From Escherichia phage GeorgBuechner: 44,295 nucleotides of DNA. This document shows positions 1 through 44,295 of this stretch, piece by piece; within the stretch, counting starts at the first letter, position 1, and each line of letters opens with the position of its first letter. Under the pieces are notes generated by a model. That model did no database searches, was not told the origin of the DNA, and saw only the letters and a list, made by a program, of their open reading frames with translations. The translations under genes and the position numbers were made by a program. Where the stretch lies: sequence record MZ501070; one strand, given 5' to 3'.

Positions 1-552
1 ATGGCAGAAATTAAAGTTAAGGGCCGACGCGCCAAACTGGACGGACGAGTGGCAGTAACCCCGCGCCGTAAACCAGGCGAGCAAACCGAGCATACCAATC
101 TCGGACCTGAAATCGAGTACGGAAAGCGCCGTAAAGGCGGCAAATGTGGACGCCCTACTGACTACCGATCCGTTTACTGCGACCAGCTTCGCCGCTATTT
201 TGCCGACGCCGACGCCTGGCAGGTAAACTACTCTGATAAAGGCGCTGCGCAAGTAATCCCCCGCAACAAAATGCCAACCTTCGGTCGATTTGCCGCGGAA
301 ATCGGCGTGGGCGTAGCTTGCCTGTATCGCTGGGCGCGTGCGCATGAGGAGTTCGCTGAGGCGATGGCGGACGCAATGGAGTTACAAAAAACCTTCCTGA
401 TGGAAGCTGGCGGCGTGACCATCGCGGCGGGCTTCGCTACCTTCCTGCTTAAAGCTAACCACGGCGTCAGGGACGATGTACCGCTGGATGACGACGAAGA
501 TGATAACGGCGACGTCGTTGTGGAACCTACCGGCAAAGGCCAGGGTGATTAA
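1..552 (+). CDS. terS: Terminase small subunit (putative); ATG at window position 1, true start may lie upstream
   Basis: 183 aa ORF immediately upstream of and overlapping (ATGA-type) the large terminase; HTH-like segment FGRFAAEIGVGVACLYRWA; acidic C-terminus; position in packaging module. Confidence 0.6.
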   Translation: MAEIKVKGRRAKLDGRVAVTPRRKPGEQTEHTNLGPEIEYGKRRKGGKCGRPTDYRSVYCDQLRRYFADADAWQVNYSDKGAAQVIPRNKMPTFGRFAAEIGVGVACLYRWARAHEEFAEAMADAMELQKTFLMEAGGVTIAAGFATFLLKANHGVRDDVPLDDDEDDNGDVVVEPTGKGQGD

Positions 553-1937
553 TGCGTAACTATGCGGCAGAACATCGTGCCCTTGAACGAGCGATCGCAA
601 AGCGAAACCGACCGCCGCGCCCGACACGCGTTGCGCAGGCCGTCCGCCTTTACCAGCCTGATTGCTTGCCGCACCAGGTTGAACTACTGCGTGACACGAA
701 GACTAAAATCCTCGGCCTGTGTTCCGGCTTCGGCGGCGGTAAGTCATGGGTCGCGGCGAGAAAGGTCATCCAGCTTTTAACACTAAACCCCGGTCATGAT
801 GGCATCGTAACAGAACCGACGATTCCCCTCCTGGTTAAAATCATGTATCCGGAATTGGAAAAGGCATTCGACGAGGCGGGCTTCCGGTGGAAGTTCAATA
901 AGCAGGACAAGATCTATAACGTGCTTGTGAAAGGCAAATGGACCCGCGTTATCTGTGAGTCAATGGAGAACTATACCCGCCTGATCGGGGTTAATGCCGC
1001 GTGGATTGTTGCCGACGAGTTCGATACCACGAAGCAAGACGTCGCGCTGGCGGCATATCACAAATTGCTCGGTCGTCTGCGTGCTGGCTTCGTCCGCCAG
1101 TTCGTCATCGTGTCAACGCCTGAAGGCTACCGGGCGATGTACCAAATTTTCGAGGTGGAGAAGGATAGCCAGAAGCGTTTGATCCGGGCGAAGACCACCG
1201 ATAACCACCACTTACCGGCAGACTTTATCGACACGCTGCGCAGCCAATACCCGGCTAACCTGATTGATGCGTACCTAAACGGCCTGTTTGTCAACCTTAC
1301 GTCTGGCGCAGTATACAAGATGTTCAACCGTGAGGAGAACGCCAGCACCGAAGAAGTGCAGCCCGAAGACACGCTGATTATCGGTATGGACTTTAACGTC
1401 ACGAAAATGGCGGCGGTTGTGTATGTCAGACGGCAGCGTATCTCCGAGAACAAGGAGTTCCGCGACGAGATCCACGCAGTGGATGAGTTTGTGGACCTGT
1501 TTGATACCCCAGCTATGATTGAGGCGATCGAGGAGCGATACCCCGATCATTGTGCCGCCGGTCGGGTTGTCGTTTACCCGGATAGCAGTGGTAAGTCTCG
1601 TAAGACTGTTAACGCATCGTCGTCCGATATCGCGCAACTGGAAGACGCGGGCTTCGAGGTGGAATACGACAGCGTTAACCCGCCTGTGAAAGACCGATTG
1701 ATCGCGATGAATACGATGATGTGCAACTCGAAGGGCGTGCGCCAGTATTTTGTCAACCTGGATAAATGCCCTACACTAGCGAAATGCCTGGAACAGCAGG
1801 TTTACGACCTGAAGAAAGGCGAGCCGGATAAAACCGCTGGGGTGGACCACATGAACGATGCCGCGGGCTATCCAATTGCGCACCTGTTCCCAGTGATTCG
1901 TCCGATCGCCGTTGTTCCAACTGTAGACTTCTACTAA
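552..1937 (+). CDS. terL: Terminase large subunit
   Basis: 461 aa; Walker A-like GLCSGFGGGKS near N-terminus; acidic ATPase motif IVADEFD; followed directly by portal gene. Confidence 0.9.
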   Translation: MRNYAAEHRALERAIAKRNRPPRPTRVAQAVRLYQPDCLPHQVELLRDTKTKILGLCSGFGGGKSWVAARKVIQLLTLNPGHDGIVTEPTIPLLVKIMYPELEKAFDEAGFRWKFNKQDKIYNVLVKGKWTRVICESMENYTRLIGVNAAWIVADEFDTTKQDVALAAYHKLLGRLRAGFVRQFVIVSTPEGYRAMYQIFEVEKDSQKRLIRAKTTDNHHLPADFIDTLRSQYPANLIDAYLNGLFVNLTSGAVYKMFNREENASTEEVQPEDTLIIGMDFNVTKMAAVVYVRRQRISENKEFRDEIHAVDEFVDLFDTPAMIEAIEERYPDHCAAGRVVVYPDSSGKSRKTVNASSSDIAQLEDAGFEVEYDSVNPPVKDRLIAMNTMMCNSKGVRQYFVNLDKCPTLAKCLEQQVYDLKKGEPDKTAGVDHMNDAAGYPIAHLFPVIRPIAVVPTVDFY

Positions 1938-1948
1938 GGAAAACGACC

Positions 1949-3469
1949 ATGACCGTTAACGTTGACAACCAGCACCCGCTCTATGCGCGCATCGCGCCAG
2001 AGTGGAAAATGATCCGTGATTGTGTGGCAGGGGAGCGCGCCGTGAAGGCGTGCGGTCCTTTGTACCTGCCACACCCAGCCAGTGGCGACAACACTGACCC
2101 GAAAGCACGGGCGCGGTATAAGGCGTACAAGCAACGCGCTGTATTCCTGAACGCCACCGCCCGCACACTTAACGCACTGTTAGGCGTTGCCTTTGCTAAA
2201 CCGGTAAGTCTGGACCTTTCTGGGGCGATGGCTGACCTGATTGACGACGTAGACGGTAGCGGTATGCCGCTGCCGCAACTCCTGCGCGGTGCTATGTCGG
2301 AAGTGCTGCAATCTGGCCGCGCGGGCTTTATGGTTGACTACGACCGCCAGGCGCATTTTGACGAACTGGGTAACGTAGTGCCGCAGACCGCCGCTGAAAT
2401 GGCGGCGCACCGCCCGCTTATCCGCCTGTACACGGCAGAACAGATCATCAATTGGCGGCAAACCCACGGGGTCGATACGCTAATTGTGCTGAAGGAAACG
2501 GACGAAATCAGCACTGAAGACCCGGACGACTTCGCAAACCACGAAGTAACAATCTGGACCGAGCTTCGCATGATTAACGGTGCGGCACACGCCCGCCGCT
2601 GGTTTTATAACGCTGACACGTCCGAGGTGCAAATGGACTTGCCGCGTGGATTTACCCGCACCGACCTTGTGCCGCTGGTGGATGCCGCCGGTAAAGCGCT
2701 GACACAGCTTCCGTTTTGCTGGTGTGGCGCGGTGGACAACAACGCAACGCCTGACGCCGCCCCGCTGGCGGATATCGCATCCATCAACATTAAGCACTAC
2801 AACGCCGAAGCGGACGTCGCCGAGATTGCGCACATCGTGGGTCAACCTACCCTGGTGGCAATGGGCTTGACTCAATCATGGGCAGACAAGAACCTGAAGG
2901 GCGGCATTGCCCTCGGTGCAACTAAGGGCGTCATTCTGGGTCAGAACATGGACGCTAAACTGATTCAGGCCGAGGAGCGCAACTTGTCTGTTGCACTGTG
3001 TGAGCGCCGCGAATTGCAAATGGCTAAACTGGGCGCGGCCCTGGTCGAGAAGGGGACCGCACCTAAGACGGCAACCGAGGCGGCCTATGATGCGCAGACT
3101 GATAACAGTATCCTGTCGCTTATTGCCGGTAACGTTGAGAAGGCTTTCAACCGTGCGCTGCAAATCGTCCAGCTATTCACGGGTGACACCGCCGACCAGC
3201 GTGTGACGCTGAATAAGTTCTACACCGAGATCACGGTTGATGCGCAGCTTATGACCGCGATGATGTCTGGTGTGCAGACTGGTACGGTCCGCCTGGCTGA
3301 TTTCATCAAGTGGATGATGGCGCAGGGCGTTATCGACGACTCGCAAACCGTCGAGCAGGTGGAAGACGAATTGCGAAATCAGAATCCATTGCCTCAAATG
3401 TCCCCTGATGCGGTAGAATCTACCGAAGAAGACCCGGACAAGGTAGCGGACAATGGCGAAGACAATTAA
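1949..3469 (+). CDS. Portal protein
   Basis: 506 aa ORF between terminase and head morphogenesis gene; RBS AAGGAAAA upstream; acidic C-terminal tail typical of portals. Confidence 0.8.
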   Translation: MTVNVDNQHPLYARIAPEWKMIRDCVAGERAVKACGPLYLPHPASGDNTDPKARARYKAYKQRAVFLNATARTLNALLGVAFAKPVSLDLSGAMADLIDDVDGSGMPLPQLLRGAMSEVLQSGRAGFMVDYDRQAHFDELGNVVPQTAAEMAAHRPLIRLYTAEQIINWRQTHGVDTLIVLKETDEISTEDPDDFANHEVTIWTELRMINGAAHARRWFYNADTSEVQMDLPRGFTRTDLVPLVDAAGKALTQLPFCWCGAVDNNATPDAAPLADIASINIKHYNAEADVAEIAHIVGQPTLVAMGLTQSWADKNLKGGIALGATKGVILGQNMDAKLIQAEERNLSVALCERRELQMAKLGAALVEKGTAPKTATEAAYDAQTDNSILSLIAGNVEKAFNRALQIVQLFTGDTADQRVTLNKFYTEITVDAQLMTAMMSGVQTGTVRLADFIKWMMAQGVIDDSQTVEQVEDELRNQNPLPQMSPDAVESTEEDPDKVADNGEDN

Positions 3470-4556
3470 TCAACATTTGGCGGATCGAATGATTCGCCGT
3501 CACATCTTCACCCAGCGCCTGAGCAATGACCAGGCGCGGAGGGTGCTGGCTATGTGGGAGAAGTTCCGGCCCACATTACTGGGTAAGCTGACCGAGTTAC
3601 TTGATGGCAAAAAGTCCATGAACAACAAGGCACTTACCACACTGTTAACGCAACTCGACAAGACCGTAAAAACGGAACTGCGCGCCGAGTTTAAAGTGCT
3701 GGCGGAGAGCCTGCAGGAGTTCGCCGACACCGAGGCTGATTATCTCGCTGACACACTAACGGCAGCGATCCAGCCCGCTGTCGCCGTACCCGCTGTTGAA
3801 GTAGTTGGCGTTGTTACCGGCGCGCAGATTGCAGCGACGGCAATGAAAAACCCGTTCCAGGGTAATACTATGATGCAATGGCCTGATTCCCTTTCCGAGT
3901 GGACCAGGACGCAGATCGGCAATCAGGTGCGCGCCGGATTCATCCAGGGCAAGCCAACGATGGAAATTATCGCGGACGTGAGGCGCGCGCTCGGCGGGCG
4001 TAGTGCGCAAGCAATCGCAAGCGTTGTTAAGTCCGCGGTCAACCACTATGCGGCGACCGCCCGCGAATTAATGGTAAAAGCTAATGACGATATTCTCGAA
4101 GGTCGCCAATGGTTGGCTACATTGGACACTCATACTTCCCCTATGTGCCAGCTACGCGATCGCCTGTTTTATCCTGTTGACGTCACTCCCGACACCAAAG
4201 GCAAGCGCGGCGGGAAAGTGGTGGCGGGATCACAATATGGCGCTGGTCCGGGCAAGCTGCATTATTGCTGCCGTTCGACGGAGACGTGGAAAGTCAAAGG
4301 TATGGAAGATTGGCCCAGTGGTAAGCGTCCGGCACTGAAGGCTGACGCGGGCCGATTGCTTAGTGAGCAGGTCGACGCGCAAACTGATTTCTTCTCATGG
4401 GTGCAGCGCCAGCCGCGCCATATTCTGGAGGAATTATATGGGGTGCAGCGCGCCGATCAGATTATGCGCGGCGTGAAAGTGCCGAAGATGTTCACCGATA
4501 CTGGCGAACTAATGACTATTGCGCAGCTTAAAAACCGGGGGCTATGGCGTGATTAA
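3453..4556 (+). CDS. Head morphogenesis protein (Mu F / SPP1 gp7-like)
   Basis: 367 aa; contains ATLDTHTSPMCQLRD resembling the conserved Mu-F domain core; overlaps portal stop. Confidence 0.8.
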   Translation: MAKTINQHLADRMIRRHIFTQRLSNDQARRVLAMWEKFRPTLLGKLTELLDGKKSMNNKALTTLLTQLDKTVKTELRAEFKVLAESLQEFADTEADYLADTLTAAIQPAVAVPAVEVVGVVTGAQIAATAMKNPFQGNTMMQWPDSLSEWTRTQIGNQVRAGFIQGKPTMEIIADVRRALGGRSAQAIASVVKSAVNHYAATARELMVKANDDILEGRQWLATLDTHTSPMCQLRDRLFYPVDVTPDTKGKRGGKVVAGSQYGAGPGKLHYCCRSTETWKVKGMEDWPSGKRPALKADAGRLLSEQVDAQTDFFSWVQRQPRHILEELYGVQRADQIMRGVKVPKMFTDTGELMTIAQLKNRGLWRD

Positions 4557-4857
4557 GTATGCAGCGATTGGGTTGGTAATAGGTCTGGCGGTTGGATTCT
4601 GGCAGGGTGACTCCTACCGCACTGGCGTTGAGGCGAGAGCGGCGCAAGAAGCGCAAGCGAAAGCCCAACGGCAGCAAACTAAGGTTGTCGAGGGGGCCGT
4701 GCAGGCAGAACAGGCCCGCGACGTGGAATACCGGACTATCACGAAAGAGGTTGTAAAATATGTTACGCGTCCTAACCGTCCTGATTGCCGTTTTGATGAT
4801 GAGCGCGTGCGGATCAAGCAACGTGCCATCGACGCCGCTAACCGAGTCGGTTTATAG
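4519..4857 (+). CDS. i-spanin (Rz-like) candidate; start could be ATG 4519 or GTG 4549
   Basis: N-terminal TM segment IKYAAIGLVIGLAVGFW followed by Q/A/E-rich predicted coiled coil and C-terminal Cys; contains an embedded +1-frame lipoprotein ORF. Confidence 0.55.
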   Translation: MRSLKTGGYGVIKYAAIGLVIGLAVGFWQGDSYRTGVEARAAQEAQAKAQRQQTKVVEGAVQAEQARDVEYRTITKEVVKYVTRPNRPDCRFDDERVRIKQRAIDAANRVGL

Positions 4858-4990
4858 ACCTCCTTGCACCTTTGAGAATGCCTCGGCGGACCCAGACGAA
4901 GACTTGCTGGTTGATATTAAAAATATGGAGTGTGGTGCGAAGCTGAGGGCGCAAGTGCTGGATTTGCAGAAAATAATTCGGGGGCCGTGA
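4760..4990 (+). CDS. o-spanin (Rz1-like outer membrane lipoprotein) candidate, starts inside the i-spanin ORF in the +1 frame
   Basis: Signal peptide MLRVLTVLIAVLMMSAC with lipobox-like MSAC; +2 residue Gly; short Pro-containing mature part with Cys; stop lies in a terminator hairpin. Confidence 0.55.
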   Translation: MLRVLTVLIAVLMMSACGSSNVPSTPLTESVYRPPCTFENASADPDEDLLVDIKNMECGAKLRAQVLDLQKIIRGP

Positions 4991-5003
4991 TGGCCCCTTT
5001 TCG
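4980..5003. terminator. Stem-loop terminator between late head operon segment and the convergent minus-strand gene
   Basis: GGGGGCC-gtgat-GGCCCC followed by TTTTCGTT on plus strand. Confidence 0.55.
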
Positions 5004-5768
5004 TTAGCGCGGAATACCGCAAATCTCGTTTAGTGTTTTCACGTCCAGCGCCACCGCCGTGGACTTCGGCTTGTCCGGGTAAGGAATGAACTGTTCCACT
5101 TCAGGCCACGCCTTGATCAGCTTCTTATCGGTATTGTGCATATCCAGCACGCCGGTAACAGTTAGTTTGAACGCGTCATACTTAGCACGCAACTCACGGC
5201 GGGCCTTGTCGTTACGGTCCAGGCGCTTACAGAAATCATGGTCCGCCGGGTAGTCTATACGACCGCGTGGTATATAGATCGGCAGCGCTTTCCCGTCGTC
5301 GTCGACTTCGCACACTGACGCTAACAAAATTTCCTCATACCCTGGCACAATATCGCCGAGATCGGGAGACAGTTTATTCATGTATTTATACTCCCAGTAT
5401 CCGCGATGTACTCGGAATCGGTGTCCGTCTCCGCTCAATGACACGGTACGGACGTTTCCACCTGCGTTGATTTCGAAAGTGGCGTCGTAAACGCTGCCTA
5501 TACCATATGGGTTGTCGGCGTCATGTCTATACGTCGCCTTATTGGTGTACACACAGACGCCGTACATCTTCGACGGGTCATCGCCGATTTCTTCAATGCG
5601 CTCACGTAGCTCGGCGAACGTATGAATGCCTTCCGGCATACAGTCCAGCGTAATGGCGTACGCCAGATTTCGAGAGTCCATCATGATTGATTTGGCTTCG
5701 GTCGCGATTTCGTGGTCGCGCAGGATGTTAGCCAGAATCTGGTTTTTAATGTCTTTTGTCAGTCTCAT
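5004..5768 (-). CDS. Hypothetical protein encoded in reverse orientation inside the head gene cluster (moron-like accessory gene)
   Basis: 254 aa from ATG at 5766-5768 (MRLTKDIKNQ...) with SD ACGAGGA; the longer track ORF 5004..6215 is a low-complexity N-terminal extension overlapping the scaffold gene and is rejected; no recognisable motifs. Confidence 0.6.
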   Translation of the reverse strand: MRLTKDIKNQILANILRDHEIATEAKSIMMDSRNLAYAITLDCMPEGIHTFAELRERIEEIGDDPSKMYGVCVYTNKATYRHDADNPYGIGSVYDATFEINAGGNVRTVSLSGDGHRFRVHRGYWEYKYMNKLSPDLGDIVPGYEEILLASVCEVDDDGKALPIYIPRGRIDYPADHDFCKRLDRNDKARRELRAKYDAFKLTVTGVLDMHNTDKKLIKAWPEVEQFIPYPDKPKSTAVALDVKTLNEICGIPR

Positions 5769-5790
5769 TTTTGTGTCCTCGTTGTTGGTG

Positions 5791-5813
5791 TGCAACCAAT
5801 ATATGCAACCAAT
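5791..5813. promoter_or_regulatory. Tandem pair of TGCAACCAAT motifs in divergent intergenic region
   Basis: TGCAACCAAT at 5791-5800 and 5804-5813; on the minus strand reads ATTGGTTGCA x2 directly upstream of the SD of gene 5004..5768. Confidence 0.5.
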
Positions 5814-5916
5814 ACGAGGATTGCAAGCGAATTTTGCGATTATTTTTATCGCTGATAATATTAGAAGCGTGAAGTCGAGCGGGTGGCCCGCTCTGCCACA
5901 ATCCCAGGGGGATAGC

Positions 5917-6621
5917 ATGAAACTTACTAAAGCAGAATATGACGCGTTGCCGGAAGGTATGAAGGCGCTTTTTGTTGCCGATGGCGACGGGTATAAATCA
6001 ACGTTCATGACCGCAGAAGAAGTACAGGCGGAGATCAAGGGTCTGAAAGACAACAACGCGAAGCTGGTGAGCGAGAAGAAAGCAGAAGCTGAACGCCGCG
6101 CCGAAGCAGAGCGCCTTGCGAAAGAGAAAGAGGAAGCCGCCGCGCGCAAAAATGGCGACCTCGAAGCGATCGATAAGTCCTGGAAAGATAAGTTTGCGAA
6201 ACACGAAGCAGACACATCGGGAAAAATCGAAGCCTACCGCAAGCAGATCCACGATCTCACCATCGGCAGCGCTGCCAAAGACCTGGCATCGAAGCTGTTC
6301 GGTAAGAATGCGGGAATCATGCAACGTCACGTTATGGACCGCCTCACTCTGGAGGACGGCGAAGACGGCAGCTTGAAAGTGCGTGTATTGCAGGATGGCA
6401 AACCATCCGCGCTGACTATGGAAGAGCTTGAAAAAGAGTTCCGTAATAACGCCGATTTTGCATCCGTCCTGGCTGGCACGCCAGCCGGTGGCGCGCCTAG
6501 CAAACCGACGCAGGTTGTCGAAGATGTGAAGTCGAAAATCACTATGGGCCACAGCTTCGGTATCACTGACCTTACGAAACAGGCAGGTGAAATCATCGCG
6601 AAGATGGGCGACGACGAGTAA
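5917..6621 (+). CDS. Head scaffolding protein (putative)
   Basis: 234 aa, strongly charged and coiled-coil-like (AEAERRAEAERLAKEKEEAAARK), directly upstream of major capsid gene; SD AGGGGGA before ATG 5917; an in-frame upstream ATG at 5803 lies inside the motif and is not preferred. Confidence 0.6.
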   Translation: MKLTKAEYDALPEGMKALFVADGDGYKSTFMTAEEVQAEIKGLKDNNAKLVSEKKAEAERRAEAERLAKEKEEAAARKNGDLEAIDKSWKDKFAKHEADTSGKIEAYRKQIHDLTIGSAAKDLASKLFGKNAGIMQRHVMDRLTLEDGEDGSLKVRVLQDGKPSALTMEELEKEFRNNADFASVLAGTPAGGAPSKPTQVVEDVKSKITMGHSFGITDLTKQAGEIIAKMGDDE

Positions 6622-6718
6622 GCAGATTGCCCGCTTTCGCGGGCAATTTTGCGAGCGCGTAAATCTAAGGTAACATTAACGTCACTGGGCGAATGCTCAC
6701 AACTCAAAGGATTTCGAT

Positions 6719-7813
6719 ATGTCTTTAACAGTGTTCCAGCGTAAACTCGTTACCGCGGTTACGCAAATGATCCCCGACAACCTGAACGTTTTCAACGCCG
6801 CCGCCAATGGCGCTGTTGTTCTCGGTACTGGTGAAGTGCTGAAGGACGTTATTGAGAAAATGTCCGTAGGCTTGATCGCCAACCTCGTTACCGACCGTAA
6901 CGCCTACGCCCCCGTCGGCACTCCGGCGACCGCGAAAGTGCTGGCGCGTATGCTAACCAACTCGGTTAACCTTTCCGCAAAAGTGGGTCCGGTAGCAATC
7001 ACTAAGGCTATGATGGCTAAGATCGAAACCAACGTTAACAGCGTTGCGGCTGAGATTGCGGCACAGGCTACTCAAGCGATTATGCTGCACTACCTGAAAG
7101 CTGGTATCGGCGCAAGTAAAGCGGCGATCGAAAGCAACGCAGCGGCAAAATACACCCAACCGGCGCGCGTTGACGGCGTTGGCGGTCGTACCTTCCCGAC
7201 CCTGGCAGACTTCCCGCTGGCGGCTTCTAAGTTCGGCGATCAGGCGTCTTTGATTAAGTCCTGGTTTATGGACGGCGTTACCTGGGCAAACTTCATTGCG
7301 TACCAGGCACTCCCTTCCGCTGAACAGGTATTCGCAATTGGCGATCTCCAGGTAATGGGTGATGGCCTGGGCCGTCGCTTCATTATCTCCGATGCCGCTG
7401 CCGATGCTATGGGCGCGGGTAACATGCTGGGTCTGGTCCCTGGCGCGGTTGCAGTTACCACCAACGGCCTCGATATGCTGGCGCAGGAGAAAGGCGGTAA
7501 CGAGAACATCGAACGCTGGTGGCAGGGCGAGTTCGACTTCAACGTGGCTGTTAAAGGCTACCGTCTGAAGGCGTCCGCTCGTACCCCGATCGAAGGTGTG
7601 CGCTCGTTCAAACTGGACGATATTACCACTTCCGCTAACTGGGAACTGGACCAGGGCCAGGTAGACAACGCACCGGCAACCGTTCAGGATGTTGGCGGCG
7701 ATAGCGATACTAAAGGCCGTCGTAAGACCCAGGCCGCACAGGCAGTGCCTACCCGTCACATCAAGGAAACCGCTGGCGTACTGGTTACGCTGACTGCGAC
7801 CACCGCGTCTTAA
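6719..7813 (+). CDS. Major capsid protein
   Basis: 364 aa ORF after scaffold, followed by strong terminator; position and size typical of a major capsid protein. Confidence 0.75.
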   Translation: MSLTVFQRKLVTAVTQMIPDNLNVFNAAANGAVVLGTGEVLKDVIEKMSVGLIANLVTDRNAYAPVGTPATAKVLARMLTNSVNLSAKVGPVAITKAMMAKIETNVNSVAAEIAAQATQAIMLHYLKAGIGASKAAIESNAAAKYTQPARVDGVGGRTFPTLADFPLAASKFGDQASLIKSWFMDGVTWANFIAYQALPSAEQVFAIGDLQVMGDGLGRRFIISDAAADAMGAGNMLGLVPGAVAVTTNGLDMLAQEKGGNENIERWWQGEFDFNVAVKGYRLKASARTPIEGVRSFKLDDITTSANWELDQGQVDNAPATVQDVGGDSDTKGRRKTQAAQAVPTRHIKETAGVLVTLTATTAS

Positions 7814-7831
7814 TCGACGCACATCCCAAAT

Positions 7832-7857
7832 GGGCGGGCTTATGCCCGCCTTTTTTA
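7832..7857 (+). terminator. Rho-independent terminator after major capsid gene
   Basis: GGCGGGC-ttat-GCCCGCC followed by TTTTTT. Confidence 0.7.
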
Positions 7858-7871
7858 TAGGAGTGAATCTA

Positions 7872-8372
7872 ATGTATGGCGACCCGCAAACCTTTGTCGA
7901 TTATGCCGCCGCGCGAGGCGTTGAAGTCACGTTGGGAGATGCAACGCGACACCTTACCATCGTCAATGACTTCCTTAACGGCATCAACTGGATCGGCGAA
8001 CAGGCGGATCAGACTGGAGTAGACGCATGGCCCCGCATCAATTACCCATCGGACGGGAAACCGGTGCGCGACACGCTAACCGAAGTCGTGGAGGTAGTGC
8101 CTGTCGGGCAAATCGTAGACTTTGCATCAACCCCAGCTGCCGTTGAGCAAGCTGTTTACCGGCTGGCGCTGTTGGTGGCGGACGAGATCGATATTTCTCC
8201 GGTCGGCGATGGTAAAGAGACTATCCGCGAAACGGTCGGCCCGATCACGATGGAATATGACCCGGCGTCGATTGGTAGCGGGGTGTCGTTCCCGTGGTGG
8301 GATGGCTTGTTAGGGCACTGGGTTGATTCTGGCGGCAACGCCGCAGGCAATTTCGACGTATTCAGGGGGTAA
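7872..8372 (+). CDS. Hypothetical structural protein (head-tail joining region)
   Basis: 166 aa from ATG 7872 (MYGDPQTF) with SD GGAG; the track start at 7830 overlaps the terminator; first gene after capsid terminator. Confidence 0.45.
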   Translation: MYGDPQTFVDYAAARGVEVTLGDATRHLTIVNDFLNGINWIGEQADQTGVDAWPRINYPSDGKPVRDTLTEVVEVVPVGQIVDFASTPAAVEQAVYRLALLVADEIDISPVGDGKETIRETVGPITMEYDPASIGSGVSFPWWDGLLGHWVDSGGNAAGNFDVFRG

Positions 8373-8373
8373 T

Positions 8374-8490
8374 ATGAATCCTGCATTACTCGCGGCGATA
8401 ATCGCCGCCAACGCTAAACGGCAGCCAGAACAACCGGAGCCAGAACCAGTACCACCGGCACAGGAGAGTGAAGAAGATGGCGGGCTTTAA
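8374..8490 (+). CDS. Possible small ORF (38 aa), not in the ORF track
   Basis: ATG 8374 preceded by AGGGGG SD; Ala-rich N-terminal half, Pro/Glu-rich C-terminal half; overlaps start of next gene. Confidence 0.25.
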   Translation: MNPALLAAIIAANAKRQPEQPEPEPVPPAQESEEDGGL

Positions 8491-8830
8491 TTACGCAGGA
8501 TTAAAGCGGAAAGTGAATCCGCTGATTAAAAAATTCGGCATGACCGTTAAGGTTACGCGTCCGGGATCGGTTGACCGTGTAGACGGCGACGAAGTGGTAA
8601 TCCCGCCAACGTCGTTTGACGTCATCGGTCTTCGCGAGGAGTACAAGCCTAGCGAGATCGACGGAACGAGGATCGTTGCCGGTGATGTGAAGTTTTTATG
8701 TCGGGCGGTTGAGCAATTGCGGGTGGGCGACCTGGTTAACCTGAACGGCACTGACTACCGGGTCGTCAACCCTAACCCACTACAACCGGCTGGCACTACC
8801 ATGCTGTTTCAACTACAGCTAAGGGGCTAA
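8477..8830 (+). CDS. Putative head-tail adaptor/connector protein
   Basis: 117 aa from ATG 8477 with SD AGGAGAG (track starts at GTG 8468); position between capsid and tail genes. Confidence 0.4.
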   Translation: MAGFNYAGLKRKVNPLIKKFGMTVKVTRPGSVDRVDGDEVVIPPTSFDVIGLREEYKPSEIDGTRIVAGDVKFLCRAVEQLRVGDLVNLNGTDYRVVNPNPLQPAGTTMLFQLQLRG

Positions 8831-8831
8831 C

Positions 8832-9425
8832 GTGGCTGAAGTCTACTCATTCGCCGCCACTATTGCTACGTGGGTGGATAAGACGAAGGAGAACAACGAT
8901 AAGGCGGTGCGGGCGTACGGGATGCAAATACTCGGACGCCTTATTGAGATCTCCCCGGTGGGCGACCCTCGCCGGTGGAAGATTAACAAGGCTTATGCAA
9001 TGGCCCGCCAGCACGCGAACAAGGTGAACGCAGCACAGCGCCGCAAGAATGGCGGCAAACTGAAGCGCGGGCAGAAGAAGCACGCCAGTGTGCTCGTCTC
9101 ATTCAAAACTAAAAATGGCAACGTCACGTTCCGCCAGCGTGGCTGGGCCGCGAAGAATTACACCGGCGGACGCTTCCGGGGAAACTGGCAGGTGACGTTC
9201 GACCGCCCTGCTGTCGGCGCTATTGACCGCGTGGACAAGGCCGGAACGGCAACATTAGCCGCGGGGCGTGAAGTGCTGGCGCATTACGATTCCGGTGAAT
9301 ACGGGTCGATCTGGTTTACTAACAATGTACCGTATGCCCAGCGACTGGAATATGGCTGGAGTAAACAAGCGCCGTCGGGGATTGTTCGCGTCGTAGCGGC
9401 AGAAATTAATTCGAAGGTGAAATAA
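8832..9425 (+). CDS. Putative neck / head closure protein
   Basis: 197 aa, GTG start with SD AAGGGG; gene order in head-tail joining block. Confidence 0.4.
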   Translation: MAEVYSFAATIATWVDKTKENNDKAVRAYGMQILGRLIEISPVGDPRRWKINKAYAMARQHANKVNAAQRRKNGGKLKRGQKKHASVLVSFKTKNGNVTFRQRGWAAKNYTGGRFRGNWQVTFDRPAVGAIDRVDKAGTATLAAGREVLAHYDSGEYGSIWFTNNVPYAQRLEYGWSKQAPSGIVRVVAAEINSKVK

Positions 9426-9847
9426 TGAGCAATACTCTAATCCGCAAGGCGCTTAACAGCGTAGTAGAAGAATTATCGGTTAGCCTGAGCACTAGCACGC
9501 GCCCGATAAAGGTTAACTGGGAGAACGTGAGCGGCGACCACGCAAACGGCAGCGGTGTCTACCTGGAACCATATCTGCTTCCGGCCCCTACCCAGTTTGT
9601 GGGCTTCCAGCAGAAGGGCCGGATCTATGCAGGCGTGTATCAGATTGCCGTGGTATTTCCTGCGGGCACGGGCACACAGTATGCGAGCGAACTGGCGGAC
9701 GCCATTGCGACGTCAGACAAGTGGCAGGCCGTAAGGCTTACCGGCGCTGCATTCCAGCTTCAGGACGCGCCATACACCAGTTCAGTGATTGAGGATGTTG
9801 ACCGCGCCCGCATCGTGGTTACAGTGCCCTATTCCTGTTGTGCCTGA
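9425..9847 (+). CDS. Putative tail terminator / tail completion protein
   Basis: 140 aa ORF immediately upstream of major tail protein; ATGA-type overlap with preceding gene. Confidence 0.45.
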   Translation: MSNTLIRKALNSVVEELSVSLSTSTRPIKVNWENVSGDHANGSGVYLEPYLLPAPTQFVGFQQKGRIYAGVYQIAVVFPAGTGTQYASELADAIATSDKWQAVRLTGAAFQLQDAPYTSSVIEDVDRARIVVTVPYSCCA

Positions 9848-9908
9848 TTTGGCGCAATTCTGCGCGTGCTGTATCATTAAACCGTATATCTAAACAGGAG
9901 CGTTCATT

Positions 9909-10634
9909 ATGGGTTATCAACTTCCTAACGGGTCCAGCGTGCAGATCGGATCCGTATTGGGTGCAGGCATCGCAGTTACGGCAGCGACCAACGCCGCGGC
10001 GTCAATCTCCGATCTTACGAAAGGCTGCGTTATTACCTGTGCGGCTTCGCATGGTCTGGTTGTTGGCGACGTTGTTATGTTCACTAAAACCCCGTGGGTC
10101 CGAGCGCTGAAACGCGCCTTTATCGTGGGTAAAGTAGCCGAGAACGACGTGACGCTGGCGCGCTTCGATACTCAAGACGTAACCAAATACCCGACCGGTG
10201 CTTTCGGCGTAGGAACACCGGGTGAGGTGGTGAAGGTGTCGAGCTTTATCGACTTCCCGTTTATCACTAACGTTGGTGTGTCGGGTGGCGACCAGCAGAC
10301 CACCACCTTCCAGCCGTTGCAGGTGAATGCCGCGATCAGTCTGAACACCACGAAAAACCCGTTGGTCCAGACCTACACTTTCACCCACGACGAAGAAGAC
10401 CCGATCCGCCCGATTCTGGAAGACCTGGACGACACACAGAAAACCACTGTGATTAAGTTCACCAACCCGGCAGCGGCAAGCGGCAAAGGTGAGATCCGCA
10501 TTTACCCGGCTAAGGTGACTTTCCAGAAGATTCCGTCCGCTGAAGTAAACAACGTGGAAACAGTACAAGCCACTCTGACCTTGCAGTCTGATATGGTTAT
10601 CTACCGTAAGGATCTGGTCGAGGAATTGTCTTGA
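9909..10634 (+). CDS. Major tail (tube) protein
   Basis: 241 aa ORF preceding tail assembly chaperones and tape measure; followed by terminator. Confidence 0.75.
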   Translation: MGYQLPNGSSVQIGSVLGAGIAVTAATNAAASISDLTKGCVITCAASHGLVVGDVVMFTKTPWVRALKRAFIVGKVAENDVTLARFDTQDVTKYPTGAFGVGTPGEVVKVSSFIDFPFITNVGVSGGDQQTTTFQPLQVNAAISLNTTKNPLVQTYTFTHDEEDPIRPILEDLDDTQKTTVIKFTNPAAASGKGEIRIYPAKVTFQKIPSAEVNNVETVQATLTLQSDMVIYRKDLVEELS

Positions 10635-10664
10635 TTTGGTCGCTTAAATAGCGAGTGTTAATAT

Positions 10665-10688
10665 GGGGCCAGCACGGCCCCTTTTTTA
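10665..10688 (+). terminator. Rho-independent terminator after major tail gene
   Basis: GGGGCC-agcac-GGCCCC followed by TTTTTT. Confidence 0.7.
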
Positions 10689-10703
10689 TTGGAGAATACT
10701 ACA

Positions 10704-11066
10704 ATGGCTAAAGCACCACTCTTCACACTTGACCCTAAGCCAACCTTTAAGCTGCCGATTGAGATCCCGCGCCCTGGCGAGAACGAACCGGGCAAGATGA
10801 CGTTTACCGTCCGCCACCGCCCGATCGACGAATTTTCGCAAACCATGCAGGAAACTGAACGAAAGCTATCGGAATATGACGACAATGACCCGGACGGCTT
10901 TAACGTTATGGTCGAGGCCATCATGCACGTCGCAGAAGGCTGGAATCTGCCGGACGAATTTAACGCGGAGAACGTCCGCCGCCTGGTGGTCAACTATCCA
11001 CGCGCGTTCGGTGTGTTCCACACGTCGTACTATCTCGAACTGATGGGGTTGCGTGAAAAAAACTAA
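10704..11066 (+). CDS. Tail assembly chaperone (gpG-like), zero-frame product
   Basis: 120 aa from ATG 10704 with SD GGAG; acidic; ends at TAA 11064-11066 just after an A AAA AAC slippery heptamer. Confidence 0.7.
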   Translation: MAKAPLFTLDPKPTFKLPIEIPRPGENEPGKMTFTVRHRPIDEFSQTMQETERKLSEYDDNDPDGFNVMVEAIMHVAEGWNLPDEFNAENVRRLVVNYPRAFGVFHTSYYLELMGLREKN

Positions 11067-11383
11067 TTGAGGCGGCGCGACGCTTTTATGGCCCGCCGCC
11101 ACCCTCCGAAGATTTAGCCGCAAGTTTATGGGGTGCGGCCCCCGAAGATGTTTGTCCGCCTGTTGCGCTGTGGCCTGACAACGCGAAGGTAGTCGCAGTC
11201 TTCACAGATTGCTCCACGCAATGGCGCACCGGATTTGGTGGCGCATACGGCATAGACTACGGCGTGCTGGAGTGGCTATTTAAGATGCACGGTATCGAAA
11301 ACGAGCAGCGTGCGTTTAGAGATATCAAGCTAATGGAGCGAATCGCGCTTGATGAAATGGCGCAGCAGAACCCCGCACAATGA
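10704..11383 (+). CDS. Tail assembly chaperone frameshift product (gpGT-like), -1 programmed ribosomal frameshift at 11057-11063
   Basis: -1 frame is open from the slippery site A_AAA_AAC to TGA 11381-11383 (about 107 further codons, KKLIEAARRFYGPPPPSEDL...); conserved arrangement upstream of tape measure genes. Confidence 0.6.
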
Positions 11384-11384
11384 A

Positions 11385-11418
11385 GCGGGACAAAACGGGA
11401 CGTCCCGTTTTGTCCCGC
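11385..11418. repeat. 34 bp perfect palindrome GCGGGACAAAACGGGAC|GTCCCGTTTTGTCCCGC
   Basis: Read directly from sequence; an imperfect second copy lies at about 11462-11498; each is followed by a TGCATACCTAYTCA...TGCATAAACT segment. Confidence 0.8.
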
Positions 11419-11527
11419 ACCTGCAAAACTGCATACCTACTCACTCCCATTGCATAAACTCAAAACGGGACAAGCGGGACGTCCCGTTTTGTCCCGCCCT
11501 GTAAATGTGCATACCTATTCAGATTTC

Positions 11528-11702
11528 GTGCATAAACTAGGCGGGACAAAAAGCGGGACAGACAAGGGGCGGGACAAAGCGGGACAGCACCCCGTCCCCG
11601 CCAGTGCTGCCGCGGGTTTCAGCCGATCGGGACAAGCGGGACAAACCCCAGTCTTTCAGACTAGACGGGGGTCAACGGCCCCCCTCGTCTGAGACTGAAT
11701 AA
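11528..11702. repeat. Copy A of a duplicated ~175 bp non-coding element: GCGGGACA iterons plus terminal imperfect hairpin
   Basis: GCGGGACA boxes at irregular 10-16 bp spacing, then CCCAGTCTTTCAGACTAGACGGGGGTCAACGGCCCCCCTCGTCTGAGACTGAATAA; near-identical to 38938..39112. Confidence 0.8.
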
Positions 11703-11765
11703 GATTCGTTTTAAAATCGCTGATACAATGTCAATCGGCAACTGCATAAAAAAGGGGACTGCATA

Positions 11766-14408
11766 ATGGCAGATCAAGCAGCAGGCATCACGCTAAAGGT
11801 CGATGCCTCACAAGTCAGAACGGCTAATACAGCGCTGGACTCGTTCGCACAGAAGTCAGAGACTACGGAATGGAAAGCTAAAAAATTAAACGACACACTC
11901 GGCAACACGAAAAAGGTGACGGGTGATGCAGCAGGTGGGATGGGGAAGTTAGCGAACGAATCGCAACGCGCCGCCGATGGCATGACGAAACAGGAGCGAC
12001 TCGCCAACCGGTTGGGCATGTCGACCAAAAACCTGGGCTTTGCCTCGCGTAACGCCGCATTCCAGTTACAGGATATCGCGGTTACGCTTGAGATGGGGAT
12101 GCCGGTGCACCGCGTCATGCTTCAGCAGCTACCGCAGCTTACCGGCGCATTCGGCGGCCTGGGTAACACGCTGCGTTATGTTGTCGGGTCCGTCGGCCCG
12201 CTAGGACTCGGCATTGCTGCCTTGACGGCAACGCTAGGCGTAGGGGTGGCTATTACGTCCCGCGCAGAGAACCAGGTCGCAGCGCTTAACAAGACGCTTG
12301 CGCTGTCGGGTAACATTTCCGGCCTCACTGCAAACCAGATCCTGGTGCTATCCGAGAACGCCGAGCGCATGGGCGGGTCGTTCCGTAAGACGCGTGACAC
12401 AATCCAGGCACTGGCGGCGGCGGGTGTGAAAGCGGGTGCTGACTTCGGCGCGCTGGCGAAGGTTGTGAATGACTTCGCGAAGGCGTCTAATCAGCCGATC
12501 GCGGACGTGGTTGAATCCATCTCTAAATTGTCAAACGACCCAGTGGGCGGACTGCGTGCGCTGGCGGATAAGTATCATGTCGTAACCGAAGCGCAGATCC
12601 AGCAGGTGCAATCGCTTGTAAATATGGGGCGTGAAACGGACGCGGTTGCTCTGGCTAACAAAACCGCCGCGGCGTCGTTCGCCAGCATGACCAACGATGT
12701 AAAGGCCAACATGGGTACGCTTGAGCGGTCGATGAACGTCGTTACATCAGCAGCTAAATCTATGTGGGACGCCATCCTGGATGTGGGCCGCGCGCAGTCC
12801 TCGAATGAGTCCGAGATGAAAGCGCGTGAGTCCTTGCAGCGCATGACCACGGCTTACTATGCCGAGATGAGAGCGGTAAACGCTGCCGGTGGGGTGATGA
12901 CCGAAGCGCAGAAAGCGCGTATTAACATGCTTTACAGCGAACTGGTCGCACAGGAAAAGGTGGTGGCGTCGCTCACCCTGCGCAACCGTGCCGAGCGAGA
13001 CAACGCAAGTGCCGCGGACGAAGCAGCAAAGGCGAACGAGGAGGCCAACCGCACCGCCCGCGACCGCGCCGCGTTTGAGAAGGAGTACGCAACAAACGCG
13101 AAGAGGCGTGCCGACGAGATCGCCCGCCTCAATTTGCTGAATAAGCGCGGTGTTATTAACGAGAAAGAACTAGCCGAGGCGGTGAAGCAGGTCAACGAGC
13201 GCTACAAAGACCCCGCACCAAAAAAGGCGGCGGCAGTTCGAGTAGATGCCGGGCTGAAAATGCTGGAGGTCGCGCGAAGCGAACTGGCACAGCTTCGAGA
13301 ATCAGGCAAGCAGATCGAAGCCAACGCGTCGACGCAGACCCGAGCGCAACGCGCTCAATCAGCACTTAACAAGCTGATCGCAGATCATGAACAGTTAATC
13401 GCAGCAAGCAAAGAAAGAGCGCTAACGGCAGCGGAAAAGCAGCAAATTGCGGGTTTCGAGGCGGTTAAATCGGTACGCGAGCAGATCGTCGAAGAAGCCA
13501 AATTGCTGGACGAGAAAGAGAAGCAGATCAAGGCACATGCCCAGGTCGAGGCCTTCATCAAGAACCAGAACGCCGAGCTAAAAGCCACCGCGGCGGGCTA
13601 TGCGCTTTCTACTCGCGAAGCGGCTAACCTGCGCGAAGAATTGCAGCTAATTGACCGCCTTCAGCGTGTCGGTGCTAACGATACCGATATCGACAAGGCG
13701 GTGTCTAAGCTGCGTGAAGTTCAGGACGCACAGACCGGCGCTAACGCCTCGTTATGGGATGGATTCAGTCGCGGGCTTAAGGATAGCGTGGATGAAATGG
13801 GTAACGGATATACGCAGATGGCGTCTCTCACGAAATTCACATTCAGCGCTATGCAGGACACGATGAACGAGTTTTTCGAGACTGGCAAGCTGAACGCAAA
13901 GGATATGGTTAAGTCCATCCTGAGCGAATTAATCAAGCTGGCTACCTCGCAGGCGTTCAAGTCCATCGTTAGCGCTTTCGGTGGTGACGGCGGCAAAAAC
14001 GGATTGTTCGGCGCTATCTTCTCTGGCCTTACTAAGAATGCGGACGGCGGAGCGTACGCAGGAGGCAATCTCGCGGCCTATTCGGGGAAAGTGGTAAGCC
14101 AGCCTACCTTTTTCAGTTATGGCGTCCAGGCGTTCGCTAAGGGCGCAGGATTGATGGGTGAGGCCGGACCTGAAGCCATCATGCCACTGAAGCGCGGCCC
14201 GGACGGCAAACTTGGAGTTGCCGCTGCCGGAGGTGTCGGGGGAATGATTGTAACGACCAACGTTAACATGGGGACCGGTAAGACGGATACCAGTGTTAGC
14301 GGACCAGACCCGCGCACCGCTCAGGCGTTCGGAAAGCAAATCACCGAGTCGGTGAAGGCCGAGATCGTGAAGGCGACGAAACCGGGTGGTGTACTTTACA
14401 AACGATGA
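11766..14408 (+). CDS. Tail tape measure protein
   Basis: 880 aa, Ala/Gln/Glu-rich helical repeats, glycine-rich C-terminal region; SD AAGGGGA; followed by tail-tip genes. Confidence 0.9.
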   Translation: MADQAAGITLKVDASQVRTANTALDSFAQKSETTEWKAKKLNDTLGNTKKVTGDAAGGMGKLANESQRAADGMTKQERLANRLGMSTKNLGFASRNAAFQLQDIAVTLEMGMPVHRVMLQQLPQLTGAFGGLGNTLRYVVGSVGPLGLGIAALTATLGVGVAITSRAENQVAALNKTLALSGNISGLTANQILVLSENAERMGGSFRKTRDTIQALAAAGVKAGADFGALAKVVNDFAKASNQPIADVVESISKLSNDPVGGLRALADKYHVVTEAQIQQVQSLVNMGRETDAVALANKTAAASFASMTNDVKANMGTLERSMNVVTSAAKSMWDAILDVGRAQSSNESEMKARESLQRMTTAYYAEMRAVNAAGGVMTEAQKARINMLYSELVAQEKVVASLTLRNRAERDNASAADEAAKANEEANRTARDRAAFEKEYATNAKRRADEIARLNLLNKRGVINEKELAEAVKQVNERYKDPAPKKAAAVRVDAGLKMLEVARSELAQLRESGKQIEANASTQTRAQRAQSALNKLIADHEQLIAASKERALTAAEKQQIAGFEAVKSVREQIVEEAKLLDEKEKQIKAHAQVEAFIKNQNAELKATAAGYALSTREAANLREELQLIDRLQRVGANDTDIDKAVSKLREVQDAQTGANASLWDGFSRGLKDSVDEMGNGYTQMASLTKFTFSAMQDTMNEFFETGKLNAKDMVKSILSELIKLATSQAFKSIVSAFGGDGGKNGLFGAIFSGLTKNADGGAYAGGNLAAYSGKVVSQPTFFSYGVQAFAKGAGLMGEAGPEAIMPLKRGPDGKLGVAAAGGVGGMIVTTNVNMGTGKTDTSVSGPDPRTAQAFGKQITESVKAEIVKATKPGGVLYKR

Positions 14409-14444
14409 TAAAATGGCCCTCACATCCATCGTGGGGGCTTTTTT

Positions 14445-15044
14445 ATGTCACAAGGTACAATCACATTAACTAAGGGGAGTAAGACCGTTACTGGCGCGGG
14501 AACGGCGTTCCTTAGCGAGATCGGGAAGGTACTCGTATTCGCCCGCATCGACGGCAACGACTACACCGGCAAAATTGCGGCATTCAACTCGAACACGGTC
14601 ATTACACTGCAAGATAACTGGTCCGGCCCAACAAAAGCCGGTGCGGTGTATGAGCTAATCGAAGCACACGACCCGCGATCAAACGAATGGCCATACTACT
14701 GGCATATGCAATTGCAAGGCGGCGGAGACGTGCAGTTGGCTTTCCGGTCGGAGGAATTGCAATTTGGTAACGGTTACGGGCAGAACATCGCGGACGGCCC
14801 GAACGCCGAAACTAAACAATTCCCCGTGCAATTCGTCGGACTGACTACCGACAAGTGGTGTAACCCTAAGCTGGTTTACAACTTCCTTCGCGGGCACTTT
14901 GTAAAACCGTTCGTCGTCACCGCGCCGGATGGCGAGACAGGTTTATTCGTGGTCGAGCGTTCGAGCTTGTCGTACACTGACAACGGACACTACACGGCAA
15001 CGGTATCCGCCACCCTCAAGACTGCTATCGGATTTGTAAGATGA
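14445..15044 (+). CDS. Minor tail protein (gpM-like / distal tail protein)
   Basis: 199 aa ORF directly after tape measure in a lambda-like M-L-K-I-J order. Confidence 0.55.
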   Translation: MSQGTITLTKGSKTVTGAGTAFLSEIGKVLVFARIDGNDYTGKIAAFNSNTVITLQDNWSGPTKAGAVYELIEAHDPRSNEWPYYWHMQLQGGGDVQLAFRSEELQFGNGYGQNIADGPNAETKQFPVQFVGLTTDKWCNPKLVYNFLRGHFVKPFVVTAPDGETGLFVVERSSLSYTDNGHYTATVSATLKTAIGFVR

Positions 15045-15829
15045 ATAAATTATATCGTGAGGCGACGCGCTTTGACCCATCGGGTCGCGTTCGCCTGATT
15101 CACATTGACGCGCAGGACGTGGAACCAGGCGACGGTGCGATCGGCGCGGGCCATCACTATTTCCACTACTGCTTTATTCCACACACTGCCGAGGATATTG
15201 CTGCCGCTGGGGGTGACGAGGATAAGCTGAAGCCAAAATCCATCTTCTTCGGCGGGCAGGAGTTCGAATTTTGGCCCTTCGATTTGTCCGGCCTCAACTT
15301 CTCCACATCAACGGCAGCAGAACCGCAGCTGACCATTGTCGATATTGGCGGAATTATCACCCGGCTGTCGCTGAATCACGACCAGCTACTTGGCGCGAAG
15401 GTTGAAATAATCGACACGTTCGCGAAGTTCTTGGATAACGGGTCGGACCCAGACCCGACGCAAAAACGTGTCCAGGAGTATTACATCGACTCACAGGTCG
15501 GGCGCAATCCGGGCAAGCAGATCACCTTTGCACTATCCTCCCCCGCGGATATGGAAGGGCAGGTCGTTCCCCGTCGCCAGATCATGAACATGTGCGAATG
15601 GGCGCTCAATGGGAAGTACGCCAGCGGGGACGGTTGCACATGGAACCTTGCACAGCCGGGCATCAAGTATTACGACGAACGCGGAAACGAAGTCATCGCA
15701 ATGAATATGGACCGATGCGGAGGCTGTCTATCAGACTGCTATCTTCGTTTTGGGCAAGGGCTTGCGGACCCTAAAGCTGCGGTGCTGGACTTCGGTGGTT
15801 TTCCTGGGTCCAAATTAATCAAGGGGTAG
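15041..15829 (+). CDS. Minor tail protein L-like
   Basis: 262 aa; C-terminal cysteine cluster (CEW...C..C..C) as in gpL-type proteins; gene order. Confidence 0.7.
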   Translation: MNKLYREATRFDPSGRVRLIHIDAQDVEPGDGAIGAGHHYFHYCFIPHTAEDIAAAGGDEDKLKPKSIFFGGQEFEFWPFDLSGLNFSTSTAAEPQLTIVDIGGIITRLSLNHDQLLGAKVEIIDTFAKFLDNGSDPDPTQKRVQEYYIDSQVGRNPGKQITFALSSPADMEGQVVPRRQIMNMCEWALNGKYASGDGCTWNLAQPGIKYYDERGNEVIAMNMDRCGGCLSDCYLRFGQGLADPKAAVLDFGGFPGSKLIKG

Positions 15830-15831
15830 CC

Positions 15832-16572
15832 ATGTTAACGAAAAAGGTTAAAAGCGATATCGCCGCGCACGTTGCGGCATGTCTGCCCGAAGAAGCCTGT
15901 GGCCTGGTCGTCATGGTTGGTCGTAAGCAAGTATTCGTCCCGTGCCCGAACGTATTCGAAGACCCGACCGGCGTGCGCTCACGCAAAGACGCGTTCACGA
16001 TTAGTGATATGGCCTGGATGGACGCCGAGGATATGGGCGACGTCGTGCGAGTAGTCCACTCGCATCCAGGCCAGCGAGAGCTAACCCCGTCATTGGGCGA
16101 CGTTAATGGGTGCAACGGCAGCGGCGTAGTCTGGACCATCACTAACGAATATGGCGACTTTATCGAGATCGACCCGGAAGACCCGCCGCTGGTAGGCCGC
16201 CGATTTGTTCTCGGAATTACGGATTGTTACGGCCTCGTCATGGACTGGCACAAAAAGCAGGGGGTAAACCTGCCAGACTTCCGCGTGCCGTATAACTGGT
16301 GGGAGACAGGCGAAAATCTGTACATGGATAATTGGTACGGCGCGGGCTTCAGGGAGTGTGAGGAAAATACGCCGGGGGCAATGGTAATTATGCAAATCAG
16401 CGCGCCAGTACCGAACCATGCCGGGATATTCCTTCCGGGCAACCAACTACTACACCATATCTACGGCAGCCTGTCGAGCGTGATACCCTTCCGGGCAGGA
16501 TTTTTCCGCGACAATGTGGTTAAATGGGTGCGTCATAAAGACCTACCGGGGAATATCACAGAATGGCAATGA
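15832..16572 (+). CDS. Tail assembly protein K-like (MPN/JAMM plus NlpC/P60 domains)
   Basis: 246 aa; HSHPGQRELTPSLGD (JAMM-like H-x-H...S..D) and downstream Cys/His segment; gene order. Confidence 0.8.
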   Translation: MLTKKVKSDIAAHVAACLPEEACGLVVMVGRKQVFVPCPNVFEDPTGVRSRKDAFTISDMAWMDAEDMGDVVRVVHSHPGQRELTPSLGDVNGCNGSGVVWTITNEYGDFIEIDPEDPPLVGRRFVLGITDCYGLVMDWHKKQGVNLPDFRVPYNWWETGENLYMDNWYGAGFRECEENTPGAMVIMQISAPVPNHAGIFLPGNQLLHHIYGSLSSVIPFRAGFFRDNVVKWVRHKDLPGNITEWQ

Positions 16573-17180
16573 CCACGTTTAAATTGTACGGCGTCTTAGG
16601 GCGTCGTTTTGGTAAAGTGCATAAGCTGGACTGCTTCACACCGGGCGAAGGAATCACCGGCTTGTGTGTGAAGTTGCCAGGGTTACAAGACTTTTTAATG
16701 TCAGCCCACCTGGACAACATGATGTTCAAAGTGCGCAAGGGCAATCACACCATGACCGGCTACGATGAGCTGGGCGAGTTCCACGGCGACCGCGTAGTGA
16801 CCATCGCGCCGGTTATGACGGGCGCAAAAAGCGGACTGGGCCAATTGCTGGCGGGTGTAGCGATCGTGGTGGCGTCGTTCTATACCGGAGGGCTTGCGAC
16901 TGCCGCTTTCGGAGCTTCAGCGGCGACCGCGGCCTCTATCGGCGCAGCGACGTTTTCGTTCGGGATGTCGATGGCGCTGGGTGGCGTTATGCAATTGTTA
17001 TCACCGCAACCGAAAGGATTGCAGACACGGCAGGACGTGGATAACAAGGCGTCGTACGCGTTCGGCGGGCCGGTGAACACAACCGCGCAAGGCACGGCAC
17101 TTGGTGTATTATGGGGCGAGCGTGAGATCGGCGGCGCTATTATTTCCGCCGGAATCGTAACCGAGGACTTGAACGAATGA
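16563..17180 (+). CDS. Tail assembly protein I-like
   Basis: 205 aa; hydrophobic Gly/Ala-rich C-terminal half; immediately upstream of the J-like gene. Confidence 0.7.
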   Translation: MAMTTFKLYGVLGRRFGKVHKLDCFTPGEGITGLCVKLPGLQDFLMSAHLDNMMFKVRKGNHTMTGYDELGEFHGDRVVTIAPVMTGAKSGLGQLLAGVAIVVASFYTGGLATAAFGASAATAASIGAATFSFGMSMALGGVMQLLSPQPKGLQTRQDVDNKASYAFGGPVNTTAQGTALGVLWGEREIGGAIISAGIVTEDLNE

Positions 17181-20100
17181 CGATTATCTACGACGTCACG
17201 GGCCATAAAGGCGGCGGCGGAAAACAGCACACCCCACAGGAGACGCCAGACAGCCTGCATTCGCTGGCTAAAATCCGCATCTTGCTCGCACTGGGCGAAG
17301 GGGAATTCGAAAGTATTACCAGCGCAAGCGAATTACGGCAGCGCGTATATCTGGACGGCACGCCGATCCAGAACGCCGATCTGTCGGAAAACTTCCCCGG
17401 CGCGCGCGTGGAGTTCCGCCCCGGCACACAACACCAGGACGTGATCCACGGATTTTCAGCGGTGGAAAGTGAACAATCTGTCGGCGTAAAACTGGAAAAC
17501 GGCACGCCGTGGGTGCGCCAGATTAATGACACCAGTCTTGACGCCGTGCGCATTCGAATCGGCATTCCGGCCCTATACACTAACGAAGATAATGGCGACC
17601 TGGTGGGCGGGCGCATCGACTATAAGATCGTTGTGTATACGGATAACGCCGACCCGCGTGAGTTCAGATTCGCCGCCGTTGGTAAAACAATGTCGCTATA
17701 TGAGCGCGACCACCGCATCGAATTACCGCCGAACGTGAATACCGGCTGGCGAGTGGAGGTGCACCGCATAACGGCAGACTCCACATCGGCGAAAGTGGTT
17801 AATGATATCCGGGTGCAATCCATCACTGAGATTATCGACGCCCGCCTGCGATACCCGCTAACCGCGCTGTTGTTTGTGGAGTTCGACGCCAAAGCGTTCC
17901 AGAACATCCCGCGCGTGTCCATCAAGTGCAAAGGCCGCAAAGTTCTAATACCGAACAACTACGACCCGATTAATCATACCTATTCCGGGGACTGGGACGG
18001 CACGTTTAAACGCGCATGGACGGATAACCCCGCGTGGCACTGGTACGATATTTGTATTACTGAGCGCTTCGGCCTCGGTCGGCGTATCAAACCGCAAATG
18101 TTAAACCGGTACGCGCTCTACCAGATTGCGCAGCGCTGCGATCAGTTGGTCAGCGACGGCAACGGTGGTCGAGAAATCCGCTTTAAGAATGATATGTACA
18201 TTCAATCACAGACGGATGCCTGGACCGTGCTTAAGGATTTAGCCGCTATCTTTGCCGGTATGACCTGGTGGGGAAATCAGATGTTGAATATCGTCAGTGA
18301 CCAGCCGGTCGCAGCGGTATCGCACACCATCACCAACGCCTCGGTCATTGATGGTCGATTCGACTACGCGTCCGGTAGCCAGAAAACTCGGTATTCCACA
18401 TTCGCGGTAGCATACGGCAACCCGAAGAACCACTATGAAGATGCCATTGCTACGGGGCAGCGTGTCGAACTGGTACGCCGCCATAAGATTAACCGTCTGG
18501 ATATAACGGCGATCGGCTGTACGCGTGAGTCAGAAGCGCAACGACGTGGGCACTGGGCGCTAATCTCCAACCAGCTTGACCAGCAAGTTAGCTTTAAGGT
18601 TGGCATGGAAGGGCTATTTTTTATTCCGGGTAGCGTAGTCGCGATCGCGGATACAAACATTTCTGGCGGCTTCGAGACACGCGGCGGTCGCCTGTTGTCG
18701 GACCCTGGCACGCGTACCGTGCTTAACACGGACAGCGAAATCACGTTCCGCCTTGGTGATAAATTCCTGGTACGCACCGATAGCGGTAATGTGGAGACCC
18801 GCGAGATCGCCAGCGTCAACGGCAACAAGGTTACGCTAAAAACCGCACTGGACGCCGACCCGATTCCGGACCAGCCGTTTTGCGTTGATGGTGACGATAT
18901 CCAGTTGCAGAAGTTCCGCATTACCGACCTGGAATATGACGACTCTACCAGCACTTTTTCAGTGCGCGGGATCGAGTACAACGATAGCAAATATGATGCC
19001 GTTGATAATGGCGCTCGCCTTGATCCGGGCATCTTTACTCAAGTGCCTGACGGCGTAATGAAGGGGCCGGAGTCCGTGACCATCACCCCGTCGCAGATTT
19101 CATCGCAAGGCCAGCTAATCACCAACGTGGATATTGTATTCCCGCCGGTGAAGGATGCCGTGGTGTATGAAATCCAGTGGCGACGTACCAGCTTGCAGAA
19201 TATGGCGGTCCAGTGGGGAAACGACTGGGTAAACATCCCCCGTACGGCTTCGAACGGCGCGCACATCCCTAACGTGTTCTCCGGTAACTACCAAGCACGC
19301 GTCCGCGCAATCGGTATGGGCGAGATTTCGTCCCCGTGGGTATCGTCCGCTATCACGCCGGTGGAAGGTCGTCTCGGCGGGCTTAACGCGCCTATCATCA
19401 CCAACGCGATTTCGGGCCTCCATCAAATTTTGTGGAAGTGGAACCATAACAACGCCGCGACGGATATTTCGTACACCGAGCTTGAGGTCCGCAAGACGGG
19501 CGAAACGGAATGGAAGTTCTTAACCAACGTCCCATATCCGGGGGCGGAGTATGCGCAAACGTCGCTGGAGTTCGGCATCTACCAGCAGTTGCGCGCCCGC
19601 GTAGCGGATAAAATCGGCAACCTGTCGGACTGGTCCGCCCCGTTTGAAGGCCAGGTGAGTGACAAAGTCGACGAATACATGAAGGGGCTTGATGACGAGT
19701 TCTTGACTTCCGAGGACGGTAAACGCTTCCAGGAAGCGATCGACACCATGCCGCAAGGCATTTATGAGTCTATGCTCACCGACGCACAGCAATTATTTAA
19801 CGCCCGCGCCGAGTACAAGGGGATTTATGCAGAAATCTCGGTCGCGTATAACGTGGCGGCAGATGCCCACCAGGCGGTAGCGCAACTGGAAACGTTGATC
19901 GGTACTCGCCTTGACGATGCTGAAGCGGCAATCCACACGTTGCAGACGGCGCAAAGCACGCATGAACAAGCGTTCGCCCAGTACCAGCAAACTGTTGCCG
20001 CTAAGTTCGGGGAGCAGGAAGCCGCCATCCAGCAGGTACAAACGGCAACGGCAGACGTAGCGGGCGCGCTGGCTGAGTACAAGACCCAGGTTGCGGCGCA

Positions 20101-20596
20101 GTTCGGCCAGCAGTCCGCCGCGATCGAGCAGAAGATGACGTCCTCGTTTAACCATGCTGGAGGCAGCGCCACATATAGCCTTAAGGCCGGCGTGACGTAT
20201 AACGGGACTTACTATGACGCTGGTATGCAGCTTTCAGTTGTGACGTCTGGCAGCGCGGTTAAATCGCGTATCGCGTTCAAAGCCGACCAGTTCTACATCA
20301 TGCACCCATCTAATGGGTCGCTTTCGTCCGCGTTTATTGTTGACGGCGGGCAGGTGTATATTGACACGGCACGCATCAAGAATGCGTCCATCAACTTCGC
20401 GCAGATCACAGACACGCTGCAATCGAATAACTACGACGGCAGCACGCGCGGATGGCGCTTAGGTAAGGATGGAACGTTTATCAACCTGGGGACCGGAAGC
20501 GGTGGTGGTACAAAGCAGACCAACACCAACTACAGCGTTAAAGACGCGAACGGTGTTTTACGCGTGCAAATTGGCGAGCTTACTGGTCGCTGGTAG
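17177..20596 (+). CDS. Tail tip / host specificity protein J-like (central tail fibre)
   Basis: 1139 aa ORF last in the M-L-K-I-J block; size and position match lambda J-type proteins. Confidence 0.85.
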   Translation: MTIIYDVTGHKGGGGKQHTPQETPDSLHSLAKIRILLALGEGEFESITSASELRQRVYLDGTPIQNADLSENFPGARVEFRPGTQHQDVIHGFSAVESEQSVGVKLENGTPWVRQINDTSLDAVRIRIGIPALYTNEDNGDLVGGRIDYKIVVYTDNADPREFRFAAVGKTMSLYERDHRIELPPNVNTGWRVEVHRITADSTSAKVVNDIRVQSITEIIDARLRYPLTALLFVEFDAKAFQNIPRVSIKCKGRKVLIPNNYDPINHTYSGDWDGTFKRAWTDNPAWHWYDICITERFGLGRRIKPQMLNRYALYQIAQRCDQLVSDGNGGREIRFKNDMYIQSQTDAWTVLKDLAAIFAGMTWWGNQMLNIVSDQPVAAVSHTITNASVIDGRFDYASGSQKTRYSTFAVAYGNPKNHYEDAIATGQRVELVRRHKINRLDITAIGCTRESEAQRRGHWALISNQLDQQVSFKVGMEGLFFIPGSVVAIADTNISGGFETRGGRLLSDPGTRTVLNTDSEITFRLGDKFLVRTDSGNVETREIASVNGNKVTLKTALDADPIPDQPFCVDGDDIQLQKFRITDLEYDDSTSTFSVRGIEYNDSKYDAVDNGARLDPGIFTQVPDGVMKGPESVTITPSQISSQGQLITNVDIVFPPVKDAVVYEIQWRRTSLQNMAVQWGNDWVNIPRTASNGAHIPNVFSGNYQARVRAIGMGEISSPWVSSAITPVEGRLGGLNAPIITNAISGLHQILWKWNHNNAATDISYTELEVRKTGETEWKFLTNVPYPGAEYAQTSLEFGIYQQLRARVADKIGNLSDWSAPFEGQVSDKVDEYMKGLDDEFLTSEDGKRFQEAIDTMPQGIYESMLTDAQQLFNARAEYKGIYAEISVAYNVAADAHQAVAQLETLIGTRLDDAEAAIHTLQTAQSTHEQAFAQYQQTVAAKFGEQEAAIQQVQTATADVAGALAEYKTQVAAQFGQQSAAIEQKMTSSFNHAGGSATYSLKAGVTYNGTYYDAGMQLSVVTSGSAVKSRIAFKADQFYIMHPSNGSLSSAFIVDGGQVYIDTARIKNASINFAQITDTLQSNNYDGSTRGWRLGKDGTFINLGTGSGGGTKQTNTNYSVKDANGVLRVQIGELTGRW

Positions 20597-20598
20597 TA

Positions 20599-20620
20599 TA
20601 GGGGCTTAGGCCCCTTTTTA
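20599..20620 (+). terminator. Terminator after J-like gene
   Basis: GGGGC-tta-GCCCC followed by TTTTT. Confidence 0.6.
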
Positions 20621-20632
20621 ACGAGGTTATTT

Positions 20633-20935
20633 ATGGCATTCGGTATCGCAACGTGGGACGCGCAAGGACGCCCCAACAACTACGGCATTAAACCGGTAAG
20701 CGTGATCGGAAGGATTCATCTTGCGGAAGGACAAAAATCAGGCGCATGGTCATTCCCGGTACCGGCGGGGATGAAGGTCGGATATGTGGTCGCACTGGAT
20801 AAAGGCGCGGTCGGGCCGGGACGCAGAATAACCGCCAGCGGGAACACTATCACGGTTTCCGCGGCAAGTGCGGTAGGTGGCGGGGTTTACTCCGCATCTG
20901 AATGTGACGTTATTGTTTTTGTGGAGCGAGCATAA
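20633..20935 (+). CDS. Hypothetical protein (tail-associated by position)
   Basis: 100 aa ORF with SD-like GAGG upstream; located between J and fibre genes. Confidence 0.45.
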   Translation: MAFGIATWDAQGRPNNYGIKPVSVIGRIHLAEGQKSGAWSFPVPAGMKVGYVVALDKGAVGPGRRITASGNTITVSAASAVGGGVYSASECDVIVFVERA

Positions 20936-21609
20936 TGGCTAATTACGGCGCGCTGATTGACTTACCAAACGGCAACCCGTTTATCACGCCAGAATCGACG
21001 CCGTTTTGTCTATTCCGCCGTGTGGTTGTTGGGTCTTCGGCTAACGGCACTGCGCAGTCGGCGGCTGCCGATATTAATTTGGGGGGTGACTACCCTGCAA
21101 TAGCGTTTGTGAAAACTACGCACACCGCCCAGCCGACCGTCGTAGGGTCTTCTCGCGTTGGTAATGTGGTGAAGGTGAGCGCCAGCAATCCATTTAGGCA
21201 AGGATTCACGATGACAGCATACATCTTTGCCATATTCCCACAGACCCTTCCGCGGTGGGGCTTCGCTATTTGGGATAAGACGGGGAGGCTAGTGCTGACG
21301 AACGAGAGCCGGGTACTAAGCGATTTAGTTACCGTCGGATCGCCAGGCGCTAACGGGGGGATTAACATTGACCAGACGCTAAACGGCAGCTACGCCGTCG
21401 CTCCGGGCATATTGGGGTCTACGCTGATCCGTTTTTTTGTGCAGGGCCAGCCGCAGGTGATATCGGTAACGGCGTACACGGGGGCCAGATTTGATGGGTC
21501 GCGAACGCGTATATCGGCAGCGTCGTCGGGGAACGCCACGGGGGGTGTGGTGGGGTATACTAACAACGGCAACGCGATTATGGCGATTAACACTGCCAAT
21601 TATGATTGA
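20935..21609 (+). CDS. Hypothetical protein (tail-associated by position)
   Basis: 224 aa, Gly/Ser/Thr/Asn-rich; ATGA-type overlap with preceding gene. Confidence 0.45.
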   Translation: MANYGALIDLPNGNPFITPESTPFCLFRRVVVGSSANGTAQSAAADINLGGDYPAIAFVKTTHTAQPTVVGSSRVGNVVKVSASNPFRQGFTMTAYIFAIFPQTLPRWGFAIWDKTGRLVLTNESRVLSDLVTVGSPGANGGINIDQTLNGSYAVAPGILGSTLIRFFVQGQPQVISVTAYTGARFDGSRTRISAASSGNATGGVVGYTNNGNAIMAINTANYD

Positions 21610-21612
21610 AGA

Positions 21613-21634
21613 AGGCCCCGAAAGGGGCCTATTT
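21613..21634. terminator. Bidirectional stem-loop between convergent genes
   Basis: AGGCCCC-gaaa-GGGGCCT; stop codon of the minus-strand lipoprotein gene lies at the edge of the stem. Confidence 0.5.
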
Positions 21635-21847
21635 GCAGGTTGTGCTTTTGAAATGGTCAACTGACACATACTGGAAGTTAAACGGGTATCCCGCCCTGAG
21701 CATTTTGTGGCCGCTAAAATCCGCGACCCCAAACACGGGGACTGAGTAATCCATGCCGCTATTCTGGTACGTCGCGTCGCAGACTTTAGCTGGCATGTTG
21801 GCACAACCGGACAAAAGAACTGCACAAATCATAATTAAAGTTTTCAT
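21629..21847 (-). CDS. Small lipoprotein, candidate receptor-blocking superinfection-exclusion protein (Llp/Cor-like)
   Basis: 72 aa from ATG 21845-21847 with SD AGGGGA; signal peptide MKTLIMICAVLLSGC with lipobox LLSGC; two further Cys in the mature part; convergent with tail genes and adjacent to the fibre gene. Confidence 0.6.
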   Translation of the reverse strand: MKTLIMICAVLLSGCANMPAKVCDATYQNSGMDYSVPVFGVADFSGHKMLRAGYPFNFQYVSVDHFKSTTCK

Positions 21848-21878
21848 GGTATCATCCCCTATATTTGGTTGAGTTTTA

Positions 21879-21906
21879 GTATTACACCGCTCAATCAAGA
21901 ATGCAA
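21879..21906 (-). promoter_or_regulatory. Candidate sigma70-type promoter for the lipoprotein gene
   Basis: Minus strand reads TTGCAT - 16 nt - TAATAC about 30 nt upstream of the ATG; the -35 overlaps an ATTGGTTGCA motif. Confidence 0.35.
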
Positions 21907-21911
21907 CCAAT
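21902..21911. promoter_or_regulatory. TGCAACCAAT motif immediately upstream of the tail fibre SD
   Basis: aTGCAACCAATttACGAGGAtttagctATG; motif 17 nt from the fibre start codon. Confidence 0.5.
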
Positions 21912-21927
21912 TTACGAGGATTTAGCT

Positions 21928-23730
21928 ATGGCAGCGGGTACGCTCTCCGTAACGAACAATAGCAAGGCGGTAGTAGGGGTTGGCACAACGTTTACCGCGT
22001 TCAAGGCTGGCGACTTCTTATCACTGGTGGTGGGGCAAGTGCCTTATACAGTGGCGATCGCGTCCATTGAAAGCGCAACCGCTCTCACGCTAGTGTTGCC
22101 GTTCGATGGCCCTACGGCAACCGGACTTGCCTGGGATGGTATTAATCGCGATACCATGTCACTGGCAACGATGGGCGTTACCGTACAGGCGCAAAAAGCA
22201 TTGCGCTTGATGATTGCAGATGAAAACAACTGGCGTGCAATCTTCGGCGACGCTGAAGAAATCACAGTGACGTTACCTAACGGGCAAGTCATGCAGGGTA
22301 TGTCATGGGGATACCTGTCGGAATTGCTTAAGAACGTAGATCCGGTTGAGATGCGCGACCTCGCAGCGCAAGCCGAAGCATCGAAATCGGCAGCGCAAGG
22401 ATTTCGTAATGAGGCCGAAGGCTTCAAGAACGATACCAATACAATCAAGACGCAGACCAACCAGATTAAGGCGGATACGCAGGCTATCCACGACGCCACC
22501 AATACCATCAAGACGCAGACCAACCAGATTAAGACGGATACGCAGGCCATCAAAGACCAGACGAACCAGATCAAGACTGACACTGGCGTTATGAGGGACG
22601 AGGCCAACACCGCGAAGGCGGACGCGCAAGCTGCCAGCACTGCCGCACAGGAATTCCGCGACCAGGCAGAGGAGTGGGCGCAAAGCGTTAACGCGGATAA
22701 CCTGCTAACCAAATCCGGCAACCTGGCAGGACTTGCGGATAAAACTGAGTCGTGGGCAAACCTTATGCCTGCAGGCCCGCTACGAGTCGGCGGTGACCCC
22801 AATGCGGATCTGGATGCGGCAACTAAGCGTTGGACGTTGGGTTTATTAGACGCAGGCACGGCGAATACGTCGTGGTCGGTAATCAACGGCGACGCCACTA
22901 AACCGCCAGCGGGCACTACGGCAGACGGCGGAAGCATTATATCTGAATATCGTGTAGGTACTTCTGTACATTCGGAAGCAAAGCTGCGCGTCCGTGCGAC
23001 TATCGGCGGTGAGACTTACGCCCGCTTGGCGATCACCAACCTGGAGACGGCGCAGAGTTCGGGCATCGACTTTAACACCAAAGGCGAGATGACCTTGCCG
23101 GGCAAGTTTACGGTGAACAGTCCAGGGTCAGATGTCGTCGGCAGCTTGTCCTTAAGCCGCGGGTCTTACCTGCAATTTGCATTCGAACCGTACTACACCG
23201 TAGCCGAAACCGTGCCGAACGACGTTGTAGGCGGTAGGACGTTCTTCGAACCGGCACTAGTCAAGAGCGGCACTCGATATTTTCGCCTGTTTATGCGACG
23301 TAAGGATGGGAACCGTACCGGCGAAATTATGCTTAACTTCCCGACTACCGTATCGGGGACTATCGCGCTGCAAGGCACATCCGGCCGCGAGTATAAGAAA
23401 GATATTGCCGATGCGGACGCAAGCGAAGCTATGGACCGCATTAACAGCCAGCGCCTTGTTAACTTCGTGTATAAGGATGATGAGCAGGCCCGCCAGCGCT
23501 TCGGTATTATCGCCGAAGAAGCGGAGTTAATTGCGCCGCAGTACGTTAAACACCACGAGTTCCCGATCGAGGATATTCTCGACGAAGACGGCAACAAGAT
23601 CGGGGAGAAGATGACGGACCGCCCATCCATCGACGTTAACCCGATCGTAATGGACTTGATGGGATGTGTTCAATATCTCAATAAGCAGGTGGAGGATTTG
23701 AAGGCCGAGATCGCGGCGTTGAAGAAATAA
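21928..23730 (+). CDS. Tail fibre protein with C-terminal S74-type intramolecular chaperone domain
   Basis: 600 aa from ATG 21928 (track ORF starts at 21901 inside the motif); internal 63 bp tandem repeat encoding NTIKTQTNQIK...; C-terminal GTSGREYKKDIADADASEAMDRINSQRLVNFVYKDD resembles fibre chaperone domains. Confidence 0.8.
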   Translation: MAAGTLSVTNNSKAVVGVGTTFTAFKAGDFLSLVVGQVPYTVAIASIESATALTLVLPFDGPTATGLAWDGINRDTMSLATMGVTVQAQKALRLMIADENNWRAIFGDAEEITVTLPNGQVMQGMSWGYLSELLKNVDPVEMRDLAAQAEASKSAAQGFRNEAEGFKNDTNTIKTQTNQIKADTQAIHDATNTIKTQTNQIKTDTQAIKDQTNQIKTDTGVMRDEANTAKADAQAASTAAQEFRDQAEEWAQSVNADNLLTKSGNLAGLADKTESWANLMPAGPLRVGGDPNADLDAATKRWTLGLLDAGTANTSWSVINGDATKPPAGTTADGGSIISEYRVGTSVHSEAKLRVRATIGGETYARLAITNLETAQSSGIDFNTKGEMTLPGKFTVNSPGSDVVGSLSLSRGSYLQFAFEPYYTVAETVPNDVVGGRTFFEPALVKSGTRYFRLFMRRKDGNRTGEIMLNFPTTVSGTIALQGTSGREYKKDIADADASEAMDRINSQRLVNFVYKDDEQARQRFGIIAEEAELIAPQYVKHHEFPIEDILDEDGNKIGEKMTDRPSIDVNPIVMDLMGCVQYLNKQVEDLKAEIAALKK

Positions 23731-23736
23731 ATAGAA

Positions 23737-23758
23737 GGGGCCATGCGGCCCCTTTTTC
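23737..23758. terminator. Bidirectional terminator between fibre gene and minus-strand early cluster
   Basis: GGGGCC-atgc-GGCCCC followed by TTTTT. Confidence 0.7.
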
Positions 23759-24333
23759 TAGTTTGAGTTTTCCCAGTCCATTTTGCGCCGCACTAGCGGG
23801 CTTTCGTAATATTCCTTGCCCTCAACTTCCACTAAGGGCCAGTCATTAACAATGACGTATGGTTCCGCGATATCTTCAATAACGCCGTGCGCGCTTTGTG
23901 GCCCGAACGATACGCCCACCAGGATAACACCGGCAACTCTACGGGTGAGATACTCGCGAGCGCAACGTGCTTCCACCAATCCGCGACGGATGCCACTGGT
24001 GGCCTTAACCTCGTAGGTCCAGACGGCATCGATCACATGCTCTCGGAAGTCGGGGCCAGATTTAACCTTGCGCTTACCGACCATGATGATATCGCCGCGG
24101 TCGATGGTATTGGCGCTGAACAAGCCGGTACGCATGAGCAAGCCTTGCGGGATACAACTGCGCCCGCCTGCTTGCCCTTCAAGGTACATGCCCGCAAACA
24201 TTTCGCCCAGCACACCGACCAGTCGGCTTTGCTTGCACGCGTCGGACTTTAAGCGCCATTGGTCAAACTCGATGCTTGCTATCATTGCCGCCAGGTGGAA
24301 TTGTTTACCGGATATTTCATATTCGCCGTACAT
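23758..24333 (-). CDS. Hypothetical protein (possible PD-(D/E)xK-like fold, weak)
   Basis: 191 aa; SD GAGGA; segment GDIIMVG ... YEVKA could be a D ... E-x-K nuclease motif (inference only). Confidence 0.5.
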   Translation of the reverse strand: MYGEYEISGKQFHLAAMIASIEFDQWRLKSDACKQSRLVGVLGEMFAGMYLEGQAGGRSCIPQGLLMRTGLFSANTIDRGDIIMVGKRKVKSGPDFREHVIDAVWTYEVKATSGIRRGLVEARCAREYLTRRVAGVILVGVSFGPQSAHGVIEDIAEPYVIVNDWPLVEVEGKEYYESPLVRRKMDWENSN

Positions 24334-24375
24334 CGTGTGGTCCTCATTGATGCGGGCCGAAGCCCGCGATTAGAA

Positions 24376-24897
24376 TTATTTCAGTGCGCTACGTACCAGT
24401 GTTTTTTCCATGTTGCGGAAGTCTTCCGGCGTCATGAGGATCTTGGACCCATCCTCGCCAGTGAGCACGACCATCGGCTGGACGTCCTGGGATACGACGC
24501 CGAAATTGGCGGCTTTGACAGTCTTGCCCGCCGATGCCGAAGGATGCCACGTTCCGCCGGTGGCGATGGGCCAACCTTTAAGGCTGTCGTATTGCGCTGC
24601 CGTTGTATCGACCTGAATCTCATCATGCACGGTCATGTGGGATTCGCCCAGCAAGGCCGCATACGCTACCAGGTCGACGATATTGTCTTCCTGGTGCTTA
24701 CGGTGCTGGCGCACCAGCTTCAGGCAGATCAAGAAGGTCCAGGCTTCTTGCTCGGTAAGGTCGCGACCGGTAAGCGCGTTAAACACGGCGGCAATTTGTT
24801 TCGCGCTGCGTTCCTCTTTCGCGTTGTCATAGCCGTTTTCTTTTCCGCGCTGTTCCATAGTGGTGGCGGCGTTTTTGCAGTATTCGTATGCTTTCAT
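24376..24897 (-). CDS. Hypothetical protein
   Basis: 173 aa ORF; upstream leader contains hairpin GTTGGGGGC-aatacc-GCCCCCAAC (24916-24939) and motif palindrome. Confidence 0.5.
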   Translation of the reverse strand: MKAYEYCKNAATTMEQRGKENGYDNAKEERSAKQIAAVFNALTGRDLTEQEAWTFLICLKLVRQHRKHQEDNIVDLVAYAALLGESHMTVHDEIQVDTTAAQYDSLKGWPIATGGTWHPSASAGKTVKAANFGVVSQDVQPMVVLTGEDGSKILMTPEDFRNMEKTLVRSALK

Positions 24898-24950
24898 GAT
24901 GTTTTTCCTTTTTAGTTGGGGGCGGTATTGCCCCCAACGAGTTAACTATA

Positions 24951-24988
24951 TTGCAACCAACCTATTGGTTGCAAGTGAATTTTGCAAC
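24951..24988. promoter_or_regulatory. Inverted-repeat motif TTGCAACCAA-ccta-TTGGTTGCAA followed by conserved TTGCAAGTGAATTTTGCAAC element
   Basis: Perfect 10 bp arms; the downstream 20-mer matches 5821-5840 (TTGCAAGCGAATTTTGCGAT) at 17/20; on the minus strand TTGCAA-18 nt-TATAGT could act as a promoter for gene 24376..24897. Confidence 0.45.
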
Positions 24989-25121
24989 GTTAATTGCGTA
25001 AATATTCGGGACCAAATCGCCACACGCCCGACGAATTGCCGCGATGTTCTTCGGGCAGTCCTCAATGATGACCAGTTCAGACACGTCCGCGTAGCAGACC
25101 ATTTTGAACACGGCGCACGCC

Positions 25122-25316
25122 TTAAACTCTGGCGGAAAACTTGTTACACACAAGATGCCAATTTGCGGTTATGACAAGCCAGCCGGTAAGGTCCATACCC
25201 AGGATATATTCTGGACGTGACACTCGCTTCACACGATCGCGGCGCGGGTCGATGTTATAGTCTCTTTGCATTCGGTCTACTACCGCAGGGTCGCGGTCAA
25301 CGATTAAGATATTCAA
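25122..25316 (-). CDS. Possible small protein with TTG start
   Basis: 64 aa; strong SD AAGGAG 6 nt upstream of TTG at 25314-25316; overlaps end of Dam gene by 20 nt. Confidence 0.25.
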   Translation of the reverse strand: MNILIVDRDPAVVDRMQRDYNIDPRRDRVKRVSRPEYILGMDLTGWLVITANWHLVCNKFSARV

Positions 25317-25782
25317 GGAGTTCTCCTTCGCTCATTATTTCAATTTGTGCGCTGCCGGTTGGCGGCGCTTCGTCAAATATTATCAATTGCTGGCATTTGT
25401 TATTGCTCGGCCCGACTTCACCGGTGACAGCATGTATAAATCGTATCCGCCAGTCCAGAAGAATTATCAGGTTTGCAGTCTTCCGGGCCAGCCTCGCCCA
25501 CTTAGTCGACGTGTCCTGATTCAGCAGCATGACCGTCCGGCGTCCGTGCGCTGCGCACTCGACCCACGGCAGCGGATCTGAATACGGCGGATTGCACCAC
25601 TTCCACCCTTTCAACTCTGCCCAGTCCACATCAAGCGCGCTGTGCTCCGCCGTGAAGTAACGCGGTAGCAGATGATTGGCGTCGCTCGCCGCCATATCGT
25701 AACGGAATCGGAACTTACGGCGCAGCGGTTTAAATAAAGCTGGCGGTGTGCGCCAGCTATCTTTCTGCTCACTCTTCTGCAT
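25297..25782 (-). CDS. dam: DNA N6-adenine methyltransferase (phage Dam type)
   Basis: 161 aa; DSWRTPPALF near N-terminus and catalytic WCNPPYSD (NPPY) motif. Confidence 0.8.
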   Translation of the reverse strand: MQKSEQKDSWRTPPALFKPLRRKFRFRYDMAASDANHLLPRYFTAEHSALDVDWAELKGWKWCNPPYSDPLPWVECAAHGRRTVMLLNQDTSTKWARLARKTANLIILLDWRIRFIHAVTGEVGPSNNKCQQLIIFDEAPPTGSAQIEIMSEGELLEYLNR

Positions 25783-26233
25783 AGTCTGGGTCTATCGCAT
25801 ACAGGGCAATCTTATCGCCTTTCGTCAAGATGCGCTGCACGCGCTTTGACTCCTCGGCGCTCATAGGGCGAGCGTTCGGGTATAGGCTGCCGTTTGTGGG
25901 ATTGCGCCACGCCACAAGCACCAGGTCTTTACGGTCGATCTTAGACTGGCGGCCCTTCGCGCGCACGTATTCCTCGGCCCGTTTGCAATGCTCGCGCAGA
26001 CCTTCGGCAGTGATGCGGTTTAGCGCGACGGTGGTGGTGTATCCGGTGCGCTGCATAATACCCATCAACTCATACAGCAGATCGAAGCGCTCCTCTAATT
26101 CCTTGCGCGCCTTCTCCTCGCCTTCATAGCTCGCCAGATAGGTGTCTGCCAGCGCGCTAACACGTTCGGCATGTTCGCGGGCTTCGAGGCATTGCGCGGC
26201 CCAGTAATTTTTCTCTTCTTGTAAAATTTTCAT
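25769..26233 (-). CDS. Hypothetical protein
   Basis: 154 aa, charged/helical; SD GGAG; overlaps Dam start. Confidence 0.5.
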   Translation of the reverse strand: MKILQEEKNYWAAQCLEAREHAERVSALADTYLASYEGEEKARKELEERFDLLYELMGIMQRTGYTTTVALNRITAEGLREHCKRAEEYVRAKGRQSKIDRKDLVLVAWRNPTNGSLYPNARPMSAEESKRVQRILTKGDKIALYAIDPDYAEE

Positions 26234-26476
26234 TTATTTAATCTCCGTAGTGCGGATTTCCTTGCGCGGAATAAATTTGCCGTCTTTCTCGACCCAGCAA
26301 GTTCCGTAACGCCATTGGGTATTACGGCCTGTTTGCTCGGCATATACGGTCTTGCATTCATAGCGTTCCGTATAGTAAATAGCCGCGGTAGGTACGAAAA
26401 TACAAACGGCAAACATGAGGGTGAGTATCACCCAAAATCGAAGGTCGCCGTCGTAGTCGAAAAATAATGATCTCAT
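26234..26476 (-). CDS. Small membrane protein
   Basis: 80 aa; TM segment FWVILTLMFAVCIFVPTAAIYY; SD GGAG. Confidence 0.45.
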   Translation of the reverse strand: MRSLFFDYDGDLRFWVILTLMFAVCIFVPTAAIYYTERYECKTVYAEQTGRNTQWRYGTCWVEKDGKFIPRKEIRTTEIK

Positions 26477-26530
26477 CGTGTTGTCTCCAGGTATTAAAAA
26501 GGGCGTCCAAACCGGACACCCTTAATGTAC

Positions 26531-26557
26531 TGCAACCAATCTAATTATGCAACCAAT
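26531..26557. promoter_or_regulatory. Tandem pair of TGCAACCAAT motifs between minus-strand genes
   Basis: TGCAACCAAT at 26531-26540 and 26548-26557; on the minus strand followed by an imperfect hairpin plus T-run and the SD of gene 26234..26476. Confidence 0.5.
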
Positions 26558-26881
26558 TTACGCATAAAAGTTTGGGTCGCGTGCAACGTCTACCAGGTAA
26601 AGGTTGCTTATGCGGTTGCCGTAGTGCCCTGGAGTGCGCTGGCGGCACACAACGGCGAAGCCTGGGGGGATTGTATTGCCCGTCTCAATAATCCACGCCA
26701 CGCGTGCGCCAGACAGCGTCTTGCCGTTGCATTCGATACGAGTACCGCCATCTGCAGTATTGAGGTTGCCAATTTTGCAGCCGGTGGATTTCAGGCGAAT
26801 TACGCCGGTTTTGCTGTCGTAGGTGAATAGCTGGTTAGTCATTGCGACCGAAAAGTCGATGGCTTCGAATGAAGTATTCAT
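26558..26881 (-). CDS. HNH endonuclease-like protein (HNH_3-like, possibly degenerate)
   Basis: 107 aa; SGARVAWIIETGNTIPPGFAVVCRQRTPGHYGNRISNLYL resembles the HNH_3 pattern, but the usual D-H dyad position reads C-R; SD ACGAGGA. Confidence 0.4.
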   Translation of the reverse strand: MNTSFEAIDFSVAMTNQLFTYDSKTGVIRLKSTGCKIGNLNTADGGTRIECNGKTLSGARVAWIIETGNTIPPGFAVVCRQRTPGHYGNRISNLYLVDVARDPNFYA

Positions 26882-27588
26882 TTTAAATTTTCCTCGTTAA
26901 CCGCTATCGCGAAGCCGCGCGGAGTGAGCGACCGGATTAATTTTGTGCGGGCTGATTTGCCTCCGAGGCGACTATACTGCTTCGAGTACCCTTTTTCAAC
27001 GAAAACAGGTCTCTTCTCGGGCATACGGAAGCCGTTGCCGGTCCATAAGCAGGTCAGCTTCGGATATGAGTCGCGGGCGTTGATGTATTCAGGGAACAAC
27101 GGATGTACGTCATCCTCCGGCAGATATCCCCCATACTCCCACGGGTCGAACGAGTGATCCGGCTTTCGCCACTGGGTGGAAAGCACACTGCGCGGATTCT
27201 CAATCATATATGGCACTTCGAAGAAGTCACCCAGGTAAGCGGCGATCTTCGCGGTGCGCACCGCCTTAAGCTGAAAGGCTGGGTCTTTTGCACGCTTGCG
27301 TGGGAAAGCTGGCGCACCGCTAACCGCCAGATCCGTACACGGCGGGAACGCATAAATGATATCCGGCGTACCGAAATCGCCATTCATCGCGCGGTCCACG
27401 AAGTCCAGGTCGATAAACACATTACGATAGCGAATGCCGCGACCATAGATCCGGTAGTCCAGATAAGACCCGTGATCGGCTTCGGAGTAGTTGAAGCAGT
27501 AGCACGTATGCCCCATCTCGGCGGCACGCTCAATCATCAAGCCGCTGCCGTCAAACAATGACCAGATTGTCATTTTAGCAATAGTCAT
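26878..27588 (-). CDS. Short C5-cytosine DNA methyltransferase-like protein
   Basis: 236 aa; motif I-like LFDGSG, motif IV-like FPPCTDLAVSG (catalytic PC), motif VI-like MIENP; no obvious large target-recognition domain. Confidence 0.55.
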   Translation of the reverse strand: MTIAKMTIWSLFDGSGLMIERAAEMGHTCYCFNYSEADHGSYLDYRIYGRGIRYRNVFIDLDFVDRAMNGDFGTPDIIYAFPPCTDLAVSGAPAFPRKRAKDPAFQLKAVRTAKIAAYLGDFFEVPYMIENPRSVLSTQWRKPDHSFDPWEYGGYLPEDDVHPLFPEYINARDSYPKLTCLWTGNGFRMPEKRPVFVEKGYSKQYSRLGGKSARTKLIRSLTPRGFAIAVNEENLK

Positions 27589-29009
27589 TTGCGCGCCTTT
27601 TTAGCTTTCATGTATTCCATTAAATCGTCCTGAATGTCCCGCTTACTGTCGCGACGCTCCGCGACCAGTTCGTCCAGTGTGCCGCGCGCCTGGATAATGT
27701 AGACGAATACGGGACGAGGGTGTCCGGCTTGCATCTGGCGAACTGGCCCGATACGCTCCACGATCTGCGCGAAATGCTCATAGTTCCAGGTGTCTGAGAA
27801 GATAGCAAGGTGGTGTCCGCCGTCCTGCAAGTTAAGGCCGTGACCTGCCGATGCCGGGTGCGCAAACATGATGGGGATCTCGCCCCTGTTCCACGCTTCC
27901 ATATCCTTATTTCCTTGCTTTCCCTTACCCATCGCGACGCCGTGCGGGAATTTCTTCTTAAGACGTGCCAGGTCATGCTTGTACTGGTACGCGACGAGCA
28001 ACGGTGCGCCGTTCAACTCCTCTACGATACTTTCCAGCGCGTCCAGTTTAGCGTCGTGAATTTTCACCCATTCGTCGGTGCGCTCGCCGTCTTCGTCGAC
28101 TTTATACACGGCCCCGGAAGCAAGCTGAAGGCACTTAATAGTCTTCGAAGCAGCGTTCGCCGCCTCCACCGTCCCGCTTTCCAGTTCGGCAAATAGCTCC
28201 GCTTCGAACTGGTCATAAATCTTGCGGGCTTTCTTCGGCAGGTCAACAACAACCGGCGTATAGATTGGCTTGTCACACCCGAAGTATTCAGCCGCATCAA
28301 CGGTTAGCGACACGTCGGACAGGCGTTGTTGTATTTCTTTCTCGGAGTTCTTAAGCGGGGCGTGCTGCATAGTGAAGCTGCCAGGCTTAACCGGCTTACT
28401 AATAAACCAGCGGTCTGTGAATGCCTTATAGCTACTGCCGAGGCGTTCGCCACCGTCTACGAACCACGTCTGACCCCATAAGTCTTTCAGCCCGTTTGGC
28501 GCCGGTGTGCCGGTCAGGTTAATCCAGCGCTTGACGTGCTTATGTGCGATTGCCGCCAGTGCGCGTGCGCGCTTACTACCCTGCTTGCTTCGGTAGCCTT
28601 TCAGCTTAGTCGATTCATCGGCAACAACGACCGTAAAGGGCCACGCATCGCCGTAATAGTCAACCAGCCACTCAACCACATCATAGTTAACACAAACCAC
28701 GTTAGCGTCGCTCTCAAGCGCCGCAATACGGTCCTTCTCCGACCCAGTGCCGTCTACGACCAGCAGGGATGAGAACCGCCATTTCTCCTGCTCCGGGGGC
28801 CATGTACCCGACGCAACACGCAGCGGGGCCAGCACCAGTACGCGGTCCTCATGGTGGGACAGGACGCCAGTCTGGAACATTTTATTCAGCGCCCACATTG
28901 TCGCGCCGGTTTTACCGGACCCCATTGTCGCCCAGATATTACATCGCTTATGCTTGAGGATGAACGAGGTTATCAACTTCTGATATTCGCGGCGTCGGAA
29001 TCTTGCCAT
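27585..29009 (-). CDS. DNA helicase (SNF2/DEAD-like superfamily 2)
   Basis: 474 aa from ATG 29007-29009 with SD AAGGAGG (track ORF extends to 29099 but overlaps the upstream gene); Walker A MGSGKTGA, DExx-like VVADEST. Confidence 0.8.
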   Translation of the reverse strand: MARFRRREYQKLITSFILKHKRCNIWATMGSGKTGATMWALNKMFQTGVLSHHEDRVLVLAPLRVASGTWPPEQEKWRFSSLLVVDGTGSEKDRIAALESDANVVCVNYDVVEWLVDYYGDAWPFTVVVADESTKLKGYRSKQGSKRARALAAIAHKHVKRWINLTGTPAPNGLKDLWGQTWFVDGGERLGSSYKAFTDRWFISKPVKPGSFTMQHAPLKNSEKEIQQRLSDVSLTVDAAEYFGCDKPIYTPVVVDLPKKARKIYDQFEAELFAELESGTVEAANAASKTIKCLQLASGAVYKVDEDGERTDEWVKIHDAKLDALESIVEELNGAPLLVAYQYKHDLARLKKKFPHGVAMGKGKQGNKDMEAWNRGEIPIMFAHPASAGHGLNLQDGGHHLAIFSDTWNYEHFAQIVERIGPVRQMQAGHPRPVFVYIIQARGTLDELVAERRDSKRDIQDDLMEYMKAKKARK

Positions 29010-29013
29010 CTCT

Positions 29014-29232
29014 TTATTCCTCCTTTTTCCAGACTTCAGTTTCACTATCCCAGTTCCTCTTTGTGGCGTCGTAGTTGGTGGCGTGTCCGATGTGGACACC
29101 GGTAGCCCGGAAGCTCTTGAACTTCTGCCAGCACACCGTCAACGGCAGCGGGTGGTTCATGCCCGCAATAAACCACACGCGATCGCCCTGTTTACATTCG
29201 CCCAGCTTGGTGAGTCGGTAATGTTCTTTCAT
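29014..29232 (-). CDS. Small hypothetical protein
   Basis: 72 aa from ATG 29230-29232 (MKEHYRLTKL...) with SD GGGAG; longer TTG-initiated track ORF rejected. Confidence 0.4.
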   Translation of the reverse strand: MKEHYRLTKLGECKQGDRVWFIAGMNHPLPLTVCWQKFKSFRATGVHIGHATNYDATKRNWDSETEVWKKEE

Positions 29233-29275
29233 CGTCATGTCTCCCAAAAATGGCGGGACAAGCCCGCCATATTGA

Positions 29276-29449
29276 TTATTCTTGTTCTGCACGATAGCGG
29301 CGCTGCCGTTCGCGCTCTTTCTTATTGCGGCACGATTTGCACTCGGCCCGATGCCCGTCCGGGCTGCGCGCAGTCTTACCGGTGTATTTGTGGAACTGAG
29401 ACAGCGGCTTGATACAACCGCAATTACTACAACGTTTTTCTTCAATCAT
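29276..29449 (-). CDS. Small zinc-finger-like protein
   Basis: 57 aa from ATG 29447-29449 (MIEEKRCSNCGC...ECKSC); two Cys pairs and a basic C-terminus; SD GAGGA. Confidence 0.45.
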   Translation of the reverse strand: MIEEKRCSNCGCIKPLSQFHKYTGKTARSPDGHRAECKSCRNKKERERQRRYRAEQE

Positions 29450-29489
29450 TTCTAAAATCCTCGATAGTGCTAACCGGCACACTATACCG

Positions 29490-29768
29490 CTACGCGACCA
29501 ATTCAGCAACCAATAAATCACAGTCGGCTATGTTGTCGATAACGCGAACGTCAGCACCGCGGCGGGCCATTCGCTCATGTTCACGTACCTGGTGCGGCTT
29601 TGGTTTTCCTCCGGGGCGCTTCACTTCTACGAATACCACTTTGCCGTTTATGATTATAATCAGGTCGGGCGCGCCTGAGCGCCCCTCCCATATCACCTTA
29701 CGGCAGAATCCGCCAACCGCTTTCACCAGCTTCATCAGGTGACTTTGTACCTTGCCTTCTGGTGTCAT
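29490..29768 (-). CDS. VRR-NUC domain nuclease
   Basis: 92 aa; GAPDLIIIINGKVVFVEVKRPGGKPKPHQ matches the D ... E-V-K core of VRR-NUC proteins; start overlaps polymerase stop. Confidence 0.65.
   Translation of the reverse strand: MTPEGKVQSHLMKLVKAVGGFCRKVIWEGRSGAPDLIIIINGKVVFVEVKRPGGKPKPHQVREHERMARRGADVRVIDNIADCDLLVAELVA
29495..29514. promoter_or_regulatory. GCGACCAAT / GCAACCAAT motif pair at the 3' end of the VRR-NUC gene
   Basis: GCGACCAATtcaGCAACCAAT overlapping the last codons of 29490..29768. Confidence 0.35.
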
Positions 29769-32059
29769 TATTTTCTATACCTGTACATGATGTCGCCTTC
29801 TGCGGCAAGTGGGAAGCCTTTCGCCCAAATAGGCAGGTCGCACATCAGTGCGCAAAGCTCCTCGGTCGTGTAGTCGTCGGTGTCCGGCACTTCTGTGATC
29901 AATTCGTCGTGTACTGACAGGACTATTTCATAGCCCGCAGCTTCAACGCCAGGCATGGACCACGCGAGGATATCGCGACACAGCGCCTGTACGATGTTTT
30001 CCGTCAGTTTGCCGCCGTAGGTATACTGGAAGCCCCACTGGCGCGTCGTCTGATTCTCGCCCTGGTATTTGATGCGGGTGCTGGTGCGCTTCTTGCCGGT
30101 GTCTTCGTCGATCTCGGTAGTGACAGACAGCGCGATGCCGGGGTAGCTCATGATGCGCCCCGACGGCAACTCAATTTTCAACCACCAACCGGCGGCGTTC
30201 GGGTCGTCGCGCTCCTCGTCGAAGGTTGGGTCGTGCTTCGCCTTCGTGCGCACAATCTTAAGCGCTTTCCTACCGTCCTGGCGAACGTTCGCGCCAGCCC
30301 AGTATGCTTTGCCCGGATTGCGGATTGCACACAACACCGCGTCCTCAAGCTCGGCCCAAAAGGCTACCGTCTTCGGGTGGGCCTCACGCCACATACGTTT
30401 GATCGCGTCGCAGGTCAGCCAAACGTTTTTAGGCAGTATGTATGTTGGGCGCTCGTCTTTCTTGCCAGGCTTCGGCGGGCGTTTCGCTTCGTTAATGCGG
30501 GCGTACTCATAGCCGCGTTTCGCCGCCGCCCAAATGTGATCCGGGAACGTGCCTTTCATGACGTCAGCCATAGTGTAAAGGTCGAGGCCCAGGTTTTTAG
30601 CGAACTGCAAGAACGCCGCGACGCCGCCACCATAGCCCAGCCCCAATTCGCACGCCTTACCGATCTGGCGTAAGTCCTTGCGGTTAGCTTTAATGTAGTC
30701 CGGGTCCAGGCCGAACATTTTACCGGCAGTCTCGCAATAGATATCGCGACCGGCCTTAAACACCATGAGCGCGGTTTTCTCGCCCGCGATCCAGGCAAGT
30801 CCACGCCCTTCCACGTTGGAGTAGTCCGCTACGACAAACTTCTTGCCCTTAGCCGGGATAATGCACCCGCGAACGGTCGCGGCTGTTAGCTTAGATATGT
30901 CATACGCCCAGTGCGCGGTTCCGCGTAACAGGGCGTTGATGCCGTTGGTGAGCATGTGCGACCGGACCCAAAAAGAAACGTCGCTCTCGCCTTCTCGGCG
31001 CTTAATCTTCCCTTCGTGATCGTCGCTATACTCGCCGCGTGCCAGGTTTTGAGGCTGAAAACCTTTACCGGCCCAACGCAGTGTACGCTTTGCCCCACCA
31101 TACTGAATGCAACCACGGCGGCGTCCATCGGCAGACAGGCCGTTGACGAGCGGATTGTACTTAGTCGATGCCGTTGATGACGCACCGAGACGCATCTCAA
31201 TCAGCGCTTTGCCCTCGTCGGGGAAGTCCGGATCTTCCAGTAGGTCGTTTAGCGTGGATTTCTGCGCGTTGTGGATCGTGAACGCCGGGGCGATATCACG
31301 CAGGATTGGCAGGAAGTCATTTCCTGTCAGTTTACCGCCAAATCGCTCCCAGGCTTCTTCCTTCAATTCTTCCTTATGCGCCTGCACCGCTTTGATCGCG
31401 GCGTTCGCCAGGTCAACGTCCACATAGAAGCCGCGGTCGTTGATCAACTGGTCGATAAGCAGGATTTCATCTTCCTTCGGAGTATTACCCCAGTCCGGTA
31501 TGCGCCAGTAGACTTCACGCATTGCGATAATATCCAGCGCGGCATAGCGCAAAAATTTGGCCCATTCTTCAGGGTGAGTCTCGCGGGTGTAGCGGCGGAT
31601 TTTGTAGGTCTTCGGGGTAGGCTTGCAGAATCGTTTAATCAGCGCCTTGCCTGCCTTATCCTTCGCGTGCTCTGCGTCAACGCCCAGCACCTGGCACTGC
31701 ATATCGAGGCTACCCGGAAGCGCGTGGCGAAAGGCCATAATCATTGTGTCTTCGATCTGGCTTACCGGCAGGTCAATACCCCACTTCTCGCGGATAACCA
31801 GGCGGTCAAACAGGAGGCCGTTAGCCATCACTATTTTAGCCTTCTTGCGGCATACCTGGCGGAGCGCCTTGCGCAGTTCACGCGGCATTGTTGGGGATTC
31901 AGTGGCGTCCCATGTCTGCACGCGGCCCTCGTCGATGGCGTATGTGCAAATCATAATCTCGGTGGTTGGGTGCTCTGCGTAGGCGTACGCCCCTACTTTC
32001 TTCAGGTCCACCCCGCTAAATGTCTCGGTATCGAGAAACAGGCGTTCGAAGTCTTTCAT
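29768..32059 (-). CDS. DNA polymerase, family A, with N-terminal 3'-5' exonuclease domain
   Basis: 763 aa; exo motif LFLDTETFS; Pol A motifs VVADYSNVEGR, RQIGKACELGLGYGGG and LSVHDELITEV. Confidence 0.9.
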   Translation of the reverse strand: MKDFERLFLDTETFSGVDLKKVGAYAYAEHPTTEIMICTYAIDEGRVQTWDATESPTMPRELRKALRQVCRKKAKIVMANGLLFDRLVIREKWGIDLPVSQIEDTMIMAFRHALPGSLDMQCQVLGVDAEHAKDKAGKALIKRFCKPTPKTYKIRRYTRETHPEEWAKFLRYAALDIIAMREVYWRIPDWGNTPKEDEILLIDQLINDRGFYVDVDLANAAIKAVQAHKEELKEEAWERFGGKLTGNDFLPILRDIAPAFTIHNAQKSTLNDLLEDPDFPDEGKALIEMRLGASSTASTKYNPLVNGLSADGRRRGCIQYGGAKRTLRWAGKGFQPQNLARGEYSDDHEGKIKRREGESDVSFWVRSHMLTNGINALLRGTAHWAYDISKLTAATVRGCIIPAKGKKFVVADYSNVEGRGLAWIAGEKTALMVFKAGRDIYCETAGKMFGLDPDYIKANRKDLRQIGKACELGLGYGGGVAAFLQFAKNLGLDLYTMADVMKGTFPDHIWAAAKRGYEYARINEAKRPPKPGKKDERPTYILPKNVWLTCDAIKRMWREAHPKTVAFWAELEDAVLCAIRNPGKAYWAGANVRQDGRKALKIVRTKAKHDPTFDEERDDPNAAGWWLKIELPSGRIMSYPGIALSVTTEIDEDTGKKRTSTRIKYQGENQTTRQWGFQYTYGGKLTENIVQALCRDILAWSMPGVEAAGYEIVLSVHDELITEVPDTDDYTTEELCALMCDLPIWAKGFPLAAEGDIMYRYRK

Positions 32060-32226
32060 TGCTTTATCCTCACTACGGCGTCAGCGCTGCCGATCATGGA
32101 GAAGATGCCGTCAGACAGGGCAATCTCTTCGCCATTGTTGCGAATCTCGGCAACTGTGAAATATTCCCCCAGTAGCTTGGACCATACTTGCATTCCGACT
32201 TTTACTTCGCTGGCTTTAATACGCAT
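32056..32226 (-). CDS. Possible small protein (56 aa) translationally coupled to the polymerase gene
   Basis: ATG at 32224-32226 (MRIKASEVKVGMQVWSKLLGEYF...) ending in an ATGA overlap with the polymerase start; not in the ORF track. Confidence 0.3.
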   Translation of the reverse strand: MRIKASEVKVGMQVWSKLLGEYFTVAEIRNNGEEIALSDGIFSMIGSADAVVRIKQ

Positions 32227-32240
32227 TTTTCATTGTCCTA

Positions 32241-32268
32241 TTAAAAAGCCCGCATTAAGCGGGCTTGA
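32241..32268 (-). terminator. Rho-independent terminator (minus strand) after SSB-like gene
   Basis: Minus strand reads AAGCCCGC-ttaat-GCGGGCTT followed by TTTTT. Confidence 0.7.
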
Positions 32269-32284
32269 ATAGTGGGCTTTGCCC

Positions 32285-33019
32285 TTAACGGCGGCGACGT
32301 TTACGTGGTGCTTCGTCTTCGTCGTCGTCCTCATCTTCATCATCGCGTGGTTTACGACGTTTGCGAGGTTTTTCATCTTCCTCATCGTCGTCATCATCGC
32401 GGCGCTTGGACTTTTTGGACTTGCGCGGTTTGTCGTCTTCGTCTTCGTCATCGTTGTCCAGGTCTTCGTCGGAACATGAAGACCCGCCACCTCCGAAGGC
32501 TTCGCCGTCTTCACGGAATCGCAGACCCAGCAAACCCGCCCCGAGTCCCTTGCCGTTGGTATTGTTCCACGCCCAAATATCAAGGGACACGTTGCAATAA
32601 CAACCGGAGTAGATCTCCTGGCCTTCAATCTCGTCGCCGTCGATGGTCAGACCCTGTTCAGTCTGCTTCTCGCCTAGTGACGTTTGAATGATTGGCTGTT
32701 TGAACGATTTGGCGTTGATATACAACATGCCTTCGAATTCTTCGGTTACTTCATCGCGCTCGTCGCCATCGCGAACCGCACATTCCTTAGAATCCTGGGC
32801 GTAGTGGCGGTCCATCCACTTATCGGCATTCTTCTCGGATTTCAGCTTGTCGGTGAGCACTGCGCGCGCTGCCGCTTCCACTTTGTCCACCTGCGGATCT
32901 TCTTTATCGAGAAGAATCACGGCACGGTATGCCGGTTTTTGTCCATCCTGTTTAGGGGTATCACGTTCCCAGATTTTCAGGAAGCATACGCGCACATTTT
33001 TCAGGTTGACTTTAGCCAT
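32285..33019 (-). CDS. ssDNA-binding protein-like (gp2.5 / DUF2815-like) with repetitive charged C-terminal tail
   Basis: 244 aa from ATG 33017-33019 (MAKVNLKNVRVCF...) with SD GAGGAA; C-terminal ~60 aa are three acidic-block/basic-block repeats ending RKRRRR. Confidence 0.5.
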   Translation of the reverse strand: MAKVNLKNVRVCFLKIWERDTPKQDGQKPAYRAVILLDKEDPQVDKVEAAARAVLTDKLKSEKNADKWMDRHYAQDSKECAVRDGDERDEVTEEFEGMLYINAKSFKQPIIQTSLGEKQTEQGLTIDGDEIEGQEIYSGCYCNVSLDIWAWNNTNGKGLGAGLLGLRFREDGEAFGGGGSSCSDEDLDNDDEDEDDKPRKSKKSKRRDDDDDEEDEKPRKRRKPRDDEDEDDDEDEAPRKRRRR

Positions 33020-33076
33020 TTTCCAATTCCTCATTTTCACATGTATCGGGGTTATTGGAAGCCACCCCGTTCGGCT

Positions 33077-33100
33077 TGGTTGCCAATTTACTTGGTTGCG
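33077..33100. promoter_or_regulatory. Pair of TTGGTTGC motifs upstream of SSB-like gene
   Basis: TTGGTTGCC at 33077-33085 and TTGGTTGCG at 33092-33100. Confidence 0.45.
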
Positions 33101-33109
33101 CCTAAGCGG

Positions 33110-33352
33110 TCAAGCATTTTCGTTAAAAAGATTTCTGGTCACGTAGTTGGTCGCGTTCTCGATCCAGCTTAACGGCGGGCGGTCGATGTTCTTCTCCACC
33201 CATTCTACGGCAGCGTCGCTATAACCGTCGTCCAGCCATTTGGTTGGATGGCGAATCATCCAGGCCACCATTAAGACGCCTTGCACGCAATGCAGGATAA
33301 AGCCCAGCGCGCCGATCAAAAACATCAATAAGATTGCGAATACTTTATTCAT
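33110..33352 (-). CDS. Small membrane protein
   Basis: 80 aa; N-terminal TM segments AILLMFLIGALGFILHCVQGVLMVAWMI; SD ACGAGGA. Confidence 0.45.
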   Translation of the reverse strand: MNKVFAILLMFLIGALGFILHCVQGVLMVAWMIRHPTKWLDDGYSDAAVEWVEKNIDRPPLSWIENATNYVTRNLFNENA

Positions 33353-34778
33353 CGCTTAAGTCCTCGTCAGTAGCTTCATACCACGCAGGGCGCGGGTCGT
33401 CGATTGGTGCTAATACCGGTTTAGCCGGTGCGCGAGTGATTTTATCACACAGCTTCGCCCACACTTTCGGTTTCTCATCCTTCAATACCTTCTCGGCATC
33501 CGTAGGACTGAGCAATGTTTCTTTGTACATCACGTCGCGCTTGATTCGGGCCTTCGTGAAGATCTCAATCACTTCGCTCTCGTCCGCCCACTTGCGGATT
33601 CCTTCCTTACCGGCAACCATCTTGAGGCCCAGCGATTCGCCATCACCCGCCATTACGGCCTTGAATACCGCGGACTCGATAGCCTTGATGTGCTGGCGCA
33701 TTGCGTCAAGACCTTCATATGCCTTGCGCAGTTCCGCGGCGGTCATAGCGCCTGGGGCCGCTTCTTTCTCGCCACGCTTCGCACGTCGTGCTGCTTTGCG
33801 AGCTTCGCGGGCCATATTGCGGTCGTGATTGGCGCATTCTTCCTCTGTAGCAATACTCACGTCGTCGCCCAGGTCTTCGTCTGTTGCCGTTGGTGGGGTC
33901 ATCGTGTCGATTGCGGCCTTAGCGCGGGCGCTACACTGATCCGCAAATCGGCACCACTGGCACGCATCAACGCTGGGCCGAAAGTCGGCACGGGTTAGTC
34001 CCTTTTTGCCGCGGGCGTACGCTTCCAGGGCGGCGACAGCACGCTTGGACGCAAACTTAGCGAATATCTCCAGGGCTTCTACCGAAATATCCCACTCCGA
34101 CGCCCCGCCGCAATACGGCTGGAAGATAACCAGGCGCACGGTCGTAATGTCGTACATGGTTTGCAGCTTGCGCAGCAGGCCGAGCGCGTACAACATAATC
34201 TGTTTGTTTTCTTTCGCCTCGACCTTATGTCGTCCCGTCTTCAGGTCGCCAACAATCAGCATGTACGTGCCGTCGGTCTTCTTCATGACCATAGCCATAT
34301 CGGCAGTACCGAACGTCTTAACCCGGTTGCCGTCGATCTCGAAGCCAGAGTGTAGGACGCGGGTAAGATCGACGCGCATCTCAAGCTGAACAAACTCCGC
34401 CACTTCGAGGAGCGGTCGCCAGTGGTCGATGTATGCGTCGCACTGTTTCACCATGTCGTCGTTGACCAGCACGCCGCCTTTCGGCGCTTTCGGGTGCGCC
34501 TTTACCGGTCCCTTACCTTCGTTCTCGACGTAGCACCCTTTGTACGTCTTCGCGGTTATCAGCTTCTCCCCGGCAATGATGCGGTTGAGCACGACTTCAG
34601 ATACGGTGTGCATACTCGTACCGTTAATCGCCGCTTGCCCGGATTCGTTCGGGATATCTTTTTCCACCACCAGGGCGGCAGGGCAACCCATCCATTTTTT
34701 AGCACCGGACGGCCCGAGTAATGAATGTTCAGTATTACTACCGGATTGTGTTTTGCGCTTCGGTTTAATCGCCATCAT
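33345..34778 (-). CDS. Cas4/RecB-like PD-(D/E)xK exonuclease (DUF2800-like) with cysteine cluster
   Basis: 477 aa; DxK-type segment IVGDLKTGRHK; C-terminal cysteines in CGG...CQWCRFADQC suggest an Fe-S cluster as in Cas4-family nucleases. Confidence 0.6.
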   Translation of the reverse strand: MMAIKPKRKTQSGSNTEHSLLGPSGAKKWMGCPAALVVEKDIPNESGQAAINGTSMHTVSEVVLNRIIAGEKLITAKTYKGCYVENEGKGPVKAHPKAPKGGVLVNDDMVKQCDAYIDHWRPLLEVAEFVQLEMRVDLTRVLHSGFEIDGNRVKTFGTADMAMVMKKTDGTYMLIVGDLKTGRHKVEAKENKQIMLYALGLLRKLQTMYDITTVRLVIFQPYCGGASEWDISVEALEIFAKFASKRAVAALEAYARGKKGLTRADFRPSVDACQWCRFADQCSARAKAAIDTMTPPTATDEDLGDDVSIATEEECANHDRNMAREARKAARRAKRGEKEAAPGAMTAAELRKAYEGLDAMRQHIKAIESAVFKAVMAGDGESLGLKMVAGKEGIRKWADESEVIEIFTKARIKRDVMYKETLLSPTDAEKVLKDEKPKVWAKLCDKITRAPAKPVLAPIDDPRPAWYEATDEDLSDE

Positions 34779-34963
34779 TCCACCCTTGAAAATTGAGCAA
34801 TGTAATAATCGTGTTCAACATTGGCCCGCTTCGCGGCATTGTTCATGGTAGCCGCCAGTCCTAGAGCTTGCATCCAGCAGCAATTCCAGTTTTGATTCAT
34901 AACAATTTCTGGTTGCTCGTCGCCGGTAATACGGCAACGAAATAAAACAAAGAATATAGCCAT
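34775..34963 (-). CDS. Small hypothetical protein
   Basis: 62 aa, SD GGGAGA, overlaps start of exonuclease gene. Confidence 0.4.
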   Translation of the reverse strand: MAIFFVLFRCRITGDEQPEIVMNQNWNCCWMQALGLAATMNNAAKRANVEHDYYIAQFSRVE

Positions 34964-35215
34964 TTATTTCGTCTCCCAGCGGTCGATTGTTTTTGCTTCG
35001 GATGCAACTGCGAAGCGAACATATTCCAGATTGGAATCCGCCCAAATATAAAAGTCTGGATTAGTAAAGGTGGTGCGCTTAATTTGCGCGGGAGTGTTGC
35101 GGCGTTTATCAATTACGGCAACGCGCGATTGAAAGCTGCCGATGCGTTCGAATAGCCAATAATACGGGCGCTGGTCGCGGGAGTCCACCGCCTCGATTAG
35201 CGTGAAGCGTGCCAT
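34964..35215 (-). CDS. Hypothetical protein
   Basis: 83 aa; SD GAGGACGAG; first gene after an intra-operon terminator. Confidence 0.45.
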   Translation of the reverse strand: MARFTLIEAVDSRDQRPYYWLFERIGSFQSRVAVIDKRRNTPAQIKRTTFTNPDFYIWADSNLEYVRFAVASEAKTIDRWETK

Positions 35216-35227
35216 TGTCTCGTCCTC

Positions 35228-35257
35228 TAAAAAGAGGCCCGCAGATTAGCGGGCCGG
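35228..35257 (-). terminator. Rho-independent terminator (minus strand) after the first early gene
   Basis: Minus strand reads GGCCCGC-taatct-GCGGGCC-TC-TTTTT. Confidence 0.65.
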
Positions 35258-35263
35258 AATACA

Positions 35264-35782
35264 TTAATCTTCCAGTTCGAAATAGGTTTCGACGATTTCT
35301 TTTAGCTCTGTGTGGAAGTCTTCGACGTCGTCATCTTCCAGCTTGGCGATTGATTTGATCTCGAACGATTCCAGCAGGTCGTCGAATTCGTCGTTCGCAT
35401 CGTCGTCATCACCACCGGCGATAATCGCGGCATACTGTTTGATTTCGTCGCGCATCTCCGCCAGCGGATCGGCATCTTTCTTACCTTTGCCTTTCGCCGG
35501 TGCTTTTTTGGCCTTAGCCGGTTTTTCGTCTTCGGCGTCTTCGTCGTCGTCATCTTCTACGACTTCTTTTTTGGCCTTACCCTTCGCCGGTGCTTTTTTA
35601 GCTTTAGCCGGTTTTTCGTCTTCGGCGTCATCGTCGCCATCTTCGACAACTTCTTTTTTGGCCTTAGACGGCTTCTTGTCTTCCTGCTTACCAACGGCAG
35701 CGCCAACGGTTTCATAATGCTTTGCAATGGTTTCCAGTGCTACTACGCCGCGAGTGATCAGGTTTACGATTTGCTCAAACAT
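35264..35782 (-). CDS. Acidic/lysine-rich repeat protein, first gene of the leftward early operon
   Basis: 172 aa from ATG 35780-35782 (MFEQIVNL...) with SD GGAG; two ~29 aa tandem repeats KKEVVEDxDDDAEDEKPAKAKKAPAKGK; the longer track ORF is rejected as a 5' leader. Confidence 0.55.
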   Translation of the reverse strand: MFEQIVNLITRGVVALETIAKHYETVGAAVGKQEDKKPSKAKKEVVEDGDDDAEDEKPAKAKKAPAKGKAKKEVVEDDDDEDAEDEKPAKAKKAPAKGKGKKDADPLAEMRDEIKQYAAIIAGGDDDDANDEFDDLLESFEIKSIAKLEDDDVEDFHTELKEIVETYFELED

Positions 35783-35978
35783 GGTATATCTCCGATTGGT
35801 TAAGTTTAGGTGTCGGCAGTTAACTTCGTCGGTGGCCTTAACATATTGCCAGGTTACGCGTTCTCCCGTTCGGGTAGTGGACCTGGTTATATAATCACGG
35901 TTGGGAATCCTGACACTTCGATCCGGCCCCTGCGTTGCCCCTCTCCAGTTTGCGTCCTGCATCCTGTCGACGGGGTGA

Positions 35979-36008
35979 ATAATAGATTGGTTGCAGGATG
36001 GGCGTCAA
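35979..36008 (-). promoter_or_regulatory. Candidate leftward early promoter
   Basis: Minus strand TTGACG - 18 nt - TATTAT; the spacer contains TGCAACCAAT; about 190 nt upstream of the first leftward gene. Confidence 0.4.
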
Positions 36009-36019
36009 CAACTAATTTC

Positions 36020-36055
36020 AAAAAAAAAAGCGCCGAGGCAAAATGCGACGGCGCT
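36020..36055 (-). terminator. Strong rho-independent terminator on minus strand inside the divergent control region
   Basis: Minus strand reads AGCGCCG-tcgcattttgcct-CGGCGCT followed by T10. Confidence 0.65.
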
Positions 36056-36125
36056 AACCAATAAGAGACAATGAGACGGGAATAATTATTACACGCGTGC
36101 GCGCCCGTTTCAATATCCAAAGGAT

Positions 36126-36154
36126 TTGACACCGTGCAGTTTTGGGTGTAGTTT
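36126..36154 (+). promoter_or_regulatory. Candidate rightward promoter
   Basis: TTGACA - 17 nt - TAGTTT about 30 nt upstream of the regulator gene. Confidence 0.4.
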
Positions 36155-36185
36155 CGTTGGCCATTAACCAACTGAGGGCAGAGCA

Positions 36186-36515
36186 ATGAATGTAAACGAC
36201 GCAATCGAAATGTTAACGAAGACTGTTTGCAGTGAGACAAGCCGGTCATGGGCATATACCGATGCCGTGGGGGCGGTGTTATTTGAAATCGAACGACTGC
36301 GGCTTACCGAAAAAGAATTGCGCGCGAAGCTGGAATTACTCAACGGTACGGCAGCCAGCAAGCTGCAAAAGCACAATGAAGAAATGGAAGAATACAAAAA
36401 ACAGGTTATCCGTTTGCGCGAGGAGGGAAAGTCATGGGCGATGATCGCTGAGCTAACCGGAATTAATCAGAGCACCGTGCGCTCATGGGTACGCAATAAT
36501 AAAACTTCTAAGTAA
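36186..36515 (+). CDS. Putative transcriptional regulator with C-terminal helix-turn-helix
   Basis: 109 aa; C-terminal KSWAMIAELTGINQSTVRSWVRN is HTH-like; central coiled-coil-like segment; first gene of rightward operon. Confidence 0.5.
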   Translation: MNVNDAIEMLTKTVCSETSRSWAYTDAVGAVLFEIERLRLTEKELRAKLELLNGTAASKLQKHNEEMEEYKKQVIRLREEGKSWAMIAELTGINQSTVRSWVRNNKTSK

Positions 36516-36525
36516 GGCAACGGCA

Positions 36526-38790
36526 ATGAGCTTAATTAAATTTGCGGTAACACGACCCGCTAAAAAAGGCGAAAAAGCCAGGGCGGAAAACTTCCAGATG
36601 ACAACCGATGAGTTTTTCGAATTTATCAATGATGCGAAAGAAATCTCCTCGGTGCATATCAACAAGACGGAAGATAAAGCCGAGTATGCGCGCCGCAAGC
36701 GTAAGGCCGATGGGATTGTGGCTTATACTCGTGACGGCTTACGTCGCAAGACCAGTGCGGTGGACCGCTCGATCCTGTTCTTCGATATAGACCGTACCGA
36801 CACCCGCACCTTACGCCGCTGCCGTAAGGCGTTCATCGACGCGGGGCTGGAACACGTATTTCACACCACTACCGGCGACCGCCACCCGCTGAAAGGCGGC
36901 ACGCGTTGCGCCCGTTTCCTGGTGCTCACCGATAGGCCTGTACCTGCTGAAGACCTGGGCCGCGTCCAGTATGCACTATTACACCAACTGGGCCTGTCAG
37001 ATGTGGACTTCGATGATTGTACGAAAGACACAAACCGCCTTATGTACCTGCCTCACCAGCAATCGGTTGTCAAGTGTCACTACGGCAAACGTGCCCGCGT
37101 CCGTCGTCTGCTTCGCCTGGCGGATAAGCTGGGAGTGGAAAAAGAGGAAGTACGACGCGAACTGACCCAGGGCGATGACGGCGTGGCGGACGGTATTCTG
37201 GATTGGTGCTTCCAGGCAGGATTCGAACCGCTGTCGTCCGGTCGTGGTTATGAAGTACCGTGCCCGAACGAACACCTGCACAGTGGTGAAGGGTCCACCG
37301 CAATCATGGTTAAGGATGGCGAGATCCGTTTCAAGTGTATGCACACCGGCAACGAGTGTTGCTCGGAACTGAACAGACACCAGCACCTGGCGCTACGTCT
37401 TATCGGGATCCCGGACCACCTGAACGTCGAACCGCACAACATGTCACGTAAGCAAATCGCCGCCATCCTCCCTGGACTGGACGACGAGGAAGTGGAATCG
37501 TGCTATGCGCATATCGTTGATGCGGTCGGAGACGGCGACGAGTACGGCGTATGTACCGACGCTGACCTGGATAACGAACCGGTCGCACTGTTCAGTAAGC
37601 ACGACCCGATCATAGAAGGCCTGGTCAACTTCAAATCGACCTGGTATATGGCTGGCGAATCGAACATCGGTAAATCGTTCTACGTGCTGGGGCAAATGGG
37701 TGCGGTTGCCGCGGGGATTCCGTTCGGCGGTGCGAAGGTCGTCCAGTCCCATTGCTTCTATTTCGACGCGGAAGGTGGCGAAGCCTCCAACCAGCGTAAG
37801 GAAGCATTGCAGATCAAATACGAGCACGACCTCGACAAGCTGCACATTATCGATCTGCAATCACGCGGCTGGGATATCACCAGCAAATCCGGCTTGCGTG
37901 AAGTTATCAGCTTCATCAACCGCACCGCTAACGGCGAACCGGTTGGCCTGGTGGCGTTCGACTCACTCAACCAGACGGTTGCGCTGCGGTCCGCCGATGC
38001 CAAACCGTTCGACGAGAACAACGCCAGCGATATGGGCGAAGTGGTCAAGGCGCTGAAGGCCATCGCGGAAAATACAGGCGGCAGTGCGGGCGTTATCCAC
38101 CACCCGGCGAAGGGTGCAAACGGCAGCAGATCTCCCCGTGGGTCCGGCGCGCTGCATGGCGCTGTCGATTCTGCGTTCTTCCTGGAGCAACCGGACGACA
38201 ATCAGCCGGGCCAATTGAACCTGTATCACGAAAAGGCACGTAACGGCATCAAGCAAGCGCCACGCGGATTCGTCCTGCTCAAGTGCAAGGTTAAGGTGGA
38301 TCTCCGCAAGTCCGAAGCGTTCGAGTCACACCAGTCCACCAGCACCGGGCCTGACTTCGGCGATGTGGTTGCCGGTTGGGACGTCAAGCCAATTGCATCC
38401 ACACCACGCGACGAGACTCTGTACCTCGTACCGGTCGCCCTGGCACCGTTCGCCATCGAACAGGCGAAGGCCGCGGGCAAAGCAGCAGTTAAGGAAGAGA
38501 ACGCAGCAGGACCGCGCAACGAAAAAGAGAAAGTGCTTTATGCGGCGCTGGAAAAACTGATGGAAGATAACCCGGACCATACCGGATTCAGCAAATCGGC
38601 AATTGTCCGCCAGGCTGGGCTTGCGAAAGGTGGCACATCGACGAAGGCAATTGACGATATGGTCGAGCGCGGAGTGCTAGGTTTTTATACCGATCCGCAC
38701 ACCGGGGCCATCTATGGGTCGTCGAATATCGTCATTAAAACGAATATACCAATCACGCTTTCTGCGACCGATGACGATTTAAAAGATTAA
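36526..38790 (+). CDS. DNA primase/helicase-like replication protein with P-loop ATPase domain
   Basis: 754 aa; Walker A GESNIGKS and Walker B-like VAFDSL in the central region; large N-terminal domain of primase type by position and size. Confidence 0.65.
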   Translation: MSLIKFAVTRPAKKGEKARAENFQMTTDEFFEFINDAKEISSVHINKTEDKAEYARRKRKADGIVAYTRDGLRRKTSAVDRSILFFDIDRTDTRTLRRCRKAFIDAGLEHVFHTTTGDRHPLKGGTRCARFLVLTDRPVPAEDLGRVQYALLHQLGLSDVDFDDCTKDTNRLMYLPHQQSVVKCHYGKRARVRRLLRLADKLGVEKEEVRRELTQGDDGVADGILDWCFQAGFEPLSSGRGYEVPCPNEHLHSGEGSTAIMVKDGEIRFKCMHTGNECCSELNRHQHLALRLIGIPDHLNVEPHNMSRKQIAAILPGLDDEEVESCYAHIVDAVGDGDEYGVCTDADLDNEPVALFSKHDPIIEGLVNFKSTWYMAGESNIGKSFYVLGQMGAVAAGIPFGGAKVVQSHCFYFDAEGGEASNQRKEALQIKYEHDLDKLHIIDLQSRGWDITSKSGLREVISFINRTANGEPVGLVAFDSLNQTVALRSADAKPFDENNASDMGEVVKALKAIAENTGGSAGVIHHPAKGANGSRSPRGSGALHGAVDSAFFLEQPDDNQPGQLNLYHEKARNGIKQAPRGFVLLKCKVKVDLRKSEAFESHQSTSTGPDFGDVVAGWDVKPIASTPRDETLYLVPVALAPFAIEQAKAAGKAAVKEENAAGPRNEKEKVLYAALEKLMEDNPDHTGFSKSAIVRQAGLAKGGTSTKAIDDMVERGVLGFYTDPHTGAIYGSSNIVIKTNIPITLSATDDDLKD

Positions 38791-38865
38791 ATGCTGCGCG
38801 CATTGGTTGCCGATATGGGGATTCCCATATCGCTAAAAGATTAAATCTTGCGCGCATTGGTTGCC
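38779..38865. repeat. 32 bp direct repeat x2 flanking a palindrome, overlapping the primase stop
   Basis: TAAAAGATTAAATGCTGCGCGCATTGGTTGCC and TAAAAGATTAAATCTTGCGCGCATTGGTTGCC (2 mismatches) with GATATGGGgattCCCATATC between them; a third ATTGGTTGCC at 38891-38900. Confidence 0.8.
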
Positions 38866-38937
38866 ATTTTGAGTGTTTTTAGCTGGTCGTATTGGTTGCC
38901 GTGTAGTGTAAATATAATGCATAGTTATGCAGTTTTA

Positions 38938-39112
38938 GTGCATAAAGTAAGCGGGACAAAAAGCGGGACAAACAAGGGGCGGGACAAAGCGGGACAGCAC
39001 CCCCGTCCCGCCCCGGATGGCGCGGCTTCCAGAGGAGCGGGACAGGCGGGACAAACCCCAGTCTTTCAGACTAGACGGGGGTCAATGGCCCCCCTCGTCT
39101 GAGACTGAATAA
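38938..39112. repeat. Copy B of the duplicated ~175 bp GCGGGACA-iteron plus hairpin element
   Basis: Near-identical to 11528..11702 with a diverged central ~40 bp; ends in the same imperfect hairpin. Confidence 0.8.
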
Positions 39113-39171
39113 AATCCGGGGATTGCAAAATACACGGCAGCATGATGCGAAGCGCTGTCGTTGGTGAACTA

Positions 39172-39303
39172 GGCAACCAATGCGAGTTGCATTATGCTGA
39201 GTGAAAATGCAGTTTGCAGCCACAGCAGATAGCGATCAACTTTTTCATACGCATGATTAATATTGGTTGCATTCAGCCTGGCACCCTGCTAGATTGGTTG
39301 CAC
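39172..39303. promoter_or_regulatory. Cluster of three GCAACCAAT / ATTGGTTGCA motifs upstream of gene 39326
   Basis: GGCAACCAAT 39172-39181, ATTGGTTGCA 39262-39271, ATTGGTTGCAC 39294-39303 followed by CACCAACGAGAGGA and ATG. Confidence 0.5.
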
Positions 39304-39325
39304 ACCAACGAGAGGACCAAACAAA

Positions 39326-39805
39326 ATGAAATTTCCAGTAACCATCAAAGACGGTAAATCAACTATCACCTTCACCAGCAACGACCAGGGCACCTATGAA
39401 AGCGGGGCGACTTGCATGTCTACCCTGGACGATGTGATGATTCGTGTTAATTCCGGTAAAGCCTCGATTGTTGACGACAACACTAAGAAGGACCGAACAA
39501 TGAGAGCACTAATCTGGAATTACTCACTGGCCCTGGCAAAGCTGAACGAAGCGAAGGCGCTGAACGGCAACGTAGACCGTGCGCGCCAGTTTGCGACACT
39601 GGCACACCAGTCAATCATGTGTGCGCTAGACGATATGGACGCCAGCATGGATGGCCTGGGTCCGCTGCGTAAGGCAATCCATGAATACGCGCTGGCATTC
39701 TCCCGTGAGCGCCTGGCTTATCGCTTCGGTATTGGCGAGACGGCAGTGACAAACGTCGCCCGGATTAAAGCCCAGCGCGAACTATTCGCCCAGCTTGCGA
39801 AATAA
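39326..39805 (+). CDS. Hypothetical protein
   Basis: 159 aa; SD GAGAGGA; upstream leader nearly identical to that of minus-strand gene 5004..5768. Confidence 0.5.
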   Translation: MKFPVTIKDGKSTITFTSNDQGTYESGATCMSTLDDVMIRVNSGKASIVDDNTKKDRTMRALIWNYSLALAKLNEAKALNGNVDRARQFATLAHQSIMCALDDMDASMDGLGPLRKAIHEYALAFSRERLAYRFGIGETAVTNVARIKAQRELFAQLAK

Positions 39806-39814
39806 GGGGCCAAA

Positions 39815-40084
39815 ATGAGCCGTAGGCGCGCAAAACAGCTTTCGTGGAGCATCCCACTGCATTGCATACGAATATGGGCTAAGAATGCGGTTGAGGGCGA
39901 ATCGGTATTCTGGTGCTATCGCGACGATGTGAAGCCGTTGACGCAGACTCGCTACTTGCACCAGTTCGCAGCACAACACGATTTCAGGGTGCGGACTTCC
40001 TTGCAACCAATGGGAATACGTATTACATTACGCCGGAAGCCCGCCGTTGAGCGGGCAGGCAAACACTGGAGACTGAGCAAATGA
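39815..40084 (+). CDS. Hypothetical basic protein
   Basis: 89 aa, Arg/Lys-rich; SD AAGGGG. Confidence 0.45.
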   Translation: MSRRRAKQLSWSIPLHCIRIWAKNAVEGESVFWCYRDDVKPLTQTRYLHQFAAQHDFRVRTSLQPMGIRITLRRKPAVERAGKHWRLSK

Positions 40085-40233
40085 CACCAATGCAAAGGGC
40101 ACTAATGGCGGGATTCTCGCAGAAGTTTATTTCAGTAGACGCCTGCATAGCTGATTATGAGATGGACGGCATCGCTACGGTATGCGATGGCGACTATAAG
40201 ACTGTTGACGAGATTGAGGAGACTGAGCAATGA
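40081..40233 (+). CDS. Possible small acidic protein (50 aa)
   Basis: ATG 40081 within repeated junction GGAGACTGAGCAAATGA; ends in the same junction sequence at 40216-40233; not in the ORF track. Confidence 0.3.
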   Translation: MTPMQRALMAGFSQKFISVDACIADYEMDGIATVCDGDYKTVDEIEETEQ

Positions 40234-40784
40234 GATTACTATTCCGCCGCAAATCAGACGGGCGCATACTGAAGCCGATCCAGACCCTGGATTCCTACGT
40301 CCGCTTGCACCACGCGGCAAGCGATCGGGTATTCCGCGCATCGAAGGGCACATTGCCGCAGTTCTTCGAAGTCCTCACACACGATATCGAGCGGGGCGAT
40401 GTTCTGCGTGATATTCGCGACGGGCAATTGTGGGTCGTGGAGCACACCCACCGGCACGGCTTGCGGTTGAAGTCCGGCATCTTGCTAAAGGGTATGACGT
40501 ACTTCGGACTAATCAACTACGAGCGAGTGGGCCGCAAATACAGCCTTCGCAAACACCAGCAGCATGAGCGCGTGGAGTTCCGCAAGTCGCAGCCCGCGTA
40601 TGCCACCTACGACGCGAGCAAAGTGCAGGAGCCGATCCGCCAGGCCACGCGTGAGATAGTCAATCGCTTTGATGCCGTGACGAATGCACAGCGCCAGGCG
40701 CGGGAATACGGTGTGGGATTTATCCGTGTCGAACCAGACGGCAGCATGAAGGCCATCGACCCGCGCTCGGTGATTCTGAAATGA
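40230..40784 (+). CDS. Hypothetical protein
   Basis: 184 aa ORF, ATGA-coupled to the upstream small ORF. Confidence 0.5.
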   Translation: MRLLFRRKSDGRILKPIQTLDSYVRLHHAASDRVFRASKGTLPQFFEVLTHDIERGDVLRDIRDGQLWVVEHTHRHGLRLKSGILLKGMTYFGLINYERVGRKYSLRKHQQHERVEFRKSQPAYATYDASKVQEPIRQATREIVNRFDAVTNAQRQAREYGVGFIRVEPDGSMKAIDPRSVILK

Positions 40785-40927
40785 GTGCGTCTATCCGTGA
40801 TATGCTCATGCACAACCGCTTTGAGATAGGCGGTCGGGTGTTTCGCAATTACTTCGTGGCGCGTGCATGGGCGCGCCATATTGGCAAACCGGAAGGGGCA
40901 ATTCGATGCTATACGTCTTCGCGGTAG
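40781..40927 (+). CDS. Possible small protein (48 aa)
   Basis: ATGA overlap with preceding gene; not in the ORF track. Confidence 0.25.
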   Translation: MSASIRDMLMHNRFEIGGRVFRNYFVARAWARHIGKPEGAIRCYTSSR

Positions 40928-41007
40928 TATGTGGCGGTAGTCTGGCGGCCCTGGTGCTGTTGGCGTCGGTTATTAGTCTGGTTAAATACCTATGGGGCAG
41001 ATTATGA
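40906..41007 (+). CDS. Possible single-pass membrane peptide (33 aa)
   Basis: MLYVFAVVCGGSLAALVLLASVISLVKYLWGRL; stop overlaps next start as ATGA. Confidence 0.3.
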   Translation: MLYVFAVVCGGSLAALVLLASVISLVKYLWGRL

Positions 41008-41291
41008 TTCATGATGTGATTTATTGGTTTGGTTTGATCTGCGGGCTATGCCTGCTTACCGCGGTGCTGTTGGGCATCCTGATGTTCGTCGTATGGCCTG
41101 CAGTGGAAGCCGCCAGTATTACCCGCATGACGTTCGAGGTATACAAGCGCCGCGGGATCACGGAGCACCCGACCAGGTTGCGCATGTGGTGGCTGTGGTA
41201 TCGGGATATGATAGGCGGGCGAACATTCGAGGCCGTCCGGTCGAGTGGATGGGAGTGGAAAGGCGTCGGCAAGTGGTCCATTTTCGATTAA
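41004..41291 (+). CDS. Small membrane protein
   Basis: 95 aa from ATG 41004 (track start 40992); N-terminal TM IYWFGLICGLCLLTAVLLGILMFVVW; Trp-rich C-terminal part. Confidence 0.45.
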   Translation: MIHDVIYWFGLICGLCLLTAVLLGILMFVVWPAVEAASITRMTFEVYKRRGITEHPTRLRMWWLWYRDMIGGRTFEAVRSSGWEWKGVGKWSIFD

Positions 41292-41310
41292 TTATGCAAG
41301 CGTGATATAG

Positions 41311-41343
41311 TCCCAGTGAGATAAAACTTACTGGGACTTTTTT
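41311..41343 (+). terminator. Stem-loop plus T-run immediately upstream of the first lysis-cassette gene
   Basis: TCCCAGT-12 nt loop-ACTGGGA followed by CTTTTTT and then ATG 41344; preceded by TGaTATAGT extended -10-like element at 41303-41311. Confidence 0.5.
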
Positions 41344-41634
41344 ATGGATAAGCTAAACGAGTGGTTATTCGCCCTCGCGTGTCTGGCTGGCGGCTTCGTA
41401 GGCGCACGCATTCATGGCGAGGCTACGAAAGGGCCGCTAAACTTCGTTTTATATATCGTAGTTGGCTTCCTGTGTGCCATATTTGGTGCGCCAGCTATCG
41501 CCGAGTGGGCAGGCTTATCTGGCGAGCGCACTGTCGCCGGTTTGGGCTTCGTAACTGCAATCTTCTGGATGCCAATAGCCGCCCGGATCAGGGAGACTAT
41601 TGAGTCGTTCCGACTTCCGGGGGGCGCAAAATGA
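41344..41634 (+). CDS. Holin-like membrane protein (three predicted TM segments)
   Basis: 96 aa; hydrophobic stretches WLFALACLAGGFVGA, FVLYIVVGFLCAIFGAPAIA, GLGFVTAIFWMPIAA; positioned two genes upstream of endolysin. Confidence 0.45.
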   Translation: MDKLNEWLFALACLAGGFVGARIHGEATKGPLNFVLYIVVGFLCAIFGAPAIAEWAGLSGERTVAGLGFVTAIFWMPIAARIRETIESFRLPGGAK

Positions 41635-41876
41635 TTATCTCCGTCCTGTTGTTTGTTATCATAGGGGCTTCGTCCCTGTTTAACGTGTATGCGCCGTCCG
41701 TCCAGGATGGCATTTTAGGCCGGGTGTTATATCTGCTAACGGCGATGATCTGCGTTATCGGATTGTTGCAAACAGGAGACGTATCTGACACCACCTGGAC
41801 CGCGTTAATCTGGCTGTTTGCATTGCGCACGCTGCGTAATGCTGTTTTGAATGGGGTAAAACATGCGATTCAGTGA
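41631..41876 (+). CDS. Holin/antiholin-like membrane protein
   Basis: 81 aa; TM stretches MIISVLLFVIIGASSLF, VLYLLTAMICVIGLL, WTALIWLFAL; overlaps endolysin start. Confidence 0.45.
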   Translation: MIISVLLFVIIGASSLFNVYAPSVQDGILGRVLYLLTAMICVIGLLQTGDVSDTTWTALIWLFALRTLRNAVLNGVKHAIQ

Positions 41877-42354
41877 CAACGGTCTACGATTTACGGCAGC
41901 ATGGGAGACGTTTAGCCCGGTGCCGTATTTCGCGACTAAGAAAGAGCAGGCCCGCGGCCTGTACACCTGGGGTTATGGTCACACTGGCACTAACCCGCCT
42001 CGAAGCATTACCCGCGCGGAAGCGCTGGAGCTACTTAAGCGCGATGTGGCGTATGCTGAGGACTGGGTGAACAAATACGCGCATAAGAGCATTAACCAGG
42101 CGCAATTCGACGCGCTGGTGGACCTGGTTATCAATGCAGGTCAAGGTCCGATCGTACCGGACCATATTGCCAATGACTTCGACGACGCGGTGCGCTTGGG
42201 CGACTGGGCAAAGGTCCGTGCTACGCTGCCACAGTTCCGCAAGCAAGGCGGGGAAGTGCTTAAGGGTCTGGTCCGTCGAGCAATCGGCAGACAGGCTTTA
42301 TTCGATGGAAAGCAGTGGGACGTTGCCGAGAAGATCGGACGTAACGCAGCATAA
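41863..42354 (+). CDS. Endolysin (GH24 lysozyme/muramidase type)
   Basis: 163 aa; N-terminal Glu region (AAWETFSP) and TWGYGHTG segment typical of T4/lambda-type lysozymes; no N-terminal signal-anchor. Confidence 0.8.
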   Translation: MRFSDNGLRFTAAWETFSPVPYFATKKEQARGLYTWGYGHTGTNPPRSITRAEALELLKRDVAYAEDWVNKYAHKSINQAQFDALVDLVINAGQGPIVPDHIANDFDDAVRLGDWAKVRATLPQFRKQGGEVLKGLVRRAIGRQALFDGKQWDVAEKIGRNAA

Positions 42355-42370
42355 TACGGGGTAACACAGT

Positions 42371-42784
42371 ATGTTAAGAAGTATTCTTGATCATAACGCC
42401 GACGCGATTGCTGCGCTGGCTAAAACAGAAGACCCAGGCGCTCGCGCTATCATCGCGGACACTATCAGCCACGCGGGGGTCTTCGACGCGAAGCTGCCTA
42501 GCCCGCCGGAAAGTAAGCCGGTGACAAGTGCCACCGTAACAATCACACCGGAATCCGCCGCAGTTGGTGCGAAGGCCGCCGCTTCTGTTGCCGTCTTGCC
42601 ATCCGACGCGACTAACAAGGCAGGGAAGTGGGTGCCGTCGAATCCGGCCTGTGCGGCAATCGATCAGACTACCGGCGAAATCACAGCCCAAACGGCAGGT
42701 AGCGCCCACATCTTTTGGGTGGCCTCCGATGGTAGCGGGGTGATAGCGTCCGCCATCTTCACCGTGACGGAAGCAGGAGAATAA
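42371..42784 (+). CDS. Hypothetical protein with possible Ig-like (Big_2-type) domain
   Basis: 137 aa; Ala/Thr/Ser-rich beta-like C-terminal half ATVTITPESAAVGAKAAASVAVLP...; followed by terminator. Confidence 0.4.
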   Translation: MLRSILDHNADAIAALAKTEDPGARAIIADTISHAGVFDAKLPSPPESKPVTSATVTITPESAAVGAKAAASVAVLPSDATNKAGKWVPSNPACAAIDQTTGEITAQTAGSAHIFWVASDGSGVIASAIFTVTEAGE

Positions 42785-42788
42785 AACC

Positions 42789-42816
42789 ACAAGCCCGGTT
42801 AATTCCGGGCTTTTTA
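42789..42816 (+). terminator. Rho-independent terminator after the lysis-region operon
   Basis: AAGCCCGG-ttaatt-CCGGGCTT followed by TTTATT. Confidence 0.7.
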
Positions 42817-42826
42817 TTGCTTGACT

Positions 42827-42860
42827 CGCAACCAATTATCAGACTATACTGCGACCAATC
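42827..42860. promoter_or_regulatory. Tandem pair CGCAACCAAT / GCGACCAAT upstream of a strong SD
   Basis: CGCAACCAATtatcagactatactGCGACCAATcaACGAGAGGAG followed by ATG 42881. Confidence 0.5.
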
Positions 42861-42880
42861 AACGAGAGGAGTATTACACT

Positions 42881-42961
42881 ATGGCACGTAATGATATTTG
42901 GGTATTGGCTATCTGGTCCGCCGCAGTATTTATCGGTATGGTTATTTGCGAATTGCTATAA
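42881..42961 (+). CDS. Possible 26 aa hydrophobic peptide
   Basis: MARNDIWVLAIWSAAVFIGMVICELL; strong SD GAGAGGAG 9 nt upstream; not in the ORF track. Confidence 0.3.
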   Translation: MARNDIWVLAIWSAAVFIGMVICELL

Positions 42962-43022
42962 CCCGCCACAATAGGGACCGTGGTATATTGTCCTCGGTCC
43001 CATAATCTGGAAGTGAATTAAT

Positions 43023-44165
43023 ATGCACCCGCAAACTAAAATCACCGACGAGCAATTGATCGCTGAGCTGCAATCCGGCACTACCTCGAAAGATATTGCT
43101 AAGAAGTACGGTCTTTCCCTCCGAAATGTATACATGCGAAAAGCCCGCCTGTCGAAGAAAGGGATTGGTCACGGCAACGATGCCGTAATCCGTAAGCGCG
43201 TTGCCGATGGTTTTGGCGTTAAGCGTGTCTCAGCCCTGGTGCGCGGAAATGGCGAAGAGGTCATGTCGTGGGTTATCACTGAGCAGGACAAGGAGCGCCA
43301 GCTTGAAGCAATGCGCGCCGTTGTCGAGGGTATGAACAGCGAAATCACACCGGCAGCACCAGTAAGCGCCCCGCCAGTCCCGGTCCAGGCGCTCGACCTG
43401 CTCAACCTGTACACTGTGTCAGACTTCCACCTGGGCATGTTGGCCTGGGGCGAGGAGACTGGCGAAGACTGGGATATGGCGATTGCCGAAGACTTGTTCT
43501 ACCGCTGGTTTGTCGAAGCCTTCGCACGCGCACCGGACGCAGGCACTGCCGTTATCAATATCCTCGGAGATATGGCGCATTTTGATAGCCTCGATGCCGT
43601 CACTCCTGCCAGCGGTCACGTACTGGACGCAGACACCCGCTACCAGAAGCTGGTCCGCTACATGATTCGCATGGTGCGCAACGTGGTGGAACTGGCGCTG
43701 CAAAAGCACCACAAAGTCAAACTGCTAATCGTCCAGGGGAATCATGACGAGTCTGGCATGATTTGGCTGGCTGAAATGTTCAATACGCTGTATGAGAACG
43801 AGCCGCGCGTTGATGTGGACACGTCACCGGACGTATACAAAATGGTGCAGCACGGCAAGACCACGCTGTTCTTCCACCACGGGCACAAAGCGCGCTTCGA
43901 CGCTATTGAAACCGTCATGATTTCCAAATTCAGACAGGCTTTCGGGTCCAGCGAGTACAGCTACGCACACATAGGCCACTTGCACCACCAGAAGATTGTA
44001 GAATCCCGCAACATGATTGTTGAACAGCACAGGACGCTCGCAGCGAAAGACGCCTACGCCAGTCGTGGCGGTTGGATGTCCGGTCGCAGCGCCAACGTCA
44101 TTACCTACAGCGCCAACTACGGCGAAGTAGCGCGCTTAACCATTAGCCCGGAAATGTTGAAGTAA
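43023..44165 (+). CDS. HTH domain fused to calcineurin-like metallophosphoesterase
   Basis: 380 aa; N-terminal HTH-like TSKDIAKKYGLSLRNVYMRKARL; phosphoesterase motifs SDFHLG, GDMAHF, GNHDE, HHGH. Confidence 0.6.
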   Translation: MHPQTKITDEQLIAELQSGTTSKDIAKKYGLSLRNVYMRKARLSKKGIGHGNDAVIRKRVADGFGVKRVSALVRGNGEEVMSWVITEQDKERQLEAMRAVVEGMNSEITPAAPVSAPPVPVQALDLLNLYTVSDFHLGMLAWGEETGEDWDMAIAEDLFYRWFVEAFARAPDAGTAVINILGDMAHFDSLDAVTPASGHVLDADTRYQKLVRYMIRMVRNVVELALQKHHKVKLLIVQGNHDESGMIWLAEMFNTLYENEPRVDVDTSPDVYKMVQHGKTTLFFHHGHKARFDAIETVMISKFRQAFGSSEYSYAHIGHLHHQKIVESRNMIVEQHRTLAAKDAYASRGGWMSGRSANVITYSANYGEVARLTISPEMLK

Positions 44166-44176
44166 CGGCAGCCAGT

Positions 44177-44212
44177 AAGCCACCCAGCCTGCCGATTTGG
44201 TGGGCTTTTTTG
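44177..44212 (+). terminator. Probable terminator after the last gene of the window
   Basis: Imperfect stem AAGCCACCC ... GGTGGGCTT followed by TTTTTT. Confidence 0.5.
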
Positions 44213-44295
44213 TGCCTGTTATAATCCACCTTAGATGGCAGGGCCGTCTCCTATGTTGCCGATGGTCGGCGCATATGCACAAAAGGGCTTATATC

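Follow-up and report, generated by a model that had tools for sequence, protein, structure and literature searches.

Introduction

According to the published plan, the lateral tail fibre of dhillonviruses consists of a coiled coil in its N-terminal part, a tip like that of T5 and an intramolecular chaperone (IMC) domain, and in BASEL the conservation of the fibre gene is restricted to its far 5' end (PMC8594841, PMC11990801). Among T5-like L-shaped fibres, LtfA of phage DT57C appears in cryo-EM as a three-helix coiled coil projecting from the tail and has a role in facultative O-antigen binding (PMC10713586). No mention of variation in heptad number was found in the Dhillonvirus papers of the literature searched. 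Braun's lipoprotein (Lpp), a trimeric coiled coil of the bacterial envelope and not of a virion, forms functional longer spacers when extended by 14 or 21 residues (two or three heptads), the same step size as in the stalk described here. In T4 fibritin (gpwac), a trimeric coiled coil reportedly differs in length and segment number from one related phage to another, with the N- and C-terminal domains retained throughout.

We analysed the fibre gene of Escherichia phage GeorgBuechner within a stretch of 44,295 nucleotides (sequence record MZ501070), referred to below as the window. The window is a Dhillonvirus relative with at most 93.6% identity to any record across its first 20 kb, and its gene order of gpJ, phrog_557, phrog_425, cor and fibre is syntenic with that of Envy, Opt212, JLBYU60 and others. 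Its sequence classes the gene product as a lateral tail fibre, from an E. coli siphophage of the Dhillonvirus-like type; 141 phage records have a match to the gene, and no single record was found that matches it end to end at >95% identity. The described Dhillonvirus fibres (RuthEpting (Bas85) Gp29, Oekolampad bas18_0027 and Envy ANY29649) lie at the same locus, downstream of gpJ, the receptor-binding-protein genes and cor, and share the N-terminal anchor domain with the window fibre at 92-97% identity. The stalk of Envy equals that of the window save for a few substitutions, but the Envy fibre (805 aa, against 600 aa here) has an extra middle domain of ~205 aa that is absent from the window; judged from these alignments, the window fibre, with a stalk and tip of the Envy type but no such middle domain, is a new combination of parts.

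The distal 290 residues of the window fibre, including the S74 chaperone, align with DT57C LtfA (PDB 8hqz_d) and T5 pb1 (E ~4e-88), as does the neck. The N-terminus of LtfA is a beta-strand 'lasso' in the LtfC collar, whereas the window fibre begins with a 137-residue beta-rich domain; no sequence homology was detectable between the two stalks, and no LtfB or LtfC gene was seen adjoining the window fibre gene. The proximal shaft of T7 gp17, presumably a coiled coil, matches the window stalk over ~100 residues (E 4e-4 to 2.5e-3), likewise stands directly after an N-terminal adaptor domain, and has heptads that are near-identical in places (FRNEAEGFKNDT in the window fibre, FRNQAEGFKNES in gp17). 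T7 is, however, a podovirus, the adaptor and tip of gp17 are unlike those of the window fibre, and gp17 has neither the Thr/Ile TNQIKTD heptads nor the 63-bp duplication. Lpp aligns weakly and in register with QTNQIKTDTQAIKDQTNQIKTDTGVMRDEANTAKADAQAAST (E ~0.1, and ~0.1-0.5 for the stalk); this likeness is one of coiled-coil composition and is no evidence of common descent. T4 fibritin is unrelated in sequence, and its coil is broken by loops, in contrast to the single uninterrupted register of the window stalk.

Results

The features of the fibre gene are collected in Table 1. As the sequence context suggests, ATG 21928 is a more likely start codon than ATG 21901, which opens the mechanical 609-aa reading frame: GAGGA stands 7 nt 5' of 21928, no Shine-Dalgarno sequence lies ahead of 21901, and most annotated relatives start at MAAGT. 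In the + frame, substitutions against relatives count 294/200/710 by codon position, with third positions in the majority, and the fibre frame is therefore the one under selection. The N-terminal anchor domain is 92-97% identical across 15 IMG/VR loci and has zero indels and a constant position of the WGYL motif in the sequences of the stalk census below. AF2 gives it strands at pLDDT ~76-85; when the AF2 model (residues 1-300) was compared with the PDB by Foldseek, no match reached E <= 0.001, and residues 1-72 have a single weak sequence match, to the 'distal tail protein gp20' chain 23gd_B (E 3.7e-4). AF2 confidence is low in the neck or linker. The distal tip and chaperone together align with DT57C LtfA residues 790-1073 (E 3.8e-88), and the PF13884 match (37.6 bits, cut-off 22) is C-terminal, at residues 495-550 of the 609-aa frame. 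The S74 cleavage site, as known from K1F and T5, contains a Ser-Lys catalytic dyad five residues apart; we take Ser485 and Lys490 in the SGREYK motif, whose counterpart in DT57C LtfA is SGIEYK, to be the candidate cleavage dyad on the strength of what is known of the S74 family. Terminators are annotated in WFI and PTXU06 at the position matching the one in Table 1.

Table 1. Features of the fibre gene and its surroundings, in window coordinates
Feature	Position	Strand	Basis or remark
Lateral tail fibre gene, 600 aa	21928..23730	+	PHROG 1980 tail fiber E 1.5e-131; Pfam PF13884 Peptidase_S74
N-terminal virion-anchor domain, aa 1-137, beta-rich	21928..22338	+	Common to Dhillonvirus and many prophage fibres
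Predicted alpha-helical coiled-coil stalk, residues 139-253, 16 heptads, ~17 nm	22342..22686	+	AF2 helix; heptad register
Long-range in-register direct repeat, proximal copy (AQGFRNEAE)	22393..22419	+	252 nt upstream of distal copy
63-bp repeat unit 1	22435..22497	+	Three heptads, TNTIKTQ TNQIKAD TQAIHDA; absent in HH3 (single 63-bp gap here)
63-bp repeat unit 2	22498..22560	+	Three heptads, TNTIKTQ TNQIKTD TQAIKDQ; 55/63 vs unit 1 in this register
Two trailing Thr/Ile-type heptads, TNQIKTD TGVMRDE	22561..22602	+	First is the 'partial third unit' of the sequence-only reading
Long-range direct repeat, distal copy (AQEFRDQAE)	22645..22671	+	Partner of 22393..22419
Neck or linker after stalk, NADNLLTKSGNLAGLADK...DAATKRW	22687..22860	+	DT57C LtfA residues 479-587 homologous, domain E 8.7e-9
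Distal fibre tip, presumed glycan-binding domain	22861..23379	+	PHROG 6921; alignment to DT57C LtfA
C-terminal intramolecular chaperone, Peptidase S74	23380..23727	+	PF13884; candidate Ser485/Lys490 dyad (SGREYK)
Bidirectional terminator past fibre gene	23733..23756	.	G+C-rich hairpin, then T run, both strands

Within this gene, which the PHROG 1980 and Peptidase_S74 matches confirm as a tail fibre gene, two consecutive 63-bp units lie where a sequence-only reading had placed them, and the unit peptides quoted there, NTIKTQTNQIKADTQAIHDAT and NTIKTQTNQIKTDTQAIKDQT, are exact translations. The units are identical at 54-56 of 63 positions across registers, with 54/63 (85.7%) in the register of that reading (22438-22500 against 22501-22563) and 56/63 (88.9%) in the optimal one (22430-22492 against 22493-22555); its figure of roughly 90% was fair, if slightly generous. 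Tandem Repeats Finder called 22444-22577 with period 63 (2.1 copies, 83% matches, score 184) and a nested 21-nt period at 22435-22523. In the rest of the 44-kb window the top period-63 match is 35/63, the highest across 50 shuffles is 33/63, and the binomial probability of at least 54/63 identities by chance is ~9e-24; a chance origin of the similarity is ruled out. The basic period is a single heptad of 21 nt, and the 63-bp unit comprises three of these. Repeat sequence does follow the second unit, as had been described, but what was taken for a partial third unit is one more heptad of the 21-nt array, as the segment 22564-22580 agrees at 15/17 positions with the unit's second heptad and at just 11/17 with its first.

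Both units fall within the stalk, in agreement with their earlier placement in the fibre shaft. The structure prediction suggested there for the repeat region models residues 139-253 (~115 residues) as a helical coiled-coil stalk: the AF2 monomer has a single unbroken helix, H139-253, at pLDDT 93-98, and 16 heptads succeed one another without interruption. Ala or Thr occupies 'a' in the window stalk and Ile, Phe, Leu, Tyr or Ala occupies 'd'; among 46 distinct stalks, 'a' is Ala or Thr in 583/587 and 'd' is mainly I, A, F, L, S or Y. The coiled coil is presumably trimeric, because the fibre belongs to the S74-chaperone family and DT57C LtfA has a three-helix bundle. A beta-structured or collagen-like repeat was rejected, the heptads having no Gly-X-Y, no Pro and few Gly, and the helix prediction being confident. 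A query with the stalk alone (77 aa) against a collection of 5.8 billion proteins gave no match at E <= 0.001, because a low-complexity coil of this kind is too short for significance at that database size. That the unit consists of three heptads of an alpha-helical coiled coil had escaped the sequence-only reading.

Copy number was compared among relatives, as had also been suggested; it varies, and is therefore not invariant across isolates. Stalks of 4, 10, 12, 13, 14, 15 or 16 heptads were found, and the length is a multiple of 7 residues in all 46 distinct sequences; 16 heptads is both the commonest (26/46) and the largest length. Indels of 42, 63, 126 and 252 bp were found, each keeping the heptad register. 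Single clean indels separate L005 from Oekolampad (98.0% identical; 42 bp), Envy from Opt212 (252 bp) and the window from HH3 (63 bp), SECphi18 and HH3 having one unit in place of the window's two. Within a set of three genes of 99.4-99.6% identity, all from metagenome-assembled genomes, the length differences are exactly 0, +63 and +126 bp. Part of the copy-number variants derive from short-read metagenome assemblies, in which tandem repeats can be mis-assembled; the units differ in sequence, however, and the isolate genomes SECphi18, HH3, Oekolampad, Opt212 and KS_S9 show the same indel types. In fibres of the Opt212, KS_S9 and PaulFeyerabend type, the junction lies exactly at the long-range direct repeat and leaves 4-heptad stalks, and nucleotide homology to many relatives stops near the distal copy of this repeat (gene positions 737-767). 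Among the relatives compared, heptad number had no obvious link with the kind of distal tip or with the overall length of the fibre (stalks of 4 heptads are found on fibres of 424-721 aa, and stalks of 16 heptads on those of 508-805 aa). As the 63-bp unit is 21 codons, copy number causes no frame shift and every variant seen remains in frame and in heptad register; a phase-variable simple-sequence contingency locus, acting as an on/off switch of expression, was rejected on this ground.

Discussion

We propose that the repeat is an in-register three-heptad duplication in the coiled-coil fibre stalk, which very probably serves as a length-adjustable spacer and crossover zone. The stalk would stand between the N-terminal virion-anchor domain, which is conserved, and a distal tip that can be exchanged; this tip resembles those of T5 and DT57C and would bear the self-cleaving S74 chaperone. 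Because the same core pattern appears in every heptad (small Thr/Ala at 'a', Ile/Phe at 'd', Lys at 'e', Asp/Gln at 'g'), any pair of heptads could engage in unequal homologous recombination or in slippage during replication, which would make the coil longer or shorter by whole heptads and leave it functional. This mechanism, and any effect of stalk length on phenotype, are inferred. Each step would be ~1 nm per heptad, and helix geometry predicts a change in fibre length of ~3.1 nm per 63-bp unit. The heptad array could in this way act both as an adjustable spacer and as a permissive zone for the exchange of tips. Host specificity resides most plausibly in the distal T5/DT57C-like tip, which is exchanged downstream of the stalk; the receptor-binding domain is situated outside the repeat.

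Heptad counts cluster at 16, 13 and 4, even in unrelated stalks (the Ala-rich TAKxxA stalks have exactly 13). This raises the idea, which we consider doubtful, that selection acts on stalk length as a quantised trait, in place of neutral variation of a spacer. If it did, certain discrete lengths could give the lateral fibre tip the right reach or rotational phase for a host O-antigen or capsule layer of given thickness, or for the central fibre, and in-register 63-bp recombination would be the phage's means to retune adsorption and host range.

The repeat had also been described as a hotspot for copy-number change. Variation among relatives bears out the change in copy number. An actively hypervariable contingency locus, in which 63-bp units slip often within one lysate to give mixed fibre lengths and a broader host range, is in our estimate distinctly unlikely. 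Copy number does differ between genes of 98% and of 99.4-99.6% identity, and long identical stretches between the units could favour slippage; against this, units that are only ~87% identical are poor slippage substrates, and more than half of the distinct stalks stand at exactly 16 heptads. The signatures IHDA (unit 1) and IKDQ (unit 2) are moreover kept, independently of lineage, in at least 7 canonical genomes, and orthologous units in different genomes (56.7/63) are more alike than the two units within one genome (52.1/63), so that there has been little concerted evolution or turnover. In the window lineage, the two units are thus old, stably inherited paralogues, and copy-number change is occasional and recombinational, short of a proven high-frequency hotspot. 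Because the units are old and 16 heptads is at once the commonest and the largest length, the array may be constrained in length instead of varying freely.

Protein convergence on a common heptad motif, with no duplication event, would account for a whole stalk of similar heptads, and the 21-nt autocorrelation is indeed raised across the 336-nt stalk region (0.44 at lag 21, ~0.3 at non-heptad lags). Identity at lag 63 (0.51) nevertheless exceeds that at lags 21 and 42, exact 63-bp blocks separate relatives, and the 18 residues identical between units 1 and 2 use the same codon in 16 cases, where the codon usage of the gene predicts 8.3 (P ~1e-4). Such codon sharing argues for duplication at the DNA level and not for protein-level convergence alone; the 63-bp repeat is, by this measure, a true DNA duplication, and convergence without duplication, a very improbable account, was rejected.

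Targeted diversification by a diversity-generating retroelement, with its template and variable repeats, or coding on the opposite strand, is improbable in the extreme: phage tail fibre genes are among the known targets of such elements and long antisense reading frames cover the repeat region (22044..22937, 297 aa; 22303..22683, 126 aa), but the units adjoin each other and are part of the stalk, outside the C-terminal ligand-binding domain, and the 8 mismatches between them (A/C, G/A, T/C, CAC/AAA, GCC/CAG) are not limited to adenines of either copy, which led us to reject the retroelement, while the third-position bias of substitutions in the + frame disposes of antisense coding. In the relatives inspected, no reverse transcriptase was seen among the genes annotated, and an Rfam scan of the whole window matched no family.

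To return to the duplicated spacer, the window fibre follows the published arrangement, from anchor through coiled coil and T5-like tip to chaperone, and nothing in it is categorically new. As relatives differ in whole numbers of heptads, the 63-bp repeat is a spacer of an ordinary kind with variable length. Its modest value lies in the comparative result that stalk length changes by whole heptads only and that near-identical natural phages carry 0, 1 and 2 extra 63-bp units. These phages would provide a natural allelic series, and the repeat a safe engineering site, for probing fibre reach against adsorption through the O-antigen; the stalk also marks the place where distal tips can be exchanged with the fibre left intact.

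Results

The 63-bp tandem repeat that the sequence-only reading had placed in a tail fibre gene was confirmed. Bases 22438-22500 and 22501-22563 are identical at 54 of 63 positions and the two peptides quoted for them are exact translations; a sliding comparison gave 56/63 in the best register (22430/22493), which places the identity nearer 86-89% than the 90% suggested. Elsewhere in the 44,295-base window the top period-63 match is 35/63, and shuffled controls gave at most 33/63 in 50 shuffles. Tandem Repeats Finder reported an array at 22444-22577 (period 63, 2.1 copies) with a nested 21-nt period (22435-22523). Extra sequence does follow the two units, but what had been taken for a partial third unit is a single further 21-nt heptad, which is closer to the unit's second heptad (15/17) than to its first (11/17). 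In heptad register, units 1 and 2 share 18 of 21 residues and use the same codon at 16 of these 18, against 8.3 expected from the codon usage of the gene (simulated P ~1e-4), and stalk self-identity is 0.51 at lag 63 versus 0.44 at lags 21 or 42. The two units are therefore DNA-level copies.

Features of the fibre locus and other repeats in the window
Feature	Position	Strand	Remarks
Lambda-J-like tip protein	17177..20596		Upstream of fibre gene
Two small proteins, phrog_557 and phrog_425			Upstream of fibre gene
Cor-like lipoprotein		Opposite to fibre gene	Upstream of fibre gene
Fibre ORF	21901..23730	+	From the ORF list of the window
Unit 1	22435-22497	+	TNTIKTQ-TNQIKAD-TQAIHDA (heptad register)
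Unit 2	22498-22560	+	TNTIKTQ-TNQIKTD-TQAIKDQ (heptad register)
Intergenic array	11383-11599		GCGGGACA(A) motifs; palindrome AAAACGGGACGTCCCGTTTT twice, 79 bp apart
Second array	38949-38996		AAGCGGGACAAA motif
90-bp (30-aa) tandem duplication	35493-35666		Inside ORF 35264..35962; ~90% identity
ORF with duplication	35264..35962	-	Product 232 aa, acidic, Lys-rich, low-complexity; peptide KKEVVEDxDDDAEDEKPAKAKKAPAKGK occurs twice

The assignment to a tail fibre gene was also borne out: the encoded protein has a match to PHROG 1980 'tail fiber protein' (E 1.5e-131) and ends in a Peptidase_S74 intramolecular chaperone (37.6 bits, cut-off 22); the BASEL papers name the gene the Dhillonvirus lateral tail fibre (PMC8594841; PMC11990801). 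The fibre gene, like the initial 20 kb of the window, has matches in about 140-157 Dhillonvirus genomes. Over those 20 kb the closest is slur05 (93.6%), and over the fibre gene identity is ~95% to Envy, Sloth and JLBYU37. The mechanical ORF start, ATG 21901, lacks a Shine-Dalgarno sequence and overlaps the divergent cor ORF at its upstream end. The protein likely starts at MAAGT (ATG 21928, 600 aa), because GAGGA lies 7 nt before this ATG and most relatives are annotated from it; annotation is uneven, with the longer form in PEC9 and Henu5_1. A G+C-rich hairpin with T runs lies 3' of the stop codon. LtfA of DT57C, a T5-like phage, aligns with the final 290 residues (8hqz_d, E ~4e-88) and also with the neck before them.

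The repeat lies, as proposed, in the fibre shaft, within a stalk of 16 unbroken heptads, from DPVEM (residue 138) to WAQS (~residue 253). In a comparison of 46 distinct relatives, Ala or Thr fills one core position in 583 of 587 cases, and the second is occupied mostly by Ile, Ala, Phe, Leu, Ser or Tyr. The arrangement is the a/d pattern of a coiled coil, and the Lys residues at 'e' and the Asp/Gln residues at 'g' are available for inter-helix salt bridges. AlphaFold2, given an alignment of 35 sequences, predicted a single helix over residues 139-253 (pLDDT 93-98), after a beta-rich N-terminal domain and before a poorly predicted neck. With a helix rise of 0.148 nm per residue, the stalk would be ~17 nm long and each 63-bp unit would add ~3.1 nm. 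Protein and Foldseek searches, the former with the stalk alone, returned nothing useful. A PDB sequence search with the stalk found the T7 gp17 shaft and, weakly, the Lpp trimeric coiled coil; the heptads at 22393-22434 (FRNEAEGFKNDT) are nearly identical to FRNQAEGFKNES of gp17 (residues ~171-190).

Copy number had been predicted to vary, and it does. Stalks were cut out between two conserved anchors from 68 protein clusters, 31 IMG/VR and GenBank loci and the window. The 46 distinct sequences had 4 (five sequences), 10 (one), 12 (one), 13 (nine), 14 (two), 15 (two) or 16 (26) heptads, every stalk length being an exact multiple of seven residues; no indels were found in the N-terminal domain of the same sequences. 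Some other relatives have no stalk, the anchor domain being joined straight to the neck. In pairwise DNA alignments the changes are single and clean: one 63-bp gap at unit 1 between the window and HH3 (86.6% identity, first 900 nt), one 42-bp duplication between an IMG/VR locus (L005) and Oekolampad (98.0%, full gene) and one 252-bp gap between Envy and Opt212 (96.1%, first 900 nt), the ends of which fall in the in-register repeats AQGFR(N/D)EAE and AQ(E/G)FRDQAE. Three metagenome-assembled Dhillonvirus fibre genes (ENA assemblies ERZ27318451, ERZ27318353 and ERZ27318357; 99.4-99.6% identical) are set apart solely by length changes of 0, +63 and +126 bp within the repeat array. Tandem repeats can be mishandled in short-read assemblies, but here the inserted units are not identical in sequence, and indels of the same kinds occur in isolate genomes. 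Copy number is thus not invariant across isolates and metagenome assemblies.

Other fibre architectures were also seen. Four IMG/VR Dhillonvirus-like contigs (L008, L010, L011 and L014) carry a wholly different, Ala-rich stalk of tandemly repeated TAKxxAx heptads, exactly 12 or 13 in number; length classes recur although the sequences are unrelated. The 805-aa fibres of Envy (L001, 3027-5444), Sloth and JLBYU37 correspond to that of the window (21928-23730) plus a ~205-aa middle domain between DATTKRW and ANTSWSVINGDATK; relative to these, the allele in the window resembles the product of an exact domain deletion or of recombination. In Escherichia phage Teewinot (cluster P0018, 246 aa), the anchor domain and ~4 heptads are joined directly to the S74 chaperone midway along it and the entire distal tip is deleted, which looks like a natural mutant without a functional lateral fibre. 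Hundreds of further contigs, viral or prophage (IMG/VR, L043-L110), carry the anchor domain at 33-50% identity (384 confirmed stretches), followed by no, a short or a long stalk and then by many different tips. Elsewhere in the window, the arrays at 11383-11599 and 38949-38996 may represent a recurring regulatory or binding site.

Discussion

The repeat is clearly a duplication of three heptads, located in the coiled-coil stalk of a Dhillonvirus lateral tail fibre. The stalk may well be trimeric by analogy with LtfA of DT57C, which emerges from the tail as a coiled coil of three helices (PMC10713586). RuthEpting Gp29, a Dhillonvirus fibre, is described as having an elongated N-terminal coiled coil, with a T5-like tip and an IMC domain (BASEL, PMC11990801). 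The T7 gp17 likeness suggests that stalk modules may be common by descent or exchanged between siphophage and podophage.

The repeat had been described as a hotspot for copy-number change. A rapidly slipping contingency locus would vary among relatives as this one does; however, the units are old. In seven canonical 16-heptad genomes, orthologous units are identical at a mean of 56.7/63 positions, whereas the two units inside one genome (52.1/63) are about as far apart as non-orthologous units between genomes (51.3/63), and lineage-wide endings are kept (IHDA in unit 1, IKDQ in unit 2). Because orthologues are closer than paralogues and the endings persist, the duplication in the window is older than the split between these phages and has escaped homogenisation. 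Moreover, no stalk observed exceeds 16 heptads, and this length is also the commonest. Together, these observations argue against rapid slippage and for occasional recombination, perhaps under a length constraint. A diversity-generating retroelement target was ruled out, as the units are adjacent and their mismatches are not adenine-specific, and antisense ORFs overlapping the repeat were not supported, as substitutions in the fibre frame are concentrated at the third codon position (positions 1/2/3: 294/200/710 in the stalk, 236/73/1315 in the anchor domain); no Rfam family matched across the window.

We propose that heptads alike in core pattern and codons could pair out of alignment during replication or recombination, giving in-frame, in-register products that would still form a continuous coil. 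Such mispairing would explain the exclusively 21xN-bp indels and would fit the mosaic boundaries, as nucleotide homology to many relatives ends at gene positions 737-767, in the last heptads of the stalk; the BASEL authors noted that similarity collapses past the 5' end of the fibre gene (PMC8594841). The stalk could thereby serve as an adjustable-length spacer and a tolerant junction for exchange of distal tips. In the BASEL proposal, the lateral fibre binds O-antigen to let the phage past this barrier before the central fibre meets a porin (PMC8594841; PMC11990801). The distal tip should be the main seat of specificity, and stalk length could plausibly affect adsorption or host range. The fibre architecture is already published and variation in heptad number is familiar in coiled-coil fibres; to this, our results make a modest addition, namely a quantised length polymorphism and a natural series of zero, one and two additional units.

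Follow-up and report, generated by a model that had tools for sequence, protein, structure and literature searches.

What does a perfect palindrome do at the junction of two genes of the Escherichia phage GeorgBuechner? The window, i.e., the whole stretch of DNA that we analyzed (44,295 nucleotides, record MZ501070), is the near-complete genome of a Dhillonvirus, an HK578-like siphophage of E. coli. The phage is virulent, its annotation containing neither an integrase nor an immunity module, and 7.6% of its genome is non-coding. The palindrome that the initial annotation had described, TTGCAACCAA-ccta-TTGGTTGCAA, is present at exactly 24951-24974. Perfect inverted repeats with arms of at least 10 bp and a spacer of at most 8 bp are found at only two loci in the 44-kb window, this palindrome being one of them, for a mean of 0.53 in dinucleotide shuffles. 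The initial annotation proposed that a promoter, an operator, and a structured leader are combined at this place. Conservation and context favor this overall idea, but not the symmetric dimer site, the assignment to the scaffold, or the hairpin coordinates that came with it. We propose that 24915-24988 is most likely an internal promoter of this E. coli Dhillonvirus phage. A 9-base motif that is found at almost all promoter regions of the phage overlaps it in two copies, and a conserved RNA hairpin comes after it. All the elements noted in the initial annotation do exist in the sequence, and the control region, which is of an ordinary phage kind, apparently has not been described before. Its elements and their surroundings are the following.

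24962..25153, minus strand: upstream open reading frame, a 63-codon C-terminal remnant of a "putative phosphatase" gene (from its translation, comparison with the TheodorHerzl protein, and annotation), with its TAG stop at 24962-24964
24975..24988, minus strand: upstream A/T-rich block GTTGCAAAATTCAC, part of the 20-mer discussed below, at about -37 to -50 and UP-element-like; shared with 5827-5840
24969..24974, minus strand: predicted -35 hexamer TTGCAA (4/6 to TTGACA), from a consensus scan
24964..24972, minus strand: motif copy 2, GCAACCAAT, in the right arm of the palindrome (24965-24974), overlapping the -35 hexamer
24953..24961, plus strand: motif copy 1, GCAACCAAc, in the left arm of the palindrome (24951-24960)
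24945..24950, minus strand: predicted -10 hexamer TATAGT (5/6), 18 bp downstream of the -35 hexamer, from the same scan
24938, minus strand: putative transcription start, the 7th nucleotide after the -10 hexamer and the first base of the stem, predicted from the usual distance between -10 and +1 only
24915..24938, minus strand: leader stem-loop GUUGGGGGC-AAUACC-GCCCCCAAC, of 9 bp in GeorgBuechner and with 5-7 G-C pairs in relatives
24905..24911, minus strand: Shine-Dalgarno region AAGGAAA, an A-rich stretch that is unpaired in the predicted fold, upstream of the ATG at 24897
24376..24897, minus strand: downstream gene of 173 amino acids with a DUF6378 domain (Pfam E = 8.6e-10; phrog_9871)
23758..24333, minus strand: second gene of the predicted transcription unit, which would end at the terminator-like hairpin at 23733-23756

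The arrangement TTGCAA-18-TATAGT pointed out on the minus strand was recovered by our consensus scan, with 9 of 12 matches. The match to the sigma-70 hexamers (TTGACA/TATAAT-like, 16-18 bp apart) is thus modest in quality and acceptable in spacing. The scan as a whole found 2 promoters for 2.7 expected in shuffles, i.e., no enrichment, and therefore proves nothing on the promoter when taken alone. The two motif copies cover positions -35 to -13 of the predicted promoter, as expected of an operator laid over a core promoter. Copy 1, read on the transcribed minus strand as TTGGTTGCAA, ends 1 nucleotide before the -10 hexamer, and copy 2 overlaps the last codons of the upstream open reading frame, TGC AAC CAA TAG. 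One arm of the palindrome and the 20-mer lie inside the 3' end of this frame, whose TAG stop makes the spacer of the palindrome; the A/T-rich block also falls within this 3' end. We infer the functions of promoter and operator from the sequence; the searched literature contained no transcript, start-site, or binding data for any Dhillonvirus, and searches for promoters of Dhillonvirus or HK578 gave nothing relevant.

Conservation favors a functional site. Across 21 distinct relatives the -35 hexamer TTGCAA is invariant. The -10 element reads TATAGT, TATATT, or TATCTT, with positions 1, 2, 3, and 6 invariant and variation at positions 4 and 5, such that the positions critical for sigma-70 (A2 and T6) are kept more than the weak ones in the 21 distinct sequences. 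Motif copy 2 is invariant in 21/21, its codons TGC AAC CAA TAG showing no synonymous change whereas the neighboring upstream codons vary, and copy 1 is nearly invariant. The A/T-rich block is less constrained than the motif, because it shows synonymous changes in relatives (GCA to GCG, TTC to TTT). In one relative (L003) the palindrome is replaced by a direct repeat: the copy next to the -10 hexamer is flipped and its distance to this hexamer is unchanged. The other motif sites of the genome have counterparts at equivalent positions in SO-1, TheodorHerzl, CHD5UKE2, and a more distant contig (L176). The motif's TTGCAA is itself -35-like, and its conservation could partly reflect contacts with RNA polymerase rather than a separate factor.

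The motif is not a local feature. The asymmetric sequence GCAACCAA(T) is found genome-wide, and the palindrome is one instance of it. Its core, GCAACCAA, has 20 exact copies in the 44-kb window for 1.9 expected, and TTGCAACCAA with at most one mismatch occurs 14 times for 3.2 expected; ATTGGTTGC is the second most frequent 9-mer of the genome. The location of the copies is strongly biased, with 16 of the 20 in the 7.6% of DNA that is non-coding (binomial p = 4.5e-15) and two further ones overlapping the last codons of upstream genes. Most copies are paired and lie over the -35 element, the spacer, the -10 element, or the +1 position of sigma-70-like promoters; neither their orientation nor their spacing is fixed. 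Those at 42828, 33092, 35987, 26549, 29506, 24974, 5826, and 39263 are inside -35/16-18 bp/-10 arrangements, where they occupy the spacer beside the -10 element, cover the -35 element, or sit at +1, in both orientations. Relative to the downstream gene the orientation is mixed: 33092 and 42828 are opposed to 26549 and 39263, and both orientations are present at 24951/24965. Within the motif, CCAAT is conserved best. The other motif-bearing regions are listed below.

5792..5826, minus strand: paralogous leftward promoter of the Nmad5 gene 5004..5768, TTGCAA(5826-5821)-17-TATATT(5803-5798), with two TTGGTTGCA copies (5792-5799 and 5805-5812)
26526..26556, minus strand: third promoter of like design, TTGCAT-17-TACATT, with two TTGGTTGCA copies (26532-26539 and 26549-26556)
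29494..29513, plus strand: motif pair GCGACCAA / GCAACCAA upstream of TATAGT; the minus strand reads TTGCTG-17-TATAGT
33076..33099, minus strand: motif pair in TTGACC-17-TAAATT, upstream of the SSB-like gene 32285..33040
35987..35994, minus strand: motif copy in the spacer of a leftward early promoter, TTGACG-18-TATTAT
38803..39301, no strand assigned: six motif copies (38803, 38857, 38892, 39173, 39263, 39294) in a long non-coding region downstream of the helicase-primase gene, hereafter region B; TTGCAT-17-TAGATT, ahead of gene 39326, is overlapped by the last two copies
42828..42858, plus strand: TTGACT-18-TATACT with a motif pair (GCAACCAA, GCGACCAA) in its spacer and at +1; a terminator immediately precedes this region, and 43023..44165 lies downstream

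These data change the interpretation of the palindrome, which had been taken for the site of a dimeric protein. The conserved unit is the asymmetric 9-mer GCAACCAAT, whose pairs elsewhere in the genome can be direct as well as inverted and are spaced by 12, 13, 16, 17, 23, or 31 bp. Given this variation, and the direct repeat at the orthologous site of L003, conservation does not extend to a rigid symmetric dimer site, and the dyad symmetry that is typical of lambda/434/P22-type operators is not a conserved property of this family of sites. The same variability speaks against a simple dimeric repressor. We suggest that GCAACCAAT is the phage's general promoter-associated protein-binding site, present in about ten promoter-like regions.

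The 20-mer links the present site to one of these promoters. The identity of 17/20 noted between 24969-24988 and 5821-5840 is correct and, taken alone, only weakly significant. The likeness extends in a local alignment to 30 of 39 columns, with a score of 19 that none of 1000 shuffles reached (mean 7.8, sd 1.3, maximum 13), and 5776-5846 is the best-scoring place of the genome when this site is used as query. The match was attributed to the region upstream of the scaffold; it belongs instead to the leftward Nmad5 promoter within the divergent region 5769-5916 and not to the scaffold promoter. The gene 5004..5768 has a clear Nmad5 match in Pfam (E = 6e-56) and must have its own promoter, because it is opposite in direction to its neighbors.

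A rival explanation is that the motif is a positive element. A helix-turn-helix (HTH) protein could bind the extended -35-like sequence TTGCAACCAA / TTGGTTGCA and recruit or re-target the host RNA polymerase to weak TTGCAW promoters, as an activator or a substitute for sigma region 4. Five promoters (26549, 29506, 39263, 24974, and 5826) have a -35 element reading TTGCAA, TTGCAT, or TTGCTG, poor matches to TTGACA, and in four of the five this element is supplied by a motif copy, the TTGCAA at 5826 lacking the CCAA/TTGG extension. Three leftward promoters share the fixed layout TTGCAW-N7-8-TTGGTTGCA-N1-2-TAnAnT, and a phage protein of 109 amino acids matches Sigma70_r4_2 (E = 2.3e-6). We regard an activator as rather unlikely. 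At near-consensus TTGAC promoters (42828, 33092, 35987), other copies occupy the spacer or the +1 position and are oppositely oriented, which is not how activators are placed, and the copy next to the -10 hexamer flips in L003. Moreover, the 109-amino-acid protein matches HTH_23 as well as it matches the sigma domain, and its fold matches are generic small HTH domains.

Region B suggests a different function, replication. Six copies flank a block of GCGGGACAA repeats in these 535 bp of non-coding DNA, directly downstream of the HTH and helicase-primase genes. The motif could thus be primarily an iteron bound by an origin-binding HTH protein (encoded beside the helicase-primase gene), the copies at promoters being secondary, i.e., auxiliary sites that couple replication with transcription or that load or organize the protein along the genome. 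In an unrelated viral contig (L024), a single intergenic region contains at least 12 iterons, GATGCAACCAATTA, in tandem. Yet 14 of the 20 exact copies are outside region B, most of these overlap core promoter elements at positions conserved across the genus, and region A has GCGGGACAA repeats like those of region B without a single copy of GCAACCAA. A primary role as iteron therefore seems improbable to us. The protein adjacent to the iterons of L024 was discarded as a homolog of the Dhillonvirus HTH protein: BLASTP gave no alignment and hhalign a probability of 0.35%.

Which protein could bind the motif? One gene stands out.

36186..36515, plus strand: candidate motif-binding protein of 109 amino acids, whose gene opens the rightward early operon; in the protein, a long helix precedes a three-helix HTH at the C terminus

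Among the 39 phage proteins scanned against Pfam, it gives the clearest DNA-binding match (HTH_23, 5.9e-7; Sigma70_r4_2 as above; HTH_28, 1.3e-5), the sole other hint being a sub-threshold GerE match in a protein of 380 amino acids. Its AF2 model (pLDDT 84) has an HTH resembling those of resolvases, LuxR, and IstA. Searching the PDB by fold returned generic small-HTH matches only, with E of about 1 over 33-46 aligned residues; this confirms a DNA-binding HTH and says nothing on specificity. No homology to CI, Cro, or p4 was detectable. Among relatives the HTH is nearly invariant and the N terminus is swapped. Only Dhillonvirus-like phages have the protein. All relatives examined that have the motif also have this protein and vice versa, and in L176 the leader of its own gene has a perfect motif site. 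Salmonella phage SETP13 lacks the protein; in its genome CAACCAAT is absent (0 copies) and GCAACCAA occurs 4 times. The 109-amino-acid protein is the likeliest factor for the motif, as a candidate linked to it by co-occurrence within one genus. We rejected as binder the 380-amino-acid protein (43023..44165), with its weak GerE-like N terminus, since the motif is lacking in the Jerseyvirus SETP13 although this phage has the protein at 75% identity.

GeorgBuechner, having no RNA polymerase of its own, relies on the transcription machinery of its host, so that a transcription factor or nucleoid protein of E. coli might also be considered as the one recognizing GCAACCAAT. A part of the motif, GTTGCA, presumably resembles half-sites of some operators of the LacI family, e.g., those of CytR. 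We consider a host factor very unlikely: CCAAT, the best-conserved part, is outside the CytR-like octamer; among 185,579 representative bacterial genomes just 6 contain the full palindrome, and these do not include any Escherichia, Shigella, or Salmonella; and Jerseyviruses, a related group of coliphages sharing many genes with this one, lack the motif. Scanning viral contigs for GCAACCAA-N0-14-TTGGTTGC gave mostly chance matches among those listed, where enrichment was confined to Dhillonvirus loci and the odd contig L024. Palindrome scans of metagenomes and genomes gave about 14 unrelated sequence families and 6 genomes, with no protein in common with the phage; one family is a plastid minisatellite, and another palindrome is between convergent genes of a small enterobacterial contig. 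We rejected these palindromes as signs of a shared regulator and treat them as chance or convergent. As literature strings, the motif sequences matched only in unrelated papers and in other contexts.

The other side of the predicted start raises the question of the leader. The hairpin noted by the initial annotation, GTTGGGGGC-aatacc-GCCCCCAAC, does exist, and its coordinates were one too high, the correct ones being 24915-24938. As RNA it has a predicted folding energy of -19.3 kcal/mol (z = -4.6), and none of 200 shuffles was as good. All 21 distinct relatives have the hairpin, at -8.5 to -19.3 kcal/mol. The stem begins 7 nucleotides after the -10 hexamer in GeorgBuechner, and the core stem 9-10 nucleotides after it in the relatives. 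We counted pairs from the loop outward, because MAFFT placed gaps inconsistently in the 3' arm, and found one stem pair in three states: G-C (16 sequences), A-U (3), and A.C (2). The remaining core pairs are constant, and changes in the outer stem are partly compensated, so that the covariation comes essentially from one pair. Against Rfam 15, the window as a whole had no match at the gathering threshold, and 24700-25200 had none at E <=1.

Both inverted repeats could in principle act as nucleic-acid structures, the palindrome as a weak terminator of antisense (plus-strand) transcripts and the G-C hairpin as a terminator, pause, or processing site for upstream read-through. On the plus strand, a terminator scan does list the palindrome, with GTGAATTTTG after it, and a comparable minus-strand hairpin at 26490-26514 is followed by a T-run. 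We give this explanation very little credence. The G-C hairpin is absent from the same list and is followed not by a U-tract but by UAAAAAGGAAAAA, with similar tails in all relatives, which does not fit an intrinsic terminator. As for the palindrome, only 4/10 of its stem pairs are G-C, the direct repeat of L003 cannot fold and yet keeps both motif copies, and some 18 further occurrences of the 9-mer have no palindromic partner. A similar, terminator-like hairpin at 26520 begins 1 nucleotide after the -10 element; leader hairpins of this phage may therefore differ in role.

How does this region compare with known systems? The operators OR/OL of lambda and P22 and the sites of phi29 p4 are also short specific sites over the -35, spacer, -10, or +1 of promoters for the host RNA polymerase, with one site common to several promoters and a small phage HTH protein as likely ligand. 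GeorgBuechner differs from them in having an asymmetric unit, single or paired, with variable spacing and orientation, in being virulent, and in that its ligand is predicted. A closer parallel in some respects is given by the gp71 "stoperators" of mycobacteriophage L5, reportedly described by Brown and colleagues in 1997 as asymmetric sites of 13 bp scattered through the genome. Both phages have an asymmetric site of about 9-13 bp in some 20-30 copies concentrated in short intergenic regions of one genome; these many asymmetric copies imply that the HTH would recognize each copy in a monomer-like way. The sites of L5, a temperate phage, however, all face one way with respect to transcription and serve as roadblocks inside operons, whereas those of GeorgBuechner occur in both orientations and over promoter cores. 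The present site also resembles MerR-type promoters, with their dyad operator centered in an over-long spacer, in that its dyad center is at about -24.5, between the -35 and -10 elements, and its 18-bp spacer is above the optimum. We rejected a MerR reading, because the spacer is not of 19-20 bp and no MerR-family protein was among the phage proteins scanned; the other motif sites also have a quite different geometry. A sigma-54 reading was rejected on spacing. Finally, the leader recalls the 5'-terminal stabilizing stem-loops of E. coli and its phages, the type being the hairpin in the ompA 5' UTR, reportedly characterized by Emory, Bouvet, and Belasco in 1992. The likeness consists of a stable G-C stem-loop, predicted here to be 0-3 nucleotides from the 5' end and followed by an unstructured A-rich ribosome-binding site. 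It differs in that its 5' end is predicted and in that it would also be present in any read-through transcript.

Overall, we put at about 60% the probability of a sigma-70 internal promoter whose motif copies are bound by a phage protein competing with RNA polymerase, together with a 5' stem-loop. On this reading, the minus-strand region 24915-24988 would be an internal promoter of sigma-70 type in the leftward cluster for replication and nucleotide metabolism, driving the last two genes of this cluster, 24376..24897 (DUF6378) and 23758..24333. A phage-encoded, sequence-specific DNA-binding protein, for which the genus-restricted coiled-coil/HTH protein of 109 amino acids (36186-36515) is the best candidate, would compete with RNA polymerase at the motif sites, resulting in coordinated repression or modulation of the phage promoters. 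Transcripts would start at about 24938, at the foot of the conserved G-C stem-loop, which would most plausibly protect their 5' terminus from RNase E and from decay that depends on the 5' end; where transcription reads through from upstream, the stem-loop could also insulate the A-rich ribosome-binding site. Some observations do not fit easily. The promoter matches the consensus at only 9/12 positions, has an 18-bp spacer, and comes from a scan without enrichment over shuffles. A pure repressor model also fails to explain temporal control if every promoter, including the near-consensus one of the structural genes, bears the site.

The finding is of practical interest because Dhillonviruses are frequent among E. 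coli phages and serve in the BASEL collection, in studies of defense systems, and in phage engineering, and the searched literature contained nothing on their transcriptional control. The type of element is familiar (a promoter, overlapping operators, and a leader hairpin), so that the gain is in local knowledge and not in a new principle. Still, a genus-wide 9-bp motif marking about ten promoter regions is a ready-made promoter map, useful for annotation, e.g., to correct the start codon of the tail-fiber gene at 21928, and for choosing insertion sites and native promoters in engineering. With a single candidate regulator, the motif also defines a testable regulon. A bolder and more tentative proposal, which we find possible though not probable, is that GCAACCAAT is the element of a single master factor, a Dhillonvirus-specific coiled-coil/HTH protein. 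Present on essentially every promoter, with a TTGCAA core mimicking the -35 element, and flanking the probable origin in region B, it could couple or time transcription and replication. If this were true, a virulent siphophage without an RNA polymerase, a sigma factor, or a known regulator of its own would be controlled in this manner.

The palindrome that the initial annotation described at 24951-24974, TTGCAACCAA-ccta-TTGGTTGCAA, is present; the window has only one other perfect inverted repeat whose arms reach 10 bp and whose spacer does not exceed 8 (shuffle mean, 0.53 such repeats). The informative unit of the motif is the asymmetric 9-mer GCAACCAA(T); over both strands, its 8-mer GCAACCAA has 20 occurrences, versus 1.9 expected (sd, 1.3; maximum of 5 in 100 shuffles), and ATTGGTTGC is the second commonest 9-mer genome-wide; the commonest in the whole window is AACGGCAGC, with 17 copies. 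Non-coding DNA makes up 7.6% of the genome, yet it holds 16 of the 20 copies when these are assigned with a hand-curated gene list (binomial p = 4.5e-15), and two of the four "coding" copies just overlap the final codons of an upstream gene. Copies are mostly paired. Most pairs are direct repeats, the sole inverted one being the palindrome itself.

Motif pairs in the window (starts of the two copies; start-to-start distance)
5792/5805; 13 bp
24953/24965; 12 bp
26532/26549; 17 bp
29494/29506; 12 bp
33076/33092; 16 bp
39263/39294; 31 bp
42828/42851; 23 bp

Motif sites lie at equal genomic positions in phages TheodorHerzl and SO-1, in the divergent CHD5UKE2, and in L176, a more distant metagenomic relative. 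A perfect TTGCAACCAAT copy at 40003-40010, inside the ORF 39815..40084, is kept in the first three and may point to a promoter within this ORF that serves the genes from 40081 on. The long tail-fibre ORF opens at ATG 21901, where ATGCAACCAA is a conserved motif copy (21901-21930); judging from SO-1, TheodorHerzl, and CHD5UKE2, the true start is probably ATG 21928, behind the SD ACGAGGA.

A 2.6-kb slice around the palindrome matches 157 phage records at 88-93% identity, nearly all belonging to Dhillonvirus phages of Escherichia, and the gene order of the window agrees with the annotated genome of TheodorHerzl and with Sodalis phage SO-1. The site is located within the leftward block.

Gene layout
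up to ~23.7 kb, plus strand: structural genes
~36.2 kb down to 23.76 kb, leftward: long block of replication and nucleotide-metabolism genes
from 36.19 kb, rightward: early and lysis block
24376..24897: DUF6378 gene, 173 aa, downstream of the site (Pfam E = 8.6e-10)
24962..25153, minus strand: C-terminal remnant (63 codons) of a putative phosphatase gene

The upstream neighbour of the site is thus what is left of a "putative phosphatase" gene. Relative to TheodorHerzl, ~340-370 bp are missing (junction at 25136-25168), a deletion that removed the N-terminal ~100 residues, DxD motif included, and left what looks like a pseudogene. The predicted promoter and the motif are in its 3' end, which is intact despite the deletion.

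The minus-strand promoter proposed in the initial annotation, TTGCAA-18-TATAGT, was recovered by a consensus scan (9/12), but the scan was not enriched over shuffles and so has little weight taken alone. Every motif cluster tabulated below falls on a -35/16-18 bp/-10 arrangement read toward the downstream gene.

Predicted promoters carrying the motif (position, strand, elements, place of the motif)
42828, plus: TTGACT-18-TATACT; in the spacer and at +1
33092, minus: TTGACC-17-TAAATT; adjoining the -10 and at +1
35987, minus: TTGACG-18-TATTAT; adjoining the -10
26549, minus: TTGCAT-17-TACATT; over the -35 and adjoining the -10
29506, minus: TTGCTG-17-TATAGT; over the -35 and in the spacer
39263, plus: TTGCAT-17-TAGATT; over the -35 and over the -10/+1
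5826, minus: TTGCAA-17-TATATT; adjoining the -10 and over the -10/+1
24974, minus: TTGCAA-18-TATAGT; covering -35 to -13

The motif core, TTGCAA, is self-reverse-complementary and -35-like, so a -35 hexamer is available from either orientation. Three leftward promoters (26549, 24974, and 5826) have in common the layout TTGCAW-N7-8-TTGGTTGCA-N1-2-TAnAnT. This layout explains the resemblance between the site and 5821-5840, where 17 of 20 positions are indeed identical, an identity that alone is only marginally unlikely when all 20-mers in the region are counted. Local alignment of 24940-25000 with 5780-5850 gives 30 identities over 39 columns (score of 19, versus a shuffle mean of 7.8, reached in 0 of 1000 shuffles), and 5776-5846 is the top-scoring place genome-wide for the site query. 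The 20-mer is not an element of the scaffold promoter: it is the -35 plus the upstream A/T block of a leftward promoter, on the Nmad5 side, and the scaffold gene is more plausibly served by TTGCGA (5834-5839) and TAATAT, further right. The Nmad5 gene (5004..5768) is opposite in direction to its neighbours and therefore needs its own promoter, to which the predicted leftward promoter of the 20-mer is paralogous.

Two of these regions have further features. At both 5785-5801 and 39292-39308, the +1-proximal motif copy and a partial copy form a small inverted repeat, TTGGT-TGCAC-ACCAA, followed by AAC(A)ACGAGGA, so that the two leaders are near-identical. At 26477-26557 (minus strand), TTGCAT-17-TACATT and two motif copies precede a terminator-like hairpin, AAGGGTGTCC-GGTTT-GGACGCCCTT, with a T-run. 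This hairpin (26520-26490) opens 1 nt past the -10, which places the predicted start inside the stem; it has the look of a terminator of transcripts arriving from upstream, and the arrangement could stop these while passing new ones.

Conservation of the site was assessed on sequences from GenBank, IMG/VR, and metagenomes, which gave 21 distinct versions of the region. No version differs in the -35 hexamer or in the motif copy overlapping it (on the transcribed strand, TTGCAACCAA). The -10 appears as TATAGT, TATATT, or TATCTT, with positions 1, 2, 3, and 6 fixed and 4 and 5 free, the pattern that would be expected of a working -10. The upstream ORF crosses the -35 and stops at a TAG in the 4-nt spacer of the palindrome. 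Its final codons, ACT TGC AAC CAA TAG, have no synonymous change in any version, whereas the preceding codons vary freely, including GCA to GCG and TTC to TTT inside the 20-mer; hence, the motif is under a constraint additional to coding, which is weaker in the upstream half of the 20-mer. In version L003, the -10-proximal copy is flipped, giving a direct repeat, TTGCAACCAATAATGCAACCAAC, but stays 1 nt away from the -10; L007 and L008 have an inverted 4-nt spacer. Taken together, these patterns favour a pair of protein sites, each recognised individually, over a DNA or RNA cruciform, and speak against a rigid symmetric dimer as the ligand.

What could such sites do? Since core promoter elements are overlapped by copies of either orientation and of varying register, the most economical reading is that a bound protein would compete sterically with RNA polymerase, resulting in repression or damping. 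Repression leaves temporal order unaccounted for, as even the near-consensus promoter at 42828, ahead of the structural genes, has two sites. Alternatively, the protein may activate the weak TTGCAW promoters, where the -35 comes from the motif itself. A role in replication is suggested by six copies that flank GCGGGACAA iterons in a non-coding region adjoining the helicase-primase gene (region B), but the majority of copies are at promoters. Region B (38940-39110) and a second non-coding region, A (11380-11700), have three features in common: GCGGGACAA(A) iterons (11 copies genome-wide), a perfect 15+15 palindrome, GGGACAAAACGGGAC|GTCCCGTTTTGTCCC, at 11388-11417, and a block of ~55 nt, CCCCAGTCTTTCAGACTAGACGGGGGTCAAyGGCCCCCCTCGTCTGAGACTGAATAA. 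Both are annotated as repeat regions in SO-1 and may have to do with an origin or with packaging.

Pfam scans of 39 phage proteins gave one clear DNA-binding match, the 109-aa product of 36186-36515 (HTH_23, 5.9e-7; Sigma70_r4_2, 2.3e-6; HTH_28, 1.3e-5), whose gene opens the rightward early operon and is followed directly by the helicase-primase gene. Its AlphaFold model (pLDDT 84) has a 59-residue helix leading into a C-terminal three-helix HTH, which superposes at 0.4-1.5 angstrom on the DNA-binding domains of resolvase, LuxR/GerE, IstA, and DeoR; owing to the small size of the domain, the E-values do not reach significance. The family has a narrow distribution (24 clusters among 5.8 billion proteins; its 153 phage records are all Dhillonvirus-like), with a near-invariant HTH and an N-terminal part swapped in several lineages. 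Every examined relative that has this protein also has the motif. In L176, the leader of the HTH gene itself holds a perfect copy, the equivalent in the window being a degenerate TTAACCAAC. Steric competition at promoters could include autoregulation of this gene. The sole other HTH hint is a weak GerE match in the 380-aa metallophosphatase (43023..44165), a widespread protein (2061 phage records). Jerseyvirus SETP13 encodes a homologue of it at 75% identity, lacks the 109-aa protein, and has no CAACCAAT and only 4 copies of GCAACCAA. This phyletic pattern points to the 109-aa protein as the candidate binder, although co-occurrence inside one genus is not proof. A host factor that recognises the motif is unlikely, as a scan of 185,579 genomes found no palindrome in those representing Escherichia, Shigella, and Salmonella. 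In an unrelated viral contig (IMG/VR 3300038463_000167, GC 56%), a single intergenic region of ~480 bp (2720-3200) contains at least 12 iterons, GATGCAACCAATTA, upstream of a gene with an HTH-looking N terminus; homology of that protein to the Dhillonvirus HTH protein was not detectable, and these iterons may be convergent or coincidental.

The leader hairpin is present one base lower than first reported (24915-24938), and its predicted structure is strong (-19.3 kcal/mol; z = -4.6). A G-C stem-loop occurs in 21/21 versions (-8.5 to -19.3 kcal/mol); its loop has six bases, in most cases AAUACN. Counting from the loop, pairs 1-3 and 5 are invariant, and pair 4 is G-C (n = 16), A-U (n = 3), or A.C (n = 2), which reads as a single compensatory path, intermediate included. 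The outer stem is lineage-variable (GUU/AAC in the window; CGC/GCG and GCGU/ACGC in others) and partly compensated, and the covariation support appears real but thin. Rfam gave no matches to the hairpin. Its tail, UAAAAAGGAAAAA, has no U-tract, which rules out an intrinsic terminator; terminator and cruciform readings of the site are contradicted by this and by the direct repeat of L003. The stem starts 7 nt after the -10 in the window (9-10 nt for the core stem in relatives), so the transcript of the predicted promoter would start at, or within ~3 nt of, the stem. The 5'-terminal stabilising stem-loops of Escherichia coli mRNAs, e.g., ompA, have the geometry predicted here relative to the transcript start. 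A point of caution is the similar hairpin at 26520-26490, described above, which resembles a terminator instead.

Functionally, the site would match the classical phage arrangement of operators that overlap a promoter. It also resembles dispersed asymmetric repressor sites, such as the "stoperators" of phage L5, but lacks their defining single orientation; the site family fails the dyad conservation expected of a lambda-type operator, and the site differs from MerR-type promoters in spacer and protein. We found no description of the motif, its promoters, or the 109-aa protein in the searchable literature. The principle itself is not new, and the use of our analysis lies in a regulon map, open to testing, for a phage genus in wide use.

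Follow-up and report, generated by a model that had tools for sequence, protein, structure and literature searches.

Wang et al. (bioRxiv 10.1101/2023.08.16.553469) have characterised a small phage-encoded cytosine methyltransferase in K42, a strain of the Hanrivervirus KarlJaspers (Bas06). K42 escapes the retron Ec86 (Eco1) through lesions in its 711-bp dcm gene, as found in four escaper phages, and expression of K42 Dcm is toxic only in retron-bearing cells, with the enzyme reported to place 5mC on the Ec86 msDNA and to trigger abortive infection. Cells expressing Dcm carry high levels of 5mC on msDNA, as quantified by LC-MS against a standard; C82A/E128A/K175A/K176A K42 Dcm gave neither a rise in 5mC nor retron-dependent toxicity. 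Defence against K42 was lost when the CCTGG in the msDNA stem was changed to AATGG, ACTGG or CATGG. MG1655 without the phage enzyme shows low msDNA 5mC and carries the retron without self-activation, and Dcm is encoded by 34 of the 35 Ec86-sensitive Hzau phages, 'Siphoviridae' included (all from bioRxiv 10.1101/2023.08.16.553469).

The window analysed here, i.e. the whole 44,295-nt stretch of DNA from Escherichia phage GeorgBuechner (MZ501070), is an essentially complete genome of a Dhillonvirus (HK578-like) coliphage. It encodes a short Dcm-like C5-methyltransferase (MTase) of 236 aa at 26878..27588 on the minus strand, an assignment based on the ORF call, membership of PHROG 757, identity to proteins of Oekolampad and KarlJaspers, and a C5-MTase fold. 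In KarlJaspers, the corresponding gene is bas06_0055 (711 bp, annotated as 'Dcm-like C5 cytosine methyltransferase'), and its product and the window MTase share 54% identity over the full length (E 1e-86). The two proteins share their length of 236 aa, their PHROG family and a Cys/Glu/Lys set offset by two residues, and both phages have a helicase gene nearby. They differ in phage lineage (Hanrivervirus, Drexlerviridae vs. Dhillonvirus), in their immediate neighbour genes and in a Leu replacing K176. Of the residues mutated in K42 (C82, E128, K175 and K176, all present exactly so in the Hanrivervirus ortholog egaa_9, itself 54% identical to the window MTase), three are kept in the window protein, where they align to C84, E130, K177 and L178; the K176-equivalent position varies across PHROG 757. 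By analogy, homology to K42 Dcm supports a 5mC-forming enzyme for the Dhillonvirus gene.

A still closer match is bas18_0036 of Oekolampad (Bas18), which is 99.2% identical at the amino acid level, bears the label 'Dcm-like C5 cytosine methyltransferase' and sits in the same gene order (helicase, MTase, HNH, two small ORFs, Dam). We see no substantive difference between the two and consider them the same gene in sister isolates. Among Dhillonvirus relatives (Sponge, mckay, welsh, jat, UHP65), the gene is named 'C-5 cytosine-specific DNA methylase' in some, and about half of the 25 relatives listed label the product 'hypothetical protein'. Both the gene and its enzyme assignment are thus already known, being annotated in sister phages and characterised in a homolog.

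The gene resides in the replication module, ordered on the minus strand as DNA polymerase I (29768-32059), small ORFs, helicase, MTase, HNH, an 80-aa protein, a 154-aa protein and Dam. Directly upstream of the MTase gene, a SNF2-type helicase is encoded (27585..29099, minus strand; 504 aa; PF00176, E 7.2e-11; PHROG 62, E 1.6e-157), whose stop codon shares bases with the MTase start ATG (ATGA). At the other end, the MTase stop codon TGA shares bases with the ATG of an HNH (homing) endonuclease-like gene (26558..26881, minus strand; 107 aa; PHROG 99, E 5.4e-16), labelled putative homing endonuclease in Oekolampad. These overlaps suggest translational coupling of the MTase gene to its neighbours. 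Two further minus-strand genes follow, one for a conserved hypothetical protein of unknown function situated between both methylase genes (26234..26476; 80 aa; PHROG 18961, E 5e-51) and one for a conserved 154-aa protein (25769..26233; PHROG 10530, E 1.5e-93). The 'DNA ligase' label that PHROG attaches to the latter is unsupported: the protein has no Pfam match, and the Gluttony_ev152 record states 'Possible DNA ligase but no evidence'.

An earlier reading made from the sequence only had noted a Dam-type methylase with an NPPY motif two genes downstream of the MTase gene. The Dam gene itself is borne out: the 161-aa product of 25297..25782 (minus strand) is a Dam-family N6-adenine DNA methyltransferase by Pfam (PF05869, E 2.9e-35, 121.9 bits vs. 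a cutoff of 28.1), PHROG 111 and PADLOC (orphan MTase), and carries NPPY at residues 64-67 (25582-25593); its NCBIfam score against TIGR01712 (87.8 bits) is below the equivalog cutoff of 97.05. The stated distance is not, as three ORFs lie in between and make Dam the fourth gene downstream, likewise so in the Oekolampad annotation. As a whole, region 25000-29200 shares 93.6% DNA identity with phage Sponge and matches 159 phage records, nearly all of them Escherichia phages.

The MTase belongs to a large and widespread family. Its match to PHROG 757 ('DNA methyltransferase') spans residues 2-234 (E 4.5e-83), and a large protein collection contains 2876 homolog clusters. A profile search retrieved 1855 representatives at 50% identity (E<=1e-3), 778 of them at E<=1e-10; among the 150 listed, the full-length representatives nearly all measure ~210-260 aa. 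By tblastn, the gene was found in 1509 of 50,697 phage records, comprising Dhillonvirus, Drexlerviridae (e.g. Hanrivervirus) and many ~48-53-kb Klebsiella siphophages as well as 137-165-kb myoviruses (e.g. Krischvirus) and Vibrio and Pantoea phages. The number of homologs, their conservation and the overlapping start and stop codons establish 26878-27588 as a real gene; a chance ORF or pseudogene is ruled out by that conservation, by the same overlaps and by the invariant catalytic residues. By its sequence, the window MTase is a clear relative within a partly characterised enzyme family.

Direct searches with the window MTase returned nothing at E<=1 from Pfam or from the NCBIfam models and only noise from PDB sequences, and a PADLOC scan gave no match for the C5-MTase. 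Family profiles run against PDB sequences yielded a marginal match to M.HaeIII over the N-terminal part only (E 0.24 and 0.019), and the PDB sequence searches with the window protein and the family profiles found no solved structure of a PHROG 757 member. Alignment of the family profile to M.HhaI alone by hhalign was weak (probability 12%). PF00145 was matched by 10 of 15 close relatives, three of which exceeded the gathering score (P0020, P0022 and P0056; 24.7-28.5 bits vs. a cutoff of 22), over profile positions 4-94 only, i.e. motifs I-IV. An hhalign comparison of a 36-member family alignment with one composed of SpCmoX relatives, M.HhaI and M.HaeIII reached a probability of 95.8% (E 7.3e-9) over residues 4-136, pairing motif I, the polar/acidic end of strand 2, the motif III Asp, PPC and ENP. 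According to both Pfam and hhalign, similarity to the canonical enzymes ends after motif VI.

Structural comparison pointed in the same direction. The best structural matches to the modelled MTase were DNMT3A/B and CmoX: the 38 best Foldseek PDB matches were all DNMT3A/B (probability 1.0), and the top matches in a viral structure library were family members named 'site-specific DNA-cytosine methylase'. As judged from the model, the window protein folds like a C5-MTase, and both principal catalytic residues are present. With fold, catalytic Cys and Glu, and profile-profile alignment in agreement, the C5-MTase reading proposed from the letters alone is upheld.

The three motifs on which that reading was founded are all present in the 236-aa ORF and in canonical order. 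Motif I, the predicted AdoMet-binding loop FDGSG (residues 12-16, 27541..27555, minus strand), aligns to the CmoX sequence FAGGGG and the M.HhaI sequence FAGLGG, as well as to FSGAGG; across 36 family members, only L11 and G16 are near-invariant in this region. Motif IV with the predicted nucleophile Cys84 (PPC, residues 82-84, 27337..27345, minus strand) aligns with SPPC in CmoX and with PPC in M.HaeIII and reads FPPC in full, not SPPC. In the structure model it is followed by residues 85-91, a loop that is probably flexible given its pLDDT of <50. Motif VI, ENP with Glu130 (residues 130-132, 27193..27201, minus strand), aligns to ENV of CmoX. C84, G91, E130, N131 and P132 are invariant in the 36 diverse members, down to 32% identity, a sequence pattern expected of an active enzyme.

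Beyond motif VI, the protein takes its own course. A short predicted strand (145-147) after ENP leads into a conserved insertion, mostly coil, delineated from conservation and the model (PWEYGGYLPEDDVHPLFPEYINARDSYPK; residues 148-178, 27055..27147, minus strand), which ends in the near-invariant K177 and has the family consensus PWEYGGYLPEDD.HP.FPEYI.ARD.YPK. This insertion may be a DNA-contact element standing in for the target-recognition domain (TRD). The QxRxR of motif VIII is absent from the window MTase; the closest sequence, Y175-x-K177-x-T179, comes just before the strand at 179-184 (TCLWTG), and the hhalign comparison with CmoX, HhaI and HaeIII does not reach the motif VIII region. 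After that strand, ~35 residues with two short helices precede a conserved C-terminal block (KLIRSLTPRGFAIAV; residues 216-230, 26899..26943, minus strand; consensus IRSxTPRGFAxAV), in which P223 is invariant and R219, S220, T222 and G225 are near-invariant among the 36 members. The canonical Gly-Asn of motif X is absent from the window MTase, and the similar block has Arg-Ser instead. Taking conservation and the predicted terminal helix (224-234) together, residues 216-230 are probably the motif X equivalent, with Arg-Ser replacing Gly-Asn. A weak hhalign of the C-terminal halves (E 0.054) places the block on GRMVPP of CmoX in a register uncertain by one residue, with Ser220, not Arg219, paired to CmoX R350, and matches the invariant P190 to the motif IX Pro; motif IX would then comprise residues 187-195.

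The sequence-only reading had seen little room for a target-recognition domain, and this holds: at most ~35 residues separate the strand at 179-184 from the block at 216-230. A variable TRD between motifs VIII and IX was correspondingly not found, the span at issue (185-218) being limited to the same ~35 residues. The MTase is 90-240 residues shorter than canonical PF00145 enzymes (M.HhaI, M.HaeIII, E. coli Dcm/M.EcoRII), possesses neither their large TRD nor their small domain, and does not conserve QxRxR and GN. The catalytic domains of DNMT3A and DNMT3B, 11-17% identical to the window MTase, are ~50 residues longer, keep a TRD loop and motif IX, and work as oligomers within multidomain proteins. 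SpCmoX, the DNA cytosine C5-carboxymethyltransferase of Synechococcus phage S-B43 (PDB 8YF3), has 372 aa with a full TRD. The description of the MTase as unusually short is thus apt against canonical C5-MTases and does not apply within PHROG 757, where ~236 aa is normal. To our knowledge, these ~236-aa proteins may be the smallest family of autonomous DNA C5-methyltransferases.

The reading we favour, at a probability of about 0.82, is that of a stand-alone, minimal, SAM-dependent DNA C5-MTase of the 'Dcm-like' PHROG 757 family, which belongs to the Dhillonvirus replication module and whose translation is probably coupled to that of the helicase. If the enzyme works like canonical C5-methyltransferases, a flipped-out cytosine would be attacked at C6 by Cys84 of PPC and protonated at N3 by Glu130 of ENP; the methyl group would then pass from SAM to C5 of the cytosine, followed by beta-elimination. 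The substrate would be phage DNA during replication, probably at sites resembling the CCWGG reported for the homolog; in place of a conventional TRD, the conserved insertion (148-178) and a short segment (185-215) would read the DNA. The enzyme may act as a DNMT3-like dimer. Together with Dam, it may top up Dam/Dcm-type methylation, which would protect against methylation-sensitive restriction (e.g. by EcoRII-type or MboI-type enzymes) and might render the phage vulnerable to defences that sense methylation, retron Eco1 among them.

The target site, and with lower probability the cofactor, may differ from this picture. Host Dcm of E. coli has ~470 aa, and E. coli MG1655 is both dcm+ and McrBC+. 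With half the length of host Dcm, no room for a TRD and no NCBIfam match at E<=1, the name 'Dcm-like' speaks to chemistry, not specificity. An enzyme of the same chemistry with a target other than CCWGG, possibly short or relaxed and 'Dcm-like' in name only, is the alternative that survives best, although we regard it as rather unlikely. Low specificity or a non-canonical substrate, the alternative raised in the sequence-only reading, drew neither support nor contradiction. Several structural features lend it weight, namely the lack of a conventional TRD with ~35 residues left before the C-terminal block, the weak C-terminal alignment that puts motif IX right after the strand at 179-184, an overall length that leaves no space for a Dcm-type TRD, the blank NCBIfam search, and DNMT3A/B and CmoX as best structural matches. 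DNMT3 reads a 2-bp site. For CmoX, nanopore sequencing indicates that modification requires a GC motif. Host Dcm in MG1655 evidently does not trigger the retron, and the phage enzyme does; as this dcm+ strain tolerates the retron with low msDNA 5mC, the difference between the phage enzyme and host Dcm would concern the level at the least, and possibly also the site or the chemistry.

Against a different target stand the msDNA CCTGG mutants, which abolish defence against K42. The CCWGG specificity of K42 Dcm was assumed from that of host Dcm, with mutation of the msDNA site as the sole check (bioRxiv 10.1101/2023.08.16.553469). Such a mutation could also disturb effector binding. E. coli MG1655 was the isolation host of phages that carry the gene (mckay, welsh, jat and those of the Hzau collection); isolation on this McrBC+ strain argues against dense purine-C methylation and fits a CCWGG-like target. 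In the window, 151 CCWGG and 163 GATC sites were counted (GATC ratio 0.80), neither being strongly avoided. The undepleted CCWGG is compatible with protected sites; the absence of strong avoidance of CCWGG or GATC says nothing about specificity. Our literature search found no mapped methylation motif for C5-MTases of Dhillonvirus or Drexlerviridae, and no methylation or restriction results for a Dhillonvirus enzyme.

A further departure from the favoured methyltransferase concerns the transferred group. The TRD-less PHROG 757 enzymes, if their motif X Asn is replaced by Arg as in CmoX, might produce 5cxmC or a mix of 5mC and 5cxmC in enterobacterial hosts that supply Cx-SAM, and/or modify sites other than CCWGG, a proposal we judge improbable since the evidence against it is the stronger side. 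If true, it would mean a widespread, unrecognised cytosine modification in >1500 sequenced genomes of coliphages and Klebsiella phages, and would explain differently why the phage enzyme, not host Dcm, fires retron Eco1. In its specific form, that of a CmoX-like carboxymethyltransferase drawing Cx-SAM from host CmoA to make 5-carboxymethylcytosine, alone or beside 5mC, non-methyl transfer is very improbable: SpCmoX uses Cx-SAM only, whereas LC-MS with a standard detected 5mC for the K42 homolog of the window MTase. Arg219 is near-invariant in the family, but its register relative to the motif X Asn is ambiguous, and the weak hhalign pairs Ser220 with CmoX R350 instead. DNMT3A/B, which use SAM, have an Arg at the motif X position too, and carry Arg-Ser where the terminal block of the window MTase has Arg-Ser. 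Motif IV also differs (FPPC here vs. SPPC in SpCmoX). Finally, the SpCmoX gene clusters with those for CmoA (the Cx-SAM synthase) and CmoY (a ligase), and about three-quarters of candidate CmoX (4257 of 5615) have CmoA in the same contig, whereas searching the whole window by tblastn with SpCmoA and SpCmoY revealed no homolog of either (best E 3.6).

Least probable of all is a catalytically dead or non-DNA-directed relic (e.g. a decoy that binds DNA, or a methyltransferase acting on RNA or nucleotides), which could draw on the silence of Pfam and NCBIfam, the non-canonical motifs VIII-X and the dispensability of the gene in Teewinot, but is countered by the invariance of the catalytic Cys and ENP in 36 members down to 32% identity, by retention of the family at constant length in >1500 phage genomes, and by the K42 mutant controls, which link the phenotype to catalytic residues and DNA 5mC.

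As for the biological role of the 5mC-forming enzyme, the Dcm-like and Dam pair had been taken to suggest dual epigenetic protection of the phage DNA, which is plausible and, as regards methylation-sensitive restriction, the textbook reading. In the BASEL collection, Dhillonvirus and Drexlerviridae were comparatively sensitive to RM, and resistance among Drexlerviridae could not be predicted from their methyltransferase content; these phenotypes give no support for a protective role. The best-documented consequence of the enzyme family is instead a liability, the triggering of retron Ec86/Eco1. In the Dhillonvirus Teewinot, an in-frame deletion joins FDGSG to FRMPEK, so that the whole catalytic core is lost and Dam is kept, which shows the MTase gene to be dispensable. 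Retron-type counter-selection would be expected to favour losses of this kind. The family is a documented case of a counter-defence gene of phages that also serves host defence as a danger signal, and its interest lies in how DNA is read without a TRD, in the target sequence, and in the structure of what is possibly the smallest autonomous DNA C5-methyltransferase.

The Dcm-like C5-methyltransferase (C5-MTase; 236 aa, 26878–27588, minus strand) survives in the Dhillonvirus Escherichia phage Teewinot only as an in-frame remnant of 61 aa (NC_073053.1, 25722–25907; 3486–3671 in the extracted stretch L006). This remnant reads MIIWPLFDGSG followed directly by FRMPEKK..., with residues ~17–185 deleted, the PPC and ENP motifs among them. 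On either side, the genes for the helicase, HNH and Dam proteins remain intact. The deletion is a natural knock-out, of the same kind as those selected by retron Ec86 in phage K42 (bioRxiv 10.1101/2023.08.16.553469).

Comparison of 6-bp palindrome counts over the whole window with Markov expectation revealed strong under-representation of several sites, namely AAGCTT (0 observed, 17 expected), GGGCCC (0 vs. 13), GGCGCC (1 vs. 22), GCCGGC (1 vs. 19), CAGCTG (2 vs. 15) and CGGCCG (1 vs. 11). Counts of CTAG and GGCC were likewise low. This scarcity points to restriction being evaded via the sequence itself rather than via methylation.

Two BFVD matches, A0A6J5SE15_1 and A0A6J5NPY6_2, are uncultured-phage proteins of >1100 aa each (represented in the library by segments 1397 and 1126 residues long), in which a domain fits the predicted C5-MTase structure well, with TM scores of 0.61–0.62 at 22–27% identity; one of them is annotated as 'Helicase/UvrB, N-terminal'. 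These structural matches suggest that the short enzyme also exists fused to helicases, and such putative fusions echo the adjoining MTase and helicase genes in the window and in KarlJaspers. In the phage collection, near-coliphage versions of the C5-MTase were also found in dozens of 'Campylobacter phage' records with C. jejuni as host (e.g. MG065674.1, MG065665.1). They share ≤53% amino-acid identity with the window protein, and DNA identity at megablast level with the Hanrivervirus dcm. Mislabelling, or contamination of the records with coliphage DNA, may account for these entries, which could be coliphage genomes.

A neighboring 154-aa ORF (25769–26233, minus strand) matched PHROG 10530, 'DNA ligase' (E 1.5e-93), yielded no match in a Pfam search and is below the size of any known ligase. 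In one relative, the annotation reads 'Possible DNA ligase but no evidence'. The PHROG label thus appears to be a guess passed along annotations.

Directly downstream of Dam lies a small ORF (25122–25316, minus strand) homologous to Ksap1, the Dhillonvirus protein that activates KpAvs2 defence (PMC11564622). It encodes 64 aa vs. 74 aa in Oekolampad (bas18_0031), lacking the last ~10 residues. Since the escape of Bas16 from KpAvs2 was ascribed to a C-terminal truncation of Ksap1 (PMC11564622), the GeorgBuechner phage, with its likewise shortened C-terminus, may by analogy evade KpAvs2, too.

Follow-up and report, generated by a model that had tools for sequence, protein, structure and literature searches.

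The SSB gene and its OB-fold core

The window, by which we mean the whole analysed stretch of 44,295 nucleotides from Escherichia phage GeorgBuechner (MZ501070), stems from a Dhillonvirus. On its minus strand it contains an open reading frame of 244 amino acids (32285-33019), referred to here as the SSB gene, whose orthologue in PaulFeyerabend, bas15_0044, is annotated as putative SSB. It starts with the ATG at 33019, the protein opening with MAKVNLKNVRVCF, stops with the TAA at 32285-32287, and has a Shine-Dalgarno sequence (GAGG) about 9 nt 5' of the ATG. The first-pass annotation had located this reading frame without naming a strand; the frame is found as given, and it lies on the minus strand. 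Overlapping plus-strand open reading frames (32272-32691 and others) were rejected as by-products of composition without homologue support. Directly 5' of the gene is a promoter-like sequence, TTGACC-17-TAAATT (33085-33113, minus strand), and by position arithmetic the Retron-Eco8 escape mutations 5' of the SECphi18 SSB gene would fall on the hexamers of this site. Just past the stop codon, RNA folding predicts a terminator-like hairpin, AAGCCCGC-UUAAU-GCGGGCUU followed by a U run (32240-32266, minus strand; -24.6 kcal/mol, z = -4.5), and the SSB gene probably has both its own promoter and its own terminator. A DUF2800 gene (225 bits) is located upstream and a PolA gene downstream, a gene order that is also present in 11 other phage lineages.

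The protein matches PF10991 over residues 3-195 (Pfam; 111.1 bits at a cut-off of 26, E=6e-32) and phrog_112, "Gp2.5-like SSB and annealing protein" (E=2e-56), and the profile of its homologue family matches Enc34 ORF6 (5odj) with E=1e-42. Residues 1-175 (32495-33019, minus strand) are modelled by AF2 with a pLDDT >90 as an OB-fold ssDNA-binding core of the Enc34/gp2.5 type, for which Foldseek returned 4klk (9e-13), 5odl (5e-12), 4jg2 and 5odj as best PDB folds, followed by T7 gp2.5 (1je5; E=1.4e-6, probability 1.00). The hallmark of T7-type SSBs is an OB-fold beta-barrel with a long helix right after strand beta2 (PMC5686142), and in the AF2 model strands 2-20 and 30-38 are followed accordingly by helices 43-59 and 62-72, all with a pLDDT >90. 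On the level of a profile alignment, as distinct from a superposition, F13, K104 and W149 align with the Enc34 ssDNA-contact residues Tyr30, Arg112 and Trp150; the position of Enc34 Tyr156 is taken by Asn, with W151 adjacent, and that of Lys46 by Ala, with K28 and R32 nearby. The first-pass annotation had likened the N-terminus to gp2.5/DUF2815-type SSBs and had proposed a profile comparison as a check, and PF10991, phrog_112, the 5odj profile and AF2 together with Foldseek all agree with this assignment. It is almost certain that the protein is an Enc34/T7 gp2.5-type (PF10991) SSB. With Enc34 ORF6 (5ODJ/5ODK/5ODL) it shares the Pfam family, the fold, an unstructured tail that opens with an acidic-aromatic motif and the DUF2800-PolA neighbourhood, at an N-domain identity of about 21-22%. 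With T7 gp2.5 (1JE5; about 11-14% identity) it shares the fold class and the setting of a replicative SSB in a PolA-based replisome. The gene product would be a replicative ssDNA-binding and probably strand-annealing protein within a DUF2800 nuclease-SSB-PolA module.

Architecture and variation of the tail

Behind the core, a Gly/Ser linker (GGGGSSCS, residues 176-183; 32471-32494, minus strand), within which the AF2 confidence reaches its minimum at residues 179-182, leads into a tail of 61 residues (184-244; nt 32288-32470). The tail is built of three units, all encoded on the minus strand. The first consists of acidic block 1, DEDLDNDDEDEDD (residues 184-196; 32432-32470), which holds the proximal motif DEDL (consensus FxDL) and matches the canonical acidic tail, and basic block 1, KPRKSKKSKRR (197-207; 32399-32431), with the junction motif x-P-R/K. 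The second is formed by acidic block 2, DDDDDEEDE (208-216; 32372-32398), and basic block 2, KPRKRRKPR (217-225; 32345-32371), and the third by acidic block 3, DDEDEDDDEDE (226-236; 32312-32344), and the terminal basic cap APRKRRRR (237-244; 32288-32311). Three acidic-then-basic repeats over the last approximately 60 residues, with RKRRRR as basic end, had already been described in the first-pass annotation, and the tail looks exactly as stated there. Altogether 52 of the 61 residues are charged (31 acidic, 21 basic; net charge -10), the last residue is Arg, and the tail is devoid of aromatic residues. The sign of the charge changes 5 times along the tail, compared to 25.1 +/- 3.4 times in 100,000 composition-preserving shuffles (minimum 9; 0 shuffles at 5), and kappa is approximately 0.63. 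Except for a short helix at residues 184-187, AF2 gives low-confidence coil (pLDDT 53-61), and residues 176-244 are predicted to be disordered. With its high charge fraction, strong charge segregation and predicted disorder, the tail is a blocky polyampholyte disordered region. An ER/K single alpha-helix (SAH), in which E and K/R alternate at a short period (about 4+4) and helix breakers are absent, was considered and rejected, as the blocks comprise 8-13 residues, every acid-to-base junction contains a Pro and AF2 gives coil.

Among phages with N-domains that are 94-100% identical, the tail has two to four units. No GenBank phage in the collection matches the tail DNA exactly (best 93%), and in most of them 42-51 additional nt bring the tail to a length of 4 units. 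The reading frame is kept in every one of the 16 complete loci of Dhillonvirus type, and it is held over 11 or more different lengths. The cap APRKRRRR is identical in 15 of 15 complete close Dhillonvirus relatives. The end is KPRSRRNRR in L017 and RPRRRRR in a sister clade with about 50% identity. Variable sites in the tail are mostly third codon positions (synonymous-only versus amino-acid-changing codons 15:8 and 17:5). The tail is less constrained than the OB domain and varies more than any other part of the gene. The net charge of the Dhillonvirus variants with two to four units always lies between -3 and -10. The first-pass annotation had named a frameshift artefact as the finding that would speak against its reading of the tail; with the frame conserved and synonymous changes in excess, this explanation was rejected. 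The tail is genuine and subject to selection. Frameshifted versions of it do occur in databases, as the alternative-frame proteins P0005 and P0008.

The variation between close relatives could also reflect a tolerated low-complexity expansion, generated in GA-rich codons by unequal recombination or replication slippage, which would be near-neutral and functionless since the charges cancel. The variable copy number at nearly constant N-domains, the looser constraint on the tail and the existence of the frameshifted database versions would fit such an origin. However, a frame held over so many lengths, an identical cap in close relatives and the synonymous excess argue against it, as do the highly stereotyped junctions described below. 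Furthermore, the 44-nt copies of the unit have diverged to only 61-80% DNA identity within one genome, which indicates that the repeats are old and not recent slippage products. Tandem Repeats Finder detected only 6-9-nt microrepeats in the tail DNA, which thus does not form a clean tandem array.

Alternating tails in two SSB families

BLAST-type searches mask the tail (coverage 1-183 only), and therefore the tails were read off the retrieved sequences. In a search with the N-domain only, 133 of 148 PF10991 cluster representatives have no basic tail block. The tails of these 133 have a median length of 26 aa, none ends basic and the last residue is mostly F, A, I, L or V, and long acidic tails are present in all four solved T7-type SSBs (PMC5686142). 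The tail of Enc34 ORF6, for example, comprises about 29 aa, 16 of them acidic, with no basic block, in contrast to the three acid/base units and the poly-Arg end of the window SSB. T7 gp2.5 ends with EADEDGDF and an essential C-terminal Phe, where the window SSB ends with RKRRRR. Hence, the tail is rightly called atypical in the first-pass annotation. The statement made there that T7 gp2.5-type tails are purely acidic is too strict for T7 gp2.5 itself, whose tail (which includes SAKASKPRDEES) is not strictly acid and contains a faint basic patch, SAKASKPR. As the tail is a characteristic but not a fold-defining feature, the basic end marks a variant and the membership in PF10991 stands.

Basic blocks are found in approximately 10% of the PF10991 clusters, distributed over about 8 separate groups in the N-domain tree, and the distant alternating tails end acidic in 53 and basic in 48 cases. 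The junctions follow the pattern (D/E)n-[KRA]-P-[RK]...S-R, with Pro at +2 in 79% of 326 junctions versus 6% background, most of these junction statistics coming from a search biased toward similar tails. The number of acidic residues equals 1.21 times the number of basic residues plus 7.1 (r = 0.90), with an intercept that nearly equals the net charge of canonical tails (-8.1 +/- 3.4). Since the added units are nearly charge-compensated, the net charge remains near its canonical value. A protein search with the tail alone gave no match at E<=1e-3 among 5.8 billion sequences, the low-complexity query of 61 residues being uninformative. Scanning IMG/VR with the back-translated cap yielded 15 credible proteins, 13 of which are PF10991 SSBs, all from one sister clade, and of the remaining two L055 is possibly gp32-like (hhalign probability 56%), which gives a weak indication that the cap is specific to SSBs. 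No description of an alternating acid/base SSB tail was found in the accessible literature.

The same module is present on SSBs with the gp32 fold. In this family, which comprises P0106 and its relatives, 84 of 91 members carry basic blocks and 64 of 91 end basic. Pfam assigns PF08804 to 22 of 28 members, and the core matches 8gme, 2a1k and 1gpc in Foldseek (E about 1e-7); T4 gp32 was reached by Pfam and by the fold search, but not by the family profile against PDB sequences. These proteins bear the tail module of the window SSB, in their case with K/R-DEDL-DD at its beginning, (D/E)n-K/R-P-R/K junctions with Pro at +2 in 73% of cases, and RPRRRRR at its end; they differ from the window SSB in the Zn-containing gp32 core fold and in the replisome, their locus encoding a clamp, a clamp loader and a RecA-like protein. 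A family-A polymerase adjoins the SSB as in the PF10991 loci. Outside the tail there is no sequence similarity between the two SSB families, and no copy of the proximal motif is present in the neighbours of the SSB at the gp32-like phage locus. T4 gp32 itself has A-domain DD[FL] motifs that resemble the proximal motif, but no basic blocks. The tail is thus atypical but not unique, as it occurs in about 10% of the PF10991 clusters and is the norm in the gp32-like family. For the tolerated expansion, recurrent origin together with copy-number variation would also be compatible. Nevertheless, the charge-compensation slope of 1.2 is found in both families, and the module emerged or persisted in about 8 PF10991 groups and is borne by nearly all members of the gp32-like family. 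These observations speak against such an expansion, and we regard one without function as distinctly improbable.

Putative docking motif, basic blocks and possible function

The proximal tail motif is family-wide in PF10991, with the consensus FxDLxDDDDED. The same motif as in the SSB tail is found at the extreme C-terminus of the DUF2800/PD-(D/E)XK nuclease (ATDEDLSDE; 33348-33374, minus strand), which contains a second, internal copy (TATDEDLGDD; 33870-33881, minus strand), and at the extreme C-terminus of the AAA_25 primase-helicase (ATDDDLKD; 38764-38787, plus strand), in the latter protein in some lineages only. Across 12 lineages, which represent only 2-3 independent co-changes, the nuclease C-terminus fits the SSB motif of its own phage better than that of others (mean 19.6 versus 14.9 +/- 1.1, p = 3e-5), and co-variation between SSB and helicase is not significant overall (p = 0.07). 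SSB and nuclease of the Dhillon/Jersey/Bas73/VSiP group have both lost the aromatic motif residue; in the chi-like E21 and MA11 it is W in either protein. In crystals from the family, this tail segment docks in the concave beta-sheet groove of an adjacent SSB molecule and buries 842 A2, with the same contact in 4JG2, 4KLK and 1JE5 (PMC5686142), although crystal contacts may differ from those in solution. That DEDL is a docking peptide shared by SSB, nuclease and helicase is, in our estimate, an evenly balanced proposition. A comparable concept is known from E. coli SSB. There, too, the OB core is followed by a disordered linker, which is reported to drive phase separation, and by a short acidic peptide that serves as docking hub. 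This SSB differs in that it belongs to another OB family, is a tetramer, and has a Gly/Gln/Pro-rich linker in place of a polyampholyte and its tip DDDIPF at the extreme C-terminus. The acidic tail of T7 gp2.5 competes with ssDNA and contacts polymerase and helicase, and the acidic C-terminus of the T7 helicase uses the same polymerase site as the gp2.5 tail. The shared DEDL motif has a parallel in these two acidic C-termini.

Orthologues of the window SSB are known as triggers of bacterial defence. The SSB of the Dhillonvirus phages SECphi4, SECphi6 and SECphi18 alone suffices to trigger Retron-Eco8, and escape mutations are located in the OB domain of the SSB or in its promoter (10.1101/2022.08.27.505566). 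For the SECphi4 SSB, which is near-identical to the window SSB, activation of Retron-Eco8 in vivo and msDNA binding have been reported. Type III Sir2-HerA is also triggered by a Dhillonvirus SSB (PMC13434337). The published escape sites T21, D25-P29, T56, F95, F106 and N152 are all identical in the window SSB, whose OB domain is nearly the same as that of the SECphi orthologues and whose tail is of their type. The tails differ in unit number and sequence, with three units ending EKPRKRRRR in SECphi4 and four units ending APRKRRRR in SECphi18. The published account of the SECphi SSB shows residues 1-186 only, with the "flexible C-terminal residues" omitted and the tail architecture undiscussed (10.1101/2022.08.27.505566). 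The repeats could be a decoy or evasion surface in an arms race with SSB-sensing host defences, given the hypervariable tail and the fact that Retron-Eco8, ShosTA and type III Sir2-HerA sense the Dhillonvirus SSB or are linked to it. However, none of the published Retron-Eco8 and ShosTA mutations maps to the tail, every reported escape mutation being in the promoter or the OB domain, and deletion of the C-tail of the T7 SSB leaves Retron-Eco8 activation intact (PMC13402713); such a role is therefore highly improbable. With no escape mutation of either system in the tail, there is also no genetic handle on it.

We propose that the protein is a replicative SSB with a docking motif and an electrostatic repeat extension, an explanation which, taken as a whole, has about an even chance of being correct. 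The first part of the tail, DEDL with the acidic run, would correspond to the canonical SSB tail, and the shared DEDL peptide would bring nuclease and helicase either to ssDNA covered by SSB or to one partner for all, for instance PolA. The second part would be the distal (basic-acidic) units with their stereotyped junctions and the basic cap. As this extension is nearly charge-compensated, copy-variable and proline-punctuated, it would act via bulk electrostatics rather than via a fixed structure. Its basic blocks may pair with acidic blocks of neighbouring SSBs or touch the DNA backbone, and these contacts would provide additional multivalent cooperativity, or self-association, on ssDNA and influence how accessible the docking motif is, with the net negative charge staying canonical. 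That the extension works as such an electrostatic zipper is a tentative possibility. A bolder version, in which a portable (basic-acidic)n accessory, moved between or convergent on two SSB folds, condenses SSB-ssDNA by multivalent pairing of charge blocks into a replication or recombination compartment, with the unit number tuning the material and DEDL, copied to the C-termini of nuclease and helicase, serving as address tag for clients, appears unlikely.

It is further conceivable, though doubtful, that the basic blocks are auxiliary nucleic-acid binders which, by touching ssDNA or dsDNA and by charge screening, boost annealing or recombination together with the adjacent exonuclease, with the acidic blocks being auto-inhibitory off DNA. 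This would agree with the annealing annotation of phrog_112, with the DUF2800/PD-(D/E)XK nuclease adjoining the SSB gene in every lineage examined, and with the poly-Arg cap as the most conserved unit. Moreover, Enc34 ORF6 without its acidic tail gains dsDNA binding (PMC5686142), which indicates that tail charge tunes nucleic-acid specificity. On the other hand, the tail has a net charge of -10 with each basic block outweighed by its acidic neighbour, so that strong DNA binding by the tail is not expected, and 90% of the family, presumably also annealing-competent, does without basic blocks. Alternatively, the cap or the basic blocks could have switched partner and bind an acidic surface, of PolA, the helicase or some host protein, for instance the acidic tip of the host SSB, replacing the acidic, hydrophobic-ended tip of T7 gp2.5. 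F232 of T7 is cited as required for the polymerase contact (10.64898/2026.02.22.705581), and the canonical hydrophobic last residue (F/A/I/L/V) is missing from the window SSB. The cap is fixed as APRKRRRR in close relatives and RPRRRRR in the sister clade, and a family-A polymerase lies beside both module-bearing SSB families, which would also suit a partner switch. Yet the occurrence of one module in two very different replisomes argues against a single dedicated partner, about half of the distant PF10991 alternating tails end acidic, and a variable unit number speaks against a defined interface, which makes the partner switch improbable.

In the textbook view, an SSB consists of an OB core and an acidic tail that recruits partners, and the tail of the window SSB departs from it in being nearly charge-compensated, copy-variable and basic-ended. 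As alternating tails recur in about 10% of the PF10991 clusters and in nearly all gp32-like members, they are probably a functional solution and not an oddity. SSBs of this type are already laboratory reagents, as triggers of Retron-Eco8 and type III Sir2-HerA and in ShosTA-related escape. These studies pass over the tail, so that truncating it or changing its unit number can be done at once in phages of the BASEL or SECphi sets. The DUF2800-DUF2815-PolA replication module is widespread and poorly studied, and the co-varying motif common to SSB, DUF2800 nuclease and primase-helicase offers a testable map of how this module holds together.

Fold and genomic setting of the single-strand-binding protein

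The SSB gene occupies 32285-33019 on the minus strand (ATG at 33019, MAKVNL...; TAA at 32285-32287) and encodes 244 amino acids. A GAGG ribosome-binding site lies ~9 nt 5' of the ATG, a sigma-70-like promoter (TTGACC-17-TAAATT; 33113-33085, minus) is found directly 5' of the gene, and a strong hairpin followed by a U run (-24.6 kcal/mol, z = -4.5) directly 3' of it. The stop codon of an 80-aa ORF (33110-33112) sits within the -35 hexamer of this promoter-like site. The window is a Dhillonvirus genome with the gene order DUF2800/PD-(D/E)XK nuclease (33345-34778, minus), 80-aa ORF, SSB, 56-aa ORF and family-A DNA polymerase (29768-32059, minus); further neighbours are an SNF2 helicase and the divergently transcribed AAA_25 primase-helicase (36526-38790, plus). 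The 56-aa ORF (32056-32226, minus), between SSB and polymerase, is identical to the 56-aa protein of SECphi18.

The first-pass annotation had taken the N-terminus for that of a gp2.5/DUF2815-type SSB. This fold assignment is correct, since the protein matches PF10991 (Enc34 ssDNA-binding protein, formerly DUF2815; 111 bits, E = 6e-32 in Pfam) and PHROG 112 (Gp2.5-like SSB and annealing protein, 2e-56), and a single-sequence search finds the solved DUF2815 proteins 4jg2 and 4klk as well as Enc34 ORF6 (5odj) at ~1e-11, the latter rising to 1e-42 with a profile of 57 homologues. The AlphaFold2 model has a pLDDT >90 across residues 1-175, and its top PDB matches are 4klk, 5odl, 4jg2 and 5odj, then T7 gp2.5 (1je5; E = 1.4e-6, probability 1.00). 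In the alignment, several of the Enc34 DNA-contact residues have putative equivalents (F13, K104 and W149) and others have none. Escherichia phage PaulFeyerabend (Bas15) has an SSB, annotated as putative single-stranded DNA binding protein, that matches residues 1-183 at 100% identity. The gene thus encodes a gp2.5/Enc34-type SSB within a replication module.

A selected tail of alternating charge

The tail (residues 184-244) reads DEDLDNDDEDEDD-KPRKSKKSKRR-DDDDDEEDE-KPRKRRKPR-DDEDEDDDEDE-APRKRRRR, with 52 of its 61 residues charged (31 acidic, 21 basic; net -10). The three acidic/basic repeats with an RKRRRR end that had been noticed earlier are borne out: the charge sign changes five times, compared with 25.1 +/- 3.4 in shuffled tails, and none of 100,000 shuffles came down to five. 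AlphaFold2 predicts coil (pLDDT 53-61) with a four-residue helix at DEDL. The SSB of 16 further complete Dhillonvirus-like loci has 224-261 aa and two, three or four units of one acidic and one basic block, with the frame intact in all, and the C-terminus is APRKRRRR in each of the 15 closest relatives. Within groups of equal length the variable tail sites are mainly third positions, and codons with synonymous-only versus amino-acid-changing variation number 15:8 and 17:5; for the OB domain the ratios are 42:4 and 36:7, so that constraint on the tail is looser. The sequence comparisons show the tail to be genuine coding DNA under selection. Its reading as a tolerated low-complexity expansion is a rival. 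The units of one genome share just 61-80% DNA identity and are therefore not fresh slippage products. The exact tail DNA was absent from the GenBank phages of the collection searched (best match 93%), most of which have tails 42-51 nt longer, equal to four units, while three isolates have a tail of similar length.

A frameshift artefact is clearly disfavoured by these intact frames, the exceptions being two homologues, P0005 (GenBank phage vB_EcoS-22664B1) and P0008, whose reading shifts into the tail's alternative open frame and which represent either sequencing errors in the repeat or natural variants without the tail. This frame is open at 32230-32628 (minus), spans the entire tail and continues beyond the SSB stop; both proteins end ...KGKAHYSSPLNAGFLIGQ. 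The contig IMGVR_UViG_3300045988_003101 breaks off within the SSB tail in what resembles read-through into a sequencing adapter, its final codons encoding AVSYTHLRAHET; assemblies seem to be interrupted by the repeat.

Distribution of the basic blocks and of the charge module

Since the first homologue search gathered candidates by shared words and therefore favoured similar tails, a second one used only residues 1-181 against 1.84 billion cluster representatives and gave 2113 hits. Among the 148 usable representatives of the best 150 hits, 133 (90%) have a tail without a basic block (median 26 aa, no basic end, final residue mainly F, A, I, L or V), whereas 15 (10%) have at least one (median 50 aa, basic end in 10). 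The latter fall into eight separate groups of the N-domain neighbour-joining tree. The tail had been called atypical, which holds, but its architecture is recurrent and not unique. One group is a six-cluster clade including the window protein, within which the units form a series: one in Jerseyvirus and Bas73 (..SVDDLEDDEDE-TPRRERRRNR), two in Cornellvirus VSiP and two to four in Dhillonvirus. The accompanying statement that T7 gp2.5-type tails are purely acidic is only approximate for T7 gp2.5 itself, whose tail has a faint acid-base-acid pattern with a K-P-R junction (EDDWADEVEE...SAKASKPR followed by DEESWDEDDEESEEADEDGDF; sequence from the supplement of 10.1101/2022.08.27.505566).

The module is regular in composition. 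At 326 acid-to-base junctions from 106 proteins, mostly from the word-biased first search, the last acidic residue is followed by R/K/A, Pro (79% versus 6% background), R/S/K and R/K; base-to-acid junctions read ..R-R-S-R followed by D/E. The junction motif is also present in independent groups (P0171, P0187, P0208). The acidic count equals 1.21 x the basic count + 7.1 (r = 0.90), the intercept lies near the net charge that canonical tails without basic blocks carry (-8.1 +/- 3.4), and two- to four-unit Dhillonvirus tails always have a net charge of -3 to -10. The extension therefore adds units of nearly balanced charge to what is otherwise a canonical acidic tail. Altogether, the SSB tail is disordered, selected and variable in copy number. 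It begins with the canonical proximal acidic motif, continues with basic-acidic units whose charges nearly cancel and whose junctions are stereotyped, and closes with a basic cap that is conserved.

One match of the first search, P0106, has only the tail in common with the window protein. Its N-domain finds 97 relatives; 22 of 28 aligned members match PF08804 (gp32-like), and the AlphaFold2 model of its core (pLDDT >90 over ~residues 40-240) matches T4/RB69 gp32 structures at E = 4e-8 to 1.5e-7. Of 91 full-length members, 84 carry basic blocks (median four, maximum ten) and 64 have a basic C-terminus; 73% of the 318 junctions have Pro at +2, and the tails open K/R-D-E-D-L-D-D like that of the Dhillonvirus SSB. 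In T4 gp32 itself, DD[FL] motifs are present and basic blocks are absent. The family (e.g., locus L029, 10001-11233) comes from metagenomic phage contigs of 20-110 kb with a replisome different from that of the window: clamp-like protein, clamp loader, UDG-fused PolA, RecA-like recombinase and Mre11/Rad50-like nuclease. The alternating module thus recurs on two SSB folds, which from the sequences would reflect either transfer or convergent evolution. P0106-family tails also have E-K-P-R junctions as in window-type tails and end RPRRRRR, and their locus adjoins queuosine-pathway genes.

A third PHROG, phrog_15004, annotated as 'single strand DNA binding protein' and with a profile length of 421, gives a match confined to tail residues 181-243, suggesting yet another SSB family with such a tail. 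Two more viral proteins from IMG/VR end (E)n-x-P-RRRRR (L041, 3175-3207; L055, 4597-4629): one, of 182 aa, has its own acid/base blocks and no family assignment, and the other, of 409 aa, may be a distant gp32-like SSB (hhalign probability 56%).

A shared motif proposed for docking, defence escape and the possible role of the tail

The motif [S/T]-D-[D/E]-D-L opens the SSB tail (CSDEDLDND; 32459-32470, minus) and recurs at the extreme C-termini of the DUF2800 nuclease (ATDEDLSDE before the stop; 33348-33374, minus) and the primase-helicase (ATDDDLKD before the stop; 38764-38787, plus) and at an internal nuclease site (TATDEDLGDD; 33870-33881, minus); elsewhere in the window, six-frame ORFs of at least 50 aa hold one match only. 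The nuclease C-terminus also resembles the proximal SSB motif of the same phage in eleven further phage lineages, e.g., VTEDDLEA and SVDDLEDD, respectively, in Jerseyvirus, VTEEDLE and SVNDLEDD in Bas73, ATDSDLDD and ATDDDLDD in VSiP, QEVWDD and EAWDDEDEW in E21, AFDNMDDDL and EAWDDVDDED in MA11, NDFDDV and EEFDDL in APSE-8, LDDFDKL and VDDFDAL in Phocaeicola, and EEFDKL and DDFEVI in Vibrio. In a permutation test over 12 lineages this co-variation scored 19.6 versus 14.9 +/- 1.1 (p = 3e-5); for primase/helicase and SSB, p was 0.07, with some lineages showing clear co-variation and others none. As the lineages are related, the independent co-changes number two or three, in which an aromatic residue is lost from nuclease and SSB alike or is replaced by Trp in both. 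The motif is probably a common docking peptide of the replication module. In the Enc34, 4JG2, 4KLK and 1JE5 crystals, the part of the tail that can be traced packs into the concave beta-sheet of an adjacent SSB and buries 842 A2 (PMC5686142), which makes this sheet a candidate receptor; by analogy with T7, the polymerase would be the obvious alternative candidate. The tail has a further rival reading as a partner switch.

Defence evasion is clearly disfavoured. SECphi4, SECphi6 and SECphi18 are Dhillonviruses, and their SSB, called 'Gp2.5 family', is sufficient for Retron-Eco8 toxicity; Retron-Eco8 is escaped by T56P, D25_P29dup or promoter changes, and ShosTA by T21P, F95L, F106V or N152H (10.1101/2022.08.27.505566). 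The tail is free of these changes, all of which lie in the OB domain or 5' of the gene, and the window protein is identical at every residue hit. A figure in that study covers SSB residues 1-186 only (10.1101/2022.08.27.505566). Deletion of the T7 C-tail leaves Retron-Eco8 activation unaffected (PMC13402713), and type III Sir2-HerA is also triggered by a Dhillonvirus SSB (PMC13434337). By coordinate arithmetic, the SECphi18 Retron-Eco8 escape 'hypothetical protein (80aa) stop-loss 81R' falls at window position 33112 in the -35 hexamer and an 'intergenic' one at ~33085 in the -10 hexamer; both are probably SSB promoter-down mutations and not protein effects. The SECphi18 56-aa protein and the intergenic region 5' of it are listed as an escape locus (Table S2 in 10.1101/2022.08.27.505566), this region being the SSB terminator region.

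Among the alternative readings, the data clearly disfavour only defence evasion and frameshift artefact. Both the family and this particular orthologue are already known; in the literature searched we found no description of alternating-charge SSB tails, of the tail architecture and its regularities, of the module on a second SSB fold or of the co-varying motif. The proximal motif would serve as a docking peptide common to SSB, nuclease and helicase. The extension would act via bulk electrostatics, through SSB-SSB pairing or DNA contact, with an auxiliary DNA-binding or annealing element as a rival reading. As a charge-block extension of the SSB, it would tune cooperativity or self-association as well as access to the docking motif.

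Follow-up and report, generated by a model that had tools for sequence, protein, structure and literature searches.

The putative DUF2800 nuclease of an Escherichia Dhillonvirus and its replication-module context

Gene content of the locus

The window analysed here, the whole 44,295-nucleotide record MZ501070 of Escherichia phage GeorgBuechner, is a complete Dhillonvirus genome of 44 kb; the features discussed below are listed in Table 1. The ORF on which the initial annotation centred could be confirmed as it had been drawn. It opens with a tandem ATGATG preceded by the Shine-Dalgarno-like stretch AAGGGTGGA, and no promoter or terminator signal in the surroundings of the gene scored better than shuffled sequence.

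Table 1. Positions of the nuclease gene, its domains and motifs, and neighbouring replication genes in the window (aa numbering from the first ATG; fractions are counts among 151 aligned representatives).
Feature	Position	Strand	Remarks
DUF2800 nuclease gene	33345..34778	-	477 aa; stop codon 33345-33347; uninterrupted ORF
Nuclease domain, aa 17-295	33894..34730	-	RecB/AddB/AdnA/Cas4-like PD-(D/E)XK fold; AF2 pLDDT >90
N-terminal motif H18-x3-(S/G)PS-x4-W-x2-C32-P	34665..34727	-	C32 codon 34683-34685
H57 codon	34608..34610	-	core-helix histidine; 148/151; invariant in A1
E133 codon	34380..34382	-	acidic, first core strand; 0.99 conserved; invariant in A1
D160 codon, GTaD motif	34299..34301	-	predicted first catalytic Asp of the D...DxK triad; 150/151
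D178-L-K180, (D/E)xK motif	34239..34247	-	predicted catalytic; D and K both 151/151
Q193-x3-Y197, RecB-family QhxxY motif	34188..34202	-	Q and Y each 151/151
C223-G-G	34104..34112	-	column mostly L/I/V/A; residue not conserved
C273-x2-C276-x5-C282	33933..33962	-	three C-proximal predicted Fe-S ligands; each C in 151/151
Variable linker, aa 296-345	33744..33893	-	acidic stretch, then basic helix
Conserved C-terminal domain, aa 346-466	33381..33743	-	120 aa; without solved structural relative
Acidic C-terminal tail YEATDEDLSDE	33348..33380	-	negative net charge in 99% of the family
gp2.5/Enc34-type ssDNA-binding and annealing protein (DUF2815)	32285..33040	-	Pfam PF10991 E=6.8e-32; PHROG 112
Family-A DNA polymerase	29768..32059	-	Pfam DNA_pol_A E=3.2e-16; PHROG 17 E=6.6e-130; same leftward gene string
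VRR-NUC nuclease, resolvase-like	29490..29768	-	Pfam VRR_NUC E=2.8e-6; PHROG 93 / 5702; same module
SNF2-type helicase	27585..29099	-	Pfam SNF2-rel_dom E=7.2e-11; PHROG 62 E=1.6e-157; same module

The encoded protein matches the Pfam family DUF2800 (PF10926), the membership that the initial annotation had suggested, over the full length of the model (E=1.8e-66, 225 bits against a cutoff of 21; aa 18-464 on model positions 1-368 of 368), and its C-terminal 131 aa alone still match positions 257-368 (E=1.8e-18). It also matches Pfam PDDEXK_1 (E=2.8e-7, 31 bits against a cutoff of 22) and PHROG 69, which is labelled 'exonuclease' (E=1.9e-105), while NCBIfam holds no model for it. An exhaustive homologue search returned 9,613 cluster representatives at E<=1e-3, a number that together with the DUF2800 E-value puts the match far above chance. 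At ~98% identity (467 of 476 aa), the closest characterized relative is Bas14_0045 (B14T) of Escherichia phage TheodorHerzl (Bas14), whose gene occupies the same genome position with the same neighbours; the two proteins differ by nine substitutions and, if the first ATG is used, by one N-terminal Met. Judged by sequence, the ORF is the Dhillonvirus DUF2800 nuclease and the orthologue of B14T, an ordinary member of its family, and the original finding is correct, yet mostly known already.

The SSB-like and polymerase genes that had been placed next to the nuclease gene indeed follow downstream on the same strand, except that an 80-aa ORF intervenes before the SSB gene. The DUF2800/DUF2815/PolA grouping is likewise real: a duf2800-gp2.5-polA module has been described (PMC8093625) and recurs in distant phages. 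In seven of seven genomes examined, namely the window and Chivirus, Streptococcus, Paenibacillus, Bacteroides, Aeromonas and Pasteurella phages, the DUF2815/Enc34 gene lies 0-4 genes downstream of DUF2800, an adjacency that spans phages of Proteobacteria, Firmicutes and Bacteroidetes.

With respect to conserved gene adjacency (7/7 genomes), the pair thus has the layout of a two-component system of nuclease and SSAP. In lambda Exo-Red beta, RecE-RecT, T7 gp6-gp2.5 and the SIRV2 Cas4-like gp19 with gp17/gp18, a gene for a PD-(D/E)XK or other nuclease adjoins an ssDNA-annealing gene just as it does here, where the neighbour encodes a gp2.5 homologue. We presume this DUF2815 product to be the functional partner of the nuclease, and its position beside the nuclease gene is what the presumption is built on. 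The enzymes themselves differ: lambda Exo and RecE are toroids without an Fe-S module and T7 gp6 is a FEN-fold enzyme. Elsewhere in the phage, at 43023-44165, there is a possible second nuclease, a point against the functional model proposed below.

A RecB-type nuclease core outside Cas4 proper

The AF2 model of the 477-aa protein (pLDDT 90.1, pTM 0.79) bears out the nuclease fold anticipated by the initial annotation. Foldseek returned relatives of this fold with E-values from 5e-7 to 2e-4, the top matches being ACE1 of the Cas4 family (9iac/9iab), AdnA (6ppu/7sjr), Cas4 SSO0001 (4ic1), Exo5 (7lwa), AddB (4ceh/3u4q), Dna2 (5eax) and RecE (3h4r); lambda Exo, like RecE, is among the fold matches. 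A phmmer search of PDB sequences with the single sequence found nothing, and the AdnA nuclease domain was reached only with the family profile (E=5e-4).

The proposed PD-(D/E)xK-type core is present as D160, D178-L-K180 and Q193xxxY197, so that the D...(D/E)xK and QhxxY motifs of RecB-like enzymes come together on an alpha-beta core. Conservation was counted over 151 aligned representatives that are pairwise at most 50% identical, and on this basis we predict H57, E133, D160, D178, K180 and Q193xxxY197 to be the catalytic residues, with H57 as a putative metal ligand resembling RecB H956. We regard the gene, its family, its motifs and its fold as established for the window protein.

Its former designation as Cas4/RecB-like holds for the fold and the cysteine pattern but not for Cas4 proper. 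Pfam Cas_Cas4 (PF01930) does not match at E<=0.01 with the full protein or at E<=10 with aa 1-300, which, together with its place in the PDDEXK_1 (AddB/AdnA-like) branch, makes the protein 'Cas4-like' and not Cas4; its branch is the pfam12705 group that PMC5704561 calls 'Cas4-like'. Cas4 SSO0001 (4IC1), type I-C Cas4 (8D3L) and ACE1 (9IAB/9IAC), small stand-alone nucleases, have the same fold and four-cysteine layout. The phage protein has ~200 extra residues (linker and C-terminal domain), and its gene lacks a CRISPR or Argonaute context. We consider it highly improbable, and the least likely of all readings, that the protein is a genuine Cas4 manipulating CRISPR adaptation, a role suggested for Cas4-like proteins of Campylobacter phages (PMC4283603). 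Besides this precedent, the four-cysteine PD-(D/E)XK architecture and a weak PADLOC Cas4 match (E=9.8e-4, with no single stretch passing alone) would agree with such a role. Yet Cas_Cas4 fails to match the nuclease domain even at E<=10, the closest sequence relatives are AdnA and PDDEXK_1, the gene context is replication and not CRISPR, and Cas4 is devoid of the extra C-terminal domain. For Cas4 in the narrow sense (PF01930/COG1468), neither a match to the Pfam model nor an association with cas1/cas2 or a CRISPR array was found, and the 44-kb genome contains no cas genes.

AdnA (6PPU/7SJR) and AddB (3U4Q/4CEH) have in common with the phage protein the RecB-type PD-(D/E)XK fold, an N-proximal Cys plus CX2CX5C, QhxxY and DxK. 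At 12-18% identity, the phage protein differs from them in standing alone without SF1 helicase/motor domains, and its C-terminal domain is unrelated to either. The eukaryotic enzymes Exo5, Dna2 and MGME1 belong to the same superfamily branch and all process ssDNA, flaps or ends; Exo5 and Dna2 carry Fe-S clusters, but the three are only 11-16% identical to the phage protein and have other accessory domains.

Four cysteines and a predicted Fe-S cluster

In Cas4-family nucleases and in AddAB/AdnAB, one N-proximal and three C-proximal cysteines bind an Fe-S cluster, the 'iron staple'. The phage protein displays this pattern, an N-proximal Cys (C32) and a conserved C-proximal CX2CX5C (C273, C276 and C282). 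C32 is part of a W-x-x-C-P motif and is Cys in 147/151 representatives, with gaps in the others; H18, S24, W29 and C32 are near-invariant, and the N-terminal motif as a whole aligns with AdnA 'lsPS...dCP'. The triad aligns with CanCpvrssC of AdnA and CryCpftsiC of ACE1, and in the profile-to-AdnA alignment all four residues land on AdnA's cysteines. The initial annotation had proposed a C-terminal cluster CGG...CQWCRFADQC. Both strings exist (aa 223-225 and 273-282) and the triad is invariant, but C223 is not conserved and the fourth cysteine is C32. The triad, moreover, does not lie at the C terminus; it closes the nuclease domain (aa ~17-295) and is followed by the linker, the 120-aa domain and the tail.

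In AdnA and AddB, the equivalent cysteines bind a 4Fe-4S cluster at the fork (PMC8789073, PMC12094033), where the Fe-S subdomain of AdnA is located (PMC8789073). By analogy, C32, C273, C276 and C282 are predicted to hold an Fe-S cluster, and homology suggests a corresponding cysteine geometry and active-site channel. It counts against this part of our model that the literature reports an Fe-S cluster for no DUF2800 protein; the preprint on B14T, for which the nuclease domain was purified, mentions neither cysteines nor a cluster (bioRxiv 10.64898/2026.07.14.737667).

A folded domain after the nuclease core

The linker is modelled with pLDDT <50 at 298-311 and ~70 for a helix at 321-337; its length varies across the family from 6 to 66 aa in a gap-rich alignment. 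Residues 346-466, by contrast, were treated in the preprint on B14T, like everything beyond the nuclease domain, as disordered, whereas we find them conserved, confidently folded in the AF2 model and mildly basic. The tails of family members carry a recurrent (D/E)(D/E)(F/L) motif. Since tblastn matches covered just aa 18-310 in several phages, some homologues seemed to lack the C-terminal domain; custom HMMs detected it in six of six distant proteins, four of them such partial matches, and the idea was dropped. A BFVD search returned other DUF2800/RecB-like phage nucleases, and its matches to small phage proteins (Sipho_Gp157, E=0.45; 'host-nuclease inhibitor', E=1.8) are too weak to be trusted. 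The domain and the acidic tail may hold the nuclease on DNA or a partner, or regulate it there. What the analysis adds to the literature is which cysteines matter and that the C terminus is folded, not disordered.

The orthologue B14T triggers a retron

Recent work has identified the DUF2800 nuclease as what sets off a retron defence system. B14T, a DUF2800 protein and active PD-(D/E)XK nuclease, cuts retron msDNA at the base of the stem and thereby triggers retron IX, according to a July 2026 preprint (bioRxiv 10.64898/2026.07.14.737667). The purified fragment B14T(18-295), to which aa 17-295 of the window protein correspond, cleaves msDNA at the stem-loop base in a buffer with Mg2+, and the D177A/K179A mutant is inactive (bioRxiv 10.64898/2026.07.14.737667). 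As these residues align with D178 and K180 here, with a numbering offset of one, we predict metal- and motif-dependent DNA cleavage for the window protein from its 98%-identical orthologue. The description of the grouping as poorly characterized is hence outdated in this respect, although it still applies to what the protein does during the phage's life cycle.

Two observations on B14T count against the functional model proposed below. Truncation escapers of Bas14 are viable, so that B14T is dispensable in the laboratory (bioRxiv 10.64898/2026.07.14.737667), and a gene dispensable for plaque formation cannot be the sole route to replication. In addition, the sole activity reported for B14T is endonucleolytic, on both strands at the stem base (bioRxiv 10.64898/2026.07.14.737667). 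Such stem-base cutting is not processive 5'-3' resection.

T7 gp3/gp6 and T5 A1 are phage nucleases that degrade host DNA, a precedent for a host-directed or anti-defence enzyme that would break down host DNA as a source of nucleotides or eliminate nucleic acids used in defence, retron msDNA among them. The cleavage of msDNA is in line with this idea, but it switches the defence on and does not neutralize it (bioRxiv 10.64898/2026.07.14.737667). ACE1 is an ssDNA endonuclease in which ssDNA is threaded through a channel too narrow for duplex, and by analogy a helicase-less nuclease with an ssDNA channel should spare intact chromosomes (PMC12094033). Furthermore, in the genomes examined the family sits beside SSB/annealase genes in replication modules across phyla. 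A host-directed or anti-defence function therefore appears very unlikely.

Proposed function in recombination-dependent replication

We propose, with a probability of roughly 0.6, that the protein is an Fe-S-type AddB/AdnA/Cas4-like nuclease that trims junctions and 5' strands and feeds the adjacent gp2.5-like annealase within a recombination-dependent replication module. In this model, aa 17-295 would form a Mg2+-dependent PD-(D/E)XK nuclease of AddB/AdnA/Cas4 type whose N- and C-terminal segments are stapled together by the Fe-S cluster. Most likely ssDNA, not duplex, would enter the narrow active-site channel, as in AdnA, AddB and ACE1, and cutting would take place at or near ss/ds junctions and on 5' strands; for the polarity we follow AdnA and AddB, in which the 5' strand is the one cut (PMC12094033). 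Trimming of phage DNA ends and branched intermediates would expose 3' ssDNA, which the gp2.5-like protein may coat and then anneal. Gene adjacency is the evidence that points to this cooperation. Nuclease and annealase together could support recombination-dependent replication, concatemer formation and break repair, with PolA, VRR-NUC and the SNF2 helicase acting alongside.

Alternatively, the protein might remove flaps and primers during replication, in the role of T7 gp6/T5 FEN, acting on 5' flaps and RNA-primed ends at ss/ds junctions in lagging-strand maturation. The phage PolA has no 5' nuclease domain, with matches of polymerase and 3'-5' exonuclease type only, the scanned ORFs include no gene of FEN/RNase H type, and the nuclease gene lies inside the replication gene string. 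The stem base cut by B14T is a junction-type site (bioRxiv 10.64898/2026.07.14.737667), and T5 FEN, too, triggers a retron by cutting msDNA (PMC12640716). On the other hand, the AddB/AdnA/Cas4/Exo5/Dna2 fold family is mainly one of end resection, though Dna2 processes flaps; the truncation mutants are viable (bioRxiv 10.64898/2026.07.14.737667), though host Pol I or RNase H could take over the task; the annealase is the most constant neighbour; and no polymerase is annotated in the Pasteurella phage locus (6 kb flanks). On balance, we judge a role in flap removal unlikely. The two roles are compatible with each other, as T7 gp6 illustrates.

We tentatively raise a further possibility, although we hold it to be rather doubtful. 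Residues 346-466 might represent a new fold limited so far to DUF2800 and related phage RecB-like nucleases, which with the acidic (D/E)(D/E)(F/L) tail would connect an Fe-S nuclease that has no helicase with the gp2.5-like annealase/SSB or the polymerase, the Fe-S subdomain serving as a strand-separating wedge. If so, the protein would be a self-contained junction-processing enzyme and stand for a distinct and very widespread class (>9,000 clusters) of phage recombination initiators, and the choice of msDNA as bait by several retrons would be explained by its activity on hairpin-like DNA. More generally, proof of the Fe-S cluster, of the substrate polarity and of what the overlooked C-terminal domain does would account for the use of the module to the phage and for the baiting of the nuclease by defence systems with structured ssDNA. 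In this context, the trigger of Retron-Eco7 in the Dhillonvirus 'phage98', for which the main text of PMC12640716 gives no gene name, might be the same gene.

A widespread nuclease encoded near an annealing protein

The 477-residue reading frame that the initial annotation placed at 33345-34778 is recovered, uninterrupted and at the same coordinates, in the ORF listing of the window. It starts with ATGATG, immediately preceded by AAGGGTGGA; since the public annotation of bas14_0045, the ortholog in Escherichia phage TheodorHerzl (BASEL Bas14), begins at the second ATG, residue numbers used here are larger by one. The two proteins are identical at 467 of 476 residues, and the window is collinear with the TheodorHerzl genome from the small terminase gene onward and therefore represents a complete genome of the same genus, Dhillonvirus. 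At the DNA level the gene matches 154 phage records (80-99% identity), nearly all of them Escherichia Dhillonvirus siphophages of 43-45 kb. The protein matches Pfam DUF2800 (PF10926) over the entire model (aa 18-464, E=1.8e-66), PDDEXK_1 (PF12705) above the curated cutoff (E=2.8e-7) and phrog_69 'exonuclease' (E=1.9e-105). DUF2800 has been recognised as a RecB-like PD-(D/E)XK group since 2012 (PMC3424549), and annotation of the gene as a member is routine. An exhaustive phmmer search of 1.84 billion cluster representatives returned 9,613 relatives at E<=1e-3, and by tblastn the protein is present in 1,348 of 50,697 phage records, from phages of Salmonella, Escherichia, Streptococcus, Bacteroides, Paenibacillus, Vibrio and others.

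A duf2800-gp2.5-polA module has been described previously (PMC8093625), and the corresponding grouping named at the outset is present in the window. All genomes examined carry a DUF2815/Enc34 gp2.5-family gene downstream of DUF2800, at a distance of 0-4 genes, usually with PolA, VRR-NUC, SNF2 helicase and primase genes nearby; no other feature of this context is as constant as the pairing of nuclease and annealase. The small ORF between the two genes overlaps the 3' end of the nuclease gene by 8 nt and is kept in Bas14 as bas14_0044. The gp2.5-like SSB has a long C-terminal tail, of ~55 residues, in which acidic and basic blocks alternate (DDEDEDDKPRKSKKSKRRDDDDDEEDEKPRKRRKPRDDEDEDDDEDEAPRKRRRR), unlike the purely acidic tail of T7 gp2.5.

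Nuclease gene, its neighbours and further features of the window
Feature	Coordinates	Strand	Assignment or position
DUF2800 nuclease, 477 aa	33345-34778	-	
80-aa hydrophobic, membrane-like ORF	33110-33352	-	PHROG 11211, unknown function; between nuclease and SSB genes
gp2.5/Enc34-type SSB	32285-33040	-	3' of 80-aa ORF, downstream of nuclease
C-terminal tail of SSB	32285-32450	-	
Family-A DNA polymerase	29768-32059	-	Pfam/PHROG search; downstream of SSB gene
VRR-NUC protein	29490-29768	-	Downstream of polymerase gene
SNF2-type helicase	27585-29099	-	Downstream of VRR-NUC gene
Primase-helicase	36526-38790	+	Divergent from nuclease gene string
109-aa helix-turn-helix protein	36186-36515	+	HTH_23, Sigma70_r4_2; PHROG 9366 'transposase'
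232-aa protein	35264-35962	-	PHROG 3127, unknown function
90-nt tandem duplication	35493-35666		In 232-aa protein gene; 2 copies, 90% identical
Terminator-like hairpin, strong	35255-35236	-	Just 3' of 232-aa protein gene
380-aa protein	43023-44165	+	PHROG 704 'DNA repair exonuclease', E=1e-160
173-aa protein	5004-5525	-	Pfam Nmad5 (nucleotide modification associated domain 5), E=7e-34
154-aa protein	25769-26233	-	PHROG 10530 'DNA ligase', E=1.5e-93

Catalytic residues and a revised cysteine set

Conservation was assessed in an alignment of the query with its 150 best representatives, by construction mutually <=50% identical. Residues H18, S24, W29, C32, G53, T54, H57, E133, G157, T158, D160, D178, K180, G182, N191, Q193, Y197, Q220, P221, P268, C273, C276 and C282 are invariant or nearly so. 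Judged from this alignment, the set contains the RecB-family catalytic residues (H, E, D, DxK, QhxxY), which bears out the PD-(D/E)xK core of the initial annotation.

Nine cysteines are present (32, 82, 113, 223, 273, 276, 282, 315 and 444), and both strings of the cysteine arrangement singled out earlier occur, CGG at aa 223-225 and CQWCRFADQC at aa 273-282. The CX2CX5C triad of the latter is conserved, together with one N-proximal cysteine. Position 223, however, is L, I, V or A in most family members, so that C223 cannot be a ligand of a family cluster; the four-cysteine set thus has to be corrected to C32 plus C273/C276/C282, the first change that our analysis makes. One N-proximal and three C-proximal cysteines define the Cas4-family and AddAB/AdnAB nuclease domains, where they hold the Fe-S 'iron staple' (PMC12094033; PMC5704561). 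An Fe-S cluster is thus predicted for the DUF2800 nuclease.

An AddB/AdnA-like fold

A full-length AlphaFold2 model from a 60-sequence alignment (mean pLDDT 90.1, pTM 0.79) was compared with the PDB by Foldseek. It matched the Argonaute-associated Cas4-family ACE1 nucleases (9iac/9iab, E 5e-7 to 7e-6), the AdnA nuclease domain (6ppu, 7sjr, 6ppr, E about 2-4e-6), Cas4 SSO0001 (4ic1, E 3e-5), MGME1, Exo5 (7lwa), AddB (4ceh_B, 3u4q_B), Dna2 (5eax), RecE (3h4r) and type I-C Cas4 (8d3l), as expected of the suspected nuclease fold. AdnA is also reached by sequence with the family profile (E=5e-4), the motifs SPS...W..CP, DLKtG...QLxxY and CX2CX5C superposing on AdnA's own residues in the profile alignment. 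AdnA has its Fe-S subdomain where unwound DNA forms a Y-junction (PMC8789073), and ACE1 cuts ssDNA endonucleolytically, its active site being set in a channel for which duplex DNA is too wide (PMC12094033).

Of the earlier Cas4/RecB-like label, the RecB/Cas4-type fold holds, whereas assignment to Cas4 proper does not. The Pfam Cas_Cas4 model gave no match to the nuclease even at E<=10 and a PADLOC Cas4 model matched only weakly (E=9.8e-4), which places the protein in the pfam12705 'Cas4-like' branch in the sense of PMC5704561. This AddB/AdnA-like placement is our second addition. Hijacking of CRISPR adaptation is an unlikely role for this nuclease.

A conserved C-terminal domain

Beyond its nuclease domain, the ortholog Bas14_0045 ('B14T') was described as 'disordered' (bioRxiv 10.64898/2026.07.14.737667). 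This description appears to fit only the linker (aa 296-345), which is gap-rich, varies from 6 to 66 residues in the family and is modelled with low confidence. Residues 346-466 are strongly conserved (>=90% for G378, K386, V388, G390, G393, R395, W397, P425, E429, D461 and R463), and their pLDDT is 87-98 in the full-length model and rises to 95.7 in a prediction of this segment by itself. Custom HMMs detected both domains in six of six distant homologs tested, which come from Chivirus and from phages of Streptococcus, Pasteurella, Paenibacillus, Bacteroides and Aeromonas; the family as a whole therefore shares the two-domain architecture. Confident BFVD matches to aa 346-466 are confined to other DUF2800/RecB-like phage nucleases. 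The domain has a slight positive net charge (family mean +4); after it comes a tail with a negative net charge in 99% of members, in which a (D/E)(D/E)(F/L) motif recurs. The tail is reminiscent of the acidic tails of SSB and T7 gp2.5, which bind partners. Our third addition is this conserved C-terminal domain, modelled as folded and lacking relatives among solved structures, together with the acidic tail.

Retron escape and proposed function

The 98%-identical ortholog B14T has already been characterised biochemically. In a preprint of 14 July 2026, Bas14 mutants escaping retron type IX (Sen3) all carried mutations in B14T, premature truncations among them (bioRxiv 10.64898/2026.07.14.737667); B14T is therefore dispensable for plaque formation. 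Co-expression of B14T with the retron was toxic, and D177A/K179A (D178/K180 here) abolished this toxicity. Nuclease activity and catalytic residues have been shown via the ortholog. The same authors remarked that its structure resembles those of AdnA and RecB; their text nowhere contains the terms iron, Fe-S or cysteine (bioRxiv 10.64898/2026.07.14.737667). In related Dhillonviruses, Retron-Eco8 is triggered by the neighbouring gp2.5-like SSB and Borvo by the polymerase (bioRxiv 10.1101/2022.08.27.505566). Retron-Eco7 escapers of Dhillonvirus phage98 map to a gene 'of unknown function' that the main text leaves unnamed (PMC12640716) and that could be the DUF2800 nuclease. Degradation of host DNA or an anti-defence function is unlikely.

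The best-supported reading is that the DUF2800 protein is a stand-alone AddB/AdnA-type nuclease with a predicted Fe-S cluster, which would act on ssDNA at ends and junctions and supply its product to the adjacent gp2.5-like annealing protein; polarity, partner coupling and the part played by the C-terminal domain are inferred. Nuclease and annealase would form a two-component module for recombination-dependent replication and break repair, with lambda Exo-Red beta, RecE-RecT, T7 gp6-gp2.5 and the SIRV2 Cas4-like operon as proposed analogues. The main rival, compatible with a recombination role, is flap or primer removal in lagging-strand maturation, as favoured by a phage PolA without a 5' nuclease domain match and by the failure to find a FEN/RNase H gene among the ORFs scanned. 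The observation that started this analysis is real and its interpretation essentially right.

Other genes in the window

The 380-aa protein is possibly a second, Mre11/SbcD-like nuclease; its Pfam matches were all to models of calcineurin-like metallophosphoesterases and fell below threshold (Metallophos_2 E=1.9e-4), and its Bas14 ortholog is annotated 'hypothetical protein'. The Nmad5 gene lies within the structural gene block on the opposite strand, and the label of its Bas14 ortholog, 'putative DNA polymerase III beta subunit', looks like a mis-annotation. The 154-aa protein gave no match in a Pfam search and is very small for a ligase. In the 232-aa protein, the duplication encodes charge-block repeats (KPAKAKKAPAKGK...EVVEDDDD). 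The helix-turn-helix gene is the first in the primase-helicase operon, which runs rightward and thus opposite to the leftward replication genes; its product is probably an early regulator, not a transposase.
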